NCBI GenBank assembly: GCA_037146715.1 | Contig: JBAWWO010000001.1 | Coordinates: forward strand, 6,433-70,432 | Source: Alphaproteobacteria bacterium | Lineage (GTDB): Bacteria > Pseudomonadota > Alphaproteobacteria > UBA7879 > UBA5542 | Direction of reading: 5' to 3' | Length of the DNA: 64,000 nt | In this document: positions 1-64,000 of the stretch, piece by piece | How the letters are laid out: the number at the start of each line of letters is the position of its first letter | How positions within the stretch are numbered: position 1 is the first letter of the stretch | Program-made: the position numbers and the translations under genes | Notes under the pieces: model-generated | Database searches by the model: none | Told to the model about the DNA's origin: nothing | Seen by the model: the letters and a program-made list of their open reading frames with translations, nothing else

Positions 1-99
1 GAGGAAAGTGCAATATTTACCGAATCTTTTTTCGCAGGGTCTGGATTTTTTGAAAAAATTGTGGCACTTTGAGATCCGTTCATAAGAAAAGGAGAAATC

Positions 100-702
100 A
101 TGAGTGTACTTGTTGGGAAGAAAGCCCCAAATTTCACGGCCTCTGCCGTTATGCCAAATAATTCAATTAACGAAAACTTTAACCTGGAAGCTCATTTAAA
201 GGGAAAAACAGGATTATTGTTTTTTTACCCTCTAGATTTTACTTTTGTTTGTCCTTCTGAAATTATTGCCTTTGACCACAGAGTGAAGGCGTTTAAAGAA
301 AAAAACGTTGAAGTTATTGCGGTAAGTGTGGATTCCCACTTTACCCATCTAGCGTGGAAGAACACATCTATTAACGATGGAGGCATTGGACCTGTTCAGT
401 TCCCTATGGTGGCCGACCTTACAAAAAGCATCGCTCGCGACTATGATGTGTTGATTAACGAGGCCATTGCTTTGCGGGGCACATTCTTGATTGACAAAAA
501 TTTCATGGTTCGTCACCAAGTTGTGAATGATCTGCCTCTGGGGCGCAACATAGACGAGGCTTTGCGCATGGTAGACGCTTTACACTATTTTGAAGAACAC
601 GGAGAAGTTTGCCCTGCCGGTTGGAATAAGGGTGCCAAAGGAATGAAACCAAGCACTGAAGGTGTGGCAGAGTATTTGTCTAAATTCTCTGACAGCCTGT
701 AG
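100..702 (+). CDS. ahpC: 2-Cys peroxiredoxin (AhpC/Tsa family)
   Basis: Peroxidatic Cys motif FTFVCPSE and resolving Cys in EVCPAGW near the C-terminus. GGAG RBS 6 nt upstream of the ATG. 200 aa is typical for the family. Confidence 0.9.
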   Translation: MSVLVGKKAPNFTASAVMPNNSINENFNLEAHLKGKTGLLFFYPLDFTFVCPSEIIAFDHRVKAFKEKNVEVIAVSVDSHFTHLAWKNTSINDGGIGPVQFPMVADLTKSIARDYDVLINEAIALRGTFLIDKNFMVRHQVVNDLPLGRNIDEALRMVDALHYFEEHGEVCPAGWNKGAKGMKPSTEGVAEYLSKFSDSL

Positions 703-716
703 TCTTATGCCATGGC

Positions 717-737
717 CCCTCGGGCCGAGCCCGAGGG
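717..737. repeat. GC-rich palindromic element, variant A (CCCTCGGGC-cga-GCCCGAGGG)
   Basis: Perfect 9-bp inverted arms with a 3-nt loop. A near-identical copy lies at 11106..11132. Confidence 0.6.
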
Positions 738-772
738 ATTCATTGGGAGGGAGCGTCCCTCTTTTATTGCCG

Positions 773-793
773 TCCTCGGGCTTGACCCGAGGA
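773..793. repeat. GC-rich palindromic element, variant B (TCCTCGGGCTTGACCCGAGGA)
   Basis: 21-nt palindrome that is identical at 19307..19327. Confidence 0.6.
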
Positions 794-829
794 TCTATTC
801 AGGAAGTCAAAAAAAAATTTCATTTTCTC

Positions 830-859
830 TTGACTTTTCCTGATGGGATTATCATAAAA
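830..859 (+). promoter_or_regulatory. putative sigma70-like promoter for rplU-rpmA
   Basis: TTGACT (830..835) followed by TATCAT/CATAAA about 14-18 nt downstream, about 30 nt upstream of the rplU RBS. Confidence 0.3.
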
Positions 860-886
860 GGTCATTAGTTATTAGTTAGGAATATT

Positions 887-1345
887 ATGTTTGCAATTAT
901 TAGAACCGGTGGAAAACAATATAAGGTCAAAAGTGGTGACCTGGTTTTCGTTGAAAAATTAGAGCACGCAACGGGCGATCACGTTGTGTTTGAAGACATC
1001 TTGATGATTGGAGATGAGACTAAAACAACAGTTGGTTCTCCAACTTTGGCTGGCGCGAAGGTGGGTGGCGTTGTTGTCAACCAGGACCGCGCAGATAAAG
1101 TTATCATCTTCAAAAAGACTCGCCGTCATACATACAAGCGGAAGAAGGGTCATCGCCAACACAGAACAATCGTTCGTATCATGGAAATTTCTTTGAGCGG
1201 CGTGTTGCATGGTGCAAAGCCTGCTGCGAATGAAAAAGTTTCAACAGCTAAGCCTGTGGCTGCAGCTGAACCCAAACAGAAGGCGGCCCCTAAGGCAGCC
1301 CCTAAGAAAGCTTCTGCTGCTAAAGCACAGAAGGCTTCTGAGTAG
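887..1345 (+). CDS. rplU: 50S ribosomal protein L21 with C-terminal Ala/Lys/Pro-rich extension
   Basis: N-terminus [14 protein letters not shown] is canonical L21. The extended AK-rich tail is typical of alphaproteobacteria. Followed by rpmA. Confidence 0.92.
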
Positions 1346-1359
1346 GAAAGAGGTAAGAA

Positions 1360-1608
1360 ATGGCACAGAAAAAAGCAGGTGGTAGTTCCAGGAACGGTCG
1401 CGATTCAGCTGGTCGTCGTCTTGGTGTAAAAAAATTCGGTGGACAATCTGTTATTCCCGGTAACATTTTGGTTCGTCAACGGGGAACAAAAGTATTCCCT
1501 GGTCCAAACGTAGGCATAGGCAAAGACCATACTTTGTTTGCCCTAACTGAAGGACAAGTGCGCTTTTCCAAAAAAGGTGAAGGCAGAATGTTTGTAACCG
1601 TTATTTAG
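1360..1608 (+). CDS. rpmA: 50S ribosomal protein L27
   Basis: [29 protein letters not shown] is canonical L27. 82 aa. Confidence 0.95.
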
Positions 1609-1615
1609 TTTCCCG

Positions 1616-1700
1616 GAGGAGAGGGAGCCCCCCTCTCTCCAATCATCCCGAGGGGCCGTAAGGCCGACGTGGGGGGCCAGCTTTCTTTTCTCTATATTGT
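1616..1700 (+). terminator. stem-loop cluster downstream of rpmA (probable intrinsic terminator)
   Basis: GGAGAGGGAG-CCCC-CCTCTCTCC hairpin, then a GGCCGTAAGGCC palindrome and G-rich stem followed by TTTCTTTTCTC. Contains a half-copy (TCCCGAGGGG) of the dispersed palindromic element. Confidence 0.45.
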
Positions 1701-1742
1701 CACAAAACATAACTATTCCATATCTGACTGCAGAATAGTTTT

Positions 1743-2493
1743 ATGAAGCGTGCGCAGAAAAATATAATTTTAAAAGACCTGGAAAAGAAAATTATTCTTT
1801 TGGTGGGCCCCAGACAAGCAGGAAAAACTTGGCTTGCCAAAGATGAGGTGGAAGCCAGCCGGTGGCGGTTGCAGTACATCAACAGTCTGCTCAGTACAGA
1901 TATTTTCGAAATTGATACCATTCATAATCTAAAAGGAATGAGACTTGTTTTTGATTTGCTGAGAGAGCGTGTTGGATCCCCCGTTTCCTATCAATCCTTG
2001 GCAGAAGATGTCTCTGTCTCCCCCCACCACTATCAAGCGATACCTGCAGATTCTGGAAGCCTTGTTTGTTATTTTTATCGTTCCTCCTTATTCGAAAAAT
2101 ATTGCCAGGGGGATACAGAAATCTCCTAAGATCTATTTTTTTGATACGGCCTTGGTGTCAGGGGAAGGGGTTCGCTTTGAGAATTTGGTAGCCATCAGCT
2201 TGCTTAAACATATTTACGGTTGCGTTGATGTAAAAGCTGAAGAATACACATTGAATTACCTGCGCACAAAAGAAGGCGCTGAAGTCGATTTCGCATTAGT
2301 CAAAAAAGATCAGGTTGAACAGATTATTGAAGCCAAAGTATCAGATGATACGGTTAGTAAATCTTTACGATATTTTCATGAAAAATATGAATATCCTGCT
2401 GTTCAGCTTGTTCAGTCTTTAAGACACGAACGGCAAGAACAGGGCATTGAAATTCTAAAAGCAGAAAAATTTCTGTCCCAGTTGTTTTTGTAG
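1743..2493 (+). pseudogene. truncated/frameshifted paralog of the DUF4143 AAA+ ATPase at 22114..23265
   Basis: ORF 1743..2129 carries Walker A LVGPRQAGKT matching LSGPRQAGKT of the intact gene. ORF 1969..2493 in another frame matches the C-terminal DUF4143 part (KIYFFD..ENLVA..LRTKEGAEVDF vs KLYFYD..ENLVA..LKTKDGVEIDF). The middle roughly 150 aa are missing and there is a frameshift near 2030. Confidence 0.7.
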
Positions 2494-2562
2494 GGGGACT
2501 ATTCTTTTTATAAGGGATTGGCTATAGTAATTCTCTAACCAAGCAGGAGCAAACTAAACAAC

Positions 2563-3060
2563 ATGAGCATGTCTGACCTAAAAGAAGCCTTTGAATTAAT
2601 CGCAAAAAATTTTCCAGAAGAAGAAACAGGATTTCTGGGACCGAAGCCTGATACTTTTATAGATGCGGCCGAAGAGCTGTTGGAGCTGAAATTTCCCAAA
2701 ACCTACCGGGAATTCATGAAAACCGTGGGGCATGGCGGGCCAGGGGATGCCTTCATTCCCGGCATTCACGCTAAATCTTTGGATCAGTTGGAATTAGGCG
2801 GCGTCGTATGGGGCGTTTTGAATGATAGGGATGTTTTTGACTTTCCCGATCACCTGATTAAGGTGTATCACGCGGATGACACAAGCTATTGTCTGGATAC
2901 TGCTCAAATGGACTCAGAAGAATGCCCCGTAATCCTGTGGCCCGTTGGAGGGTACCACGAAACCCCCGTACTGGAAATTGCAGCCAAAGACTTTGGCGAA
3001 TTCTTCTTGAAGAAGGTGCGGGAAGAGATTATTAGTTCAGACAAAATGGAAGCAGAGTGA
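2563..3060 (+). CDS. SMI1/KNR4 (SUKH-1) family protein, immunity-protein-like
   Basis: 165 aa with the SUKH-1 signature FP..Y.EFM....GGG and a C-terminal IA.DFGEFL motif. No signal peptide. Confidence 0.65.
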   Translation: MSMSDLKEAFELIAKNFPEEETGFLGPKPDTFIDAAEELLELKFPKTYREFMKTVGHGGPGDAFIPGIHAKSLDQLELGGVVWGVLNDRDVFDFPDHLIKVYHADDTSYCLDTAQMDSEECPVILWPVGGYHETPVLEIAAKDFGEFFLKKVREEIISSDKMEAE

Positions 3061-3063
3061 AAT

Positions 3064-3393
3064 ATGAAAAGATTAGAAACGTGGAAAGCGAGCATACGGT
3101 ACTTTTTAATAATTGTTCTTCTTTTTCCTTCAGCTTCTTTTGGAGCACAGGAAGAGTCAACGCAACGATATTATTCTAGATTTTTTGATAATGAGTATCA
3201 TGATACTACTGCTACAAATGAGCGTCTTCAATGGGAAAAAACTATATGGCAAGAGGCTATGTGGGCAGAAGCTATACCTGAGATTAAATTCATGCCCATT
3301 GATACTTCTTTGAGTGTCGCGGATTGGGTTAGTATAGGTGTGCTGGGATTTGTTGCAGCAGCTTTGTTATGCGCCCCCTTGCTTTTAAATTAG
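3064..3393 (+). CDS. hypothetical small protein with N-terminal signal/TM and C-terminal TM
   Basis: ORF starts 4 nt after the SUKH stop. N-terminus FLIIVLLFPSASFGA is signal-like. Its 3' end runs into the SUKH remnant, so the reading frame may be fortuitous. Confidence 0.3.
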   Translation: MKRLETWKASIRYFLIIVLLFPSASFGAQEESTQRYYSRFFDNEYHDTTATNERLQWEKTIWQEAMWAEAIPEIKFMPIDTSLSVADWVSIGVLGFVAAALLCAPLLLN

Positions 3394-3510
3394 CTGTTGG
3401 GGCTGCCACTCCCCCCGTGCTTGAAAGCATCTCCAAAGACTTTGGTGAGAAGGCGTGGGAAGAGATTATTCAGCACCCTTGCTCCTCCTCCAGGGGCCAG
3501 GTAATCTAGC
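3364..3510 (+). pseudogene. degenerate tandem remnant of the 3' end of the SUKH-1 gene
   Basis: DNA 3364..3480 aligns to 2920..3048 with indels. Conceptual translation VLESISKDFGEKAWEEIIQHP matches VLEIAAKDFGEFFLKKVREEIISSD of the intact gene. Confidence 0.55.
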
Positions 3511-3701
3511 TATTTCAGCGCATAGTCCTGATAGGGGCCGTTTCGCGTCCCATGGACTTATAGACTCGGGGACGCAATTCACCTTTTCTGGCAAAAATAA
3601 ATTTCTGCTATCTATTGTTTCTAGAATCTCTTCATGTTAGTAATCAATTATGTTGCGTGCGAGAGGTTTTCTGACAATGCTATCTAAAGTAAAGGTTCTA
3701 A

Positions 3702-5222
3702 ATGCCTGCCCATCAGAATAGAGAAGATTTTTCTAAAATTCGCTCTTGGATGTTTCCAATATATAGCCATGAATTGATAAAACTGATCCCTATGGGTCTT
3801 TTGATGATTTTGATCAGTTTCAACTTCTGGATTCTACACATTTCAAAAGATACGCTTGTTATTACGGCTAAGCATTCGGGGGCTGAGGTTATTAGCTTCT
3901 TGAAGTTGCCTGTTTTCTTGTTCTCTATTCTGTTTATTATGGGTTTTACTTGGGCGTCAAATCTCTTTAAACAGCGCGCTATTTTTTACGGCATTATTAC
4001 TTTCTTTATTGTTTTTTTCTTGGTCTTCAAATTCGTTCTTTACCCTTATCAGGATAGTTTGAATATGTTCACGTCGGAAGAGCTTTTTTCTTTAAAAGCG
4101 CGATACCCCTCTCTTAGGTGGCTGTTCCCTGTTCTGTGTTACTGGGGTTATAGCCTGTTTTATATTATTTCTGAGCTTTGGGGGGCTGTTGTTCTAAGTC
4201 TATTATTCTGGCAGTTTTCTAACCAGATCACAACGGTTGAGCAATCTAGGCGCTTTTACATGTTATTTGGTATGTTCAACGGCCTTGGGACGATTCTTTT
4301 GGGGGTATTTGTGTATTATTACCAACCCGGTGCGGGGCTTGCGGGCGCCTATGCTATGAAGCTAGATCATCTGATTTTGATTTTTAGTTTTGTTTCCCTG
4401 CTGATTATGGGTATTTACTTTTGGGTAAATAAATATGCTGTCAAAGATAAAATGCATTATCACCCAGACAAGGGTACGCCTGACGCGCAGCATGAAATCA
4501 AACTCTCTTTCGTTGAAAGCTTTCGCTACATTTTAACGTCAAAATATGTGGGGTATATCGCCATTATTTCAATTGCCTATAATATTTCCATTAACTTTGT
4601 TGAAGTCACTTGGAAAAGTCAGATTGAAAAAATGTATCCAGATCCTTCCCAGATGGAATCATATTTTTCTTTGATCACCATTTATATCGGTATTTTGACC
4701 TGTGCCATTGGCTTTTTTGGGGCTGGATTTATTCGTCGATTTAGTTGGAAGACAAGCGCTTTGGTGACGCCTGTTGCTATGCTTGTGGCGGGCAGTTTGT
4801 TTTACTGGGTTACCTTAAAGGGTGAAAGTCTTTACTGGCTGACTCAGCTGATATGTATGTCTCCTGTGGCGTTTTCCGTATGGATTGGGCAGATTCATAA
4901 CCTGACTAGCCGAAGCTGTAAGTATAGCTTTTTTGCGGCAACCCGAGAAATGGCTTTCATCCCCTTAGATGCGGAATTAAAGGTTAAAGGTAAAGCAGCG
5001 GTTGATGTGTTAAGTGGCCGTGTGGGTAAATTTGGGGCGTCCCTGATTCAATCTGTTCTACTTTCTTTGTCAGCCCTTAGCACTCAAACAACGATTGCCC
5101 CTTTTTTGATGGTAGCCTCCCTTTTGGTTATTGTGGTGTGGATGTGGTCTATTAATCGCCTGAACAAAGAATTCTTGAATGTGGCCTATGGCAGCACGAC
5201 GGCAGAGCAATTAAAAAAATGA
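3702..5222 (+). CDS. tlc: ATP/ADP translocase (nucleotide transport protein, NTT/Tlc family)
   Basis: 506 aa polytopic membrane protein. The N-terminus resembles Rickettsia Tlc (W-P-I...HE..K..P...MM..I..N...L...KD..V.T) and the protein is rich in F/Y/W TM segments. Confidence 0.85.
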   Translation: MPAHQNREDFSKIRSWMFPIYSHELIKLIPMGLLMILISFNFWILHISKDTLVITAKHSGAEVISFLKLPVFLFSILFIMGFTWASNLFKQRAIFYGIITFFIVFFLVFKFVLYPYQDSLNMFTSEELFSLKARYPSLRWLFPVLCYWGYSLFYIISELWGAVVLSLLFWQFSNQITTVEQSRRFYMLFGMFNGLGTILLGVFVYYYQPGAGLAGAYAMKLDHLILIFSFVSLLIMGIYFWVNKYAVKDKMHYHPDKGTPDAQHEIKLSFVESFRYILTSKYVGYIAIISIAYNISINFVEVTWKSQIEKMYPDPSQMESYFSLITIYIGILTCAIGFFGAGFIRRFSWKTSALVTPVAMLVAGSLFYWVTLKGESLYWLTQLICMSPVAFSVWIGQIHNLTSRSCKYSFFAATREMAFIPLDAELKVKGKAAVDVLSGRVGKFGASLIQSVLLSLSALSTQTTIAPFLMVASLLVIVVWMWSINRLNKEFLNVAYGSTTAEQLKK

Positions 5223-5659
5223 TAAAAAAAATAGTTGTAGGGACTGATCATGCAGGCTTTCTTCTAAAGCAGCAGCTTGTCCAATGGCTGCATCAGCATG
5301 ACGTAGAAGTGATTGATGTGGGTACGTGTTCTGAAGATTCCGTTGATTATCCCGAGTATACCAAAAAAGTTGTGGAAGCTATGCGCAAAGGCGCTGTTGG
5401 TACGGGGCTTTTGATTTGTGGATCTGGTATTGGGATGAGTATTGGGGCCAATAGATTTAAAGGCATACGGGCAGCCCTATGTTGGAACAAAAAATCCGCC
5501 TATTGTGCGCGCCGCCATAATGATGCCAATATTCTTGTCTTGGGGGCACGCTTGCTAAGCTTTTCCAAGGCGTTGACTTGCTTAAGCACGTTCATCACGA
5601 CCTCTTTTCAAGGTGAAGAGCGACATCTTCGCCGTATTAAGGAACTTGATAATCTATAA
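5219..5659 (+). CDS. rpiB: ribose-5-phosphate isomerase B
   Basis: MIKKIVVGTDHAGF... is the RpiB/LacAB signature. ATGA overlap with the tlc stop. The conserved rpiB-glyA adjacency is present. Confidence 0.85.
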   Translation: MIKKIVVGTDHAGFLLKQQLVQWLHQHDVEVIDVGTCSEDSVDYPEYTKKVVEAMRKGAVGTGLLICGSGIGMSIGANRFKGIRAALCWNKKSAYCARRHNDANILVLGARLLSFSKALTCLSTFITTSFQGEERHLRRIKELDNL

Positions 5660-5674
5660 AACTAAGGTGGAATC

Positions 5675-6937
5675 ATGAAAGATTTTTTTTGTGCTGGCTT
5701 AGAAGCGCAGGACCAGGAAATTTTTAAAGCAATTGAAGCCGAGCGCCATCGCCAGCAGGTACATGTAGAGCTGATTGCATCAGAAAACATTGTGTCCAAA
5801 GCTGTGCTGGAAGCCCAAGGTTCAATTTTAACTAACAAGTATGCAGAAGGGTATCCGGGTCGGCGTTATTACGGAGGATGTCAGTTTGTGGATGTAGCAG
5901 AAAATCTGGCGATTGAGCGGGCTAAAAAGTTATTTCACTGTGAATTTGCTAATGTGCAGCCCCATTCAGGGGCCCAAGCGAATTTGGCGGCGTTTCTGGC
6001 CCTTCTAACACCAGGTGACACTTTTCTGGGGATGTCTTTGAATGCAGGGGGGCACTTGACTCATGGGTCGCCCGTCACTATTTCAGGAAAATGGTTTAAT
6101 CCCGTTTCTTATGGAGTAACAGCTGAGGGGTGGATTGACTATGATGAGGTTGAGCGCGTTGCCCTTGAACATAAGCCAAAGCTTATTTTGGCGGGGGGGT
6201 CAGCTTACTCCCGTATTATAGATTTCAAGAAATTCAGAGAAATTGCCGATAGAGTCGGGGCCTATTTGATGGTTGACATGGCCCACTATTCAGGACTTAT
6301 AGCAGGCGGCGTGTACCCAAGTCCTTTGCCGCACGCTCATGTGGTGACCAGCACAACCCATAAAACTCTTCGGGGGCCGCGGGGTGGATTGATTCTAAGC
6401 AATGATTTAGAGGTTGGAAAAAAAGTTAATTCGGCCGTATTTCCTGGTTCTCAAGGGGGGCCCTTAATGCATGTGATTGCGGCGAAGGCTGTAGCTTTTG
6501 GAGAAGCTTTGCGTCCTGAATTTAAACACTATGCTCACCAGGTTGTGAAGAACACACAAGTGTTGGCGGAAACCTTGAAAAACCGTGGATTTGGTTTGGT
6601 TTCTGGCGGAACGGACTGTCACCTTGTTTTGATTGATTTGCGGTCAAAACATATTACGGGTTTTGATGCTGAGGCAACCCTCGACAAGGCAGCGATTACT
6701 TGTAACAAAAACGGTATTCCTTTTGACCCACAATCGCCGAAAATTACATCGGGTATTCGGGTGGGGGCGGCAGCGGTCACAACTCGCGGTTTTGGGGAAA
6801 AGGATTGTGAACAGGTTGGCCACTGGATTGCTGATGTTGTGGAAAGCTTTGTGCAGACTAAGGGGGCCAATGAAGCCATGGAAAAACAGGTGGCTGAAAA
6901 GGTCAAAAACCTGTGCGCTAAACATCCTATTTATTAA
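5675..6937 (+). CDS. glyA: serine hydroxymethyltransferase
   Basis: [34 protein letters not shown] motifs. 420 aa. Confidence 0.97.
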
Positions 6938-6946
6938 GGGTTTGTC

Positions 6947-7387
6947 ATGAAGTGTCCTTTTTGCGATTGTATGGAAACTCAAGTCAAGGACTCCCGCCAT
7001 TCGGATGATAATTTAACCATTCGCCGGCGGCGCTTTTGCCCCGAATGTACATCTCGCTTTACAACTTATGAACGATTACAATTGTCTGAAATTATCGTCA
7101 TTAAGAAAAAAGGAACCCGCATGCCTTTTGACCGGGATAAAATGGCCCGGTCAATTTATACGGCCCTGCGCAAACGACCCTTTGATGCGGAACGGATTGA
7201 GAAATTAATCAATGGCATTGTTCGAAGGCTGGAATTATTGGGAGAATCGGAAGTATCTTCCCAAGTAATTGGTGGAATGGTTATTGACTCTTTGAAAGAT
7301 TTAGATACGGTGGCCTATGTACGTTTTGCATCCGTCTATAAAGATTTTAAGGATGCAGACGATTTTAAAAACTTTTTGAGTGAATAG
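6947..7387 (+). CDS. nrdR: transcriptional repressor NrdR
   Basis: MKCPFC...VKDSR...RRR.C..C..RFTTYE zinc-ribbon plus ATP-cone. 146 aa. Confidence 0.95.
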
Positions 7388-7390
7388 GTT

Positions 7391-7849
7391 ATGGATAAAA
7401 AAAACATCTCGTTAGGGTATAGAAAAAAATCTGCTGCGCGGTTAGCTGCTGTACAGACTTTGTATGATATGGAAATTTCAAAGATTTCTGCCAAAGAAGC
7501 CTTACAAAACTGCCAATACTATAAGGGCAAAAATTTGGAAGACGAAGCAGCTGTTGGGTCTGACACTGCGCTGCTGACTAAGCTGGTTGAGGGAGTGACG
7601 GACAATCAAGAGATGATCGATACCCTGATTTCATCCTGTTTAACCGCTGACTGGAAAATTGGGCGTTTAGATAAAGTATTGTTAAGTATTTTGCGGGCAG
7701 GCATTGGGGAGCTTTATTTGTTTCCCGAAGTTAAACAACAAATTATTCTATCAGAGTATGTTGAGGTCAGCCGTGCTTTTTATGATGAAAAAGAACCGGG
7801 TTTGGTGAATGCCATTCTACAAAAGGCAGCGGATCAGCTGCGGCCTTAG
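7391..7849 (+). CDS. nusB: transcription antitermination factor NusB
   Basis: RSAARLAAVQTLYDME resembles the NusB N-terminus. Placed downstream of nrdR as in alphaproteobacteria, but without the intervening rib genes. Confidence 0.8.
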   Translation: MDKKNISLGYRKKSAARLAAVQTLYDMEISKISAKEALQNCQYYKGKNLEDEAAVGSDTALLTKLVEGVTDNQEMIDTLISSCLTADWKIGRLDKVLLSILRAGIGELYLFPEVKQQIILSEYVEVSRAFYDEKEPGLVNAILQKAADQLRP

Positions 7850-7855
7850 AAAAAG

Positions 7856-8905
7856 GTGTCTGTCGATATGATAGAAAAATTACCTCTTTCAGAACACGCA
7901 ATCATTGATTGTATTAAGATCAATTATGGGATTGAAGTTGCGATACTTACGCTCCTTCCTTTGGGAGCGGATATGGATGCGCTAGTATATAAAGCACAAA
8001 CTCATCACCAGTCCTCTTATTTCATAAAGTTAAAGCGTGGAAATCACCATGATAATAGGGCGCTGATAGGCGAGTTGTTGCGTAATGTGGGCATTCAACA
8101 AATCATTCCCATCGTTCAAACAATCCGGGGTGAAACAACTCAGCTCATTGACGGGTTTTCTCTGACTATATCTCCGTTTATTGAGGGACAGGATGGCTTT
8201 AGTCGTAATCTAACGGACGATCAATGGGTTACGCTCGGCCAAGTGATGCGTCAAATTCATGCAATTAATGTGCCGGCGGCAATTCAGGCTAAAATTCGGC
8301 GAGAATCTTATTTGCCCAAGTGGCGTCAAGCCCTGCGCGCGCTCTGCCCGCTTATGGAATCTGAGCCGCGTGGTGACATAATTGCAGCTGACCTTCTGAC
8401 ATTTATGAAGAAAAATAGGGCCGTTATTCATCGACTGGTTGATCGCGCCGAAGAATTGGCACAGATGGCTCAAAGTCAATCTTCTGAATTCGTGTTGTGT
8501 CATTCTGATCTTCATGGGGGTAATATATTAATAGATAAAAATCACAACCTTCATATAGTCGATTGGGATGATCCTATCATGGCCCCTAAAGAGCGGGACT
8601 TGATGTTTATTGGGGGAGGCGTTGCTAATATTTGGAATCAACTGCGCGAGAAAGAGTTGTTTTATAAGGGCTATGGAAAAGTTGAAGTTAATAAGGGCTA
8701 TGGAAAAGTTGAAGTTAATAAGGTGCTTTTGGTCTATTACCGTCATGAACGAATCGTAGAAGATATAGCGATCTACGGTCAGAGGTTGCTTCTAACAACG
8801 GAAGGTGGACAGGATCGACGTAACTGGTACAAAGAATTCGTAGCCCAGTTTGATCCGGAAGGTGTGGTAGAAATAGCCTTTAAAACAGATGAAGAACTGA
8901 CTTAG
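7856..8905 (+). CDS. aminoglycoside/choline-kinase-like phosphotransferase (APH family)
   Basis: Brenner motif HSDLHGGNILID and IVDWDD are classic APH/ChoK catalytic motifs. The start may be ATG 7868 rather than GTG 7856. Confidence 0.7.
   Translation: MSVDMIEKLPLSEHAIIDCIKINYGIEVAILTLLPLGADMDALVYKAQTHHQSSYFIKLKRGNHHDNRALIGELLRNVGIQQIIPIVQTIRGETTQLIDGFSLTISPFIEGQDGFSRNLTDDQWVTLGQVMRQIHAINVPAAIQAKIRRESYLPKWRQALRALCPLMESEPRGDIIAADLLTFMKKNRAVIHRLVDRAEELAQMAQSQSSEFVLCHSDLHGGNILIDKNHNLHIVDWDDPIMAPKERDLMFIGGGVANIWNQLREKELFYKGYGKVEVNKGYGKVEVNKVLLVYYRHERIVEDIAIYGQRLLLTTEGGQDRRNWYKEFVAQFDPEGVVEIAFKTDEELT
8666..8719 (+). repeat. perfect 2 x 27-bp tandem duplication inside the APH-like CDS
   Basis: aagggctatggaaaagttgaagttaat repeated exactly, giving KGYGKVEVN twice in frame. 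Confidence 0.9.
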
Positions 8906-8990
8906 ATACAGGATTCGGTAAAAATCAGTTGTTCATCAAAGCAAAATTAGTTATAGAATAGAGAATTGTATAAAAACGAGGTACTAAAAA

Positions 8991-18268: not shown

Positions 18269-19135
18269 CTATTTTATGGAGGTCAAGCTGTTGAAGGGAA
18301 GAAGTTCTGGCTTAGATGCGCGATATTTTTCGTATCTATCCACAAATTTCTCAAAGGCCTCTTTGTTCATTATATTTAGGCCATCTTTACGATCCCAGTT
18401 ACCCCATTGTACTGACCCTTTGTTGAAGTCATCAGTCCAAAAGAATTTAATCGTATCCGCGTATTTAAAATATACAGGCATTCTTTCATAAAAAGCCTTT
18501 GCTTTTTCCACGGCGTCTTCTGGGGTTGATTGGTAGAATGTTTTTTCCCTATTCGCTATATAGGCAATGCGATTTTCATCTGTAGTATCGCACAATAATA
18601 GCTCAATTCTATAGCTCTCAGTCTTAAGTTTCTCGTATAACTTCCCTATATGAGGGGATGTGGATGTTGTGCCATGGGCAATGTTGAGCTTGTGTTCAAA
18701 GGCCACATTTAAAATATTATTTGCAATGTAATTTGATCCTCCCCGCCATTTTTCATAAGCAACTTTTAAATATTCGGGGCTTTGGCTTTGGGCATGGGGA
18801 CCCGTTGCGGGAATATACGTATTGACCATATAGCGAAGACCATAGGCGTCAGGATCTGCGCGCACATAGTTATCATCGGATAGATAATTCTCAAGAATCG
18901 TTGATTTCATGGATCCCGGTCCCCCAGCAGTTGCTAGGTAAATAGGTTTGGGAGAGGCCTTTTTTCCCTCTAAGAAAATGCTAGAAATAATATGCTGATC
19001 TGCTTGAATCGCAGTCAATTCTTCGGGTGAATATTTAGCAATCCAACCGTCAGTGACCTCACTGGGGATTAGAGTGGCTGCTTGAGCGTTAAAGACACCT
19101 ATGGATAAAAGAAAAATTTTGAAAAACGATTTCAT
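18269..19135 (-). CDS. secreted zeta-toxin-like/AAA_33-like P-loop kinase-fold protein with degenerate Walker A
   Basis: Signal peptide MKSFFKIFLLSIGVFNAQA. PIYLATAGGPGSMKST resembles the zeta-toxin P-loop (GQPGAGKST), but the Gly preceding the Lys is replaced by Met. D-P-D..R and N.IA..IL motifs follow, as in the zeta/UNAG-kinase fold. A 7-nt gap to the gmhB-like gene suggests an operon. Confidence 0.45.
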   Translation of the reverse strand: MKSFFKIFLLSIGVFNAQAATLIPSEVTDGWIAKYSPEELTAIQADQHIISSIFLEGKKASPKPIYLATAGGPGSMKSTILENYLSDDNYVRADPDAYGLRYMVNTYIPATGPHAQSQSPEYLKVAYEKWRGGSNYIANNILNVAFEHKLNIAHGTTSTSPHIGKLYEKLKTESYRIELLLCDTTDENRIAYIANREKTFYQSTPEDAVEKAKAFYERMPVYFKYADTIKFFWTDDFNKGSVQWGNWDRKDGLNIMNKEAFEKFVDRYEKYRASKPELLPFNSLTSIK

Positions 19136-19280
19136 TTTAAGATTCCTTATAGAAAGTTATGACACAGAATGTACACAACGCTCCTGGATTGTTCAACCGT
19201 TTTAAAGTTAGTTTGTGTATTGTGTTGCGTTGTGTATAAAAACGAATACCCCCCTTTTGCCTTCCTCATCCCCCCTTGAA

Positions 19281-19293
19281 TTCCTCGGGCCCC
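19281..19293. repeat. half-copy of the palindromic element (TTCCTCGGGCCCC)
   Basis: Left arm only, followed by a T9 run. Confidence 0.4.
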
Positions 19294-19306
19294 TTTTTTT
19301 TTGCTT

Positions 19307-19327
19307 TCCTCGGGCTTGACCCGAGGA
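19307..19327. repeat. palindromic element variant B, identical to 773..793
   Basis: TCCTCGGGCTTGACCCGAGGA. Confidence 0.65.
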
Positions 19328-19381
19328 CCCACGCCTTACTTCTTTCGACATCCCAACCGGGGTGTGTTCCGCACCCTTAGA

Positions 19382-19403
19382 CCCTCGGGTAGAAGCCCGA
19401 GGG
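19382..19403. repeat. palindromic element variant C (CCCTCGGG-tagaa-GCCCGAGGG)
   Basis: 8-9 bp arms, same arm sequence as variant A. Confidence 0.6.
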
Positions 19404-19486
19404 AATCAGTAGGAGTAAGCCCCACCCCCGTCATCCAGAGGAAGCCGCAGGCTGACGAAGCAATCCAGATTCTTCTGAGTTTGGTT

Positions 19487-20509
19487 CTAGTTTGTGTCCC
19501 ACGGCATCCAAGGTTTTGGATCAACGGGGGTGCCCTGGCGACGCAATTCTACATACAGGAAATTTTTGTCTTTGGCATCGTTAATGACCCCCAAGGGTTC
19601 CCCTGCCTTGATCCATTCCCCTGTCATCACATCGATACGGTCAAGGCCCGTCAAAATGGTGTGATACACTTCATTATGGGCAATGATGATGATATCTTTG
19701 TACCGGCGGAAGGGGCCCGCGTAGACGATTTTTCCGGATAGGGGCGAAAATACAAACTCTTTGGATCGGGCCTGAAACAGCACTCCTTTTCCTTGAGGAT
19801 TCAGCAGATGATCTTCCCCAAAATAAGAAATAACTTTCCCTTGAACAGGCTTAACAGTATAGATTTTTTGCGTAGACATAAGTTCGTCGGGAGGCGTTGC
19901 CTCCTTTGAGGGGGGGGCCTCAACCTTATGAATCAATTCCTGCAAGTTGGCGGATTCCTTGGCCAAATTCTTTGCATGCTGCAACAGAATTTTTCGATTA
20001 ACATTTTTCTTGGCCTTTTTCTTATTCTCTTGAATTAATTTTTCTAATTGATCTTTCTTTCCCTTGTAAGTTTCTAACTTCTTTTTCAGCAGCTGTTTTT
20101 TTTCTTTTGTATCCACAGTTGTTTTTTCTATTTCTTTAAGCTCATAGGATATCTTTTTTAGTTGCTGCTGAAGGGCGTGAATATATTGTTTTAGTGCAAT
20201 GATTGACTGGATGGTTTCTTCTGGCTTTTTTAAATTTGCAACCATGCGGGAAGGTATGTTTTTCTGTAACTGATACAAGGCCACCATAAGACCACTGGAT
20301 TCTCGGTATTGTTTTTTCAGCAGCTGCTTTTTTTCTTTTTTAGAGTTCTGTAATTTTTCAAGTTCTGCCTCAACGCCCAGCAGGTCTGCCTCAGCGTGGC
20401 GGTATTCTTCGGCAATTTGGGCCAAGTTGACTTTTAGATTTGCCTTTGGTTTGGCGTGTAAGAAGCTGGCTGAGAAAATAAGACAGAAAAGAATCAAAAA
20501 GCGTATCAT
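19487..20509 (-). CDS. peptidase M23 family murein hydrolase activator (EnvC/NlpD-like)
   Basis: Signal peptide, a long coiled-coil K/E/Q-rich N-terminal half, and a C-terminal M23 domain (IVYAGPFRRYKDIIIIAHNEVYHTILTGL...GEPLGV). Confidence 0.8.
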   Translation of the reverse strand: MIRFLILFCLIFSASFLHAKPKANLKVNLAQIAEEYRHAEADLLGVEAELEKLQNSKKEKKQLLKKQYRESSGLMVALYQLQKNIPSRMVANLKKPEETIQSIIALKQYIHALQQQLKKISYELKEIEKTTVDTKEKKQLLKKKLETYKGKKDQLEKLIQENKKKAKKNVNRKILLQHAKNLAKESANLQELIHKVEAPPSKEATPPDELMSTQKIYTVKPVQGKVISYFGEDHLLNPQGKGVLFQARSKEFVFSPLSGKIVYAGPFRRYKDIIIIAHNEVYHTILTGLDRIDVMTGEWIKAGEPLGVINDAKDKNFLYVELRRQGTPVDPKPWMPWDTN

Positions 20510-22068
20510 TTGATCAGAGATTCTCCTGTCATCTCCTTGGGAACAGGAAGATTCAGTAACTTCAAAACCGTGGGGGCCACATCAGCCAACGTGCCTGATG
20601 ACCTAATGCTGTGAGGTACCCCAACCGCTATAAAAGGAACATGGTTTGTGGTGTGCGCCGTGTGGGGTTGATGGGTTTTCGTGTCCTCCATCATTTCCGC
20701 ATTGCCGTGGTCTGCGGTGACCAAAAGAACGCCCCCTGCTTTTAGGACGGCTTGTTCCAATTTGCCCAGGCAGGTGTCAACCACCTCAACAGCTTTGATA
20801 GTGGGCTCCAGTTTGCCCGTGTGCCCCACCATATCCGTATTGGCATAGTTCATAATGATCACGTCATAAGCTCCAGATTCAATAGCGTGGAGGACTTTGT
20901 CCGTTAGCTCAAAAGCCGACATGGCAGGGGACAAGTCATAGGTTGAAACCTTGGGGGAGGGCACCAGAATGCGGTCTTCGTGAGGGAAGGGGGTTTCTTT
21001 TCCCCCATTAAAGAAAAAGGTTACGTGGGCATACTTTTCCGTTTCTGCGATACGCAGTTGGGTCAGGTGAGCATCAGACAAAATTTCACCCAAAGTGTGG
21101 TGTGGAGATACATTGGGGAACAGTACATCCATCTGAGAATCTAAATCTTTTGCATAAGAAGTCATGGCCATTTTCATAGACCAAGCGGGCTTGTGCTTCC
21201 ACTGGAAATCTGAAAAATTCGGATCAACGAGAGAGCGTAAAATTTGCCGCACCCGGTCTGATCGGAAGTTAGTCATAAAAATGGCGTCGCCTTCCTGGGC
21301 GCCTTTATAGCTGGGGGACACAAGAGGAGGGATAAATTCATCCGTTAAGTTTTGGGCATAGCAGCGATTCAGAATTTCCGCGATTTTAGCGTCAGGTGTT
21401 TGGCTGTTCAGAGGGCAGGGCAGGGCGTCACCCTTAGCGAATACCAGGGCCTCAGCCGCTTTTTGGGTGCGATCCCATCGGTTGTCCCGATCCATGGCGT
21501 AATAGCGACCCATGATTGTTGAAATTTCCGCCTGGGGGCATTTTTTCAATAGATTAAGCAGTTCATTCAAATATTGAATAGAGCTTTGGGGTGGGGTATC
21601 TCGGCCATCCAAAAAGGCATGAATTTTAAGGGGAATGCCGTGGGAGGATAAAAACTCAACCAGGGCAAACAGATGCTTTTGGTGGGAATGAACGCCGCCG
21701 GGAGAAACCAGTCCCATCAGATGACAAGCCCCCTTCTTTTTTTTCAGGGTTTCCACTAGTTTCAACAACAGGGGCTTTTTAAACAGGTTGCCATCTGCAA
21801 TGCTTTTTGAAATGCGGGGAAGGTCTTGAAAAATGACCCGGCCCGTTCCGATGGTCATGTGCCCTACTTCAGAGTTTCCCATTTGCCCCGCGGGCAGGCC
21901 AACACTTTCCCCCGCTGCATCCAACAGGCACGGAGGCTGCTGAGCATTCCATTTGTCCCAAGTAGGCGTATTCGCCAAGGTAATGGCGTTGAAGGGGGAT
22001 TTGTGCGCGCAGCCCCAACCATCAAGGACGCATAAGACAATAGGTTTAGGGCACTGTGCTTTTTTCAT
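20506..22068 (-). CDS. gpmI: 2,3-bisphosphoglycerate-independent phosphoglycerate mutase
   Basis: LCVLDGWG, SEVGHMTIGTGR, GGVHSH, DGRDTPP, ADHGNAE motifs. 520 aa. 4-nt overlap with the M23 gene. Confidence 0.95.
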   Translation of the reverse strand: MKKAQCPKPIVLCVLDGWGCAHKSPFNAITLANTPTWDKWNAQQPPCLLDAAGESVGLPAGQMGNSEVGHMTIGTGRVIFQDLPRISKSIADGNLFKKPLLLKLVETLKKKKGACHLMGLVSPGGVHSHQKHLFALVEFLSSHGIPLKIHAFLDGRDTPPQSSIQYLNELLNLLKKCPQAEISTIMGRYYAMDRDNRWDRTQKAAEALVFAKGDALPCPLNSQTPDAKIAEILNRCYAQNLTDEFIPPLVSPSYKGAQEGDAIFMTNFRSDRVRQILRSLVDPNFSDFQWKHKPAWSMKMAMTSYAKDLDSQMDVLFPNVSPHHTLGEILSDAHLTQLRIAETEKYAHVTFFFNGGKETPFPHEDRILVPSPKVSTYDLSPAMSAFELTDKVLHAIESGAYDVIIMNYANTDMVGHTGKLEPTIKAVEVVDTCLGKLEQAVLKAGGVLLVTADHGNAEMMEDTKTHQPHTAHTTNHVPFIAVGVPHSIRSSGTLADVAPTVLKLLNLPVPKEMTGESLIK

Positions 22069-22113
22069 GATGCTGAGATAGATCTTATACCATTATTTGA
22101 AATATTGAAAAAA

Positions 22114-23265
22114 TTAATTTGGGTTCTTTTTGATATAAGACCGCAAATCTAAGGTCGCCAGAAATTTTTTTAAATCACGCATCTGGATACCATCGGGATG
22201 GTCAAATTCTCTTTTTAGATGAAGCACCAACTGTATGCACGGCACATCCTGTAGAAATTTTTTAAAATGGTTAAAACTTTTTGAGGGCACATCATCAGAT
22301 GTTTTAACCTCTATACATACAACAGGGACATCATCAATGGTGACCAAAAAATCAATTTCCACGCCATCTTTGGTCTTTAAATAATGTAGGTTTCCTTTGT
22401 GGCCATAGACGTCTTCAATCCAATGAATTTCTTTTAAAAGAGCACAAGCGACTAGATTTTCCAGGCGGGCGCCTTCATCCGGGACGCGACCTATATCATA
22501 AAAATAAAGCTTGGGTTCTTTTAACAAGGATCGGGCTACATTAGTGTGATAGGGGGTTACACTGAAAATTGCATAAATATTTTCTAAAAGAGTTAACCAG
22601 TTTTTCAACGTTTTGGGATCTATCTGTAAATCGTTACAGAGATTGGTATAGGAGAGGGGGCCTGAAACCCTTGATTTAAGCAATTCTAATAAGGTCTCAA
22701 CCAACTTGATAGAGCGCACAGAGTACAAGTCTAGAAAATCCTGCCGCAATATGATGTCTAAATGAGATTTTTGCCAGCGCCTGTAAAACTGAGTATCACC
22801 CTCTAAAAATGGTTCTGGAAATCCGCCACATTCCATAAGTCGCCTAAAGATATCATCAATATCTTTTTTCCAATACATAGCTCCTTCTTTTAAGTCAATT
22901 GGGTGCAGGCGGAAGCCAAAATATCGTCCTGCTAAAGAATCCCCCACCTTACGGAACGTGTCTAGATTAGCGCTGCCCGTGACGATAAGGCGGGGCCTAT
23001 TCCCTTCTGTATCATACACACCCTTCAGCCATCGTTTCCAATAGGGCATTTTGTGCAATTCGTCAAAAAGAACGCAGTCTACGTTTCTTTTCCAATGTTT
23101 CTTTTCAAGAGCTTCTCGGTCTTCTGAGGCATCGTAATTAAAATAATCATAGCTTGAGAAAAGGTGCCGTGTCAGCGTTGTTTTGCCAGCTTGTCTGGGA
23201 CCACTCAACAGAATGATTTTCTTGTCCGAATCTTTTATGAGCGTTGCAGATAAATATCGATCCAT
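22114..23265 (-). CDS. AAA+ ATPase, AAA_14 + DUF4143 family
   Basis: Walker A LSGPRQAGKTTL, Walker B VLFDELH, C-terminal DUF4143 region. Intact paralog of the pseudogene at 1743..2493. Confidence 0.8.
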   Translation of the reverse strand: MDRYLSATLIKDSDKKIILLSGPRQAGKTTLTRHLFSSYDYFNYDASEDREALEKKHWKRNVDCVLFDELHKMPYWKRWLKGVYDTEGNRPRLIVTGSANLDTFRKVGDSLAGRYFGFRLHPIDLKEGAMYWKKDIDDIFRRLMECGGFPEPFLEGDTQFYRRWQKSHLDIILRQDFLDLYSVRSIKLVETLLELLKSRVSGPLSYTNLCNDLQIDPKTLKNWLTLLENIYAIFSVTPYHTNVARSLLKEPKLYFYDIGRVPDEGARLENLVACALLKEIHWIEDVYGHKGNLHYLKTKDGVEIDFLVTIDDVPVVCIEVKTSDDVPSKSFNHFKKFLQDVPCIQLVLHLKREFDHPDGIQMRDLKKFLATLDLRSYIKKNPN

Positions 23266-23292
23266 TTGTTCCTCTCTATTACGACTAAAATA

Positions 23293-23336
23293 GGAGTCAA
23301 TTCCTAAAAAGTCAAGACTTTTCGGGAATTCACTCC
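23293..23336. promoter_or_regulatory. long imperfect hairpin in the divergent promoter/5'-leader region
   Basis: GGAGTCAATTCC ... GGAATTCACTCC arms (11/12) enclose a nested AAAAGTC-aag-GACTTTT palindrome. Lies 28 nt upstream of the ATPase ATG on the minus strand. Confidence 0.4.
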
Positions 23337-23393
23337 TGTTTGGTCGGAGGGCTTGAAATTTTATAACCGATTAACTATATCAAGTTTAAGGTT

Positions 23394-23409
23394 TGTGATA
23401 AGCATCACA
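23394..23409. promoter_or_regulatory. CRP/FNR-type palindrome TGTGA-N6-TCACA
   Basis: tTTGTGAtaagcaTCACAtt is an exact match to both CRP half-sites with 6-nt spacing. Centre lies about 24 nt upstream of the 23425 start codon. Confidence 0.4.
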
Positions 23410-23424
23410 TTAGGAGATAGATTA

Positions 23425-24990
23425 ATGAAATTAAAACTTTTAGCTTTTGTGTTTTTCCTTGCTATGCAAGGAGTTGCTGCAACTCAAGACCCAGACTTCA
23501 AAGAACTTCCTGTTGATAAGGTATTGTCCTTGAATGATCAGGAAGAATTATTTGTAAAAGCTTATGATGCTGTCGGGTCTGCAGAGATTCACCCTACTGA
23601 AACTATCATTCCCGGTCTTGCTCCTATGATTCGCATGCACTACAGCTATGTGGCAAAGCTGGTTGAACATAGTCCCAAACATTTAGAATTGTTAAAAGAT
23701 TTTTGGCAAAAGGTGTCAAAAGTTATTGAAAGCAATCAACTTACGATTGCCCGTATGCGCTCCATCACAATGCAGTTGGCTTTTCTTTTGACTGATATGC
23801 AAGGAACTCCTGTTGAAGAGTTAGCACACTGTAAGAACTTGTATGAAGATGGAAACTGGCAAGATCTTGATACATATAAGGATCCCTTTTCATATTGGCT
23901 TATAACTTCGTATCCTTTCGAAAACCACTTGAAAGCAAAAGATTTGTATCGTGAGGCCATCTTGTGCTGCAAGGGTGGAGGATTTTCTTTTGACCGTTTT
24001 GTCAGAAACTATTTGGATCGGCCCTTGCCTCTTAATTTAGGAGCTCTCTCTCTTAAATGCAAAGGAGCTCATGGAGGAAATGTCTGTGAATCCGGCGATT
24101 TTCTATGGCATGATTTTAACCATACAAATGAATTTGTATACACAATGCTTTGTGAAGAAATTCAAGCTCAAAAGAAACCCAATATTTTCCAAGATTATCC
24201 AATCTTGAAAGAAAAGGGATTTTGGAATATTGAGAAAGAACTTTTAGGGAAAATTTATCGTTCTGCCGCTCGTAAAGATCGTAATATGGCTGCTCTTTTC
24301 TTGATGCTGCATGAAAACCATCCTTCTCTTATAAACAGTTCTCAACCATGGCTTGGGGATGAGGCCCTTCCTTTGAGTGAGCGTCGGTTGTTTTGGGGGT
24401 TAGTGTCTAATATAACGACTGAAGAATATGCACTTTCCACCCTTGTTTATGGTTCTTTTTTTGGTGGGGTTAGTGGGTATCCTTTGCCTTTACAGTATTA
24501 TGCCCTTAGATCACAAATTCGAAACATTAAAAATATTGGAAGTGTTGAAACTATCGTTGCAGATATTCATTATCATGTATCGGATCTTACGTACAAAAAT
24601 ATTGGAACATTTTCGTTAGATCTGGTCTGCAAACCTGGGACGGAGGATTGGGCAGAGCACCAATTTGTTTCAAATGTTTCAAATATTACATGGAAACCTG
24701 ATTTTGATGTGCTAAGTCTTGAGGAGAAAAGCTTTATCAACCAGCATCTTCTGTCATCCTCTGCGGAAGAAAGGTATGGGCGTAAACGTTCTATTGAGTA
24801 TAGGCAGTTTGCTCAGGATTATGAAGAGATTCTGCGAAGTGTCTATGGGGCTGAATTTTTGCCATCAGAAACACAAGCATCTTTGGGTGAGAGGGTAATG
24901 GCAATTGAAAGCGGCATGAAGCGATTTTGGGAAGAATTTTATATGGAAAATAGAGAATTGTTTTCAGATAAACTTTTTGAAGTTGCATAA
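23425..24990 (+). CDS. hypothetical secreted protein (522 aa)
   Basis: GGAG RBS and signal peptide MKLKLLAFVFFLAMQGVAA. No recognisable domain. Cys-containing (CCKGGG, CKGAHGGNVC). Confidence 0.55.
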   Translation: MKLKLLAFVFFLAMQGVAATQDPDFKELPVDKVLSLNDQEELFVKAYDAVGSAEIHPTETIIPGLAPMIRMHYSYVAKLVEHSPKHLELLKDFWQKVSKVIESNQLTIARMRSITMQLAFLLTDMQGTPVEELAHCKNLYEDGNWQDLDTYKDPFSYWLITSYPFENHLKAKDLYREAILCCKGGGFSFDRFVRNYLDRPLPLNLGALSLKCKGAHGGNVCESGDFLWHDFNHTNEFVYTMLCEEIQAQKKPNIFQDYPILKEKGFWNIEKELLGKIYRSAARKDRNMAALFLMLHENHPSLINSSQPWLGDEALPLSERRLFWGLVSNITTEEYALSTLVYGSFFGGVSGYPLPLQYYALRSQIRNIKNIGSVETIVADIHYHVSDLTYKNIGTFSLDLVCKPGTEDWAEHQFVSNVSNITWKPDFDVLSLEEKSFINQHLLSSSAEERYGRKRSIEYRQFAQDYEEILRSVYGAEFLPSETQASLGERVMAIESGMKRFWEEFYMENRELFSDKLFEVA

Positions 24991-25126
24991 TAGAGTGATC
25001 CTTATAAAAGGAATCCATTCCCGTTTGGTCGGATTGTTGCAGGATCTTTATCTTTCTATTCTTTTTTCAAAAAATAATAAAAAACTACTTGGCGCGGAAA
25101 AACAAACAGGTTATACAGGTGGGAGT

Positions 25127-25202
25127 GCCGGATTAGCTCAGCTGGTAGAGCTACTGATTTGTAATCAGAGGGTCGGCGGTTCGAGTCCGTCATCCGGCAC
25201 CA
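25127..25202 (+). tRNA. tRNA-Thr (anticodon UGU)
   Basis: 76 nt cloverleaf: acceptor GCCGGAT/ATCCGGC, D-arm GCTCAGCTGGTAGAGC, anticodon loop TTTGTAA, T-arm GGCGGTTCGAGTCCGTC, encoded CCA. Confidence 0.9.
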
Positions 25203-25263
25203 TTTCCAGCAACCTCTTCAGGGAATTTCAAATAATTAATAAAATTAAAAGGAAACCTATCAT

Positions 25264-25602
25264 ATGATGCCCAACTGCCCTCAATGCAAATCAACATACA
25301 CCTATGAAGATCGAGACATGTATTGCTGCCCAGAATGTGCTCACGAATGGTCGAAAGACAGTGCTGGTGAAGAAAGCAAAGATCTTATCGTTCGCGATGC
25401 CAACGGCGTAGAACTTAAGGATGGAGACACTGTTACAGTCATTAAAGATCTAAAAATAAAAGGATCCTCTTCTGTTGTTAAAGTTGGTACCAAGGTCAAA
25501 AATATTCGCCTGGTGGACGGCGATCATGATATTGACTGCAAAATCCCCGGCATTGGGGAGATGGGGCTAAAATCGGAATTTGTGAAAAAAGTTATAGATT
25601 AG
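25264..25602 (+). CDS. PhnA/YjdC-family zinc-ribbon protein
   Basis: [23 protein letters not shown]...[22 protein letters not shown]...[19 protein letters not shown] matches PhnA-like proteins closely. Confidence 0.85.
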
Positions 25603-25642
25603 ATAAGTTCAGATGAAGGGAGAATGGATCCTTCATCAGTCT

Positions 25643-27274
25643 TTATCGCATCCCCTCAGCTTCAGCTAATACATCTTTGACGGATTTAAAAATCTTTGCA
25701 GATTCAACCATATGCAGCACGCCCGCGCGAGTGAGTTTATGGTGAACATTCGGGGTGGCCTCACACAGAAAAACTTTAATGTTCCGGCCCGTATAATGGG
25801 CAATAACTTTTGAAAAAGTTTCAACGCCCGTTATATCGATAAAGGGAATTTTTTTCAGACAAAAAACCACATACTTTGGGTCCGTATGGGTGATGGAAAG
25901 GGCATGCTCCATAGCCTCGGCCACGCCAAAGAAAAAGGGGCCATCGATAGTATATAGAATGCCGTTTTCCAAGGGCTTTTGTGTGACTTTCTGAAAATTT
26001 TTTGTTTTCAGGTTTTTGAAAAATTCTTGACGCAAATCAGTGGTTTGATACAAGCGCACACAAAAAAACAACAGGGCGCCAATGACCCCCACAGAGACAG
26101 CCACTACAAGATCCACAAAAATTGTCAGCAAGAAAGTAATCACCAGAACACACACGTCGTACCAGGGAGCATGGCGAATGATATGGGTGAAGTGGGGAAT
26201 GTCACTCATGTTAAAGGCAACCACGAAAAGAATCGCTGCCAGGGCGCAAAAGGGAATGTGAACAGCATAGGGGGCAAGCAAGACAAGAACTAAGATTAAA
26301 AACAAGGCATTAACGATGGCGGCGAGTGGTGTGCTGCCCCCATGACGGATGCTGGTGATGGTGCGGGCGATGGCCCCCGTTGAGGCGAACCCTCCCCAGA
26401 AGGGAGCCAGCATATTGGCGATCCCCTGGCCAATCAGCTCTTTATTGGGTTTATGTTTGGTTCCCATGATGGAATCTGCAGCGGCTGCTGAAAGCAAAGA
26501 TTCAATGGCCCCCAATAAAGCAATAGTCAGAGCAGGTCCCAAAAGAGTTGTAAAATCTGCTGCATGAAAGGAAGGAAACTTAAAAGCAGGCCAAGAGGAC
26601 GGAATAGATCCAAAAACAGATCCAATGGTGGGGATGTTTGAAAGATCACACCCATAGGTGATAAGCGTTGCAACAAGCATGGCAATCAGGGGGCCTGGCA
26701 GGCTTTTAATGACTTTTGGCGTAAAAATAATAAGCCCTAGGCTTAAACATGATAGAGAGGTGGTTTGATAATTTACTTCAGGGAATGCCCTTAACAGCAT
26801 GATAAGCCGCTCGTAAAAGGGCATGTGGATGGGCAGGGTTAAAGGTAGCCCAAAAAAATCTTTCCATTGTCCCACAAAAATGATGACGCCAATGCCGCTG
26901 GTGAAGCCCACAATGACAGGATAGGGAATAAATTTAATAGCCTGCCCAATTCTAAAAATCCCCATCAGGATGAGGATAAGTCCTGCAAGCAAGGTAGCGA
27001 TTTGAAGTCCTGCAATGCCGTACTGGGCTGTGATACTGGCCAGAATAACCACGAAAGCGCCCGTGGGGCCGGAAATTTGTGTGTGCGTGCCACCCAGCAG
27101 CCCCACCACAAGGCCTGCGATGATGGCAGTGTAAATGCCTTGCTCGGGTTTCACGCCTGAGGCAATCGCAAAGGCCATGGACAGGGGCAGGGATACAATC
27201 CCAACCACAAGCCCGGCCACAACATTTGATTTCCAGTGATGGAATAGGGCAAGAAGAATTTTTTTAAGGGACAT
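25643..27274 (-). CDS. SulP family anion transporter with C-terminal STAS domain
   Basis: 543 aa, about 11 TM segments, GIANMLAPFWGGFASTGAIARTI motif. The C-terminal approx. 120 aa are soluble and STAS-like. Confidence 0.88.
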   Translation of the reverse strand: MSLKKILLALFHHWKSNVVAGLVVGIVSLPLSMAFAIASGVKPEQGIYTAIIAGLVVGLLGGTHTQISGPTGAFVVILASITAQYGIAGLQIATLLAGLILILMGIFRIGQAIKFIPYPVIVGFTSGIGVIIFVGQWKDFFGLPLTLPIHMPFYERLIMLLRAFPEVNYQTTSLSCLSLGLIIFTPKVIKSLPGPLIAMLVATLITYGCDLSNIPTIGSVFGSIPSSWPAFKFPSFHAADFTTLLGPALTIALLGAIESLLSAAAADSIMGTKHKPNKELIGQGIANMLAPFWGGFASTGAIARTITSIRHGGSTPLAAIVNALFLILVLVLLAPYAVHIPFCALAAILFVVAFNMSDIPHFTHIIRHAPWYDVCVLVITFLLTIFVDLVVAVSVGVIGALLFFCVRLYQTTDLRQEFFKNLKTKNFQKVTQKPLENGILYTIDGPFFFGVAEAMEHALSITHTDPKYVVFCLKKIPFIDITGVETFSKVIAHYTGRNIKVFLCEATPNVHHKLTRAGVLHMVESAKIFKSVKDVLAEAEGMR

Positions 27275-27443
27275 ATCCTATGATAGGAAACAGCAGGGCT
27301 TTTTTCAAGGATTTTGTCAGGATCTATTTAGAGAGTAATCTGATAGCAAACTCTTGTCTTTTGACTGCTAAAATATTTTACTCTGTTGTACGTTTTTTTG
27401 ATATATCCGTTGCAAGTAGTTTAGTTCGCTATCCATTTTCTGC

Positions 27444-28352
27444 TTAATACCGCATATTTAAGCGAAGCAAGATAGAACTTTGGCGTGCGCCGATGGGAAG
27501 GCGGTGGTATTTATATTCTCCAGAAACATTCCAGGTGGGACTTAAAAAATAAATAAAACCACCTGTTGCTGACCAGCCGTTCCAATCTTGAATAATATAA
27601 TTCGATGACCGTCTTAGCAACACTTCAGAAGCGCTTTTTGCGTAAAGACTGAATGGATCTAACCGCATATCAAGACGCGCGCCTATACGGCCCTGCATAA
27701 GATGGCTCCACTCGGCCGAAGTATTAGTGCCATTGCTTAAATTATAACGACCTGTTTTTGAGTTATAATAAAGAATACTTGCATGGAGAGAAGGCGTAAA
27801 ACGGCCAAAAGTCTTTTTCGTTGTTACGCCTGTTTCAAAGAAACCTGCATTGGACCGGGCAACGCCAGCCCCCAGCTTATTATTATCTATTTCGCTGATC
27901 CTAAGGCGCGAGGTGATGGCGCCTCCCAGAACATTAAAACTGATATTAGGATTCAACTTGTAAACAGCATAGGGAACAATCCCATTACTTGTTGTATTTT
28001 CAACCCCGTTATTAGCAAAAGTATTGATCTTATTCTTCATCAGCAAAGCAGCTACTCCCCAATCCCATGTTGCGCTTTCTTTAGCATTTAAGGCAACGCT
28101 GGATATATTACCCATCGTTCTCCCCTTTAATGCAGCAAAATGGTTTTTGTTTTTCAACCATGTTTCGCTGACTGACAGTGTATATTTGGAGGCAGAAGGA
28201 GAGGCTTGAGTTTTTTGCTTATCGGATATTTTCTGAATGGCATCTTCATTAGCGCTGGTATTAAGGGTGCTAACGCGCATGGAGGCGGAGACCTTAGAAG
28301 CCAGCAGTAACAGGATAAAAAACCCCTTAAGATAAAATATTACTTTTTTCAT
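27444..28352 (-). CDS. putative outer-membrane beta-barrel protein
   Basis: Signal peptide MKKVIFYLKGFFILLLLASKVSA (start chosen at the ATG with an AAGGA RBS). Alternating amphipathic pattern, G/N/S/T-rich, aromatic C-terminus. Family not identified. Confidence 0.5.
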   Translation of the reverse strand: MKKVIFYLKGFFILLLLASKVSASMRVSTLNTSANEDAIQKISDKQKTQASPSASKYTLSVSETWLKNKNHFAALKGRTMGNISSVALNAKESATWDWGVAALLMKNKINTFANNGVENTTSNGIVPYAVYKLNPNISFNVLGGAITSRLRISEIDNNKLGAGVARSNAGFFETGVTTKKTFGRFTPSLHASILYYNSKTGRYNLSNGTNTSAEWSHLMQGRIGARLDMRLDPFSLYAKSASEVLLRRSSNYIIQDWNGWSATGGFIYFLSPTWNVSGEYKYHRLPIGARQSSILLRLNMRY

Positions 28353-28381
28353 CAGAGATCCTTTTTTTTGTGTCATTATTA

Positions 28382-29188
28382 TCATTCAGCAAAGCGTCTA
28401 AATCTTACAGAAAATGGGGGAGAGAGACGTCCATTTCCTGAAGCAGAGGTTTGCGGGCGATTACTTGAAGATCCTATAGGCGTTTCGGTGCTTCCTGAAT
28501 CTGTGATTTCTGTGTTCGCAGGGGGAATTGTACTTGAAGGAATTTCATCCACGGGCTTGATAGATACAGTGGTGGAGGAGTCCGTTACTGGGGAGTCAAC
28601 AGAGATAGTGCTTTCCGTGTCAGTTGCGGGAATGTCTATGGCAATATTTTCCTTCACAGAAGAATCGATGGGAAGGCTGATATCTGTATTGTCTCCTGAA
28701 CTTGTATCAGCAGGAGGAGTCGTACTAGTATTTTCATCCGCGGGATTAATAGATACAGTTGTAGAGGAATCCGTTACTGGGTCTACTATATCAACAGTTG
28801 CAGTTGGATCTCCTTCAGAGGAAGAAACAGAAGCATCTATAGGGCTAGAATCTGGAGCTGTATCAGATGTTGTCACTGACTCTACGGGAATATCTGTCGT
28901 ATCGCCTAAAATAGTGTCAACGGTGTTAGACGTATCTGTGTCAGAGGTAACAGTTACAGATTGATCAGCTGTAGAAACTCCTGTACCAGTAGGTGGCACA
29001 GCAGAATTTATAAAGGCATCAGTTATGTCGATGCTATCAATCAGAGATTCTACTGCTTCTTCTGTTTCAGACTCTGTAGTAGTTGCATTCTCTGTGATTT
29101 CAACAAGGGCGCTTTCTACCGCACACATGGCATTGGGGGGCAAAAAAAGAATTAAAAGCAGAATCAAACCTAAAGCCATTCTAGACAT
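28382..29188 (-). CDS. secreted Ser/Thr/Asp-rich repetitive acidic protein
   Basis: Signal peptide MSRMALGLILLLILFLPPNAMCA. Low-complexity D/S/T/V-rich body with two approx. 63-aa repeats (VDSPVTDSSTTVSIKPVDEIP... and VDIVDPVTDSSTTVSINPADEN...). The antisense ORF 28368..28964 is a low-complexity shadow. Confidence 0.55.
   Translation of the reverse strand: MSRMALGLILLLILFLPPNAMCAVESALVEITENATTTESETEEAVESLIDSIDITDAFINSAVPPTGTGVSTADQSVTVTSDTDTSNTVDTILGDTTDIPVESVTTSDTAPDSSPIDASVSSSEGDPTATVDIVDPVTDSSTTVSINPADENTSTTPPADTSSGDNTDISLPIDSSVKENIAIDIPATDTESTISVDSPVTDSSTTVSIKPVDEIPSSTIPPANTEITDSGSTETPIGSSSNRPQTSASGNGRLSPPFSVRFRRFAE
28546..28782. repeat. approx. 190-bp tandem duplication within CDS 28382..29188
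   Basis: ttcatccacgggcttgatagatacagtggtggaggagtccgttactgg (28546..) vs ttcatccgcgggattaatagatacagttgtagaggaatccgttactgg (28736..). Confidence 0.75.
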
Positions 29189-29305
29189 TTTTCCTTCCCT
29201 TTATTTTTTATTATCGTTGCTCATCGAATAAGACCATGGGCCACAGGGGGAGTCAAGAAGAAAGCTGTCTGAAACCAATTAAGTATGTTACGGTATTCTT
29301 AAAGG

Positions 29306-30112
29306 GTGGAAAATATGCTAAATTCAGGCCATGCAGCTCGCTTTATTTCTCAAATGGATTTTATTGATCTAAGTCTTTTTATTGGGACTGTTATTATTGT
29401 TTCACTAATTGTGATGGGCATTAGGCGTCTTTCCGATTGGATTTCAAAGAAGTTTCCTTCTAAAAGGATGATGGTTTTTGGATGGATTCCTGTTGTGAAT
29501 TTTTTGCTGTACTTTGCGGGAGTATTCGGATCATTTTATGTTATTTTTGACCCCAATCAAAAATTTCTTATTGCTTTTATTATTAGCGGTTTTGTTGCTG
29601 TTGGATTTGCTGTTAAGGATCTTGTGGGATCAGTTATTGGAGGCATTGTCTTGCTAATAGATAAACCCTTTCAAGTAGGAGATCGTATAACTTTTCAAGA
29701 GCACTATGGGGAAATTATAAGAATAGGGCTGCGTTCGGTTAAGCTTCTGACCCTTGATGAAAGTATTGTGACCATTCCTAACCAACGTTTTATCAGCGAT
29801 ACGGTAAGTTCAAGCAGTGCTGGTGAGCTTGGAATGATGACAACAGTCGATGTTAATGTATCTCTGGATGCGGATTTATACAAAATTAAAGATATTCTTC
29901 ATAAACAGGCTGAGAAAAGCCAATATGTGGATGTACGGGGAAAAATAGCAATTGTTGGCAAAGAAGTGCTGGGGATTGATGGTGTTGTTTCTTTTGTGAT
30001 GACGGTTAAATGTATCCTTAAAGATGCACGACTTGAAAAGCCATTTCAAACAGAATTTCTTATGGATGTTAACAAAGAATTAAAGCGCAATAAGATTAAG
30101 AGAGATTCCTAA
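29306..30112 (+). CDS. small-conductance mechanosensitive channel (MscS family)
   Basis: Three N-terminal TM segments, then IVLLIDKPFQVGDRITF....GEIIRIGLRSVKLLTLDESIVTIPN matching the MscS beta-domain signature. Confidence 0.85.
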   Translation: MENMLNSGHAARFISQMDFIDLSLFIGTVIIVSLIVMGIRRLSDWISKKFPSKRMMVFGWIPVVNFLLYFAGVFGSFYVIFDPNQKFLIAFIISGFVAVGFAVKDLVGSVIGGIVLLIDKPFQVGDRITFQEHYGEIIRIGLRSVKLLTLDESIVTIPNQRFISDTVSSSSAGELGMMTTVDVNVSLDADLYKIKDILHKQAEKSQYVDVRGKIAIVGKEVLGIDGVVSFVMTVKCILKDARLEKPFQTEFLMDVNKELKRNKIKRDS

Positions 30113-30202
30113 AATCATTCAGCTTGCGTAAAATTTTAAAAAGAGGTATTTTTTAAAGTCTGGGAAATTAACGATGATCTTTTAATGGGGAAATTTGAAA
30201 AG

Positions 30203-30289
30203 GCCCAGGTGGCGAAATTGGTAGACGCGCTAGATTCAGGTTCTAGTGAACAATTGTTTGTGGAAGTTCGAGTCTTCTTCTGGGCACCA
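30203..30289 (+). tRNA. tRNA-Leu (anticodon CAG), class II with long variable arm
   Basis: Acceptor GCCCAGG/TCTGGGC, D-loop with GG, anticodon stem CTAGA/TCTAG with loop TTCAGGT, long variable arm GTGAACAATTGTTTGTG, T-arm GAAGTTCGAGTCTTC, encoded CCA. Confidence 0.88.
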
Positions 30290-30297
30290 AGGAAAAA

Positions 30298-30912
30298 ATG
30301 GAAATAGTTTTACATCAAGAAGATTTACATGCAACTTTTCCGAAAACGGATTGGGTTTCAATTGATACGGAAGCCATGGGGCTAAACCCCTTTCGGGATC
30401 GTTTGTGCTTGGTTCAGCTGTATGCGGGGGATACTTGTCATTTGGTTCAGTTTGGGCCGGATTCTAAGTATCATGCGCCTAAGTTAAAAGCTTTGCTGGA
30501 AAACCCAAAAATCACGAAAATTTTTCATTATGCTCGGTTTGATATTATGATGATTAAAAAATATTTGGGCGTTTCTGTGGCGCCCCTATACTGCACAAAA
30601 CTGGCCTCAAAATTGGCTAGAACTTCAACTGATCGGCATAGCCTAAAGGACTTATGTCATTCTTTGCTGGGGATTGAGCTTTCAAAGCAAGAACAATCTT
30701 CCGATTGGGGCAGGCTAGATTTGACTGAGGCGCAAAAGCAATACGCTGCTACAGATGTGCTGCATCTACACGATTTACGGCAAAAGCTGGATGAAATGCT
30801 GAAGCGGGAAAACCGTGTAAAATTAGCGGAAGGCTGTTTTAAAGCCCTGCCCACCTGCATTGATTTAGATCTGCTAGGCTGGGAAATTGGGGCGCTTTTT
30901 TCGCATAAGTAG
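30298..30912 (+). CDS. RNase D-like 3'-5' exonuclease domain protein (DEDDy)
   Basis: DTEAMGL (exo I), YARFDI (exo II-like) and YAATDVLHL (exo III Y-x3-D) motifs. 204 aa. Confidence 0.65.
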   Translation: MEIVLHQEDLHATFPKTDWVSIDTEAMGLNPFRDRLCLVQLYAGDTCHLVQFGPDSKYHAPKLKALLENPKITKIFHYARFDIMMIKKYLGVSVAPLYCTKLASKLARTSTDRHSLKDLCHSLLGIELSKQEQSSDWGRLDLTEAQKQYAATDVLHLHDLRQKLDEMLKRENRVKLAEGCFKALPTCIDLDLLGWEIGALFSHK

Positions 30913-30951
30913 AAGTTGTCCTATAAACTGCGCTGTCGTTGCACAAATCTT

Positions 30952-30980
30952 CTTGACAAAATTGTTAAAAAATTGTCAAG
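30952..30980. promoter_or_regulatory. perfect 8-bp inverted repeat CTTGACAA-N13-TTGTCAAG in the promoter region of the OMP gene
   Basis: Seen directly. Each arm embeds a TTGACA hexamer. A TATATTTTAT -10-like element lies downstream. Confidence 0.3.
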
Positions 30981-31019
30981 ATTGGTCTATATTTTATATA
31001 AAAAAAGATTTGGAAGGGT

Positions 31020-31778
31020 ATGAATTTTTCAAAGAAAATATTAATCATTCTGGCGCTTATCTCTTTTCAAGGACTTGCCTGTGCTGATTCAGGATTCTTT
31101 GTGGGGGGTGCCCTTACCTATACGCAGCCCGTAGATGCGAAATTTGGGGTGTTTTCGGAAGAAATTATTGCGGCTGCAAGTGGCTTTCAAAACGTTACAC
31201 TGCTGAGCAGTTCAGCCAATAGAATTGGGGGCGCTATTATGGGGGGGTATCATTATAAGCCAGAATCTTGGGGGGTTTATTTTTTAGAGGGGGAATTGAT
31301 TGCGCGCCGTTCTGGTAATGAACTAAAAAATAGTACGGTGAAATTAGAGTTGAATGATAATATTACAGTAGTAAACTATTCTTTGTCCATCAAACAAAAA
31401 GACACTTTTGGGACTTTATTGCGTTTGGGAAAGTATTTCACAGATTGTATAGGAGCTTATCTAAGTGCAGGAGTTCTGAACTCTAAATTTCAAACTACCA
31501 CTACTGGTATTGTTGAAACGTCTCCTCCTCAATATTCTACAGCTTCTGCTAAGGTAAATCGCGTTTGGGGGGGTAGATTAGGTTTTGGGGCTATTCAAGA
31601 TCTGGGGGATAGCAAAGCTTTTTCTTTACGGATTGATTATGGTTATGAAATGTACAAAAAATACTCAACAGGGTTGTTAGAGCAGTATAATGAAACAGAC
31701 AATGCTAAAGTGTTTAGCTCTATGTCGCCTAGTTTGTCCTATCATGTGGTAACGTTATCTTGTGTTTATAAAATTTAA
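31020..31778 (+). CDS. putative outer-membrane beta-barrel protein (Omp25/OmpA-N-like small barrel)
   Basis: Signal peptide MNFSKKILIILALISFQGLACA. G/Y-rich alternating strands (GGAIMGGYHYK, WGGRLGFGAIQDLG, LRIDYGYEMY). Confidence 0.5.
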   Translation: MNFSKKILIILALISFQGLACADSGFFVGGALTYTQPVDAKFGVFSEEIIAAASGFQNVTLLSSSANRIGGAIMGGYHYKPESWGVYFLEGELIARRSGNELKNSTVKLELNDNITVVNYSLSIKQKDTFGTLLRLGKYFTDCIGAYLSAGVLNSKFQTTTTGIVETSPPQYSTASAKVNRVWGGRLGFGAIQDLGDSKAFSLRIDYGYEMYKKYSTGLLEQYNETDNAKVFSSMSPSLSYHVVTLSCVYKI

Positions 31779-31791
31779 AGGGATAGAAGAA

Positions 31792-34251
31792 ATGTTTAAA
31801 AAAAATATCATACATAGTTTGTTCTTTTTTGTTTTTTTTGTAGGGCAAATTTCAGAAGCTGTTGTAAGTCGTAACGGTAAAATAATGGCTCAAAAACTAG
31901 GGATTTCTGATCAAGACGGGGAGATTTTGATTAATCAAGGGGTTTCTATTGTCGGAGCTATTGCAAATCCGGAATACTATAAGCAAGAACTTGAAAGGAT
32001 TCATAAGGAAAGTAGTGAAGGTTCTCGGTCTCAAAGCACTAAGAGCATGTCTACCCTAAGTGGTTCAAGTACTCCTGGCCCTGTGCAAATGTTAGATGCA
32101 GATGTTGCCGCTGAGAGGGCGCGATTACAAGATGAACATAAGAGAGAATTAGCAGTTGCTGAGGGCCGTATAAAAGAGCTTCAAGCAGCATCAGCACACC
32201 CTGCGCCAGGGTCAGCAATTGAGCCCCGATTTATTGATGAAGCTAATCGAATGATTCAAGCAGGCTATAGGAGACGCAATCTTAGAATTTCTGAAAATGA
32301 AGCAATACTTCAGGTGGTTTCCGAATATTTACAGAAAAATGCTGGAAAGAAAAAATCAGTTAAAGGCGATGCATTAATAGATGCTGTTGATTCAGAAATT
32401 GGGGAACATGACCATATCTATGCTGATACTGATCCTTTAGAGGCCGAGCGGTCTAGATCGCCTTCTCCTGCACCCAGAGTTCGTCAGGATTTTGCAGGCA
32501 TGATGGAAAATGGGGATGATCCGGATATTAGTTGGAGACGAGAAAATTCTGAAACTTATGCAGACAATAGGCTTGCTTATTATTTCAAAAATCTTGATGC
32601 TCCTAATGGAGATTTTCAAAAGCTGCTTTATCCCTACAAGAAAGTGCTTTATAAAAAGGCTTTTATGATTTTCGTGAATGATACTGGAGGAAGAGGAATT
32701 CATTTTGGTGACAGTCCAACGGAAGTTGCTGATGATTTGGTTGCAAAATGCAATCTTGAAAAACCTGTTTTTAAAGGATTTTTGGAAAGTTATAAAAAGT
32801 TTTTGGGGGCAACAGTTCCTTTAGAAAAGGCACGTACTTTAAATTTATGTTTTCATAAAGTGACGCAGCTTGAGCAGGACGAAAGTACTTATGAGCTTAT
32901 TTTTACCCTTTCAAAAGCGTTAAAAGATCTTTTAACGAGCCATGTTCTTCCTATAAGAAATATTCAGAATTTTAAAGATGAGCTTATTGTTGATTTGTAT
33001 AAAACATATGATGAGTTTATTGCGAATGATAGCTATGCTCAGAAATGGTTTGCGCCCATTTTAACAAATGAACTTGGATCTCAAAAAAGCACAGACTTTG
33101 GAGTCATGCTGAGAGAGATGGGCTTTATAGTTCAAAAGAAAACCCTTTTAGAATTTATCCAACAGATTGATACAAAAATCCGAAACTATCAAAGCAAGGG
33201 ATATAGTGTTTTTGCTCTAGAGCTTATAAAAATTTTAACCTCTGATGATGCAACTGCTTCGAATAGGGTAATAGAACGACTTAATAACTGGGGAGGCGTT
33301 GAAGGGAAGCTCACTCAGAATGCAGTGCATCAGGCAATTGCTAGGTTGAGGGGATATATTGGAGACTCTGTGATTAAGCAAGACTATCGGATGCTAGAAT
33401 TGGCGATTTATTTTAAGGTGAATTATCTTCAAGATCTTGGAAAACTAAGGTTAAAGAGAGTTCTTGATAATTTAGCGGAAAGTTGTAAAGATAATACACC
33501 GAAACAAATGGCTGATCTTAAAAAGTTAGATCTATGGATGGCGGCTGCAGAAAAGACGCTAGCAGAAGCCCGAGAGCAAAAAGAAAAAGAAGAGGCAAAG
33601 TCAAGGCTTGCTACAACAACACAAAAATTAAAAGAAGCAATTAACATGGTTCAAATAGGCAACAAACTTCTCTCAGAGCTTACGGAAGTCACCAGAGAAT
33701 CTCCACTACCAGCTCCTCCTGAGGCAGTTCCTGCTGAACCAGAACAGGAAAATGTTCCAGTCAGAGAAAAACCGATTAAGGAGCAAATTGATGAGAAAGT
33801 AGCTGAGCTGGCAGGTGCGGATAAGAAATTGCAGAATCTATTAAATACTTTGTTTAGGCTTATTCCTGATTCTCAAGTCTATCTGGCCCTTTTAAAGGGG
33901 TTGAGTGGCAAGACCTCAGTTGAGATTTCTGCTGCAGTAACACATGAAATAGAACATAGAAAAGTCGTAAAAAGATTGCCAGGTATGTCCCCTGAAGAAG
34001 GCGGTGTAATTCCTAAAGGGAGAGTGGCAATCGGGGGAGTACCCTCTGCTGTATTAAGTAACACATTTATAGAAGAGCAGCAGCTCTTCCATCAGGTGGC
34101 TATAGGGCTGGAACCAAGGCAATCTTCAGACTTGCGTATACAGATTGGAAAGAAAAATTTTCCTCCCGAAAGAAAAATAGCTCTTCTACAAGAGTTGATT
34201 CTTCTAAAATCTTATCCGGAAAAGAAAAAAGCCGTAGAAGCATTTCAATAG
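31792..34251 (+). CDS. hypothetical large secreted protein (820 aa) with coiled-coil segments
   Basis: AAGGGA RBS and signal peptide MFKKNIIHSLFFFVFFVGQISEA (start 31792 chosen over the listed 31762, which overlaps the OMP gene). Charged coiled-coil stretches and a Pro/Glu-rich linker (PLPAPPEAVPAEPEQE). No known domain. Confidence 0.55.
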   Translation: MFKKNIIHSLFFFVFFVGQISEAVVSRNGKIMAQKLGISDQDGEILINQGVSIVGAIANPEYYKQELERIHKESSEGSRSQSTKSMSTLSGSSTPGPVQMLDADVAAERARLQDEHKRELAVAEGRIKELQAASAHPAPGSAIEPRFIDEANRMIQAGYRRRNLRISENEAILQVVSEYLQKNAGKKKSVKGDALIDAVDSEIGEHDHIYADTDPLEAERSRSPSPAPRVRQDFAGMMENGDDPDISWRRENSETYADNRLAYYFKNLDAPNGDFQKLLYPYKKVLYKKAFMIFVNDTGGRGIHFGDSPTEVADDLVAKCNLEKPVFKGFLESYKKFLGATVPLEKARTLNLCFHKVTQLEQDESTYELIFTLSKALKDLLTSHVLPIRNIQNFKDELIVDLYKTYDEFIANDSYAQKWFAPILTNELGSQKSTDFGVMLREMGFIVQKKTLLEFIQQIDTKIRNYQSKGYSVFALELIKILTSDDATASNRVIERLNNWGGVEGKLTQNAVHQAIARLRGYIGDSVIKQDYRMLELAIYFKVNYLQDLGKLRLKRVLDNLAESCKDNTPKQMADLKKLDLWMAAAEKTLAEAREQKEKEEAKSRLATTTQKLKEAINMVQIGNKLLSELTEVTRESPLPAPPEAVPAEPEQENVPVREKPIKEQIDEKVAELAGADKKLQNLLNTLFRLIPDSQVYLALLKGLSGKTSVEISAAVTHEIEHRKVVKRLPGMSPEEGGVIPKGRVAIGGVPSAVLSNTFIEEQQLFHQVAIGLEPRQSSDLRIQIGKKNFPPERKIALLQELILLKSYPEKKKAVEAFQ

Positions 34252-34265
34252 GGGCTATTCTTACT

Positions 34266-35564
34266 CTACTCCTCCACCCTTGCGGCAACAACGCCATCAT
34301 GGAACTGGATGGTCATTTTTTGGGTGGGGGTTAGTTTCTTGGCTGAGGTCACCAGATGGCCATCCTGCTTCACCAAGGCAAAACCACGCTGCAGGGTGTG
34401 GGTATAAGAATAACTTTCTAGTAAATCTGCTGCCCACTCAAACCGCATTCTGTGCTTTCCAACCAACATCGCAGCGCTGGAAATTTGCTGTAACCGATGC
34501 TCTAGAAACAAAAACTTTTGCTGCTTATTGTGAACCAGAGACTCCATGGCGATTTTCAGGCGCTCCAAGCGGTCATCCAAATTCTGCAATTTATTTTCTA
34601 AGATTGATTTAGGGCTAATGAGTCCCCGGCTAAAGCTATTCAATTTCCACTGCAAAGCTTGTACCACCTTACCCATATTCATGGTAAGTCGATGGGTTTT
34701 TGAGTTCAGGGCCTCCAAAATTTCCAAACGTACAGGAACCGCCATTTCTGCTGCGGCGGTGGGGGTTGGTGCCCGTCGATCAGCCACGTAGTCAATCAAG
34801 GTTGTGTCTGTTTCATGCCCCACGGCAGAGATAATAGGAATGTGACTTGCGGCAACAGCCCGAACCACTTCTTCCTCATTAAAGGCCCACAGGTCTTCAA
34901 GACTGCCCCCACCCCGGGCGACAATTAATACATCGGGGGTGGGAATGTGAGAAGGCAGATCATTGAATCCTTTGATGGCTTGGGCCACTTCCCGGGCGGC
35001 TGTCTCCCCCTGAACGGACACGGGCCACAGCAAAACATGCCGGGGAAAGCGGTCCTGCAGGCGGTGCAAAATATCCTGAATCACCGCCCCTGTGGGGGAG
35101 GTAATAATCCCAATGGTCGTGGGCAGAAAGGGCAGAGGCTTTTTGCGGTCGACGTCAAAGAGTCCTTCAGCCGCCAGCTTTGTTTTGCGTTCTTGCAAAA
35201 GCTTTAGCAGCGCTCCCACACCTGCGTGCTCCATATAATCCACGATGATCTGGTACTTGGATCTGGCCCCATAGGTGGTTAATCGTCCGTGACAGATGAC
35301 CTCCATCCCATCGGTGGGCTTTAGGGGGAATTTGCCTAAAGTCCCCCGCCAGCAAATGCCGTCTAAAACGGATTCGGAATCTTTTAAAGAAAAATAGAGG
35401 TGGCCTGAGGTATGCAATTTGGCGCCGGAAATTTCCCCCCGAACACGCACAAGCCGAAAATGAGCTTCAATGGTCTGTTTTAAGGCCGTTGAAATCTGCG
35501 TCACCGAATAAACGGGCGTTGGGGCCGGGTGGTCGGCGATAGTTTCTTCAAGGACTGTATGCAT
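34266..35564 (-). CDS. xseA: exodeoxyribonuclease VII large subunit
   Basis: N-terminal OB-fold (VRGEIS....SGHLYFSLKD), central catalytic region (ITSPTGAVIQD...ARGGGSLEDLWAFNEE), C-terminal coiled-coil. 432 aa. Confidence 0.9.
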   Translation of the reverse strand: MHTVLEETIADHPAPTPVYSVTQISTALKQTIEAHFRLVRVRGEISGAKLHTSGHLYFSLKDSESVLDGICWRGTLGKFPLKPTDGMEVICHGRLTTYGARSKYQIIVDYMEHAGVGALLKLLQERKTKLAAEGLFDVDRKKPLPFLPTTIGIITSPTGAVIQDILHRLQDRFPRHVLLWPVSVQGETAAREVAQAIKGFNDLPSHIPTPDVLIVARGGGSLEDLWAFNEEEVVRAVAASHIPIISAVGHETDTTLIDYVADRRAPTPTAAAEMAVPVRLEILEALNSKTHRLTMNMGKVVQALQWKLNSFSRGLISPKSILENKLQNLDDRLERLKIAMESLVHNKQQKFLFLEHRLQQISSAAMLVGKHRMRFEWAADLLESYSYTHTLQRGFALVKQDGHLVTSAKKLTPTQKMTIQFHDGVVAARVEE

Positions 35565-35622
35565 GAACAGCAGTATGCCATAGGGGGAATTGAATTGGAA
35601 GGGGGCCTTGATTTTCTTACTT

Positions 35623-36366
35623 TTATCCCAGTTTAGGTGTAGCTGATGGGTTTTTATCCACGATTTCTTTGGTCTTGTAGGTATCTCCTATTTGTACAAC
35701 TTGGTAGTGCCTGTTTTCTTTGATGAGGAGGGGAGTTCCATTCTTCATATATTCTATATCAAATTCGATGGGTACAATAATTCCCCCTTGCTGGTTAATA
35801 AGGCCGAATTTTCCTCCTTCAAGCGTGGGATATTCTGCTCCTTGATCAACATACTTACACCCTTTTCCGACTACGGCTACAGGTACATTGAAAACAAAGC
35901 CAGTCACCCACTCAAATTGAGCTGGGATGACGATATTGGCTTTGCGGTCAATGAATCCAATCTTACCATTTTTTACGAATCGGCTTAGACCATTGCAATA
36001 ATAATCTGCCCCATTATCGAATAAAAAGTTTTCTAGTAAGACTTTTCCTGTTTTATCAATTGTGAAAGGGCGCCATTTTGTGCTTTCAAAAAACACATGC
36101 GCAATTCCAAATTCTGTAAATTCGGAAGCCATTATGAATTGAGGTCGTATTACGATATGACCCTTTTTATCTTTGTATCCCATTAACTTTGTTTTTGGAT
36201 CCGTAAAGGAGATTCGGTTTGGATCCTCAAATAGATGATGCTCACAAGGATTGAAATTTCTTTTGACAATTATTTCTGGGGGTGAGTCCTGACATCCCGG
36301 AATGCTTAAGGCAAGAAGCCCCAACAAAGAGACCAGAACAATCGACGACAAACTTTTAAGAGACAT
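35623..36366 (-). CDS. WG-repeat-containing secreted/lipoprotein
   Basis: Signal peptide with LSIPGC. Repeated KxGxIxxxGxxVIxPQF modules (GYKDKKGHIVIRPQF, NGKIGFIDRKANIVIPAQFEW, GKFGLINQQGGIIVPIEFD) typical of the WG beta-repeat family. Confidence 0.55.
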   Translation of the reverse strand: MSLKSLSSIVLVSLLGLLALSIPGCQDSPPEIIVKRNFNPCEHHLFEDPNRISFTDPKTKLMGYKDKKGHIVIRPQFIMASEFTEFGIAHVFFESTKWRPFTIDKTGKVLLENFLFDNGADYYCNGLSRFVKNGKIGFIDRKANIVIPAQFEWVTGFVFNVPVAVVGKGCKYVDQGAEYPTLEGGKFGLINQQGGIIVPIEFDIEYMKNGTPLLIKENRHYQVVQIGDTYKTKEIVDKNPSATPKLG

Positions 36367-36377
36367 TTTCTACTCTA

Positions 36378-36998
36378 TTAAACACTAGCCCTAACCATTT
36401 TTATGGCGAAATAAATCAGGGCAATGCCCGTGATGCGTTCAATCCAATGGCGCTGAGCAAATAGTTTTTTCTGTAAGTGAACATTCGTTAGGATCAGGCT
36501 AAGGGCGCCATACCATACCAGGTAAGAAACGACAAAAATGGCAACATACAAACTGCGCACCCAGGCAAAATGGGAATAAAAGATGCCGAACAACGATAAA
36601 ATAGAAATCGTGGCAAAAGGGTTCAGCAGCTGTGTCCATAGACCCAGCTGAAAAGAAATGGCCAGGGATTTTTTTTGGTAGGTGTATTCTGTTTTTTCCG
36701 TCTGGGGCGCTTTTTTAGTCATAAGCCCCCTAAACCCAAGATAAGTCAAATAAATGGCGCCGGTGATTTGGATCACCTTTAGGGCTGCCGGATACACATC
36801 AAATAACCAGCATAGGCCTAGGGCCCCTAGGGCTCCCTGAATAAACACACCAGATGTTAGCCCCAATGTCACCATGAAGCCATCAGTTCGGCTATGCTCG
36901 GCACTAGCACGCAAAATCATAGCCAGGTTGGGCCCAGGACTTACCAGGGCCACCCAAAACATAATAAACAATCCATAAATCTTATCTAATTCTGTCAT
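36378..36998 (-). CDS. LysE/RhtB family amino-acid exporter
   Basis: N-terminal helix followed by SPGPN, six TM segments. 206 aa. Confidence 0.8.
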   Translation of the reverse strand: MTELDKIYGLFIMFWVALVSPGPNLAMILRASAEHSRTDGFMVTLGLTSGVFIQGALGALGLCWLFDVYPAALKVIQITGAIYLTYLGFRGLMTKKAPQTEKTEYTYQKKSLAISFQLGLWTQLLNPFATISILSLFGIFYSHFAWVRSLYVAIFVVSYLVWYGALSLILTNVHLQKKLFAQRHWIERITGIALIYFAIKMVRASV

Positions 36999-37060
36999 TT
37001 TTATTTTTGCACTTCAGACGGAATGTACTATAAATAAGCGTAAATATAAAAGGAAATTTT

Positions 37061-38434
37061 ATGACAATTGTAACTCGCTTTGCGCCATCTCCTACAGGAT
37101 TCCTTCACATTGGGGGCGCGCGCACCGCTCTGTTCAACTATTTATTCGCGAAACACAATCAGGGTAAATTTTTATTGCGCATTGAAGATACGGATCGGGA
37201 ACGCTCAACGCAGGCGGCGGTGGATGCCATTTATGCGGGATTGCAATGGCTGGGCTTAAGATGGGATGAAGAACCTGTCTTGCAATCAGCCAACATCAAA
37301 CGCCATCAAGAAGTGGGGGCTGAGCTTTATCATAAGGGTCGGGCTTATTATTGTCAGTGCTCGCCGGAAGCTTTGCAAAATATGCGTGAAGAGGCCATGA
37401 AGAACGGTCAGGCGCCTGGCTATAGTGGGCATTGTCGTCATCAGGGGTTTGCTTCTGGGGCCTTGCGCCTGTTAACGGAAGATCATGGATCCATTCGGCT
37501 TTTTGATCTGGTTCAAGGGGAAGTGACTGTTCAGAATTCCCAAATTGATGACATGGTTTTGCTGCGCAGTGATGGTACACCAACCTATATGCTTTCTGTG
37601 GTAGTGGATGATCATGACATGGGGGTAACCCACGTGATTCGGGGGGATGACCATCTGACCAATATGTTCCGCCAATATCAAATTTATAAGGCTATGGATT
37701 GGAAGGTTCCCCAGTTTACTCATATTCCCTTGATTCACGGGATGGATGGGGCAAAGCTTTCCAAACGCCATGGAGCCGTAGGAGTTGAAGCCTATGAGCA
37801 TATGGGGTATTTGTCGGAAGCTTTGCGGAACTATTTGGTTCGCCTGGGGTGGAGTCATGGGGACGCGGAAATTATTTCGGATCAAGAGGCTATCGAATGG
37901 TTTGATCTGGCCCATGTGGGCAAATCACCGTCTCGGTTTGATTTTAAAAAATTGAACCATTTAAATGCGCATTATATGCGTCTGGCCGATCACAAACGCC
38001 TTGTGGGGCTTATAGAAGACCCTCTCGAAGGCGCGCTGGGTCAGGGGCTTTCAAGTCATCATAAACATGTCCTGGAAAGGGCCATGGGGGGATTAACTCA
38101 ACGGGCAGAAACCTTGAAAGAATTGGCTGAAAATTCCTTGTTTTATGTGCATCCTTTGCCCTTGCCTGTTACGGAGGAAGCGCAAAAGATTTTAGAGGAA
38201 GGGCAAGAGCTACTGACTGTCGTCAAAAATGCTTTGACCGCACAGCAAAACTGGACGGAAGAGGGATTGGAGCAATCGTTTCGGGATCTTGCTGAGGCTC
38301 AGGGACTTAAGTTAGGTAAAGTGGCTCAGCCCGTGCGGGCTGTTCTAGCAGGGGCAACCGTTTCCCCGAGCATCTTCGAGATTATGGAGATCTTAGGGAA
38401 GGACGAGGTACTTAGGCGGTTTGCCTTAATCTAA
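37061..38434 (+). CDS. gltX: glutamate--tRNA ligase
   Basis: RFAPSPTGFLHIGGARTALFNY (HIGH motif) and KLSKRHG (KMSKS). 457 aa. Confidence 0.95.
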   Translation: MTIVTRFAPSPTGFLHIGGARTALFNYLFAKHNQGKFLLRIEDTDRERSTQAAVDAIYAGLQWLGLRWDEEPVLQSANIKRHQEVGAELYHKGRAYYCQCSPEALQNMREEAMKNGQAPGYSGHCRHQGFASGALRLLTEDHGSIRLFDLVQGEVTVQNSQIDDMVLLRSDGTPTYMLSVVVDDHDMGVTHVIRGDDHLTNMFRQYQIYKAMDWKVPQFTHIPLIHGMDGAKLSKRHGAVGVEAYEHMGYLSEALRNYLVRLGWSHGDAEIISDQEAIEWFDLAHVGKSPSRFDFKKLNHLNAHYMRLADHKRLVGLIEDPLEGALGQGLSSHHKHVLERAMGGLTQRAETLKELAENSLFYVHPLPLPVTEEAQKILEEGQELLTVVKNALTAQQNWTEEGLEQSFRDLAEAQGLKLGKVAQPVRAVLAGATVSPSIFEIMEILGKDEVLRRFALI

Positions 38435-39742
38435 TTTCTGTGAAGGTGCCTGACTTAGTTTCACAATACACATTCCAAAGACAAACCAGAAAATTCGCTG
38501 AAAGAGCATGTCGTGAGCAGTACCCATGATTAGGAAAACGGGAACAATCCCAATTAAAATGCGACCTTGAAGTGAAAGGGAATTGGTTTTGTACTGGAGT
38601 ATGATTCTTGAATAGAGATATTTAAGAATTTGTACGCCATACATTAAAAATACAGAAAAACCAATTAGGCCAAATTCAGCCAGTAAAAATATGTAGGAAC
38701 TATGAATAACAAGAAAGTTTTTGTGAGTCAGGAATGTTTCTTTTGTGACCTTCATGGATTCAACAAAAGAACCCAAACCCCCCCCGAAAATGGGACTATT
38801 GAGCCAGATCTTTAATCCTTCAATCATAGAAAAAATTCGTTCCTGATTGGCAGAGGGGTAAGAATAGTACGTTTGAGATATCGAAATATTTAAAGAATTT
38901 ACTCCCAAAAATGAAGTTAAAAGACCAGACATAAAGTCAATAATAGTGCCGCTGTTTATGAGCAACAGCAAAAGCCCAATTATATAAAATATAGTTTTTA
39001 AATTGATAAATTTCAAAAAGTAAAAGAGCAGAAATAGAAAACACATGATGCCTAATGCTGCTCGGGCATAGGTGAAGTAAATGCCTAAACAGATGAAGGC
39101 TATGTAACCGATGGATGAGACTGTTTTTTTTGGGTTAAGGCTTAAATAGGCAAATTGCAAACACATTACAATCAGCAGTTGAAAAGAAAAGGTGTTTCGA
39201 GGTGCAAAACCAGAAAAATAGTCATATAAGTTTCCAACGGGATAATAATAGATTTTGTATTTTATCAGGTAAAAAAATAAAAATTTGACGCTTAAGATTG
39301 TGATCACGGTTGTTGTAAGAACTTCTGCCATCTTCATCAGTCCCTTTTCTTTGAAGGATTCTGCAAATAGGGATCCGAGCATGGCATACCCTATGATGAC
39401 GAACCATCCCAAAAATTTTGTATAAAATGCCCATGTATTTGATCCAAATCTGATCCATCCAACGAACAAGGCCAGTGAGAACGCAATTATGGATGCCAAC
39501 CAAAATAAGTTCGTATAGGGAATTGAGTAAGGAATTTTTCTTTTTTCTAGAAAAAACCTAAGACTTCCTAAGACAAGTCCAGACAATCCAAGGGCATCAG
39601 CTAAATTTATATTGAAATAGATATGCTCATAGCTGACTTTTATTTGAAAAAACAAAAACAGGGCAGTACTGAAAGCTAAAAAGCCGATCAGAGGCTTTTC
39701 TATATTTTTTTCCAATAGAGAGATATTATTTAGTGTTTTCAT
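38426..39742 (-). CDS. O-antigen ligase/polymerase-like (Wzy_C domain) polytopic membrane protein
   Basis: About 11 TM segments with a periplasmic loop NSPIFGGGLGSF resembling the Wzy_C/WaaL signature. Confidence 0.55.
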   Translation of the reverse strand: MKTLNNISLLEKNIEKPLIGFLAFSTALFLFFQIKVSYEHIYFNINLADALGLSGLVLGSLRFFLEKRKIPYSIPYTNLFWLASIIAFSLALFVGWIRFGSNTWAFYTKFLGWFVIIGYAMLGSLFAESFKEKGLMKMAEVLTTTVITILSVKFLFFYLIKYKIYYYPVGNLYDYFSGFAPRNTFSFQLLIVMCLQFAYLSLNPKKTVSSIGYIAFICLGIYFTYARAALGIMCFLFLLFYFLKFINLKTIFYIIGLLLLLINSGTIIDFMSGLLTSFLGVNSLNISISQTYYSYPSANQERIFSMIEGLKIWLNSPIFGGGLGSFVESMKVTKETFLTHKNFLVIHSSYIFLLAEFGLIGFSVFLMYGVQILKYLYSRIILQYKTNSLSLQGRILIGIVPVFLIMGTAHDMLFQRIFWFVFGMCIVKLSQAPSQKLD

Positions 39743-40697
39743 GGAAGATCATCTTTTTTATAAAATTTGGCATGCATACAAGATAGAAAGTGACAATAAT
39801 TAGGACTGTTGCTAAAGAGCCAACCGTAAAGCCAATAAATAGCCCTTTGTGTACTTGTAATCCCAAGAAACCAAAAGCTTTAATAGCAGTCACTTCCCGT
39901 ATGCCCCAGCCATTGGGCGTGATGGGAAGGCTGGCCGCAAAACTAATGATAAAACTGGCAGCCATGACTAATATGGTTGAGGTTTGTGGATCAAAAATTT
40001 TGTATAGGATCATAAAAATACTTCCCATTGCAATCCAAGAAACAAGACTCAAAAAACTTAATAAAAGAATATAGAAAAAATTCTCTAAAAACATGCTCCA
40101 GATTTGTTGTAAAGAGAAAAATTTTTTGATGACGAAGAAAAAAGCAGTTGCGAGAGAAATAAACAGGGGCAATAGTTGGTTGTTTTCTGATAAAATTTTT
40201 TGAAAAAGTTCTCTTTTTAAGATAAATAATCCTGCCAAAGCAAGACTAAAACCTACTGCCAAGCTTATGAAGCGATCTATCAGGTAAGCGGTTACATTAT
40301 GTCCTATTTTTTTGTTTGATTTGCTTAAAACAAGAGTTTGGCCGTAAAAAGAGGTTAGGGAGGGAAAAAAGAGAAGGCTTGAAATTTGGCCTGTTAAAAA
40401 AGCCCGAAATATTTTTATGTAAGGGATGAAGAGGCCCATTTTTTTATAAATTATTTGTAAGCGAAAAGCAGCTACACATAAATTAGACAAGAATATTGCA
40501 GAAACCAGAAAAATGATTGGGAAAGAAAGGGGTTGGAAACAATTTCCTAATTCCTTGAAAGAGCCGGAGAACAAATAAACGCACAAGCCTGTTGTGCCCA
40601 TCAGGCTTAAAAAAAACCAAAACTTTACATTGCGCAAAAAATTCATACTACTATTCCAGTGACCATTTTCTTGATTGTCTCTCAAGAACTTAAACAA
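39726..40697 (-). CDS. flippase-like / lysylphosphatidylglycerol-synthase TM-region family (UPF0104) membrane protein
   Basis: Polytopic. C-terminal SLPITPNGWGIREV matches the conserved P.TPGG.G..E motif. Overlaps the downstream ligase-like gene by 17 nt (operon). Confidence 0.55.
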   Translation of the reverse strand: MFKFLRDNQENGHWNSSMNFLRNVKFWFFLSLMGTTGLCVYLFSGSFKELGNCFQPLSFPIIFLVSAIFLSNLCVAAFRLQIIYKKMGLFIPYIKIFRAFLTGQISSLLFFPSLTSFYGQTLVLSKSNKKIGHNVTAYLIDRFISLAVGFSLALAGLFILKRELFQKILSENNQLLPLFISLATAFFFVIKKFFSLQQIWSMFLENFFYILLLSFLSLVSWIAMGSIFMILYKIFDPQTSTILVMAASFIISFAASLPITPNGWGIREVTAIKAFGFLGLQVHKGLFIGFTVGSLATVLIIVTFYLVCMPNFIKKMIFHENTK

Positions 40698-40794
40698 AAA
40701 GAAAGGTTCTGTAAATCTTAACTTGAGAATTTGTGTGTATTCCCTATATAATTTTTCTTCATAGGTGCAATCAAGGTTTTGCAGTTTTTCTGCA

Positions 40795-40820
40795 TTATCC
40801 GCTTGCGTTCTTTATCCTCA
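40795..40820. promoter_or_regulatory. two DnaA-box-like 9-mers upstream of dnaN
   Basis: TTATCCGCT (40795..40803) and TTATCCTCA (40812..40820), each one mismatch from TTATCCACA, 50-75 nt upstream of the dnaN ATG. Confidence 0.25.
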
Positions 40821-40871
40821 AAACATATACTTTAGTCAATGATGGTAGAAAAGTTGAAGGTGTAATTCCCT

Positions 40872-41987
40872 ATGAAAGTTGTTATTGAAAAATCGATTCT
40901 TTTAAAAGCTATGGCGCATGCTCAAGGCGTTGTTGAGAAAAAGGCGGTTTCTCCTATCCTTTCTAACGTTCTTTTAAAGGCGGCAGATCATGCCCTTACC
41001 ATTACTGCAACGGATTTAGATGTCTCAATCGTTGAAAGCCTGAAAGCCAAGGTAGAAGACGAAGGCGTGACAACAGTTTCAGCTCACACGTTTTATGAGG
41101 TTGTGCGCAAACTGCCCGATGGGCCTATAGAATTATCAGAAACAACAGATACCAACCAGCTTGCCATCAAATCTGGAAAGTCTAAATTTTATCTGCCGGT
41201 CTTGCCGGCAAAAGATTTTTCAACTTTGAAAACAGCCAATTTACCCCATTCTTTTTCCCTGAAGGCAGCTGAGCTGAAATACTTAATCAATAGCACTAGT
41301 TTTGCCATGTCTTTGGAAGAAACGCGCTACACTTTAAATGGCATTTATTTGCACACAAAATCGGTCGACACAGGTTCTGTTTTACGAGCCGTATCAACAG
41401 ATGGTCACCGGCTTGCGTTGGCAGATATGGAAGAGCCTAAGGGGGCTGCCGGAATGCCAGATGTCATTATTCCCCGTAAGACGATTGTTGAACTAAGCAA
41501 ACTGTTGGAAGATGCGACAGACGAAGTCGAAGTTTCCCTTTCTTTAACGCAAATAACTTTTGCTATGAATGGCGTCGTATTGGCTTCGCGCTTGATTGAT
41601 GGAACTTTCCCTGATTATGAAAAGGTTATTCCTACAGATAACGATAGCGTTCTAACAGTTGATTCCAAAAAGTTTTCTGCAGCAGTGGATCGCGTGGCCA
41701 CCATTTCTGATGAGAAAACAAGGGGTGTTAAATTAACAGTTGAGCCCCAGAAAATCATTGTTTCTGCCTCTAGCGTAGATCAGGGAAATGCAACAGAAGA
41801 AGTAGAGGCTATTTATACAGGTAAGCGCCTGTTGGTGGCCTTTAACGTTAGGTATCTTTTGAATATTGCCCAGCAACTGGAAAATGATAACCTGGTCTTC
41901 CATCTTGCAGATGAAAGCGCTCCAGCCATTATCAAGGGAGGGGCAGGCGATGGTACCCTGTACGTTTTGATGCCCATGCGTCTGTGA
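40872..41987 (+). CDS. dnaN: DNA polymerase III beta sliding clamp
   Basis: MKVVIEKSILLKAMAHAQGVVEKK...ILSNVLLKA is the canonical DnaN N-terminus. 371 aa. Followed by recF-gyrB. Confidence 0.95.
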   Translation: MKVVIEKSILLKAMAHAQGVVEKKAVSPILSNVLLKAADHALTITATDLDVSIVESLKAKVEDEGVTTVSAHTFYEVVRKLPDGPIELSETTDTNQLAIKSGKSKFYLPVLPAKDFSTLKTANLPHSFSLKAAELKYLINSTSFAMSLEETRYTLNGIYLHTKSVDTGSVLRAVSTDGHRLALADMEEPKGAAGMPDVIIPRKTIVELSKLLEDATDEVEVSLSLTQITFAMNGVVLASRLIDGTFPDYEKVIPTDNDSVLTVDSKKFSAAVDRVATISDEKTRGVKLTVEPQKIIVSASSVDQGNATEEVEAIYTGKRLLVAFNVRYLLNIAQQLENDNLVFHLADESAPAIIKGGAGDGTLYVLMPMRL

Positions 41988-43156
41988 GCCGTGGGGCAGT
42001 TGCCGCCCGATATCATACAGAAATCGTTCAATCTCGCTGGATTCAGCAACTCAATCTTTTCAATTTCCGTAATTACGATACTCTTCAGCTTAATTTAGAA
42101 AAATCTTCAGCCGTTTTGATTGGCCCTAATGGGGCTGGTAAAACGAATATCTTGGAAGCACTTTCTTTTTTAAGTTCAGGAAAAGGCTTTAGAAAGGCCA
42201 AGTTAGGGGCATTGACCAATTTGGCCTTCCCAGAGAGAGAGTGGTCTGTAGGCGTTGTGCTCGGACTTGATCAGGGGGATTCTATTCACATTGGGACGGG
42301 GCTTCGGGCAGATAAAGAGGAAGAACAACGGGCCATTAAGATTAATCAAACTTTCCAGCCCCAATCCAGTTTAGCTGAATGGGTGACGGTTTTATGGCAA
42401 ATTCCCCAAATGGATTTTTTGTTTTCTGAAAGCTTGTCTAAACGTCGCCGGTTTTTTGATAAGCTTGTGGCGGCATTTGTTCCGGAATATACGCAGCATT
42501 TGTATCGGTATGACCATGCCCTGCGGGAAAGATCACGCTTGCTGCGGGAACGTATGAGTGACCCACAGTGGCTGAAGATTTTAGAGCAAACCATTTCCCA
42601 AGAAGCTATGGCGGTAGTTTCTTTGCGACAATCTTATCTAGAGAACTTATCACCTTTTTGTTCCGAGCATTTTTCTCTGTTCCCGAGAGTTTTAGTCTCT
42701 TTAGCTGGAGAACTAGAACAGTGGTCAGAAACAATGCCCTCCTTAGAGGTTGAAGAACGGTTTCAAGAGTATCTGAAAAACAATAGAGCTCAAGATGCCA
42801 TAACAGGGGGCAGCTCTATGGGGGTTCATCATACCTACGTCCGAATGCACCATGTGGATCAAAATAAACCCATCGAAATCTGTTCGACGGGAGAGCAAAA
42901 AGCCCTTATTTTATCTCTAGTCTTGGCTAATTGTCGATTGCAGACGAATTTGTGCATGAGGACCCCCCTTTTGCTATTAGACGAAATCGTTTCCCATCTT
43001 GATGAAAAGCGCCGTTTATCTTTGTTTGAAGAGATTCAGTCTCTTGGCGTGCAGGCATGGCTTACGGGGACGGATGGGGATGTCTTTGAGCCCTTTAAAA
43101 AACATGCTCAATTTTTTGAGGTTTCTGACGGGAATGTTTTGCCAAAAGACGTGTAA
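41984..43156 (+). CDS. recF: DNA replication and repair protein RecF
   Basis: LNLFNFRNY, Walker A GPNGAGKTNILEA, signature SGGE-like STGEQKAL, Walker B LLLDE. 4-nt overlap with dnaN. Confidence 0.9.
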   Translation: MSRGAVAARYHTEIVQSRWIQQLNLFNFRNYDTLQLNLEKSSAVLIGPNGAGKTNILEALSFLSSGKGFRKAKLGALTNLAFPEREWSVGVVLGLDQGDSIHIGTGLRADKEEEQRAIKINQTFQPQSSLAEWVTVLWQIPQMDFLFSESLSKRRRFFDKLVAAFVPEYTQHLYRYDHALRERSRLLRERMSDPQWLKILEQTISQEAMAVVSLRQSYLENLSPFCSEHFSLFPRVLVSLAGELEQWSETMPSLEVEERFQEYLKNNRAQDAITGGSSMGVHHTYVRMHHVDQNKPIEICSTGEQKALILSLVLANCRLQTNLCMRTPLLLLDEIVSHLDEKRRLSLFEEIQSLGVQAWLTGTDGDVFEPFKKHAQFFEVSDGNVLPKDV

Positions 43157-43182
43157 TCGCTTATAAATAATTCAACCCATAA

Positions 43183-45633
<2,451 letters not shown>

Positions 45634-45642
45634 GGTATCATC

Positions 45643-47484
45643 ATGAAGAGAAAAAACGGCAGAAAATCTAAGAAAGGATCATGGGGTGGGCTTTTGAAAC
45701 TGTTCCTGACTTTAGCCTTGTGGGGATTTATTGCTGTTGGGGGCGTTTTGCTGTGGTATTCGCAAGATCTGCCTAACGTGGAAGATGTTGAAACGGCGTC
45801 AAAACGACCCAGTATTGTTTTCTTAACTCAAGACCACCAAGAAATCGCCGTGGATGGCGATTTATCTGGCGAGATCATTACCTTGAAACAAGTTCCAAAG
45901 CCTTTGATACAGGCCCTGTTGGCAACGGAAGATCAAAACTTCTATAGTCACCATGGGGTGGATTGGTTTGGTATTTTGCGGGCGGCTTTGCGCAACCTGG
46001 TAGCGGGGCGTTTTGCCCAAGGGGGCAGTACGTTGACCCAACAGTTGGCCAAGAATTTGTTCTTGTCGCCGGAAAGATCCATCAGCCGTAAAGTTAAAGA
46101 ATTTTTGCTGGCATTTTGGCTTGAACATCATTTCACAAAAGATGAAATATTAACGATTTACTTAAACCGTGTTTATTTGGGACGCCAGACTTATGGCATT
46201 GACGCGGCGGCTCAACAATATTTTGGAAAACTGCTGCCCTACTTAAATACGGTGGAGTCTGCAGTGATTGTAGGTCTGTTGAAAGCACCTTCTCGGTATG
46301 GCGGCAACAAAAAACTTTTGAAAGAGCGGGCAGCTGTTGTATTAGGTCGCATGAAAGAAGTCGGGTACCTGACAGATGTGCAGTATGAAAAAGCCTTAAA
46401 AAGTCTGCAAACCTTACCGATCACAATTGGCAAACGAGATAATAATGTTCGGTATTTTACAGATTGGATTTCTCAAGAAGCGGGGAAATATATCAATACC
46501 CAAGAAGATATTATCATCATCACAACCCTTGATAAAAGATTGCAGCAAAAAGCATCACATGTTCTTCGATATCAGCTGGAAAGCCATGGAGAAGAGAAAA
46601 AGATACAACAAGCAGCCTTTTTTGCTATGGATCATAGAGGGGCTGTAAAGGCTATGGTGGGGGGCGGAAACTATAATGTGAGTCAATTTAATATTGCGGT
46701 GCAGGCACAACGTCAGCCTGGATCAGCTTTTAAACCAATTATTTATTTAGCAGCGCTTGAGGCAGGATATGATCCTGATAATTTAATTCTATCTGATGAT
46801 TCCTATAAGAACAAAAACTGGACAGTCGAAAATTTTGGATGGGAGGCAAAAGGAGAAGCCAGTATGCGCGATGCTCTTGTCTATTCCTTAAATACGCCAG
46901 CTGTCCGCTTGGCGCAAATGGTTGGGGTTAAGAAAATTATAGATGTGTGCAAGAGAGTTGGTTTTAAAACAGTGCCACCTCATAATTTGAGTATTGCCCT
47001 GGGCACATCAAGTTCCAACCTTTTAGAATTGACGACGATGATGGCTATTTTTGCCAATCACGGCAAGAAAGTAGAACCATATGGTATTCTTGAAATTAGA
47101 TCTATGGATGGCAAGATTTTCTATAAACGTCCAGAGTCTGATCCTGAAGATTCTGGGGTGCAGCTTTTTGATCCCTCTGTTATCAGAGTTCTTGAAGACA
47201 TGTTGCAAGAAGTCATTGAGAGGGGAACGGGGAAAAATGCTTATATCCCTGGAGTAGTGATGCGAGGAAAAACGGGGACCAGTCAAGATTTCCGTGATGC
47301 TTGGTTTGTCGGATACACGCCAGAATTGGTGGGTGGTGTTTGGATGGGGAACCCTAACTATTCGCCCATGAATCGAGTGGTGGGAGGTGTTTTGCCTTCT
47401 GAAACCTGGCGGAAGATTATCTCTGGGTATAGTCAGGCTCCCCAATCCATAGAAGAGGCTGACGAAGTGGGAGAGGTAGACTAA
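45643..47484 (+). CDS. mrcA: class A penicillin-binding protein (transglycosylase + transpeptidase, PBP1A-like)
   Basis: GT51 motifs [20 protein letters not shown]. Transpeptidase SAFKP (SxxK), SLN (SxN), KTGT. N-terminal TM anchor. 613 aa is short for PBP1A. Confidence 0.85.
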
Positions 47485-48065
47485 TGGCAAAGCTTTATTT
47501 TTATTATTCAGCGATGAATGCGGGCAAGACAACAACACTGTTGCAATCAGCCCATAACTATATGGAGCGGGGTATGAAGACGCTCCTATTTACTCCCAGC
47601 ATTGATACCAGGTATGAGTCAGGAAAAATTATGTCGCGCATTGGGCTTGCTCAAGAGGCAATCTCATTTGACAAAAAATTTGATTTTTATGCATTCATTA
47701 AGGCTGAAAAAGAAAAATCAAAGAAGCCAATCAAGTGCGTTCTTCTAGACGAAGCGCAATTCTTAACAAAAGAACAAGTGCTTCAGTTAAGTGATGTTTC
47801 AGATGGCTTGGGGATTCCGGTGCTGACTTATGGCCTAAGGACAGATTTTTTGGGTGAACTTTTTGAAGGAAGCAAATATCTTTTAGGCATGGCAGAAGAG
47901 CTCATTGAAATAAAAACGATCTGCCACTGCGGCAGCAAAGCCACTATGAACGCCAGAATTGATGAAACGGGCAAAATGGTTCGTGTTGGCAAACAAATAG
48001 AAATTGGCGGCAATGATCGATACGTCTCTTTGTGTCATAAGCATTTCAAGATGGGTCAAGCTTAA
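47484..48065 (+). CDS. tdk: thymidine kinase
   Basis: [22 protein letters not shown]-loop and C-terminal zinc ribbon CHCG....C..H. 193 aa. ATG overlaps the PBP stop. Confidence 0.9.
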
Positions 48066-48264
48066 AAAACTAGCCTTTAGCGTCTTTGAGAGGATGGCCA
48101 AAGCCCGACGAAGTATCAATCTGCTTAAAAAAATATGGACCCTCCCTGTGGGGATCGGGCGTTGATTCCCCAAGCCCTGGCACGACAGTGAGGGCTTCCT
48201 TCTATGGGGCAGATAGTTGCATGCAGATTAATCCTGATTTCTCGGCTTTTTTCTTTAGCTGATT

Positions 48265-48951
48265 TTAATTAGTCTTTTCAATAGGCCGTTTTTCTTTGTT
48301 TGAATAATCTGTATCAATAGTCAAAGGGTATTCTTTTGGGGTTTTGCCTCTTTTTTCCTGGTAATCCTCATAGCTTTTTAGCAAGCAATAAAAAATATGC
48401 TGAGGAGAATAGTAGACTCCTTTTTTCACATTAACTGAAGCCAAGCAATTCTCAGGTTTTTGCCCTTTACCAATTTGCAACTGAATATTAACGTGAGTGC
48501 CGTTGTGTGCATCATAATTTTGAATATCTAACCGAGCATGCCCATCGCTTGAGGTCAACTTAGTGGTTTTTGAAGTTGCATTTTCACTTAAATCAAAGAA
48601 AATATAGTTTGTGTTTAGAAAATCTTTATCTTTTTGACCTTCAAGTCTTCTTTTTCGTTGAGAGTTACTTTCTTTGGAGTGATCAACGAAATTCAAATTT
48701 CTATAATACCTCTCTGCAATTTTTTCAATGGCAACCATCACAAGAGAATCGTCATAGCCTCCAGGGATTTGGGGTTTACCGAAGAATTGGTCATTGGAGA
48801 TAACTGTCTCTATAATTTTTCCTACTATTCTGTGTACGGCATGACGGGGTGGATTTGATTCAACATTATTTTCATCCCCTACAGCAGCCTCAGTTTGTAC
48901 GATTTGACATATGATTAATGCGGCGAAAAAGAATTTTGTAAGCTTTGTCAT
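48265..48951 (-). CDS. hypothetical secreted protein
   Basis: Signal peptide MTKLTKFFFAALIICQIVQTEAA. No recognisable domain. Confidence 0.4.
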   Translation of the reverse strand: MTKLTKFFFAALIICQIVQTEAAVGDENNVESNPPRHAVHRIVGKIIETVISNDQFFGKPQIPGGYDDSLVMVAIEKIAERYYRNLNFVDHSKESNSQRKRRLEGQKDKDFLNTNYIFFDLSENATSKTTKLTSSDGHARLDIQNYDAHNGTHVNIQLQIGKGQKPENCLASVNVKKGVYYSPQHIFYCLLKSYEDYQEKRGKTPKEYPLTIDTDYSNKEKRPIEKTN

Positions 48952-49015
48952 GATTCCTCCAGGTTTTTTAAAAGCAGATCAAGCTCTCATAAAAGGAGGG
49001 AGGTGTCAATAGCGT

Positions 49016-49582
49016 TTATACAGGTAAAGATCCAAGGCGCGCAATCAGCCCCTGTACCATGGCTGCCATGGCAGCCATCTGACCGGGGAACATATATTGC
49101 ATGTTCTGGGAAACCATTTGCACCATAGCAGCTGCATAGGAGGCCTGAATATGAATCATGCGCACAATCACGTGGGGGTAAATCATAGAATCCCAAGTGC
49201 TTGACATGACCGTTGCAGGCGGCACATAGAAAGGCCGTTGGACAGTGATATCATAGGGCAGGTAAGATTGCATGCCGGCGGCTTCGTTAGAAGCATTCGC
49301 AACAGTTGAATTCGAAAGGGTTTGGGCAACAGATGCAATGGCCGCTGAAACTTGCTGTGCATTTGTGGCATTTTGGAACTGGCTGGCGTTATAACTGGCA
49401 TAGCTATTTAGTTTGAAGGCAAGCTGCTGCAAACCATTCCGTAAGTTCTGCCCATCGATAGATAGCATGGCAGCTGTTTGAACCACACCCAAAGCATCTG
49501 CTGCAACCACGCCAGGCGGACTATTGCAGCACGACAAAAGCAGTGCAAAAAAACAAGATAGAAGAGTCGACAGTCGTTTCAT
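49016..49582 (-). CDS. hypothetical secreted/lipo-protein, Ala/Gln/Met-rich
   Basis: Signal peptide with a possible lipobox (LLLSCC). A/Q/S-rich N-half and M/A/Q-rich C-half. No known domain. Confidence 0.4.
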   Translation of the reverse strand: MKRLSTLLSCFFALLLSCCNSPPGVVAADALGVVQTAAMLSIDGQNLRNGLQQLAFKLNSYASYNASQFQNATNAQQVSAAIASVAQTLSNSTVANASNEAAGMQSYLPYDITVQRPFYVPPATVMSSTWDSMIYPHVIVRMIHIQASYAAAMVQMVSQNMQYMFPGQMAAMAAMVQGLIARLGSLPV

Positions 49583-49639
49583 GTTTACCTTATATACTAG
49601 TTGATACTAGCAAATTTGAAACCGTCTGGAAATAAAAAT

Positions 49640-50278
49640 CTAATGCAAAGTTCGCGTAGATAATTTATAGGCAAAATAAACCATATAGGTGCCCATGGCT
49701 CGGTTGATCCAGATACCCCCTTTGTGAATCAAATACTTCACGTGGGTTTGGGACGAGGTCACGGCCAGCAAGCTGTACCAACAGAGAGAGCTTAACACCA
49801 ACAGCAGCCCGTAAATAGCCTGAATATAAAAAGGGGTATGAACGCTGACGGTTGAAGCAAAAATGGAAATAAACGCCAGAGACGCCTGGGGGTGCAAAAT
49901 GTCAATGGTAAAGCCCATCTTAAAGGCTTTTTTCGGGGTAAAATTCTGTTTATAGGTAATATATTTGGGGTCTTGGGGGCCCAAGGTGCCCTTGCTGCGG
50001 AACATTTTGAAGGCCAAGTAAAGTAAATAAAGGCTGCCCGCGTATTTCAGGGCGGTAAACAAAGCGGGGTGTTGGGCCACGAACTTACCAAACCCAAGAA
50101 TAGAGTAAGTTTTGTGAATGAAGGTACTGCATACAATCCCAAAGCCCGTATATAGACCGATTTTTCGAGAGTAATGGCTGCTGTTATGAATCATCAGAGC
50201 AGTCTCTGGCCCCGGACTCGCCAAGTTCAAAAAGTTCATGCAGAACAAATTCGCAAATTCAATAAAATATATTTCCAT
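49640..50278 (-). CDS. LysE/RhtB family translocator (paralog of 36378..36998)
   Basis: N-terminal helix followed by SPGPETAL, as in the LysE family. Six predicted TM segments. 212 aa. Confidence 0.6.
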   Translation of the reverse strand: MEIYFIEFANLFCMNFLNLASPGPETALMIHNSSHYSRKIGLYTGFGIVCSTFIHKTYSILGFGKFVAQHPALFTALKYAGSLYLLYLAFKMFRSKGTLGPQDPKYITYKQNFTPKKAFKMGFTIDILHPQASLAFISIFASTVSVHTPFYIQAIYGLLLVLSSLCWYSLLAVTSSQTHVKYLIHKGGIWINRAMGTYMVYFAYKLSTRTLH

Positions 50279-50444
50279 AGGCTTATACTTAGGTTTTTTT
50301 CAAAGAATTGGCAAGCAGTTTTGGGGGAATAAAAACTATTATGAAAAGGATTTTCAAGTGGTATGAGCCTATACACGGTTAAGATGTTGCTGGCCAAATG
50401 TAAATGTGCTAGATAGTGGAGGACTTGTAACAACGGAGTTGAAA

Positions 50445-51353
50445 ATGGAAACCACCCTTTTTATCTATGCATTTGCCGTCGTTTTTGGCATTTTTCTGAT
50501 TACCACAATGTTTTTTTCAATTAAGCAACAAACGGTTGCTATTATTGAGCGTTTGGGAAAGTTTCATCGAATGGCAAATCCTGGGCTGAATAGTAAATTT
50601 CCTTTTATTGACCAAGTTGTTGGCTATGTGAATTTAAGGGTTCAACAGCTGGATGTTCCTGTTGAAACAAAGACTGAGGATAACGTTTTCGTGCAGCTGA
50701 TGGTTTCAGTGCAATATCAGGTGGCGCCCTCTAAGATTTACGAGGCCTATTACAAGCTGGAAAAGCCAATTGCTCAGATTCAAGCCTTTGTGTTTGATGT
50801 GGTTCGGGCGAAGGTGCCTAGCATCAGTTTGGATTCCTTGTTTTCAAAGAAAGATGAAATCGCCATTGATGTTAAAAATGAATTGCATGAAACCATGTCT
50901 AGCTTTGGGTATGAAATTATTAAAGCCTTAGTGACAGATATCCAGCCTGATGAAAACGTTAAGCATGCTATGAACGAAATCAATACGTCTCAAAGACTTC
51001 GTATGGCAGCCCTGGAAAAGGGAGAAGCCGAAAAAATTATACGGGTTAAACAAGCGGAAGCTGAATCTGAAGCCAACATTTTGCACGGCAAAGGGGTTGC
51101 GGGGCAACGCCAGGCTATTATTGAGGGATTGGGGCATTCTGTAGAGGAATTGCAAAAGACGTCTCCTCAAATCAAAAGTGAATCCTTGATGCAGATGGTC
51201 TTGATGATTCAGTATTTGGATATGTTACGGGAAATCGGGTCTTCCTCTAAAAGCAACACAGTTTTCGTGAATCATTCCCCAGGGGGTGTGCAGGACTTGG
51301 CTCAACAAATTCGTGAGACTATGTTTGCGACGGCTTTGAAAGATGAGCAATAA
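50445..51353 (+). CDS. SPFH/Band-7 (stomatin/prohibitin-like) membrane protein
   Basis: N-terminal TM, then an SPFH domain (VKQQTVAIIERLGKF...). C-terminal Ala/Glu-rich coiled-coil (EKGEAEKIIRVKQAEAESEA). Start set at the ATG with a GGAG RBS. Confidence 0.8.
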   Translation: METTLFIYAFAVVFGIFLITTMFFSIKQQTVAIIERLGKFHRMANPGLNSKFPFIDQVVGYVNLRVQQLDVPVETKTEDNVFVQLMVSVQYQVAPSKIYEAYYKLEKPIAQIQAFVFDVVRAKVPSISLDSLFSKKDEIAIDVKNELHETMSSFGYEIIKALVTDIQPDENVKHAMNEINTSQRLRMAALEKGEAEKIIRVKQAEAESEANILHGKGVAGQRQAIIEGLGHSVEELQKTSPQIKSESLMQMVLMIQYLDMLREIGSSSKSNTVFVNHSPGGVQDLAQQIRETMFATALKDEQ

Positions 51354-51509
51354 GCTGGATCCCGACGTCGGCCTTATGGCCTCCTCTGGATGACGGGAGG
51401 GGTTGGATTTTGTCTATTTTTTAACAGAAGAAATCACGTCCAGCAAAAATCTTGCCGTTTGAGCCCAGAATATGGTAGATAATAGGCAGTCAAATACAAG
51501 GAATTCTAA

Positions 51510-52614
51510 ATGCGCGCAGAAATTCAGCAAGTTGTTCAATCAATCGAAGATTCGTTAACCTCGCTGCGGAGGTTTCTTTGATCTGGACCATCTGCGCAGC
51601 CGTATTCAAGAAATAGATCAGCTGACGGAAGCCTCTAACTTTTGGTCGGATGGCCAAAAGGCCCAGACGTTGATGCAAGAACGCAACCAATCTGTTGAAA
51701 AAATTGAAAGTTTCGAGGCCTTCCATAGGGAACTAGAAGACAATCTGTTGCTGCTTGAAATGGCGGAATCTGAGAAGGATGAGCTTGCTATAGGTGAAGC
51801 GGAAGGCGCTCTTATATCCCTGCAAAAGAAAACTTTCAAGAGTCAAATTGATAGCCTTTTGTCGGGGGAGGCAGACGAATCTGAGTGTTTCTTGGAAGTG
51901 CACGCGGGGGCCGGGGGAACGGAAGCCCAAGATTGGGCAGAAATGCTAATGCGTATGTACCTGCGATGGGCGGAAGACCATGGGTACAAGGTAGATTGCT
52001 TGGATGAAACCCCTGGGGAAGAAGCGGGAATTAAGTCAGTGACTTTGCAGGTTAAGGGTCCGCGGGCTTATGGATGGCTGAAAACGGAAAGTGGCGTTCA
52101 TCGGTTGGTGCGTATTTCCCCCTTTGATTCAAACGCGAAACGGCACACTAGTTTTGCTTCAATCTGGGTCTATCCCGTTCTGGACGATACCATCTCTATC
52201 GAAATTTTAGACAAAGACCTGCGGATTGATACCTATAGGGCGTCCGGGGCAGGGGGGCAACACGTAAACAAGACGGACAGTGCCATTCGCATCACCCACT
52301 TGCCTACAGGGATTGTGGTGCAGTGCCAGAATGATAGGTCTCAACATCGCAACCGAGCCCAGGCTTTTGATATGCTGCGTTCCCGTCTTTATGAACTAGA
52401 GCTTCAAAAACGAGCCCAGGAAGTGCAGGCTCAATCAGATAGCAAAACGGATATCGGTTGGGGTCACCAAATTAGATCCTATGTGCTGCATCCCTATCAA
52501 ATGGTCAAAGATCTGCGCACAGGCGTTGAAAAGGGTAATGCTCAAGCTGTTCTAGATGGCAAAATCGATGACTTTCTAGAGGCATCTTTATCCCAGCGGA
52601 TTGGAATTAAGTAA
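51510..52614 (+). CDS. prfB: peptide chain release factor 2, translated via programmed +1 frameshift (join 51510..51578, 51580..52614)
   Basis: Frame-0 ORF MRAEIQQVVQSIEDSLTSLRRFL ends at an in-frame TGA within GGAGG-ttt-CTT-TGA-T, which is the canonical SD-like CUU UGA context. The +1 frame continues DLDHLRSR... into the 314-aa ORF carrying the SPF tripeptide (RISPFDS) and the GGQ motif (GAGGQHVNKT). Confidence 0.85.
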
Positions 52615-53275
52615 GTTTTTCCAACACTCTTTTTGCCAAAGGAATTGTGATCTTTTCACGCCGCTCAAGGGCAAGTACGTTTATTTGCTCTAGGGTGTTC
52701 AGCAGGTGTTGAATAGATCGATCTGAGTGAGTCATTAGGTAAGCTGCAACTTTGGGGTCCAAAGTGATTTGTAGGTCGGATGCATGTTTATGCAACACAC
52801 TTTCCAGTAAGCTATCATCTGGTTTTTCTAGCTCGACTGAGAGAAAGCGAGACAGGCGTGATTGCAGGTCAGACAGTTTCAGAGACCATTGAAGGAGAGG
52901 CTTATGGGCAGTCATAAGCAGTTTACTGTTTCTTTCATGCAATAAATTCAGCAAATGAAATAATTCGGTTTCGTGCTGGGTATAAAAATCTATAGATTGG
53001 TCTAAAATATAATAGGTTTCTGGCTTGACCAAATCTTGGATTTTTAAAGATTCTATGCTTTCCTCAGAATAAAATTCACCCCCATGAGTATGTTGAAAGA
53101 TATGGGCTAAATGGGTTTTTCCTGTTTTCTCAGCTCCCCACAAAATAATGCCATGAGGCCATTGATCAGCTTGAGCGATCATTTCGTAAGCTTTTTGATT
53201 GCAGGGGGCTTGCAGAAAGTCATTCATAGAATAAGTCGGCGCCCCTGCCAGCCTTAATGTAAGTTGTTGTGACAT
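52607..53275 (-). CDS. hda: DnaA-homolog Hda-like (DnaA regulatory inactivator family)
   Basis: 222 aa. Walker A GAEKTGKTHLAHI, DnaA-type AAA+ box. Length and organisation resemble Hda/HdaA. Confidence 0.7.
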   Translation of the reverse strand: MSQQLTLRLAGAPTYSMNDFLQAPCNQKAYEMIAQADQWPHGIILWGAEKTGKTHLAHIFQHTHGGEFYSEESIESLKIQDLVKPETYYILDQSIDFYTQHETELFHLLNLLHERNSKLLMTAHKPLLQWSLKLSDLQSRLSRFLSVELEKPDDSLLESVLHKHASDLQITLDPKVAAYLMTHSDRSIQHLLNTLEQINVLALERREKITIPLAKRVLEKLT

Positions 53276-53361
53276 GGGAATAGATATACTAAAAATGTTC
53301 GCTTATTTCTAGCACCAAAAAAACAATTGATAATATGGCCTTTCTGTTTTAGAAATAAGAC

Positions 53362-53940
53362 ATGTCTTCTGCAAAAGAAAAAGTGTTTTCCTATTATTGC
53401 TCCCCCATACGGGAAGGGGTTGATTCTCCCTGCGCTTTTGAGGGATGTAGAGAGCAAGGGCTGCATAAAGCCATAAAGAATCCAAAGATGCCACAACATA
53501 TGGTTTTACTGTGTGAAGATCATATTCGTATTCATAATCAGGGCCTAGATTATTTTAAGGGCATGTCATCTGCTGATATTGAAAAGGAAATTCAGGCAGA
53601 TTTTTCATGGCGGCGACCCACATGGCCCCTAGGTAAACAGCGTGAAAAGCTTTCTTTTTATTTTGAGGACCCTTTGGATATTCAAAAGCGTGTAAGGGCA
53701 GTCAGAAGTCAACATGCAGACAGAATGCATAAAGCTCACCTTAAAATGCCAGCTAATGTGCAAGAGGCGGTGGAGTGCTTAGGTATCACCTTGCCAATAA
53801 CTTTGGTAGCTTTGAAAAAAGTTTATAAAACTAAGGTCAAGCTGTTTCATCCGGATGTTAATAAAGGGTCAAAAGCAGCTGAAGAAAAATTCAAACAAGT
53901 AAACGAGGCTTATAAGCTTCTAACAAGTTACCTATTCTAA
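53362..53940 (+). CDS. J-domain (DnaJ-like) protein
   Basis: C-terminal J-domain with the HPD motif (LKKVYKTKVKLFHPDVNKGSKAAEEKFKQVNEAYKLL). Cys-containing N-terminal region. 192 aa. Confidence 0.65.
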   Translation: MSSAKEKVFSYYCSPIREGVDSPCAFEGCREQGLHKAIKNPKMPQHMVLLCEDHIRIHNQGLDYFKGMSSADIEKEIQADFSWRRPTWPLGKQREKLSFYFEDPLDIQKRVRAVRSQHADRMHKAHLKMPANVQEAVECLGITLPITLVALKKVYKTKVKLFHPDVNKGSKAAEEKFKQVNEAYKLLTSYLF

Positions 53941-55385
53941 TGTTAACTCAGAAACACTATATTCTGTTGGGGCTGTCAATTTTCGTTGGACTCTTTTTGG
54001 GGCTGACCTCCTATGGAATTCTAAATAACAACGAAGGACTGTATGCTCAAATTGGCTGGGAAACTTTGAATGATAACCACTGGATTATTCCGCACCTGAA
54101 TGGTTTGCCTTATATTGAAAAGCCTCCTCTTCTTTACTGGATTTTAGCTTTTTCTTTTAAAATATTTGGCAAAAGCCTTTTTGCGGCCCGTCTTGTGCCG
54201 ACAATTTTCGGGGCAGGGACCATTTTGTCTTGGATATGGTTTGGATGTCAGATTCAAAAGAAAAATCTGGGATTTTGGTCGGCCTTTCTTTTAAGCACGT
54301 CTATTGGGTTTTTGCTATTTTCCCGTATGGTTTTCTTTGATATTGTGCTGACTTTTTTTATGACAGCTGCCCTATTTCATTTTTATCTTTTTTACAAAAA
54401 AAAATCCCAAAAAAATCTTATTCTAATGTGGGTTTTTCTAGCTGGCGCCCTTATGACCAAAGGGTTTGTCGCCTTGGTTTTGGCGGGTGGCGTGATAGGT
54501 CTTTTCTTGATTGTAGAACAAAAATGGTCTTACTTTCTTAAAGTTCTGGGTCCCTTAGGTCTTGCGCTATTTTTAGCTCTTACGGTCCCCTGGCATTGGT
54601 TGGCTGTTTGTGAAAATCCTTATTTCACTTGGTTTTATTTTGTAAATGAACATGTGTTGCGGTTTTTGGATTTGCGCATTCCTAAAGATTATTACACAGG
54701 GTCTGTCTTTTATTATGTTCCCCGTTTGATGGCTTATTTGCTGCCCTGGAGTTTGCTATTACCTGTTCTATTTTATAAAAACTTATCCAGTATTTTTACA
54801 AAAAAAACCAATTTTTTTGAAGCGTTCAAAACTGGGGACTCTTTGCTTAAATTTCTTGGCCTATGGTTCTTTGTATTTTTTGCATTCTTTTCTGTGTCCC
54901 GAGCAAAAGCCAACTATTATCTAATTATTGCAGTTCCTCCCCTATGTGGGATGTTGGCATGGTTTGTGCAGGATAAACTTTCAAAATGGATCCCTTGGTC
55001 AGTACTTGCGTTTAATGGGTTGGTTATAGGTTCTACCATATTCATAATTCCAAAATATGAATCTTTGGTATCCACACAGCCGTATTTTAAGCAACATCCT
55101 TACCCTGAGAAATTTTATTATTTTAGGCGATTTGAAGAGTTATCTTCTTTTCTATTTTATGCGCCAGGATCTATGCCGATTATTGAAAATGCCAGCCGGG
55201 ATTTTTGGTTTGCCGAGCAGCATGGCTATGGGAAGAATATTTTCCTGAAGGAATTGCCAATGCAAGTTGGGGCTAACGTGGTTGTTTTAAAAAGAGACTG
55301 GGATGATTTTGAAACGAGTTATGGGAAGGTGACAGAGCCTTTTTATGAAGGCACTGGTTATAAGGTTTTTAAAGTTGTAGGATAG
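53940..55385 (+). CDS. ArnT/PMT-like glycosyltransferase (GT39/GT83 family, lipid-carrier dependent)
   Basis: Polytopic protein. N-terminal loop with EG.YA.I......W.IPHLNG.PYIEKPPLLYW matches the ArnT/PMT_2 signature. TAATG overlap with the J-domain gene. Confidence 0.8.
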   Translation: MLTQKHYILLGLSIFVGLFLGLTSYGILNNNEGLYAQIGWETLNDNHWIIPHLNGLPYIEKPPLLYWILAFSFKIFGKSLFAARLVPTIFGAGTILSWIWFGCQIQKKNLGFWSAFLLSTSIGFLLFSRMVFFDIVLTFFMTAALFHFYLFYKKKSQKNLILMWVFLAGALMTKGFVALVLAGGVIGLFLIVEQKWSYFLKVLGPLGLALFLALTVPWHWLAVCENPYFTWFYFVNEHVLRFLDLRIPKDYYTGSVFYYVPRLMAYLLPWSLLLPVLFYKNLSSIFTKKTNFFEAFKTGDSLLKFLGLWFFVFFAFFSVSRAKANYYLIIAVPPLCGMLAWFVQDKLSKWIPWSVLAFNGLVIGSTIFIIPKYESLVSTQPYFKQHPYPEKFYYFRRFEELSSFLFYAPGSMPIIENASRDFWFAEQHGYGKNIFLKELPMQVGANVVVLKRDWDDFETSYGKVTEPFYEGTGYKVFKVVG

Positions 55386-55402
55386 GGAAAAAGGATAAAA
55401 AC

Positions 55403-56665
55403 ATGAACCTTCTAACCCTCTATTTAAAACCAAGGCTTCTGGTAATTCTTTGTTTGGGGTTTTCAAGTGGGTTGCCGCTTTTGCTAACTCTTTCTACTAT
55501 GTCTTTCTGGTTTGCCAGTGTGGGGGTTGATAAAACCACTATTGGTCTATTTGCCTTAGTTGGCGCGCCCTATGCCTGGAAATTTTTGTGGGCACCCGTG
55601 CTGGATAGTACTTCAATCCCATTTCTTTCAAACATTATGGGGCATCGGCGCAGTTGGATGTTAATTGTTCAAGTTCTATTGGCTGGGGCGATTTTTTGGA
55701 TGGGACATAGCAATCCTGCAGATAATCTTTTTCTAACAGCATGTGCTGCCCTTTCGGTGGCATTTTTTTCAGCTACCCAAGATATTTTGATTGATGCATA
55801 TCGGATTGAGTCTTTGGATCCGTCAGAATATGCAGCGGGGGGAGGGGCCGAAGTTTTCGGATACCGCCTTGGAATGATCATAGCGGGAGGCATTGCCCTT
55901 ATGCTATCGGATATATACACATGGAAAACAGTTTATTCGATTATGGCTCTGTGCATGGGGTTGGGGATTGTGACAACCTTGCTCTGTAAGGAGCCCCAAT
56001 CTATCAAGTGTCAGGTTGACAAGATGCTCTCCTTTTCTAAGCGGGCCAGGCATGCCCTGATTGATCCTTTCTTAGATTTTATTCAAAAGCCTAATTGGGG
56101 ATTTATCTTATTATTCATTCTGCTATATCGGTTTGGCGATAATCTGATTGGACAAATGTCGACAGTTTTTTATAAGGAATTGGGATTTTCTGGCACAGAA
56201 ATTGGGATGATCACAAAAGCTTTTGGTGTGTGGATGACAATTCTGGGGGGGCTGCTTGGGGGCGTTATTGCCTTTAGAATAGGCACCATGAAGGCTTTAA
56301 TGGTGGGGGGTATTATTCATATTTTATGCAATGGATTCTTCATTCTGCTTGCTATTCATGGTCATTCCATTGGATATCTTTATGGAACGGTTATCAGTGA
56401 GAACCTTTCCGGGGGATTTATGGCTGCGGCCTTTGTGGCTTATTTGTCGCAGCTTTGTAACAAGGAATTCACAGCGACCCAGTATGCCTGGTTTTCAAGC
56501 ACTATGGCCATTACACGTGTATTCGTTCAAACTTCTTCAGGGTTTTTAGCAGCAACTTTTGGCTGGATTCCCTTCTTTGTTTTGGCGAGCTTGGGAGCGG
56601 TGCCGAGTTTGTTGATTTTGTGGTATTTGATCCGGTCTGAGCGTCGTGGATCACGGACTGCGTAG
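55403..56665 (+). CDS. ampG: MFS transporter, AmpG-like muropeptide permease
   Basis: 12-14 TM segments. N-terminal LGFSSGLPLLLT.STMSFW....G......G.F......YAWKFLWAPVLD closely matches the AmpG family. Confidence 0.8.
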   Translation: MNLLTLYLKPRLLVILCLGFSSGLPLLLTLSTMSFWFASVGVDKTTIGLFALVGAPYAWKFLWAPVLDSTSIPFLSNIMGHRRSWMLIVQVLLAGAIFWMGHSNPADNLFLTACAALSVAFFSATQDILIDAYRIESLDPSEYAAGGGAEVFGYRLGMIIAGGIALMLSDIYTWKTVYSIMALCMGLGIVTTLLCKEPQSIKCQVDKMLSFSKRARHALIDPFLDFIQKPNWGFILLFILLYRFGDNLIGQMSTVFYKELGFSGTEIGMITKAFGVWMTILGGLLGGVIAFRIGTMKALMVGGIIHILCNGFFILLAIHGHSIGYLYGTVISENLSGGFMAAAFVAYLSQLCNKEFTATQYAWFSSTMAITRVFVQTSSGFLAATFGWIPFFVLASLGAVPSLLILWYLIRSERRGSRTA

Positions 56666-56669
56666 TTGC

Positions 56670-58010
56670 CTAGTGTGCCAATAACTCTAACAAATCTTCC
56701 ATAACCTGTGTGCGTACAGTGTCATGAATGCTCTCTACCATTAGGCGCACAAGAGGTTCCGTGCCCGAGGGCCTAACCACAATGCGTCCGCCCTTAGCCG
56801 TTATATAATCTTCAATCTTTTTCAATGCTTTCTTCACAGGGGCTGTTTCCAAAACTGACTTATCTTTCAGGATGATATTTTGATGAAGTTGGGGTACTTT
56901 GGTAAAAACTTGCATCAAAACACTGGCTGGCTTCTTAGAGTGTTGCAAAATAGCAAGTACTTGAAGGGCGGCGATCAAACCATCCCCCGTTGTACCATAG
57001 TTACGCAAAATAATATGACCAGAGGGTTCTCCCCCGATGTTGCATCCTCTTTTTTCCATTTCAAGGGAAACATAGCGGTCCCCCACGGAGGTGCGATAGA
57101 CTTCAATTTCCTTGTCTTTCAGATAGTGTTCTAGCCCCAAATTAGACATAATCGTAACGACAACACCATCTGCCTGAAGAAGTTCCCATTTTTTCCACCA
57201 GGTGGCAATTAGCGCGATGATTTGGTCACCATCAATCACATTTCCTTTTTCATCCACCACGATCAGACGGTCGGCATCTCCATCAAGAGCGATACCAATA
57301 TGGGCTCCATGTTCCAAAACAGCCTTTGAGAGGGCCTCAGGTGCCGTTGCTCCACATTCTTTATTAATATTGCAGCCGTCTGGGCTGACACCAATTGCAA
57401 TAATTTCAGCGCCCAATTCCCATAGGACAGTGGGGGCGATTTTATAAGCAGATCCATTTGCGCAATCGATAACAATTTTCATGCCTTCCAGACGCAGGTG
57501 CTTGGGGAATGTTGCTTTGGCGAATTCAATGTAACGGCCAGGGGCGTCATCCAATCTTTTTGCTCGTCCTAATCTTTCAGCAGGAACCAAAAATTCATCC
57601 TTAAAATTCTCCATATTCTTTTCAATTTCAAGCTCTAGATCATCGGAAAGTTTATTCCCATTGGGGCCAAACAGTTTAATTCCATTGTCATTGTAGGGGT
57701 TATGAGAGGCGGAAATCATAACGCCCAGGTCAGCTCGTAGAGAACTGGTTAACATAGCAATAGCAGGGGTTGGCAGGGGGCCCAACAAAACTACATCCAT
57801 TCCGACAGAAATAAATCCAGCGGTTAAGGCCGGTTCAATCATATAGCCGGATAGGCGGGTATCTTTTCCAATAACCACTAGGTGGCGATGGGGCCCCCGT
57901 TGAAATTTTTGTCCAGTGGCTTGGGCAATTTTTAAAACCATTTGAGGCGTCATAGGCCCTACATTAGCGCGTCCCCGAATGCCGTCTGTACCAAATATTT
58001 TTCTGGTCAT
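56670..58010 (-). CDS. glmM: phosphoglucosamine mutase
   Basis: FGTDGIRG, active-site ASHNP, GDGDADR. 446 aa. Confidence 0.95.
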
Positions 58011-59935
58011 GCGGGGATCTCACTAGGTTCTGTGGGTTCGGGCAAAATAGGAAGTTCTTCCACAGCTTTTTCTTTGGAGGCGGGTAAAGAAGATGTTTTT
58101 GGTTTTCGGGGTGCCTTAGGGGTGGGGCGATCTATTTTCTTGCCTTTGATAAGGGCGTGAATTTCTTCTCCTGTTATGGTTTCAAATTCCAACAAAGCTT
58201 GGGCAATCCTTTCCAGGGCTTTTGCATTTTTTGTCAAAATAGATGTAGCTTTTTTGTGGGCTTCATCGATTAACGTCCGAACCTCAACGTCCACCTCTTT
58301 CATGGTCGCGCTTGATATGGTTTGTGTTTGGGTGACGGCATGACCCAAGAACACTTCCCTTTCGGGGGCTCCATAAGATAAAAGCCCTAGCTTTTTGCTG
58401 AATCCCCATTGAGTAATCATACTGCGGGCCAGGCGGCTCGCCATTTCTATATCAGAGGAAGCGCCCGATGTAATATTTTCCCACCCAAAGATTTTTTCTT
58501 CGGCAATTCTGCCGCCCAAAGCGATGGCTAGATCGGACTTGTATTGGGCAAGACTTCTGGAAATTTCACTTGAGGGTAATCGCATGACCATTCCTAAAGC
58601 CCGTCCTCGCGGAATAATAGTGGCCTTATGGATAGGGTCTGCGTCTTTCAGAGAGCAAGCAACAAGAGCGTGTCCAGCCTCGTGATAGGCAGTGACTTTC
58701 TTTTCTTTTTCGCTCATCACCTGTGAGCGTCTTTCAGCCCCCATCATGACTTTGTCTTTAGCTTCTTCTAATTCGGTCATGCTTACAAATCTGCGACCTT
58801 TGCGAGCAGCTAACAGGGCACTTTCATTCACAAGACTTGCCAATTCCGCGCCAGAAAATCCAGGCGTTCCCTTTGCAAGCGTTAAGGCATCAAGATCTGA
58901 GGCTGTTGTGATTTTTTTCAAGTGGACATTCAAAATCTGTTGGCGGCCTTTTACATCGGGTAAAGGGACAACAACCTGTCGATCAAAGCGACCGGGACGC
59001 AACAAGGCTGAATCTAAAACATCAGGTCGGTTGGTAGCTGCAATCAAAATAATAGTTTCTGAGCTTGAAAAGCCATCCATTTCCACCAAAAGTTGGTTAA
59101 GGGTTTGCTCTCTTTCGTCATTTCCGCCCCCCATGCCTGCGCCGCGGTGACGGCCAACGGCATCAATTTCATCAATAAACAAAATACAGGGAACGTTTTT
59201 CCGGGCTTGCTCAAACATATCGCGGACACGGCTGGCCCCAACACCCACAAACATTTCCACAAAGTCAGATCCTGAAATGCTGAAAAACGGCACGCTGGCT
59301 TCGCCGGCAATAGCCTTTGCAAGCAAAGTTTTTCCGGTACCGGGGGGGCCAATTAACAAAACACCCTTGGGAATTTTTCCGCCCAATCGTTGAAATTTTT
59401 GGGGATCTTTTAAGAATTCAATGATTTCTTGAACTTCTTCTTTGGCTTCATCCACACCAGCAACATCTTTGAAGGTTACCTTGGTAGCGCTATCCATCAG
59501 CAATTTCGCTTTTGATTTACCAAAACCAAAGGTTTTTCCACTTCCTGCCTGCATTTGACGATAAGAATAAAACATAAGACCAATCAGTAACAAGTAAGGG
59601 CCAAAAGATAAAAAGATCGCCCAGAAAGAAGGTTTTCCGTCATCAACGGTGACAGCTTCTACTTGCACACCCTGTTGAGATAAGGCGTTAGCTACGTCTG
59701 TATGTTCTGGAACTTGGGTTATGAAAGAGGTACCATCGATCTTTTTGCCCTCAATCATATTTCTTTTCATAATGACGCCTGTAACCTGCTTATCAACAAC
59801 TGCTTGCTGGAAAGAAGTGTAGGGAATAAGTTGTCCTTTAGTCTGATCTATGCGATCGTTAAATATATTATAGATATATACCAGAACAATAACAGTTCCA
59901 ATCAAAAGCAAAATATTTTTAGTATGCGTATTCAT
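58007..59935 (-). CDS. ftsH: ATP-dependent zinc metalloprotease FtsH
   Basis: GPPGTGKT, second region of homology, HEAGHA zinc motif. 642 aa. 4-nt overlap with glmM. Confidence 0.97.
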
Positions 59936-61212
59936 TTAGAGGCAGGCTCCTTTACATCTAGCGCTATAAATCGTTGACCTAACATAGCATTCAAAGGCTG
60001 AAAGTGCAAATAAACTAATGGGCTTTTTTGGTGCAGAATACCTAAGTAAGGAATTTCAATTGCTTTTCCATTCTGCCAAAGGGTAGGTAAGGTTAAGATG
60101 CTTTCCCGAAAGAAAGGTTCTGAGATTTTGTCTTTGATTTGAAGCCAGCCTTTTGTCCCCAAGATCCCCAAAGAGATATCTTGGGTTAAAGCTGCGGGGG
60201 CAAGAGCAGAGACCCAAAAACGATTATCCCACAAAAAGGGGATTTTGTTTGTTAGGGAAACCGCTGTGACCCGGCCATATTCTCGCAGGGCAACATAGGT
60301 GTTATTTCTTTTTAAAATGGTACAGCCGCCGCAGGTTGTTTTTGTAAAATCTGGATTTTTTAAAGATTTAAACAAGGTCTCAATCTGTGTTTGGCTAGGC
60401 AGATAATATTTGCCTCCGATTGATCTTAAAACATGGGCCCAGAGGAGATGGTTTTGAAGGGTTGAAGTGTCAATGGATGCCCACCCACTTTCGCTTAAAG
60501 TCACTTTTGTGGCCAAATCAACGGCCAAATTAGCTTCCATTAATGGACGCAGGACTGGATCCTTTGGCAAAAGATCTTCCGGGGGGGCAGTCCTTAATCG
60601 TGCCCGATGGAATTTGAGATTTTCATTGCTGGGGTCTTGCAGGTAGGGATGATTCTCCAGGACTGATAAAAGTTCATCCTTCGTGAAATTTAACAGGGGT
60701 CTTAAGATGCGCAGAAAAGGTTTTTCCAAACAGGCAGAAATTCCAGCCATACCAAAGGGGCCGCTTTTTTTGTCATGCCGCATTTGTAGAGTTTCTTGCT
60801 CATCTTGTTTATGGTGGGCCACAAGAAGGTGAAGGACCCCCTGTTCTTTGCAAGAATCTTCTAGCAATGTATAGCGAGCCTTGCGCGCTTGTTCTTGCAG
60901 TTTTGTGGTAAGGGTAGAGTGCTTCCACGTCAGAATGTGGCATTTGATGCCCCAATCATCACACCACTTTTTGACTTGTTTAGCTTCACTCGTGGATTCT
61001 GGACGCAGTTTATGATCAACGTGCAGGGCTAACACGGTTCCCCCGTGGTCTTTGGTCCATTCAGCAGTTAGTTTTAATAAAGCTAGGCTATCAGGCCCAC
61101 CAGACAGGGCAACCGCAAGAGTGGGTTTTTTTTCAAAGGGAGCAAACTGGTTTAAATAAAAGAAAAATTTCTTTTTGAGAGAGTGGGGGACATCACGCAC
61201 ATTTAATCTCAA
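59932..61212 (-). CDS. tilS: tRNA(Ile)-lysidine synthetase
   Basis: PP-loop LAVALSGGPDSLALL. Conserved position between ybgF and ftsH. 426 aa. Exact start uncertain. Confidence 0.85.
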   Translation of the reverse strand: MRLNVRDVPHSLKKKFFFYLNQFAPFEKKPTLAVALSGGPDSLALLKLTAEWTKDHGGTVLALHVDHKLRPESTSEAKQVKKWCDDWGIKCHILTWKHSTLTTKLQEQARKARYTLLEDSCKEQGVLHLLVAHHKQDEQETLQMRHDKKSGPFGMAGISACLEKPFLRILRPLLNFTKDELLSVLENHPYLQDPSNENLKFHRARLRTAPPEDLLPKDPVLRPLMEANLAVDLATKVTLSESGWASIDTSTLQNHLLWAHVLRSIGGKYYLPSQTQIETLFKSLKNPDFTKTTCGGCTILKRNNTYVALREYGRVTAVSLTNKIPFLWDNRFWVSALAPAALTQDISLGILGTKGWLQIKDKISEPFFRESILTLPTLWQNGKAIEIPYLGILHQKSPLVYLHFQPLNAMLGQRFIALDVKEPASK

Positions 61213-61981
61213 CTTTCAGGGCTTCAGCCAAGGTTTTAAATTCGGGTTTCAAATCGGGGGAGACAAGCAACTTTGCCACAACGCTACAGGCCTCGACATC
61301 TTTATTCATTTTGTGGAGGACATTTGCCATTTTTAATAAGGCCTGTTGGGCCTCAGCGCTTTGGGGGTCTTTCTTGTAAATATCCATGGCAAAAGCAGCA
61401 GCTTCTGGAAATTTTCCTTCATTGTCCATTAGAATAACAAGATCTAGGGTAGCTTGTTTAAAAACAGAGCTTTCTGGGTGGTTGTTGTGAATAGTTGTTA
61501 GCAATTTCTCAGCCTCTTCTTTCTTGCCTTCTTTCAGAAGAATTTGCGCTTTTTCGTAAAGTTGTTCGGGTGGCAAGGTTGTTTCAGCCTGATTTTGGGC
61601 AGACTTGTGGTGGTCTTCCAGTTGTTTTAAACGATCTTCCAAAAGTTTTTTGTCAGCAAGGGCTTCTTTTTCCAATTGATTTAGTTTTGCTTCAAATTCT
61701 TCAAATCGGGAAACAAGCTTGCTGATTTGGGATTGAAAAGACATGAGTTTGTCAAACATTAAGGAAGCTGCATCTTTAGGCATTTCCCTAAGAGCATCTA
61801 GAGGGGATTCTTCGCTGCCCAAATGTTTGTAAACGAAGGCTTGCAGGCCTTGCAGGTCGCGCTCTATGCGGCGAAAATTTGATCCTTCTTGCTCAACGGG
61901 GGCAGGGGTGTCTTCTGCAGAAGAGAGCAAGCTGACTGTCAAAAGACAGATGGTTAACAGACATTTGATATGGTTGCTCAT
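61193..61981 (-). CDS. ybgF: Tol-Pal system protein YbgF/CpoB-like (signal peptide, coiled coil, TPR)
   Basis: Signal peptide, coiled-coil with KLNQLEKE, C-terminal TPR-like repeats. Position upstream of tilS-ftsH as in alphaproteobacteria. Confidence 0.6.
   Translation of the reverse strand: MSNHIKCLLTICLLTVSLLSSAEDTPAPVEQEGSNFRRIERDLQGLQAFVYKHLGSEESPLDALREMPKDAASLMFDKLMSFQSQISKLVSRFEEFEAKLNQLEKEALADKKLLEDRLKQLEDHHKSAQNQAETTLPPEQLYEKAQILLKEGKKEEAEKLLTTIHNNHPESSVFKQATLDLVILMDNEGKFPEAAAFAMDIYKKDPQSAEAQQALLKMANVLHKMNKDVEACSVVAKLLVSPDLKPEFKTLAEALKVEIKCA

Positions 61982-64000: not shown

What the first reader, a model, noticed from the sequence alone, without database searches (positions are those of the whole stretch)
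1743..3640. Decaying accessory islet between rpmA and tlc: SUKH-1 immunity-type gene, its tandem degenerate 3' remnant, and a pseudogenised DUF4143 ATPase
ORF 2563..3060 has the SMI1/KNR4 (SUKH-1) signature. That family is best known as immunity proteins of polymorphic toxin systems. About 300 nt downstream, 3364..3510 is a recognisable remnant of the same gene's 3' end at DNA and protein level (VLESISKDFGE-KAWEEIIQHP vs VLEIAAKDFGEFFLKKVREEIISSD). That implies an ancestral tandem array of immunity genes now eroding. Immediately upstream is a frameshifted, internally deleted copy of the DUF4143 AAA ATPase found intact at 22114..23265. No cognate toxin gene is visible. This would fit orphan immunity retention or a eukaryote-facing role, as proposed for SUKH proteins in other intracellular bacteria.
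Basis: partly seen in the sequence, partly recalled or inferred. Interest (0 to 1): 0.6.

Follow-up and report, generated by a model that had tools for sequence, protein, structure and literature searches.

The report
Orphan SUKH immunity gene, rearranged tail
A likely intracellular alphaproteobacterium keeps a lone antidote gene of the kind that normally neutralises a DNA-cutting LHH toxin used in bacterial warfare; the nearby "remnant" is most likely that gene's own original tail, pushed aside by a small insertion; overall this is an ordinary member of a known system.

Summary
ORF 2563..3060 is a SUKH/SMI1-KNR4 protein: three Pfam SUKH models pass their cut-offs, best SUKH_5 at 3.7e-19. Region 1743..2493 is a DUF4143/AAA_14 ATPase pseudogene with about 120 codons deleted and a +1 frameshift. 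Its intact paralogue lies on the minus strand and is only about 43% identical. The 3' remnant is real.

The interpretation needs one correction. In the closest relative (L006, 87% identical DNA), one SUKH gene runs from the window's gene body straight into the window's remnant tail. The window therefore carries 365 extra bases (3034..3398). They supply a new 8-codon tail and an orphan 109-aa membrane-type ORF, and are flanked by a roughly 60-70-bp direct duplication of the gene's 3' end. No second SUKH body is detectable. A single insertion or displacement event fits best. An eroded tandem array is a weaker rival.

Every other homologue locus recovered has an LHH nuclease toxin domain directly upstream. 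Only the window and L006 lack it. The two orphan copies differ with dN/dS of 0.10, which indicates a retained orphan immunity gene.

This is a new member of a known kind, of modest interest.

The parts
1743..2493 (+). Pseudogene of a DUF4143/AAA_14 P-loop ATPase (PADLOC candidate defence family PDC-S01). The Walker A segment is kept, about 120 codons (residues 34-152 of the paralogue) are deleted, and there is a +1 frameshift near 2025.
   Evidence: Pfam AAA_14 and DUF4143 fragments fall in two frames. tblastn of the intact paralogue gives three pieces in two frames. PADLOC PDC-S01 scores 2.5e-17 for the 3' part and 2.3e-55 for the intact paralogue.
2515..2562 (+). Leader of the SUKH gene. Homology with the relative L006 starts here, and upstream of it the two contexts differ.
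   Evidence: blastn L006 302-817 = window 2515-3030 at 87%. The leader is 43/48 identical.
2563..3060 (+). Intact SUKH (SMI1/KNR4) immunity-type gene, 165 aa, with no adjacent toxin gene. It belongs to a clade whose other members all follow LHH nuclease toxins.
   Evidence: Pfam; PDB YobK; NCBI name 'SMI1/KNR4 family protein'; LHH linkage of homologues; dN/dS 0.10 against L006; gene-like codon score 0.335.
2963..3033 (+). Repeat copy B1: the last part of the SUKH domain (PVLEIAAKDFGEFFLKKVREEII), in frame within the live gene. Homology to B2 and to L006 ends abruptly after 3033.
   Evidence: The three B1-specific differences (GTA, CTG, GGC) are third-position and synonymous on direct reading of the alignment.
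3034..3398 (+). Segment X, absent from L006. It supplies the present gene tail SSDKMEAE* (3034-3060), a 3-nt spacer and ORF109. GC is 38.6%, against 46-47% on both sides. The right edge is uncertain within about 3372-3411.
   Evidence: Three-way alignment; no SUKH similarity in any frame; unique in the window; GC values.
3064..3393 (+). ORF109: an orphan 109-aa ORF with an N-terminal hydrophobic, signal-like segment and a C-terminal hydrophobic helix. It starts 3 nt after the SUKH stop codon.
   Evidence: Only itself was found among 5.8 billion proteins. No Pfam, NCBIfam or PADLOC hit. Codon score 0.215 lies within the range of real genes and above the 95th percentile of spurious ORFs. Hydropathy. 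AlphaFold2 single-sequence model is low confidence, four helices.
3399..3470 (+). Repeat copy B2: a decaying duplicate of the SUKH 3' end (clear from 3412, and at protein level from 3399), with a 12-nt in-frame deletion and a cluster of substitutions.
3471..3563 (+). Displaced original gene tail (QHPCSSSRGQVI*, stop at 3507-3509) plus downstream DNA. In L006 this sequence follows the SUKH domain without interruption.
   Evidence: 76/93 identical to L006 821-913, ungapped, with the stop codon at the same position.
3592..5222 (+). tlc (ATP/ADP translocase, 3702..5222) and its upstream region. This is the start of the conserved core block tlc-rpiB-glyA-nrdR.
   Evidence: Pfam TLC 1.7e-145. Homology with the MAG locus L012 begins at window 3592. 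Downstream synteny is seen in L012 and L013.

Best explanation
Region 2563..3060 is an intact orphan immunity gene of the SUKH superfamily. It belongs to a clade whose members neutralise LHH-type (HNH/EndoVII-fold) nuclease toxin domains of polymorphic toxin systems.

Inferred mechanism: the cytoplasmic 165-aa protein binds an incoming LHH nuclease domain delivered by a competitor and blocks it. The gene is kept without a toxin of its own as protection against non-self toxins.

The downstream 'remnant' is not a second gene. It is the original last 60-110 bp of this same gene plus its original 12-codon tail. A 365-bp segment (3034..3398) entered the 3' end of the gene. That segment brought a replacement 8-codon tail and a tightly coupled small ORF for a membrane- or secreted-type protein. 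A copy of the end of the SUKH domain was duplicated, so the domain stayed whole. This topology (gene body, new 3' end, insert, displaced old 3' end) is what a single-crossover integration or a homology-anchored illegitimate recombination would leave.

The upstream DUF4143/PDC-S01-type ATPase pseudogene is an independent decaying accessory gene. All of this sits at a synteny breakpoint in front of the conserved tlc-rpiB-glyA block.

Shown here: family membership, the LHH linkage of relatives, absence of toxin from the window, the duplication and its junctions, purifying selection, and the pseudogene lesions. Inferred: toxin binding, the protective role, and the direction and mechanism of the rearrangement.
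For: - Family: three Pfam SUKH models pass their cut-offs, and YobK 2PRV matches at 6e-9.
- Toxin partner: an LHH domain (PF14411, 1.7e-27 to 3e-22) lies directly upstream of the homologue in L002-L005 and L007-L011, in L017-L021, and, by a custom LHH profile, in L014-L016 and L022-L023. That is 8 of 8 distinct homologue groups. CdiA-type TPS/DUF637 proteins occur in L002 and L019. Zhang et al. 2011 (PMC3113570) report the same SUKH-LHH linkage in CDI operons and propose that isolated SUKH genes protect against non-self toxins. Orphan SUKH immunity proteins were shown to protect in Bacteroidales (PMC12247911).
- Orphan state: no LHH and no second SUKH in six-frame profile searches of the 64-kb window or in L006.
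- Selection: dN 0.062, dS 0.61, dN/dS 0.10 against L006.
- Insertion: L006 is colinear with window 2515-3030 and then 3412-3563. Identity is 14/14 right up to the junction at 3033/3470, then there is none. X has no SUKH signal and a GC of 38.6% against 46-47% on both sides. X consists almost exactly of the new tail plus one ORF with gene-like codon usage. The same sequence appears in two assemblies, the NCBI MAG and a Logan contig.
Against: - Direction of the event is not proven. The three-way comparison of B1, B2 and the L006 copy is star-like (about 9-11 differences for each pair), so it does not date the duplication relative to the split from L006.
- Only one close relative (a 913-bp contig) exists.
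- The present tail, SSDKMEAE, resembles the short charged tails typical of the family more than the L006-type tail does. That would suit the opposite polarity.
- Real tandem SUKH arrays with similar 3' ends (83% over 198 nt) exist in the next-closest relatives.
- No integrase, recombinase or terminal repeats explain how 365 bp moved.
- ORF109 has no homologue, so it may not be a real gene.
- A cognate toxin could lie elsewhere in the genome, because only 64 kb plus 5 kb were seen.
- SUKH flanks are less diverged from L006 than silent sites in the gene. This is unexplained.
Confidence: 0.6

Rival explanations
1. The ancestor carried two or more tandem SUKH genes, possibly with ORF109 between them. 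In the window lineage the body of the second gene was deleted, leaving only its 3' end (3399..3509). In the L006 lineage, recombination between the two similar 3' ends deleted everything in between, producing a single chimeric gene.
For: - Tandem SUKH arrays occur in the 57%-identical relatives: L003 has SUKH1, SUKH2 and the start of a third gene.
- Arrays are a known theme of the family (PMC3113570).
- Paralogues in L003 share 83% identity over the last 198 nt, similar to B1 against B2 (about 81-91%).
- The space from the gene-1 stop to the remnant stop (449 nt) is close to one gene plus spacer in L003 (529 nt).
- The gene-1 tail looks family-typical.
- The B1/B2/L006 comparison is star-like and does not contradict an old duplication.
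Against: - It needs at least three or four events: duplication, tail replacement creating the abrupt 3033/3470 breakpoint, deletion of the body of gene 2 in the window, and a recombinational deletion in L006. The insertion model needs one.
- In L003 the paralogue tails and spacers remain homologous through and beyond the stop codon, whereas here homology stops dead 9-12 codons before the stops.
- No trace of a SUKH body exists in 3034..3398 in any frame, although the adjacent remnant still keeps about 81% identity to L006.
- X differs in GC from both flanks.
Confidence: 0.25
2. The SUKH protein does not act as an antibacterial-toxin antidote here. Either it has been redeployed (for example as a host-facing effector or a binding adaptor, as SUKH domains are in eukaryotes and viruses), or it is a neutral relic of a lost toxin-immunity cassette.
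For: - No toxin in 64 kb.
- The organism carries an ATP/ADP translocase and its nearest named relative is a Holosporaceae MAG. This suggests an intracellular life, where Zhang et al. 2011 note such systems are rare.
- SUKH domains bind diverse partners (PMC3113570).
Against: - dN/dS of 0.10 argues against a neutral relic.
- The protein has no signal peptide, on direct reading of the sequence.
- It retains 57% identity to toxin-linked homologues along its whole length.
- Nothing in the data points to secretion.
Confidence: 0.1
3. The downstream similarity is due to chance or to an assembly artefact.
For: The repeat is short (59-71 nt), and a SUKH family profile alone does not find it (E 0.85).
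Against: - blastn E 2e-5.
- An independent match of L006 to 3412-3563 at E 9e-31, with the stop codon in register.
- The two copies have diverged and so are not a collapsed repeat.
- Identical sequence in the NCBI MAG contig and in a separate Logan assembly.
Confidence: 0.03

Closest known systems
SUKH-superfamily immunity proteins of LHH-toxin polymorphic toxin / CDI systems (Zhang, Iyer & Aravind 2011, PMC3113570; Pfam PF14567, PF14568, PF09346 with PF14411)
   Same: Same domain family, size and single-domain architecture. The nearest homologues sit immediately after LHH toxin domains, some of them in CdiA-type (TPS/DUF637) loci with orphan toxin-immunity modules.
   Different: Here there is no toxin gene next to the gene or anywhere in 64 kb. 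The gene lies between ribosomal-protein genes and tlc in a probably intracellular alphaproteobacterium.
Orphan immunity genes (isolated SUKH genes in Zhang et al. 2011; rAID/AID orphan SUKH immunity in Bacteroidales, PMC12247911)
   Same: An immunity-type gene kept without a cognate effector, under selection. The predicted role is protection against non-self toxins.
   Different: There is no recombinase and no multi-gene array. It is a single gene with one unrelated small ORF behind it. Protection is untested.
B. subtilis YobK (PDB 2PRV), the closest solved structure by sequence; from my own knowledge it is the immunity protein of the LXG toxin YobL
   Same: Detectable sequence homology over residues 33-155 (E 6e-9), including the C-terminal DFxEF-type helix.
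   Different: A distant relative whose partner toxin is an RNase rather than an LHH nuclease.
Integrative elements that insert into the 3' end of a gene and carry a replacement 3' end (the classical attL/attR topology of phages and islands at tRNA or protein genes; from general knowledge)
   Same: The topology matches: gene body, new 3' end, insert, then the displaced old 3' end as a direct repeat, with the target gene kept intact.
   Different: The insert is only 365 bp, has no integrase, and the repeats have diverged. It could equally result from homology-facilitated illegitimate recombination.
DUF4143/AAA_14 ATPases (PADLOC candidate defence system PDC-S01)
   Same: The upstream pseudogene and the intact paralogue at 22114..23265 (minus strand) match this family (2.5e-17 and 2.3e-55).
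   Different: The copy in the islet is dead (internal deletion plus frameshift). Defence activity of the family is only a candidate assignment.

Membership tests
SUKH superfamily (SMI1/KNR4) | Profile match above the curated threshold over the whole domain | tested here: met
   PF14567 69.4 bits (cut-off 27), PF14568 55.7 bits (cut-off 27), PF09346 47.5 bits (cut-off 25.4), covering residues 11-150.
SUKH superfamily (SMI1/KNR4) | Homology to a structurally solved SUKH protein | tested here: met
   2PRV YobK at 6.1e-9 and 2ICG Lin2918 at 1.1e-4. Both are cited as SUKH structures in PMC3113570. The fold itself was not modelled here.
Immunity protein of a polymorphic toxin system (cognate pair) | A toxin gene with a C-terminal toxin domain immediately upstream, often overlapping | tested here: not met
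   The 69-nt gap upstream follows a DUF4143 pseudogene. No LHH signal is found in six-frame profile searches of the window (best E 0.49) or by tblastn. The feature is met in all 8 other homologue groups.
Orphan immunity gene | The cognate toxin is absent from the whole genome | tested here: inconclusive
   Only the 64-kb window plus 5 kb of L001 could be searched. The rest of the MAG was not available.
Orphan immunity gene | Maintained by selection despite lacking a toxin | tested here: met
   dN/dS 0.10 between the two toxin-less copies, window and L006.
Orphan immunity gene | The protein binds and neutralises the toxin | not testable with these tools
   Requires co-expression or binding assays.
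   Only the last 60-110 nt are duplicated. A profile built from 145 homologues finds nothing in 3034..3398 in any frame. L006 has one gene spanning both parts.
rAID-type acquired interbacterial defence cluster | An associated recombinase and an array of diverse orphan immunity genes | tested here: not met
   No recombinase among the ORFs between rpmA and tlc. There is one SUKH gene plus one uncharacterised ORF.
Integrative element with 3'-end replacement | Direct repeats of the target gene's 3' end flanking the insert, with the target gene kept intact | tested here: met
   B1 at 2963-3033 and B2 at 3412-3470 flank X, and the SUKH domain is complete in gene 1.
Integrative element with 3'-end replacement | An integrase or recombinase encoded in the insert | tested here: not met
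   X is 365 bp and holds only ORF109, which has no family hit.
DUF4143/AAA_14 ATPase (PADLOC PDC-S01) | An intact AAA_14 domain plus a DUF4143 domain in one ORF | tested here: not met
   For 1743..2493, AAA_14 profile positions 37-129 are missing and there is a frameshift at about 2025. The feature is met for the paralogue at 22114..23265 on the minus strand.

The most novel reading that the evidence does not exclude
The 365-bp segment is a minimal, integrase-less gene cassette: a replacement gene tail plus one orphan secreted or membrane protein, possibly another immunity-type factor. It entered by recombining with the conserved 3' end of a SUKH immunity gene. If so, immunity loci can grow by 3'-end displacement in the way toxin genes swap C-terminal tips. 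In addition, an energy-parasitic, probably intracellular Holosporales-like bacterium would be actively maintaining defence against LHH nuclease toxins, which implies contact-dependent warfare among bacteria sharing a host cell.
Probability: 0.15. Interest if true: 0.5.

Novelty: new member of a known kind. Interest (0 to 1): 0.3.

Why it matters
SUKH immunity proteins, their pairing with LHH toxins, and the existence of isolated 'orphan' copies are established comparative genomics. The gene is already named an SMI1/KNR4 family protein in the public MAG record.

This case adds three small points:
1. It is a selected orphan copy in a tlc-bearing, probably intracellular alphaproteobacterium, a lifestyle in which such systems are reported to be rare.
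2. It gives a clear inference of the toxin type it should neutralise.
3. It is a clean footprint showing that the 3' end of an immunity gene can be displaced by a tiny insertion while the domain is preserved.

If the protective role were confirmed, it would suggest interbacterial competition inside or around protist hosts. Otherwise this is a routine accessory islet.

Tried and rejected
- **Synteny comparison at the rpmA-tlc junction.** The genome scan with TLC returned only two relatives, L012 (81%) and L013 (62%). Both conserve tlc-rpiB-glyA-nrdR, but each has different genes upstream of tlc (mucR-like/holA; lptD-like). No 'empty site' is available, and the islet sits at a synteny breakpoint.
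- **Relics of a SUKH body or an LHH toxin.** None found in 1609..3701, in the whole window, or in L006.
- **Leftward extension of the repeat to about 3372** (P-x5-VG pattern). It is not supported by a scored DNA alignment, so I quote 3399/3412 as the start.
- **Dating the duplication from B1/B2/L006 site patterns.** The pattern is star-like and uninformative.
- **Using gene tails to polarise the event.** Family tails are too variable.
- **Testing whether the conserved 3' ends in the real array L003 reflect gene conversion.** dS is 0.71 in the 3' part against 0.92 in the 5' part, so constraint suffices. I dropped the 'recombination handle' claim.
- **ORF109.** No homologue and no Pfam, NCBIfam or PADLOC hit. 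The AlphaFold2 single-sequence model (pLDDT 68, pTM 0.25) is too weak for a fold search.
- **Rfam** on 600-3800: nothing at E <= 1.
- **Promoter and terminator scan** of 1500-3800: no more sites than shuffles give, and none on the + strand upstream of the genes.
- **Inverted repeat 2460-2481 / 3588-3609** (73% over 22 nt). It brackets the module, but 8-nt seeds of this kind are expected by chance in 2 kb, so I treated it as noise.
- **X elsewhere in the window.** No copy found.
Full report
**What is there**

The stretch between rpmA (1360..1608) and tlc (3702..5222; Pfam TLC 1.7e-145) contains, on the + strand:
- two overlapping ORFs with AAA_14 and DUF4143 fragments (1743..2129 and 1969..2493);
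- a 165-aa ORF (2563..3060);
- a 109-aa ORF (3064..3393);
- a 46-aa ORF (3369..3509).

The source is a metagenome-assembled alphaproteobacterium. NCBI already names the 165-aa product an SMI1/KNR4 family protein. An independent Logan assembly holds the identical sequence.

**Checking the observation**

The 165-aa protein passes the curated thresholds of three SUKH-clan Pfam models: SUKH_5 at 3.7e-19, SUKH_6 at 8.8e-15 and SMI1_KNR4 at 3.5e-12. It also matches the solved SUKH protein YobK, 2PRV, at 6e-9.

The upstream gene is a true pseudogene. Against the intact paralogue, residues 1-33 and about 153-216 align in one frame and residues 217-374 in the next. Residues 34-152 are absent. That paralogue lies on the minus strand at 22114..23265, is only about 43% identical, and belongs to PADLOC's candidate defence family PDC-S01 (2.3e-55).

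The 3' remnant is real. Region 2963-3033 matches 3412-3470 (blastn E 2e-5). It is independently confirmed through a relative, as described next.

**The key comparison**

Only two close relatives of the SUKH protein exist among 5.8 billion proteins. The closer one is P0002, on the 913-bp contig L006, with 87% DNA identity. It has a single SUKH gene. Its sequence is colinear with window 2515-3030. Then, overlapping by about 70 nt, it is colinear with window 3412-3563 (75.6%, E 9e-31).

In the three-way alignment, the window's gene and its remnant are identical for the last 14 nt before position 3033/3470. After that the live gene continues with new sequence (SSDKMEAE*). The remnant continues exactly like L006 (QHPCSSSRGQVI* against QNPCSSSRDQAI*), with the stop codon in register, and a further 54 nt of downstream DNA are shared.

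Relative to L006, the window therefore has an extra 365 nt (3034..3398), flanked by a direct duplication of the gene's last 60-70 nt. At protein level the duplication may reach about 110 nt (tblastn from 3399).

**The extra segment**

- It has no SUKH similarity in any frame when searched with a profile of 145 homologues.
- It has no other copy in the window.
- Its GC is 38.6%, against 46-47% for the SUKH gene and for the remnant side.
- It consists almost exactly of the new 8-codon tail, 3 nt, and ORF109.

ORF109 has gene-like codon usage: a score of 0.215, against 0.26 ± 0.09 for real genes and a 95th percentile of 0.167 for spurious ORFs. It has hydrophobic N- and C-terminal segments. It has no homologue or family assignment, and its structure model has low confidence.

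**Which history?**

One insertion or displacement event explains both abrupt junctions, the intact SUKH domain and the colinearity with L006. Such an event could be single-crossover integration of a small circle carrying the gene's 3' end, or recombination anchored by homology on one side and illegitimate on the other.

Real arrays occur in the 57%-identical relatives: L003 has two complete SUKH genes and the start of a third, with 83% identity over the last 198 nt. However, that model needs several events, including a recombinational deletion in L006. It also does not explain why homology stops abruptly 9-12 codons before the stop codons, when array members in L003 stay alignable through the stop and the spacer.

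Site patterns in the short repeat are star-like and do not decide the matter, and gene tails across the family are too variable to polarise the event. I put the insertion model near 0.6 and the array model near 0.25.

**What the gene does**

Every other homologue locus recovered has an LHH nuclease toxin domain directly upstream:
- L002-L005 and L007-L011 (Pfam PF14411, 1.7e-27 to 3e-22);
- L017-L021;
- L014-L016 and L022-L023 (custom LHH profile).

Some of these lie in CdiA-type loci with TPS/DUF637 proteins and orphan toxin-immunity modules. This agrees with Zhang et al. 2011, who found LHH to be the usual partner of SUKH in CDI operons. They proposed that supernumerary or isolated SUKH genes protect against non-self toxins, and they noted that such systems are rare in intracellular bacteria (PMC3113570). 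Orphan SUKH immunity proteins have since been shown to protect Bacteroidales (PMC12247911).

The window and L006 are the only loci without LHH, and none is found anywhere in the 64-kb window. Even so, the two orphan copies differ with dN 0.062, dS 0.61 and dN/dS 0.10. The gene has therefore been kept by selection.

The most likely function is neutralisation of LHH-type nuclease toxins delivered by other bacteria. Binding and protection are inferred, not shown. A cognate toxin elsewhere in the genome cannot be excluded.

**Context**

The block tlc-rpiB-glyA-nrdR is conserved in two related MAGs, but the genes upstream of tlc differ in each. Homology with the closest one starts at window 3592. 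The islet therefore lies at a synteny breakpoint, and no empty-site comparison is possible. Upstream of 2515, L006 also differs from the window, so the DUF4143 pseudogene is not part of the SUKH module. Rfam and promoter/terminator scans gave nothing.

**Verdict**

This is a new member of a known kind: an orphan, LHH-associated SUKH immunity gene beside a dead candidate-defence ATPase gene. The one instructive detail is that the 'remnant' is the gene's own displaced 3' end rather than a second gene. Interest is modest.

Noticed in passing
window 703-886, 1637-1683; copies at 11109-11133, 19291-19327, 19382-19415, 51352-51399: Short GC-rich palindromic sequences in intergenic regions recur at several places in the window at 82-94% identity. 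They look like a dispersed REP-like repeat family in an otherwise AT-rich genome.
   Followed up: partly
window 22114-25202: The intact DUF4143/PDC-S01 ATPase (22114..23265, minus strand) sits next to a 545-aa ORF (23353..24990, + strand) with no Pfam hit and a tRNA-Thr gene (25127..25202). This may be a second small accessory spot.
   Followed up: partly
L022 2-379; L023 1-291: Upstream of an intact SUKH homologue (P0007), the LHH toxin reading frame is split by a stop codon into two pieces. This looks like an intermediate stage of toxin loss on the way to an orphan immunity gene.
   Followed up: no
L003 1067-2096: In a real tandem SUKH pair, the first 100 codons have diverged with dN about equal to dS (0.88 and 0.92). 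The last third is conserved (dN 0.11, dS 0.71). This suggests a fast-evolving N-terminal specificity region and a constrained C-terminal part.
   Followed up: partly
L017 3626-4489 (GCA_945860985.1): A minimal pair of a 124-aa LHH protein and a SUKH gene is wedged between housekeeping genes (a DEAD-box helicase and a pseudouridine synthase), with no large delivery protein visible nearby.
   Followed up: no
window 2515-2562 and 3471-3563 versus 2563-3033: The non-coding flanks of the SUKH gene are less diverged from L006 (JC distances 0.11 and 0.21) than silent sites inside the gene (dS 0.61). This is unexplained. It could reflect constraint on the flanks, small numbers, or a different history for the gene body.
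   Followed up: partly
window 887-1345: Ribosomal protein L21 (rplU) carries a C-terminal extension of about 45 aa rich in Ala, Lys and Pro.
   Followed up: no
L008 1-342, 1959-2306, 5120-5974: One metagenomic contig carries three near-identical repeats of a toxin-module C-terminal region, each followed by small ORFs, together with an LHH-SUKH pair. This is a typical orphan-module array of a polymorphic toxin locus.
   Followed up: no
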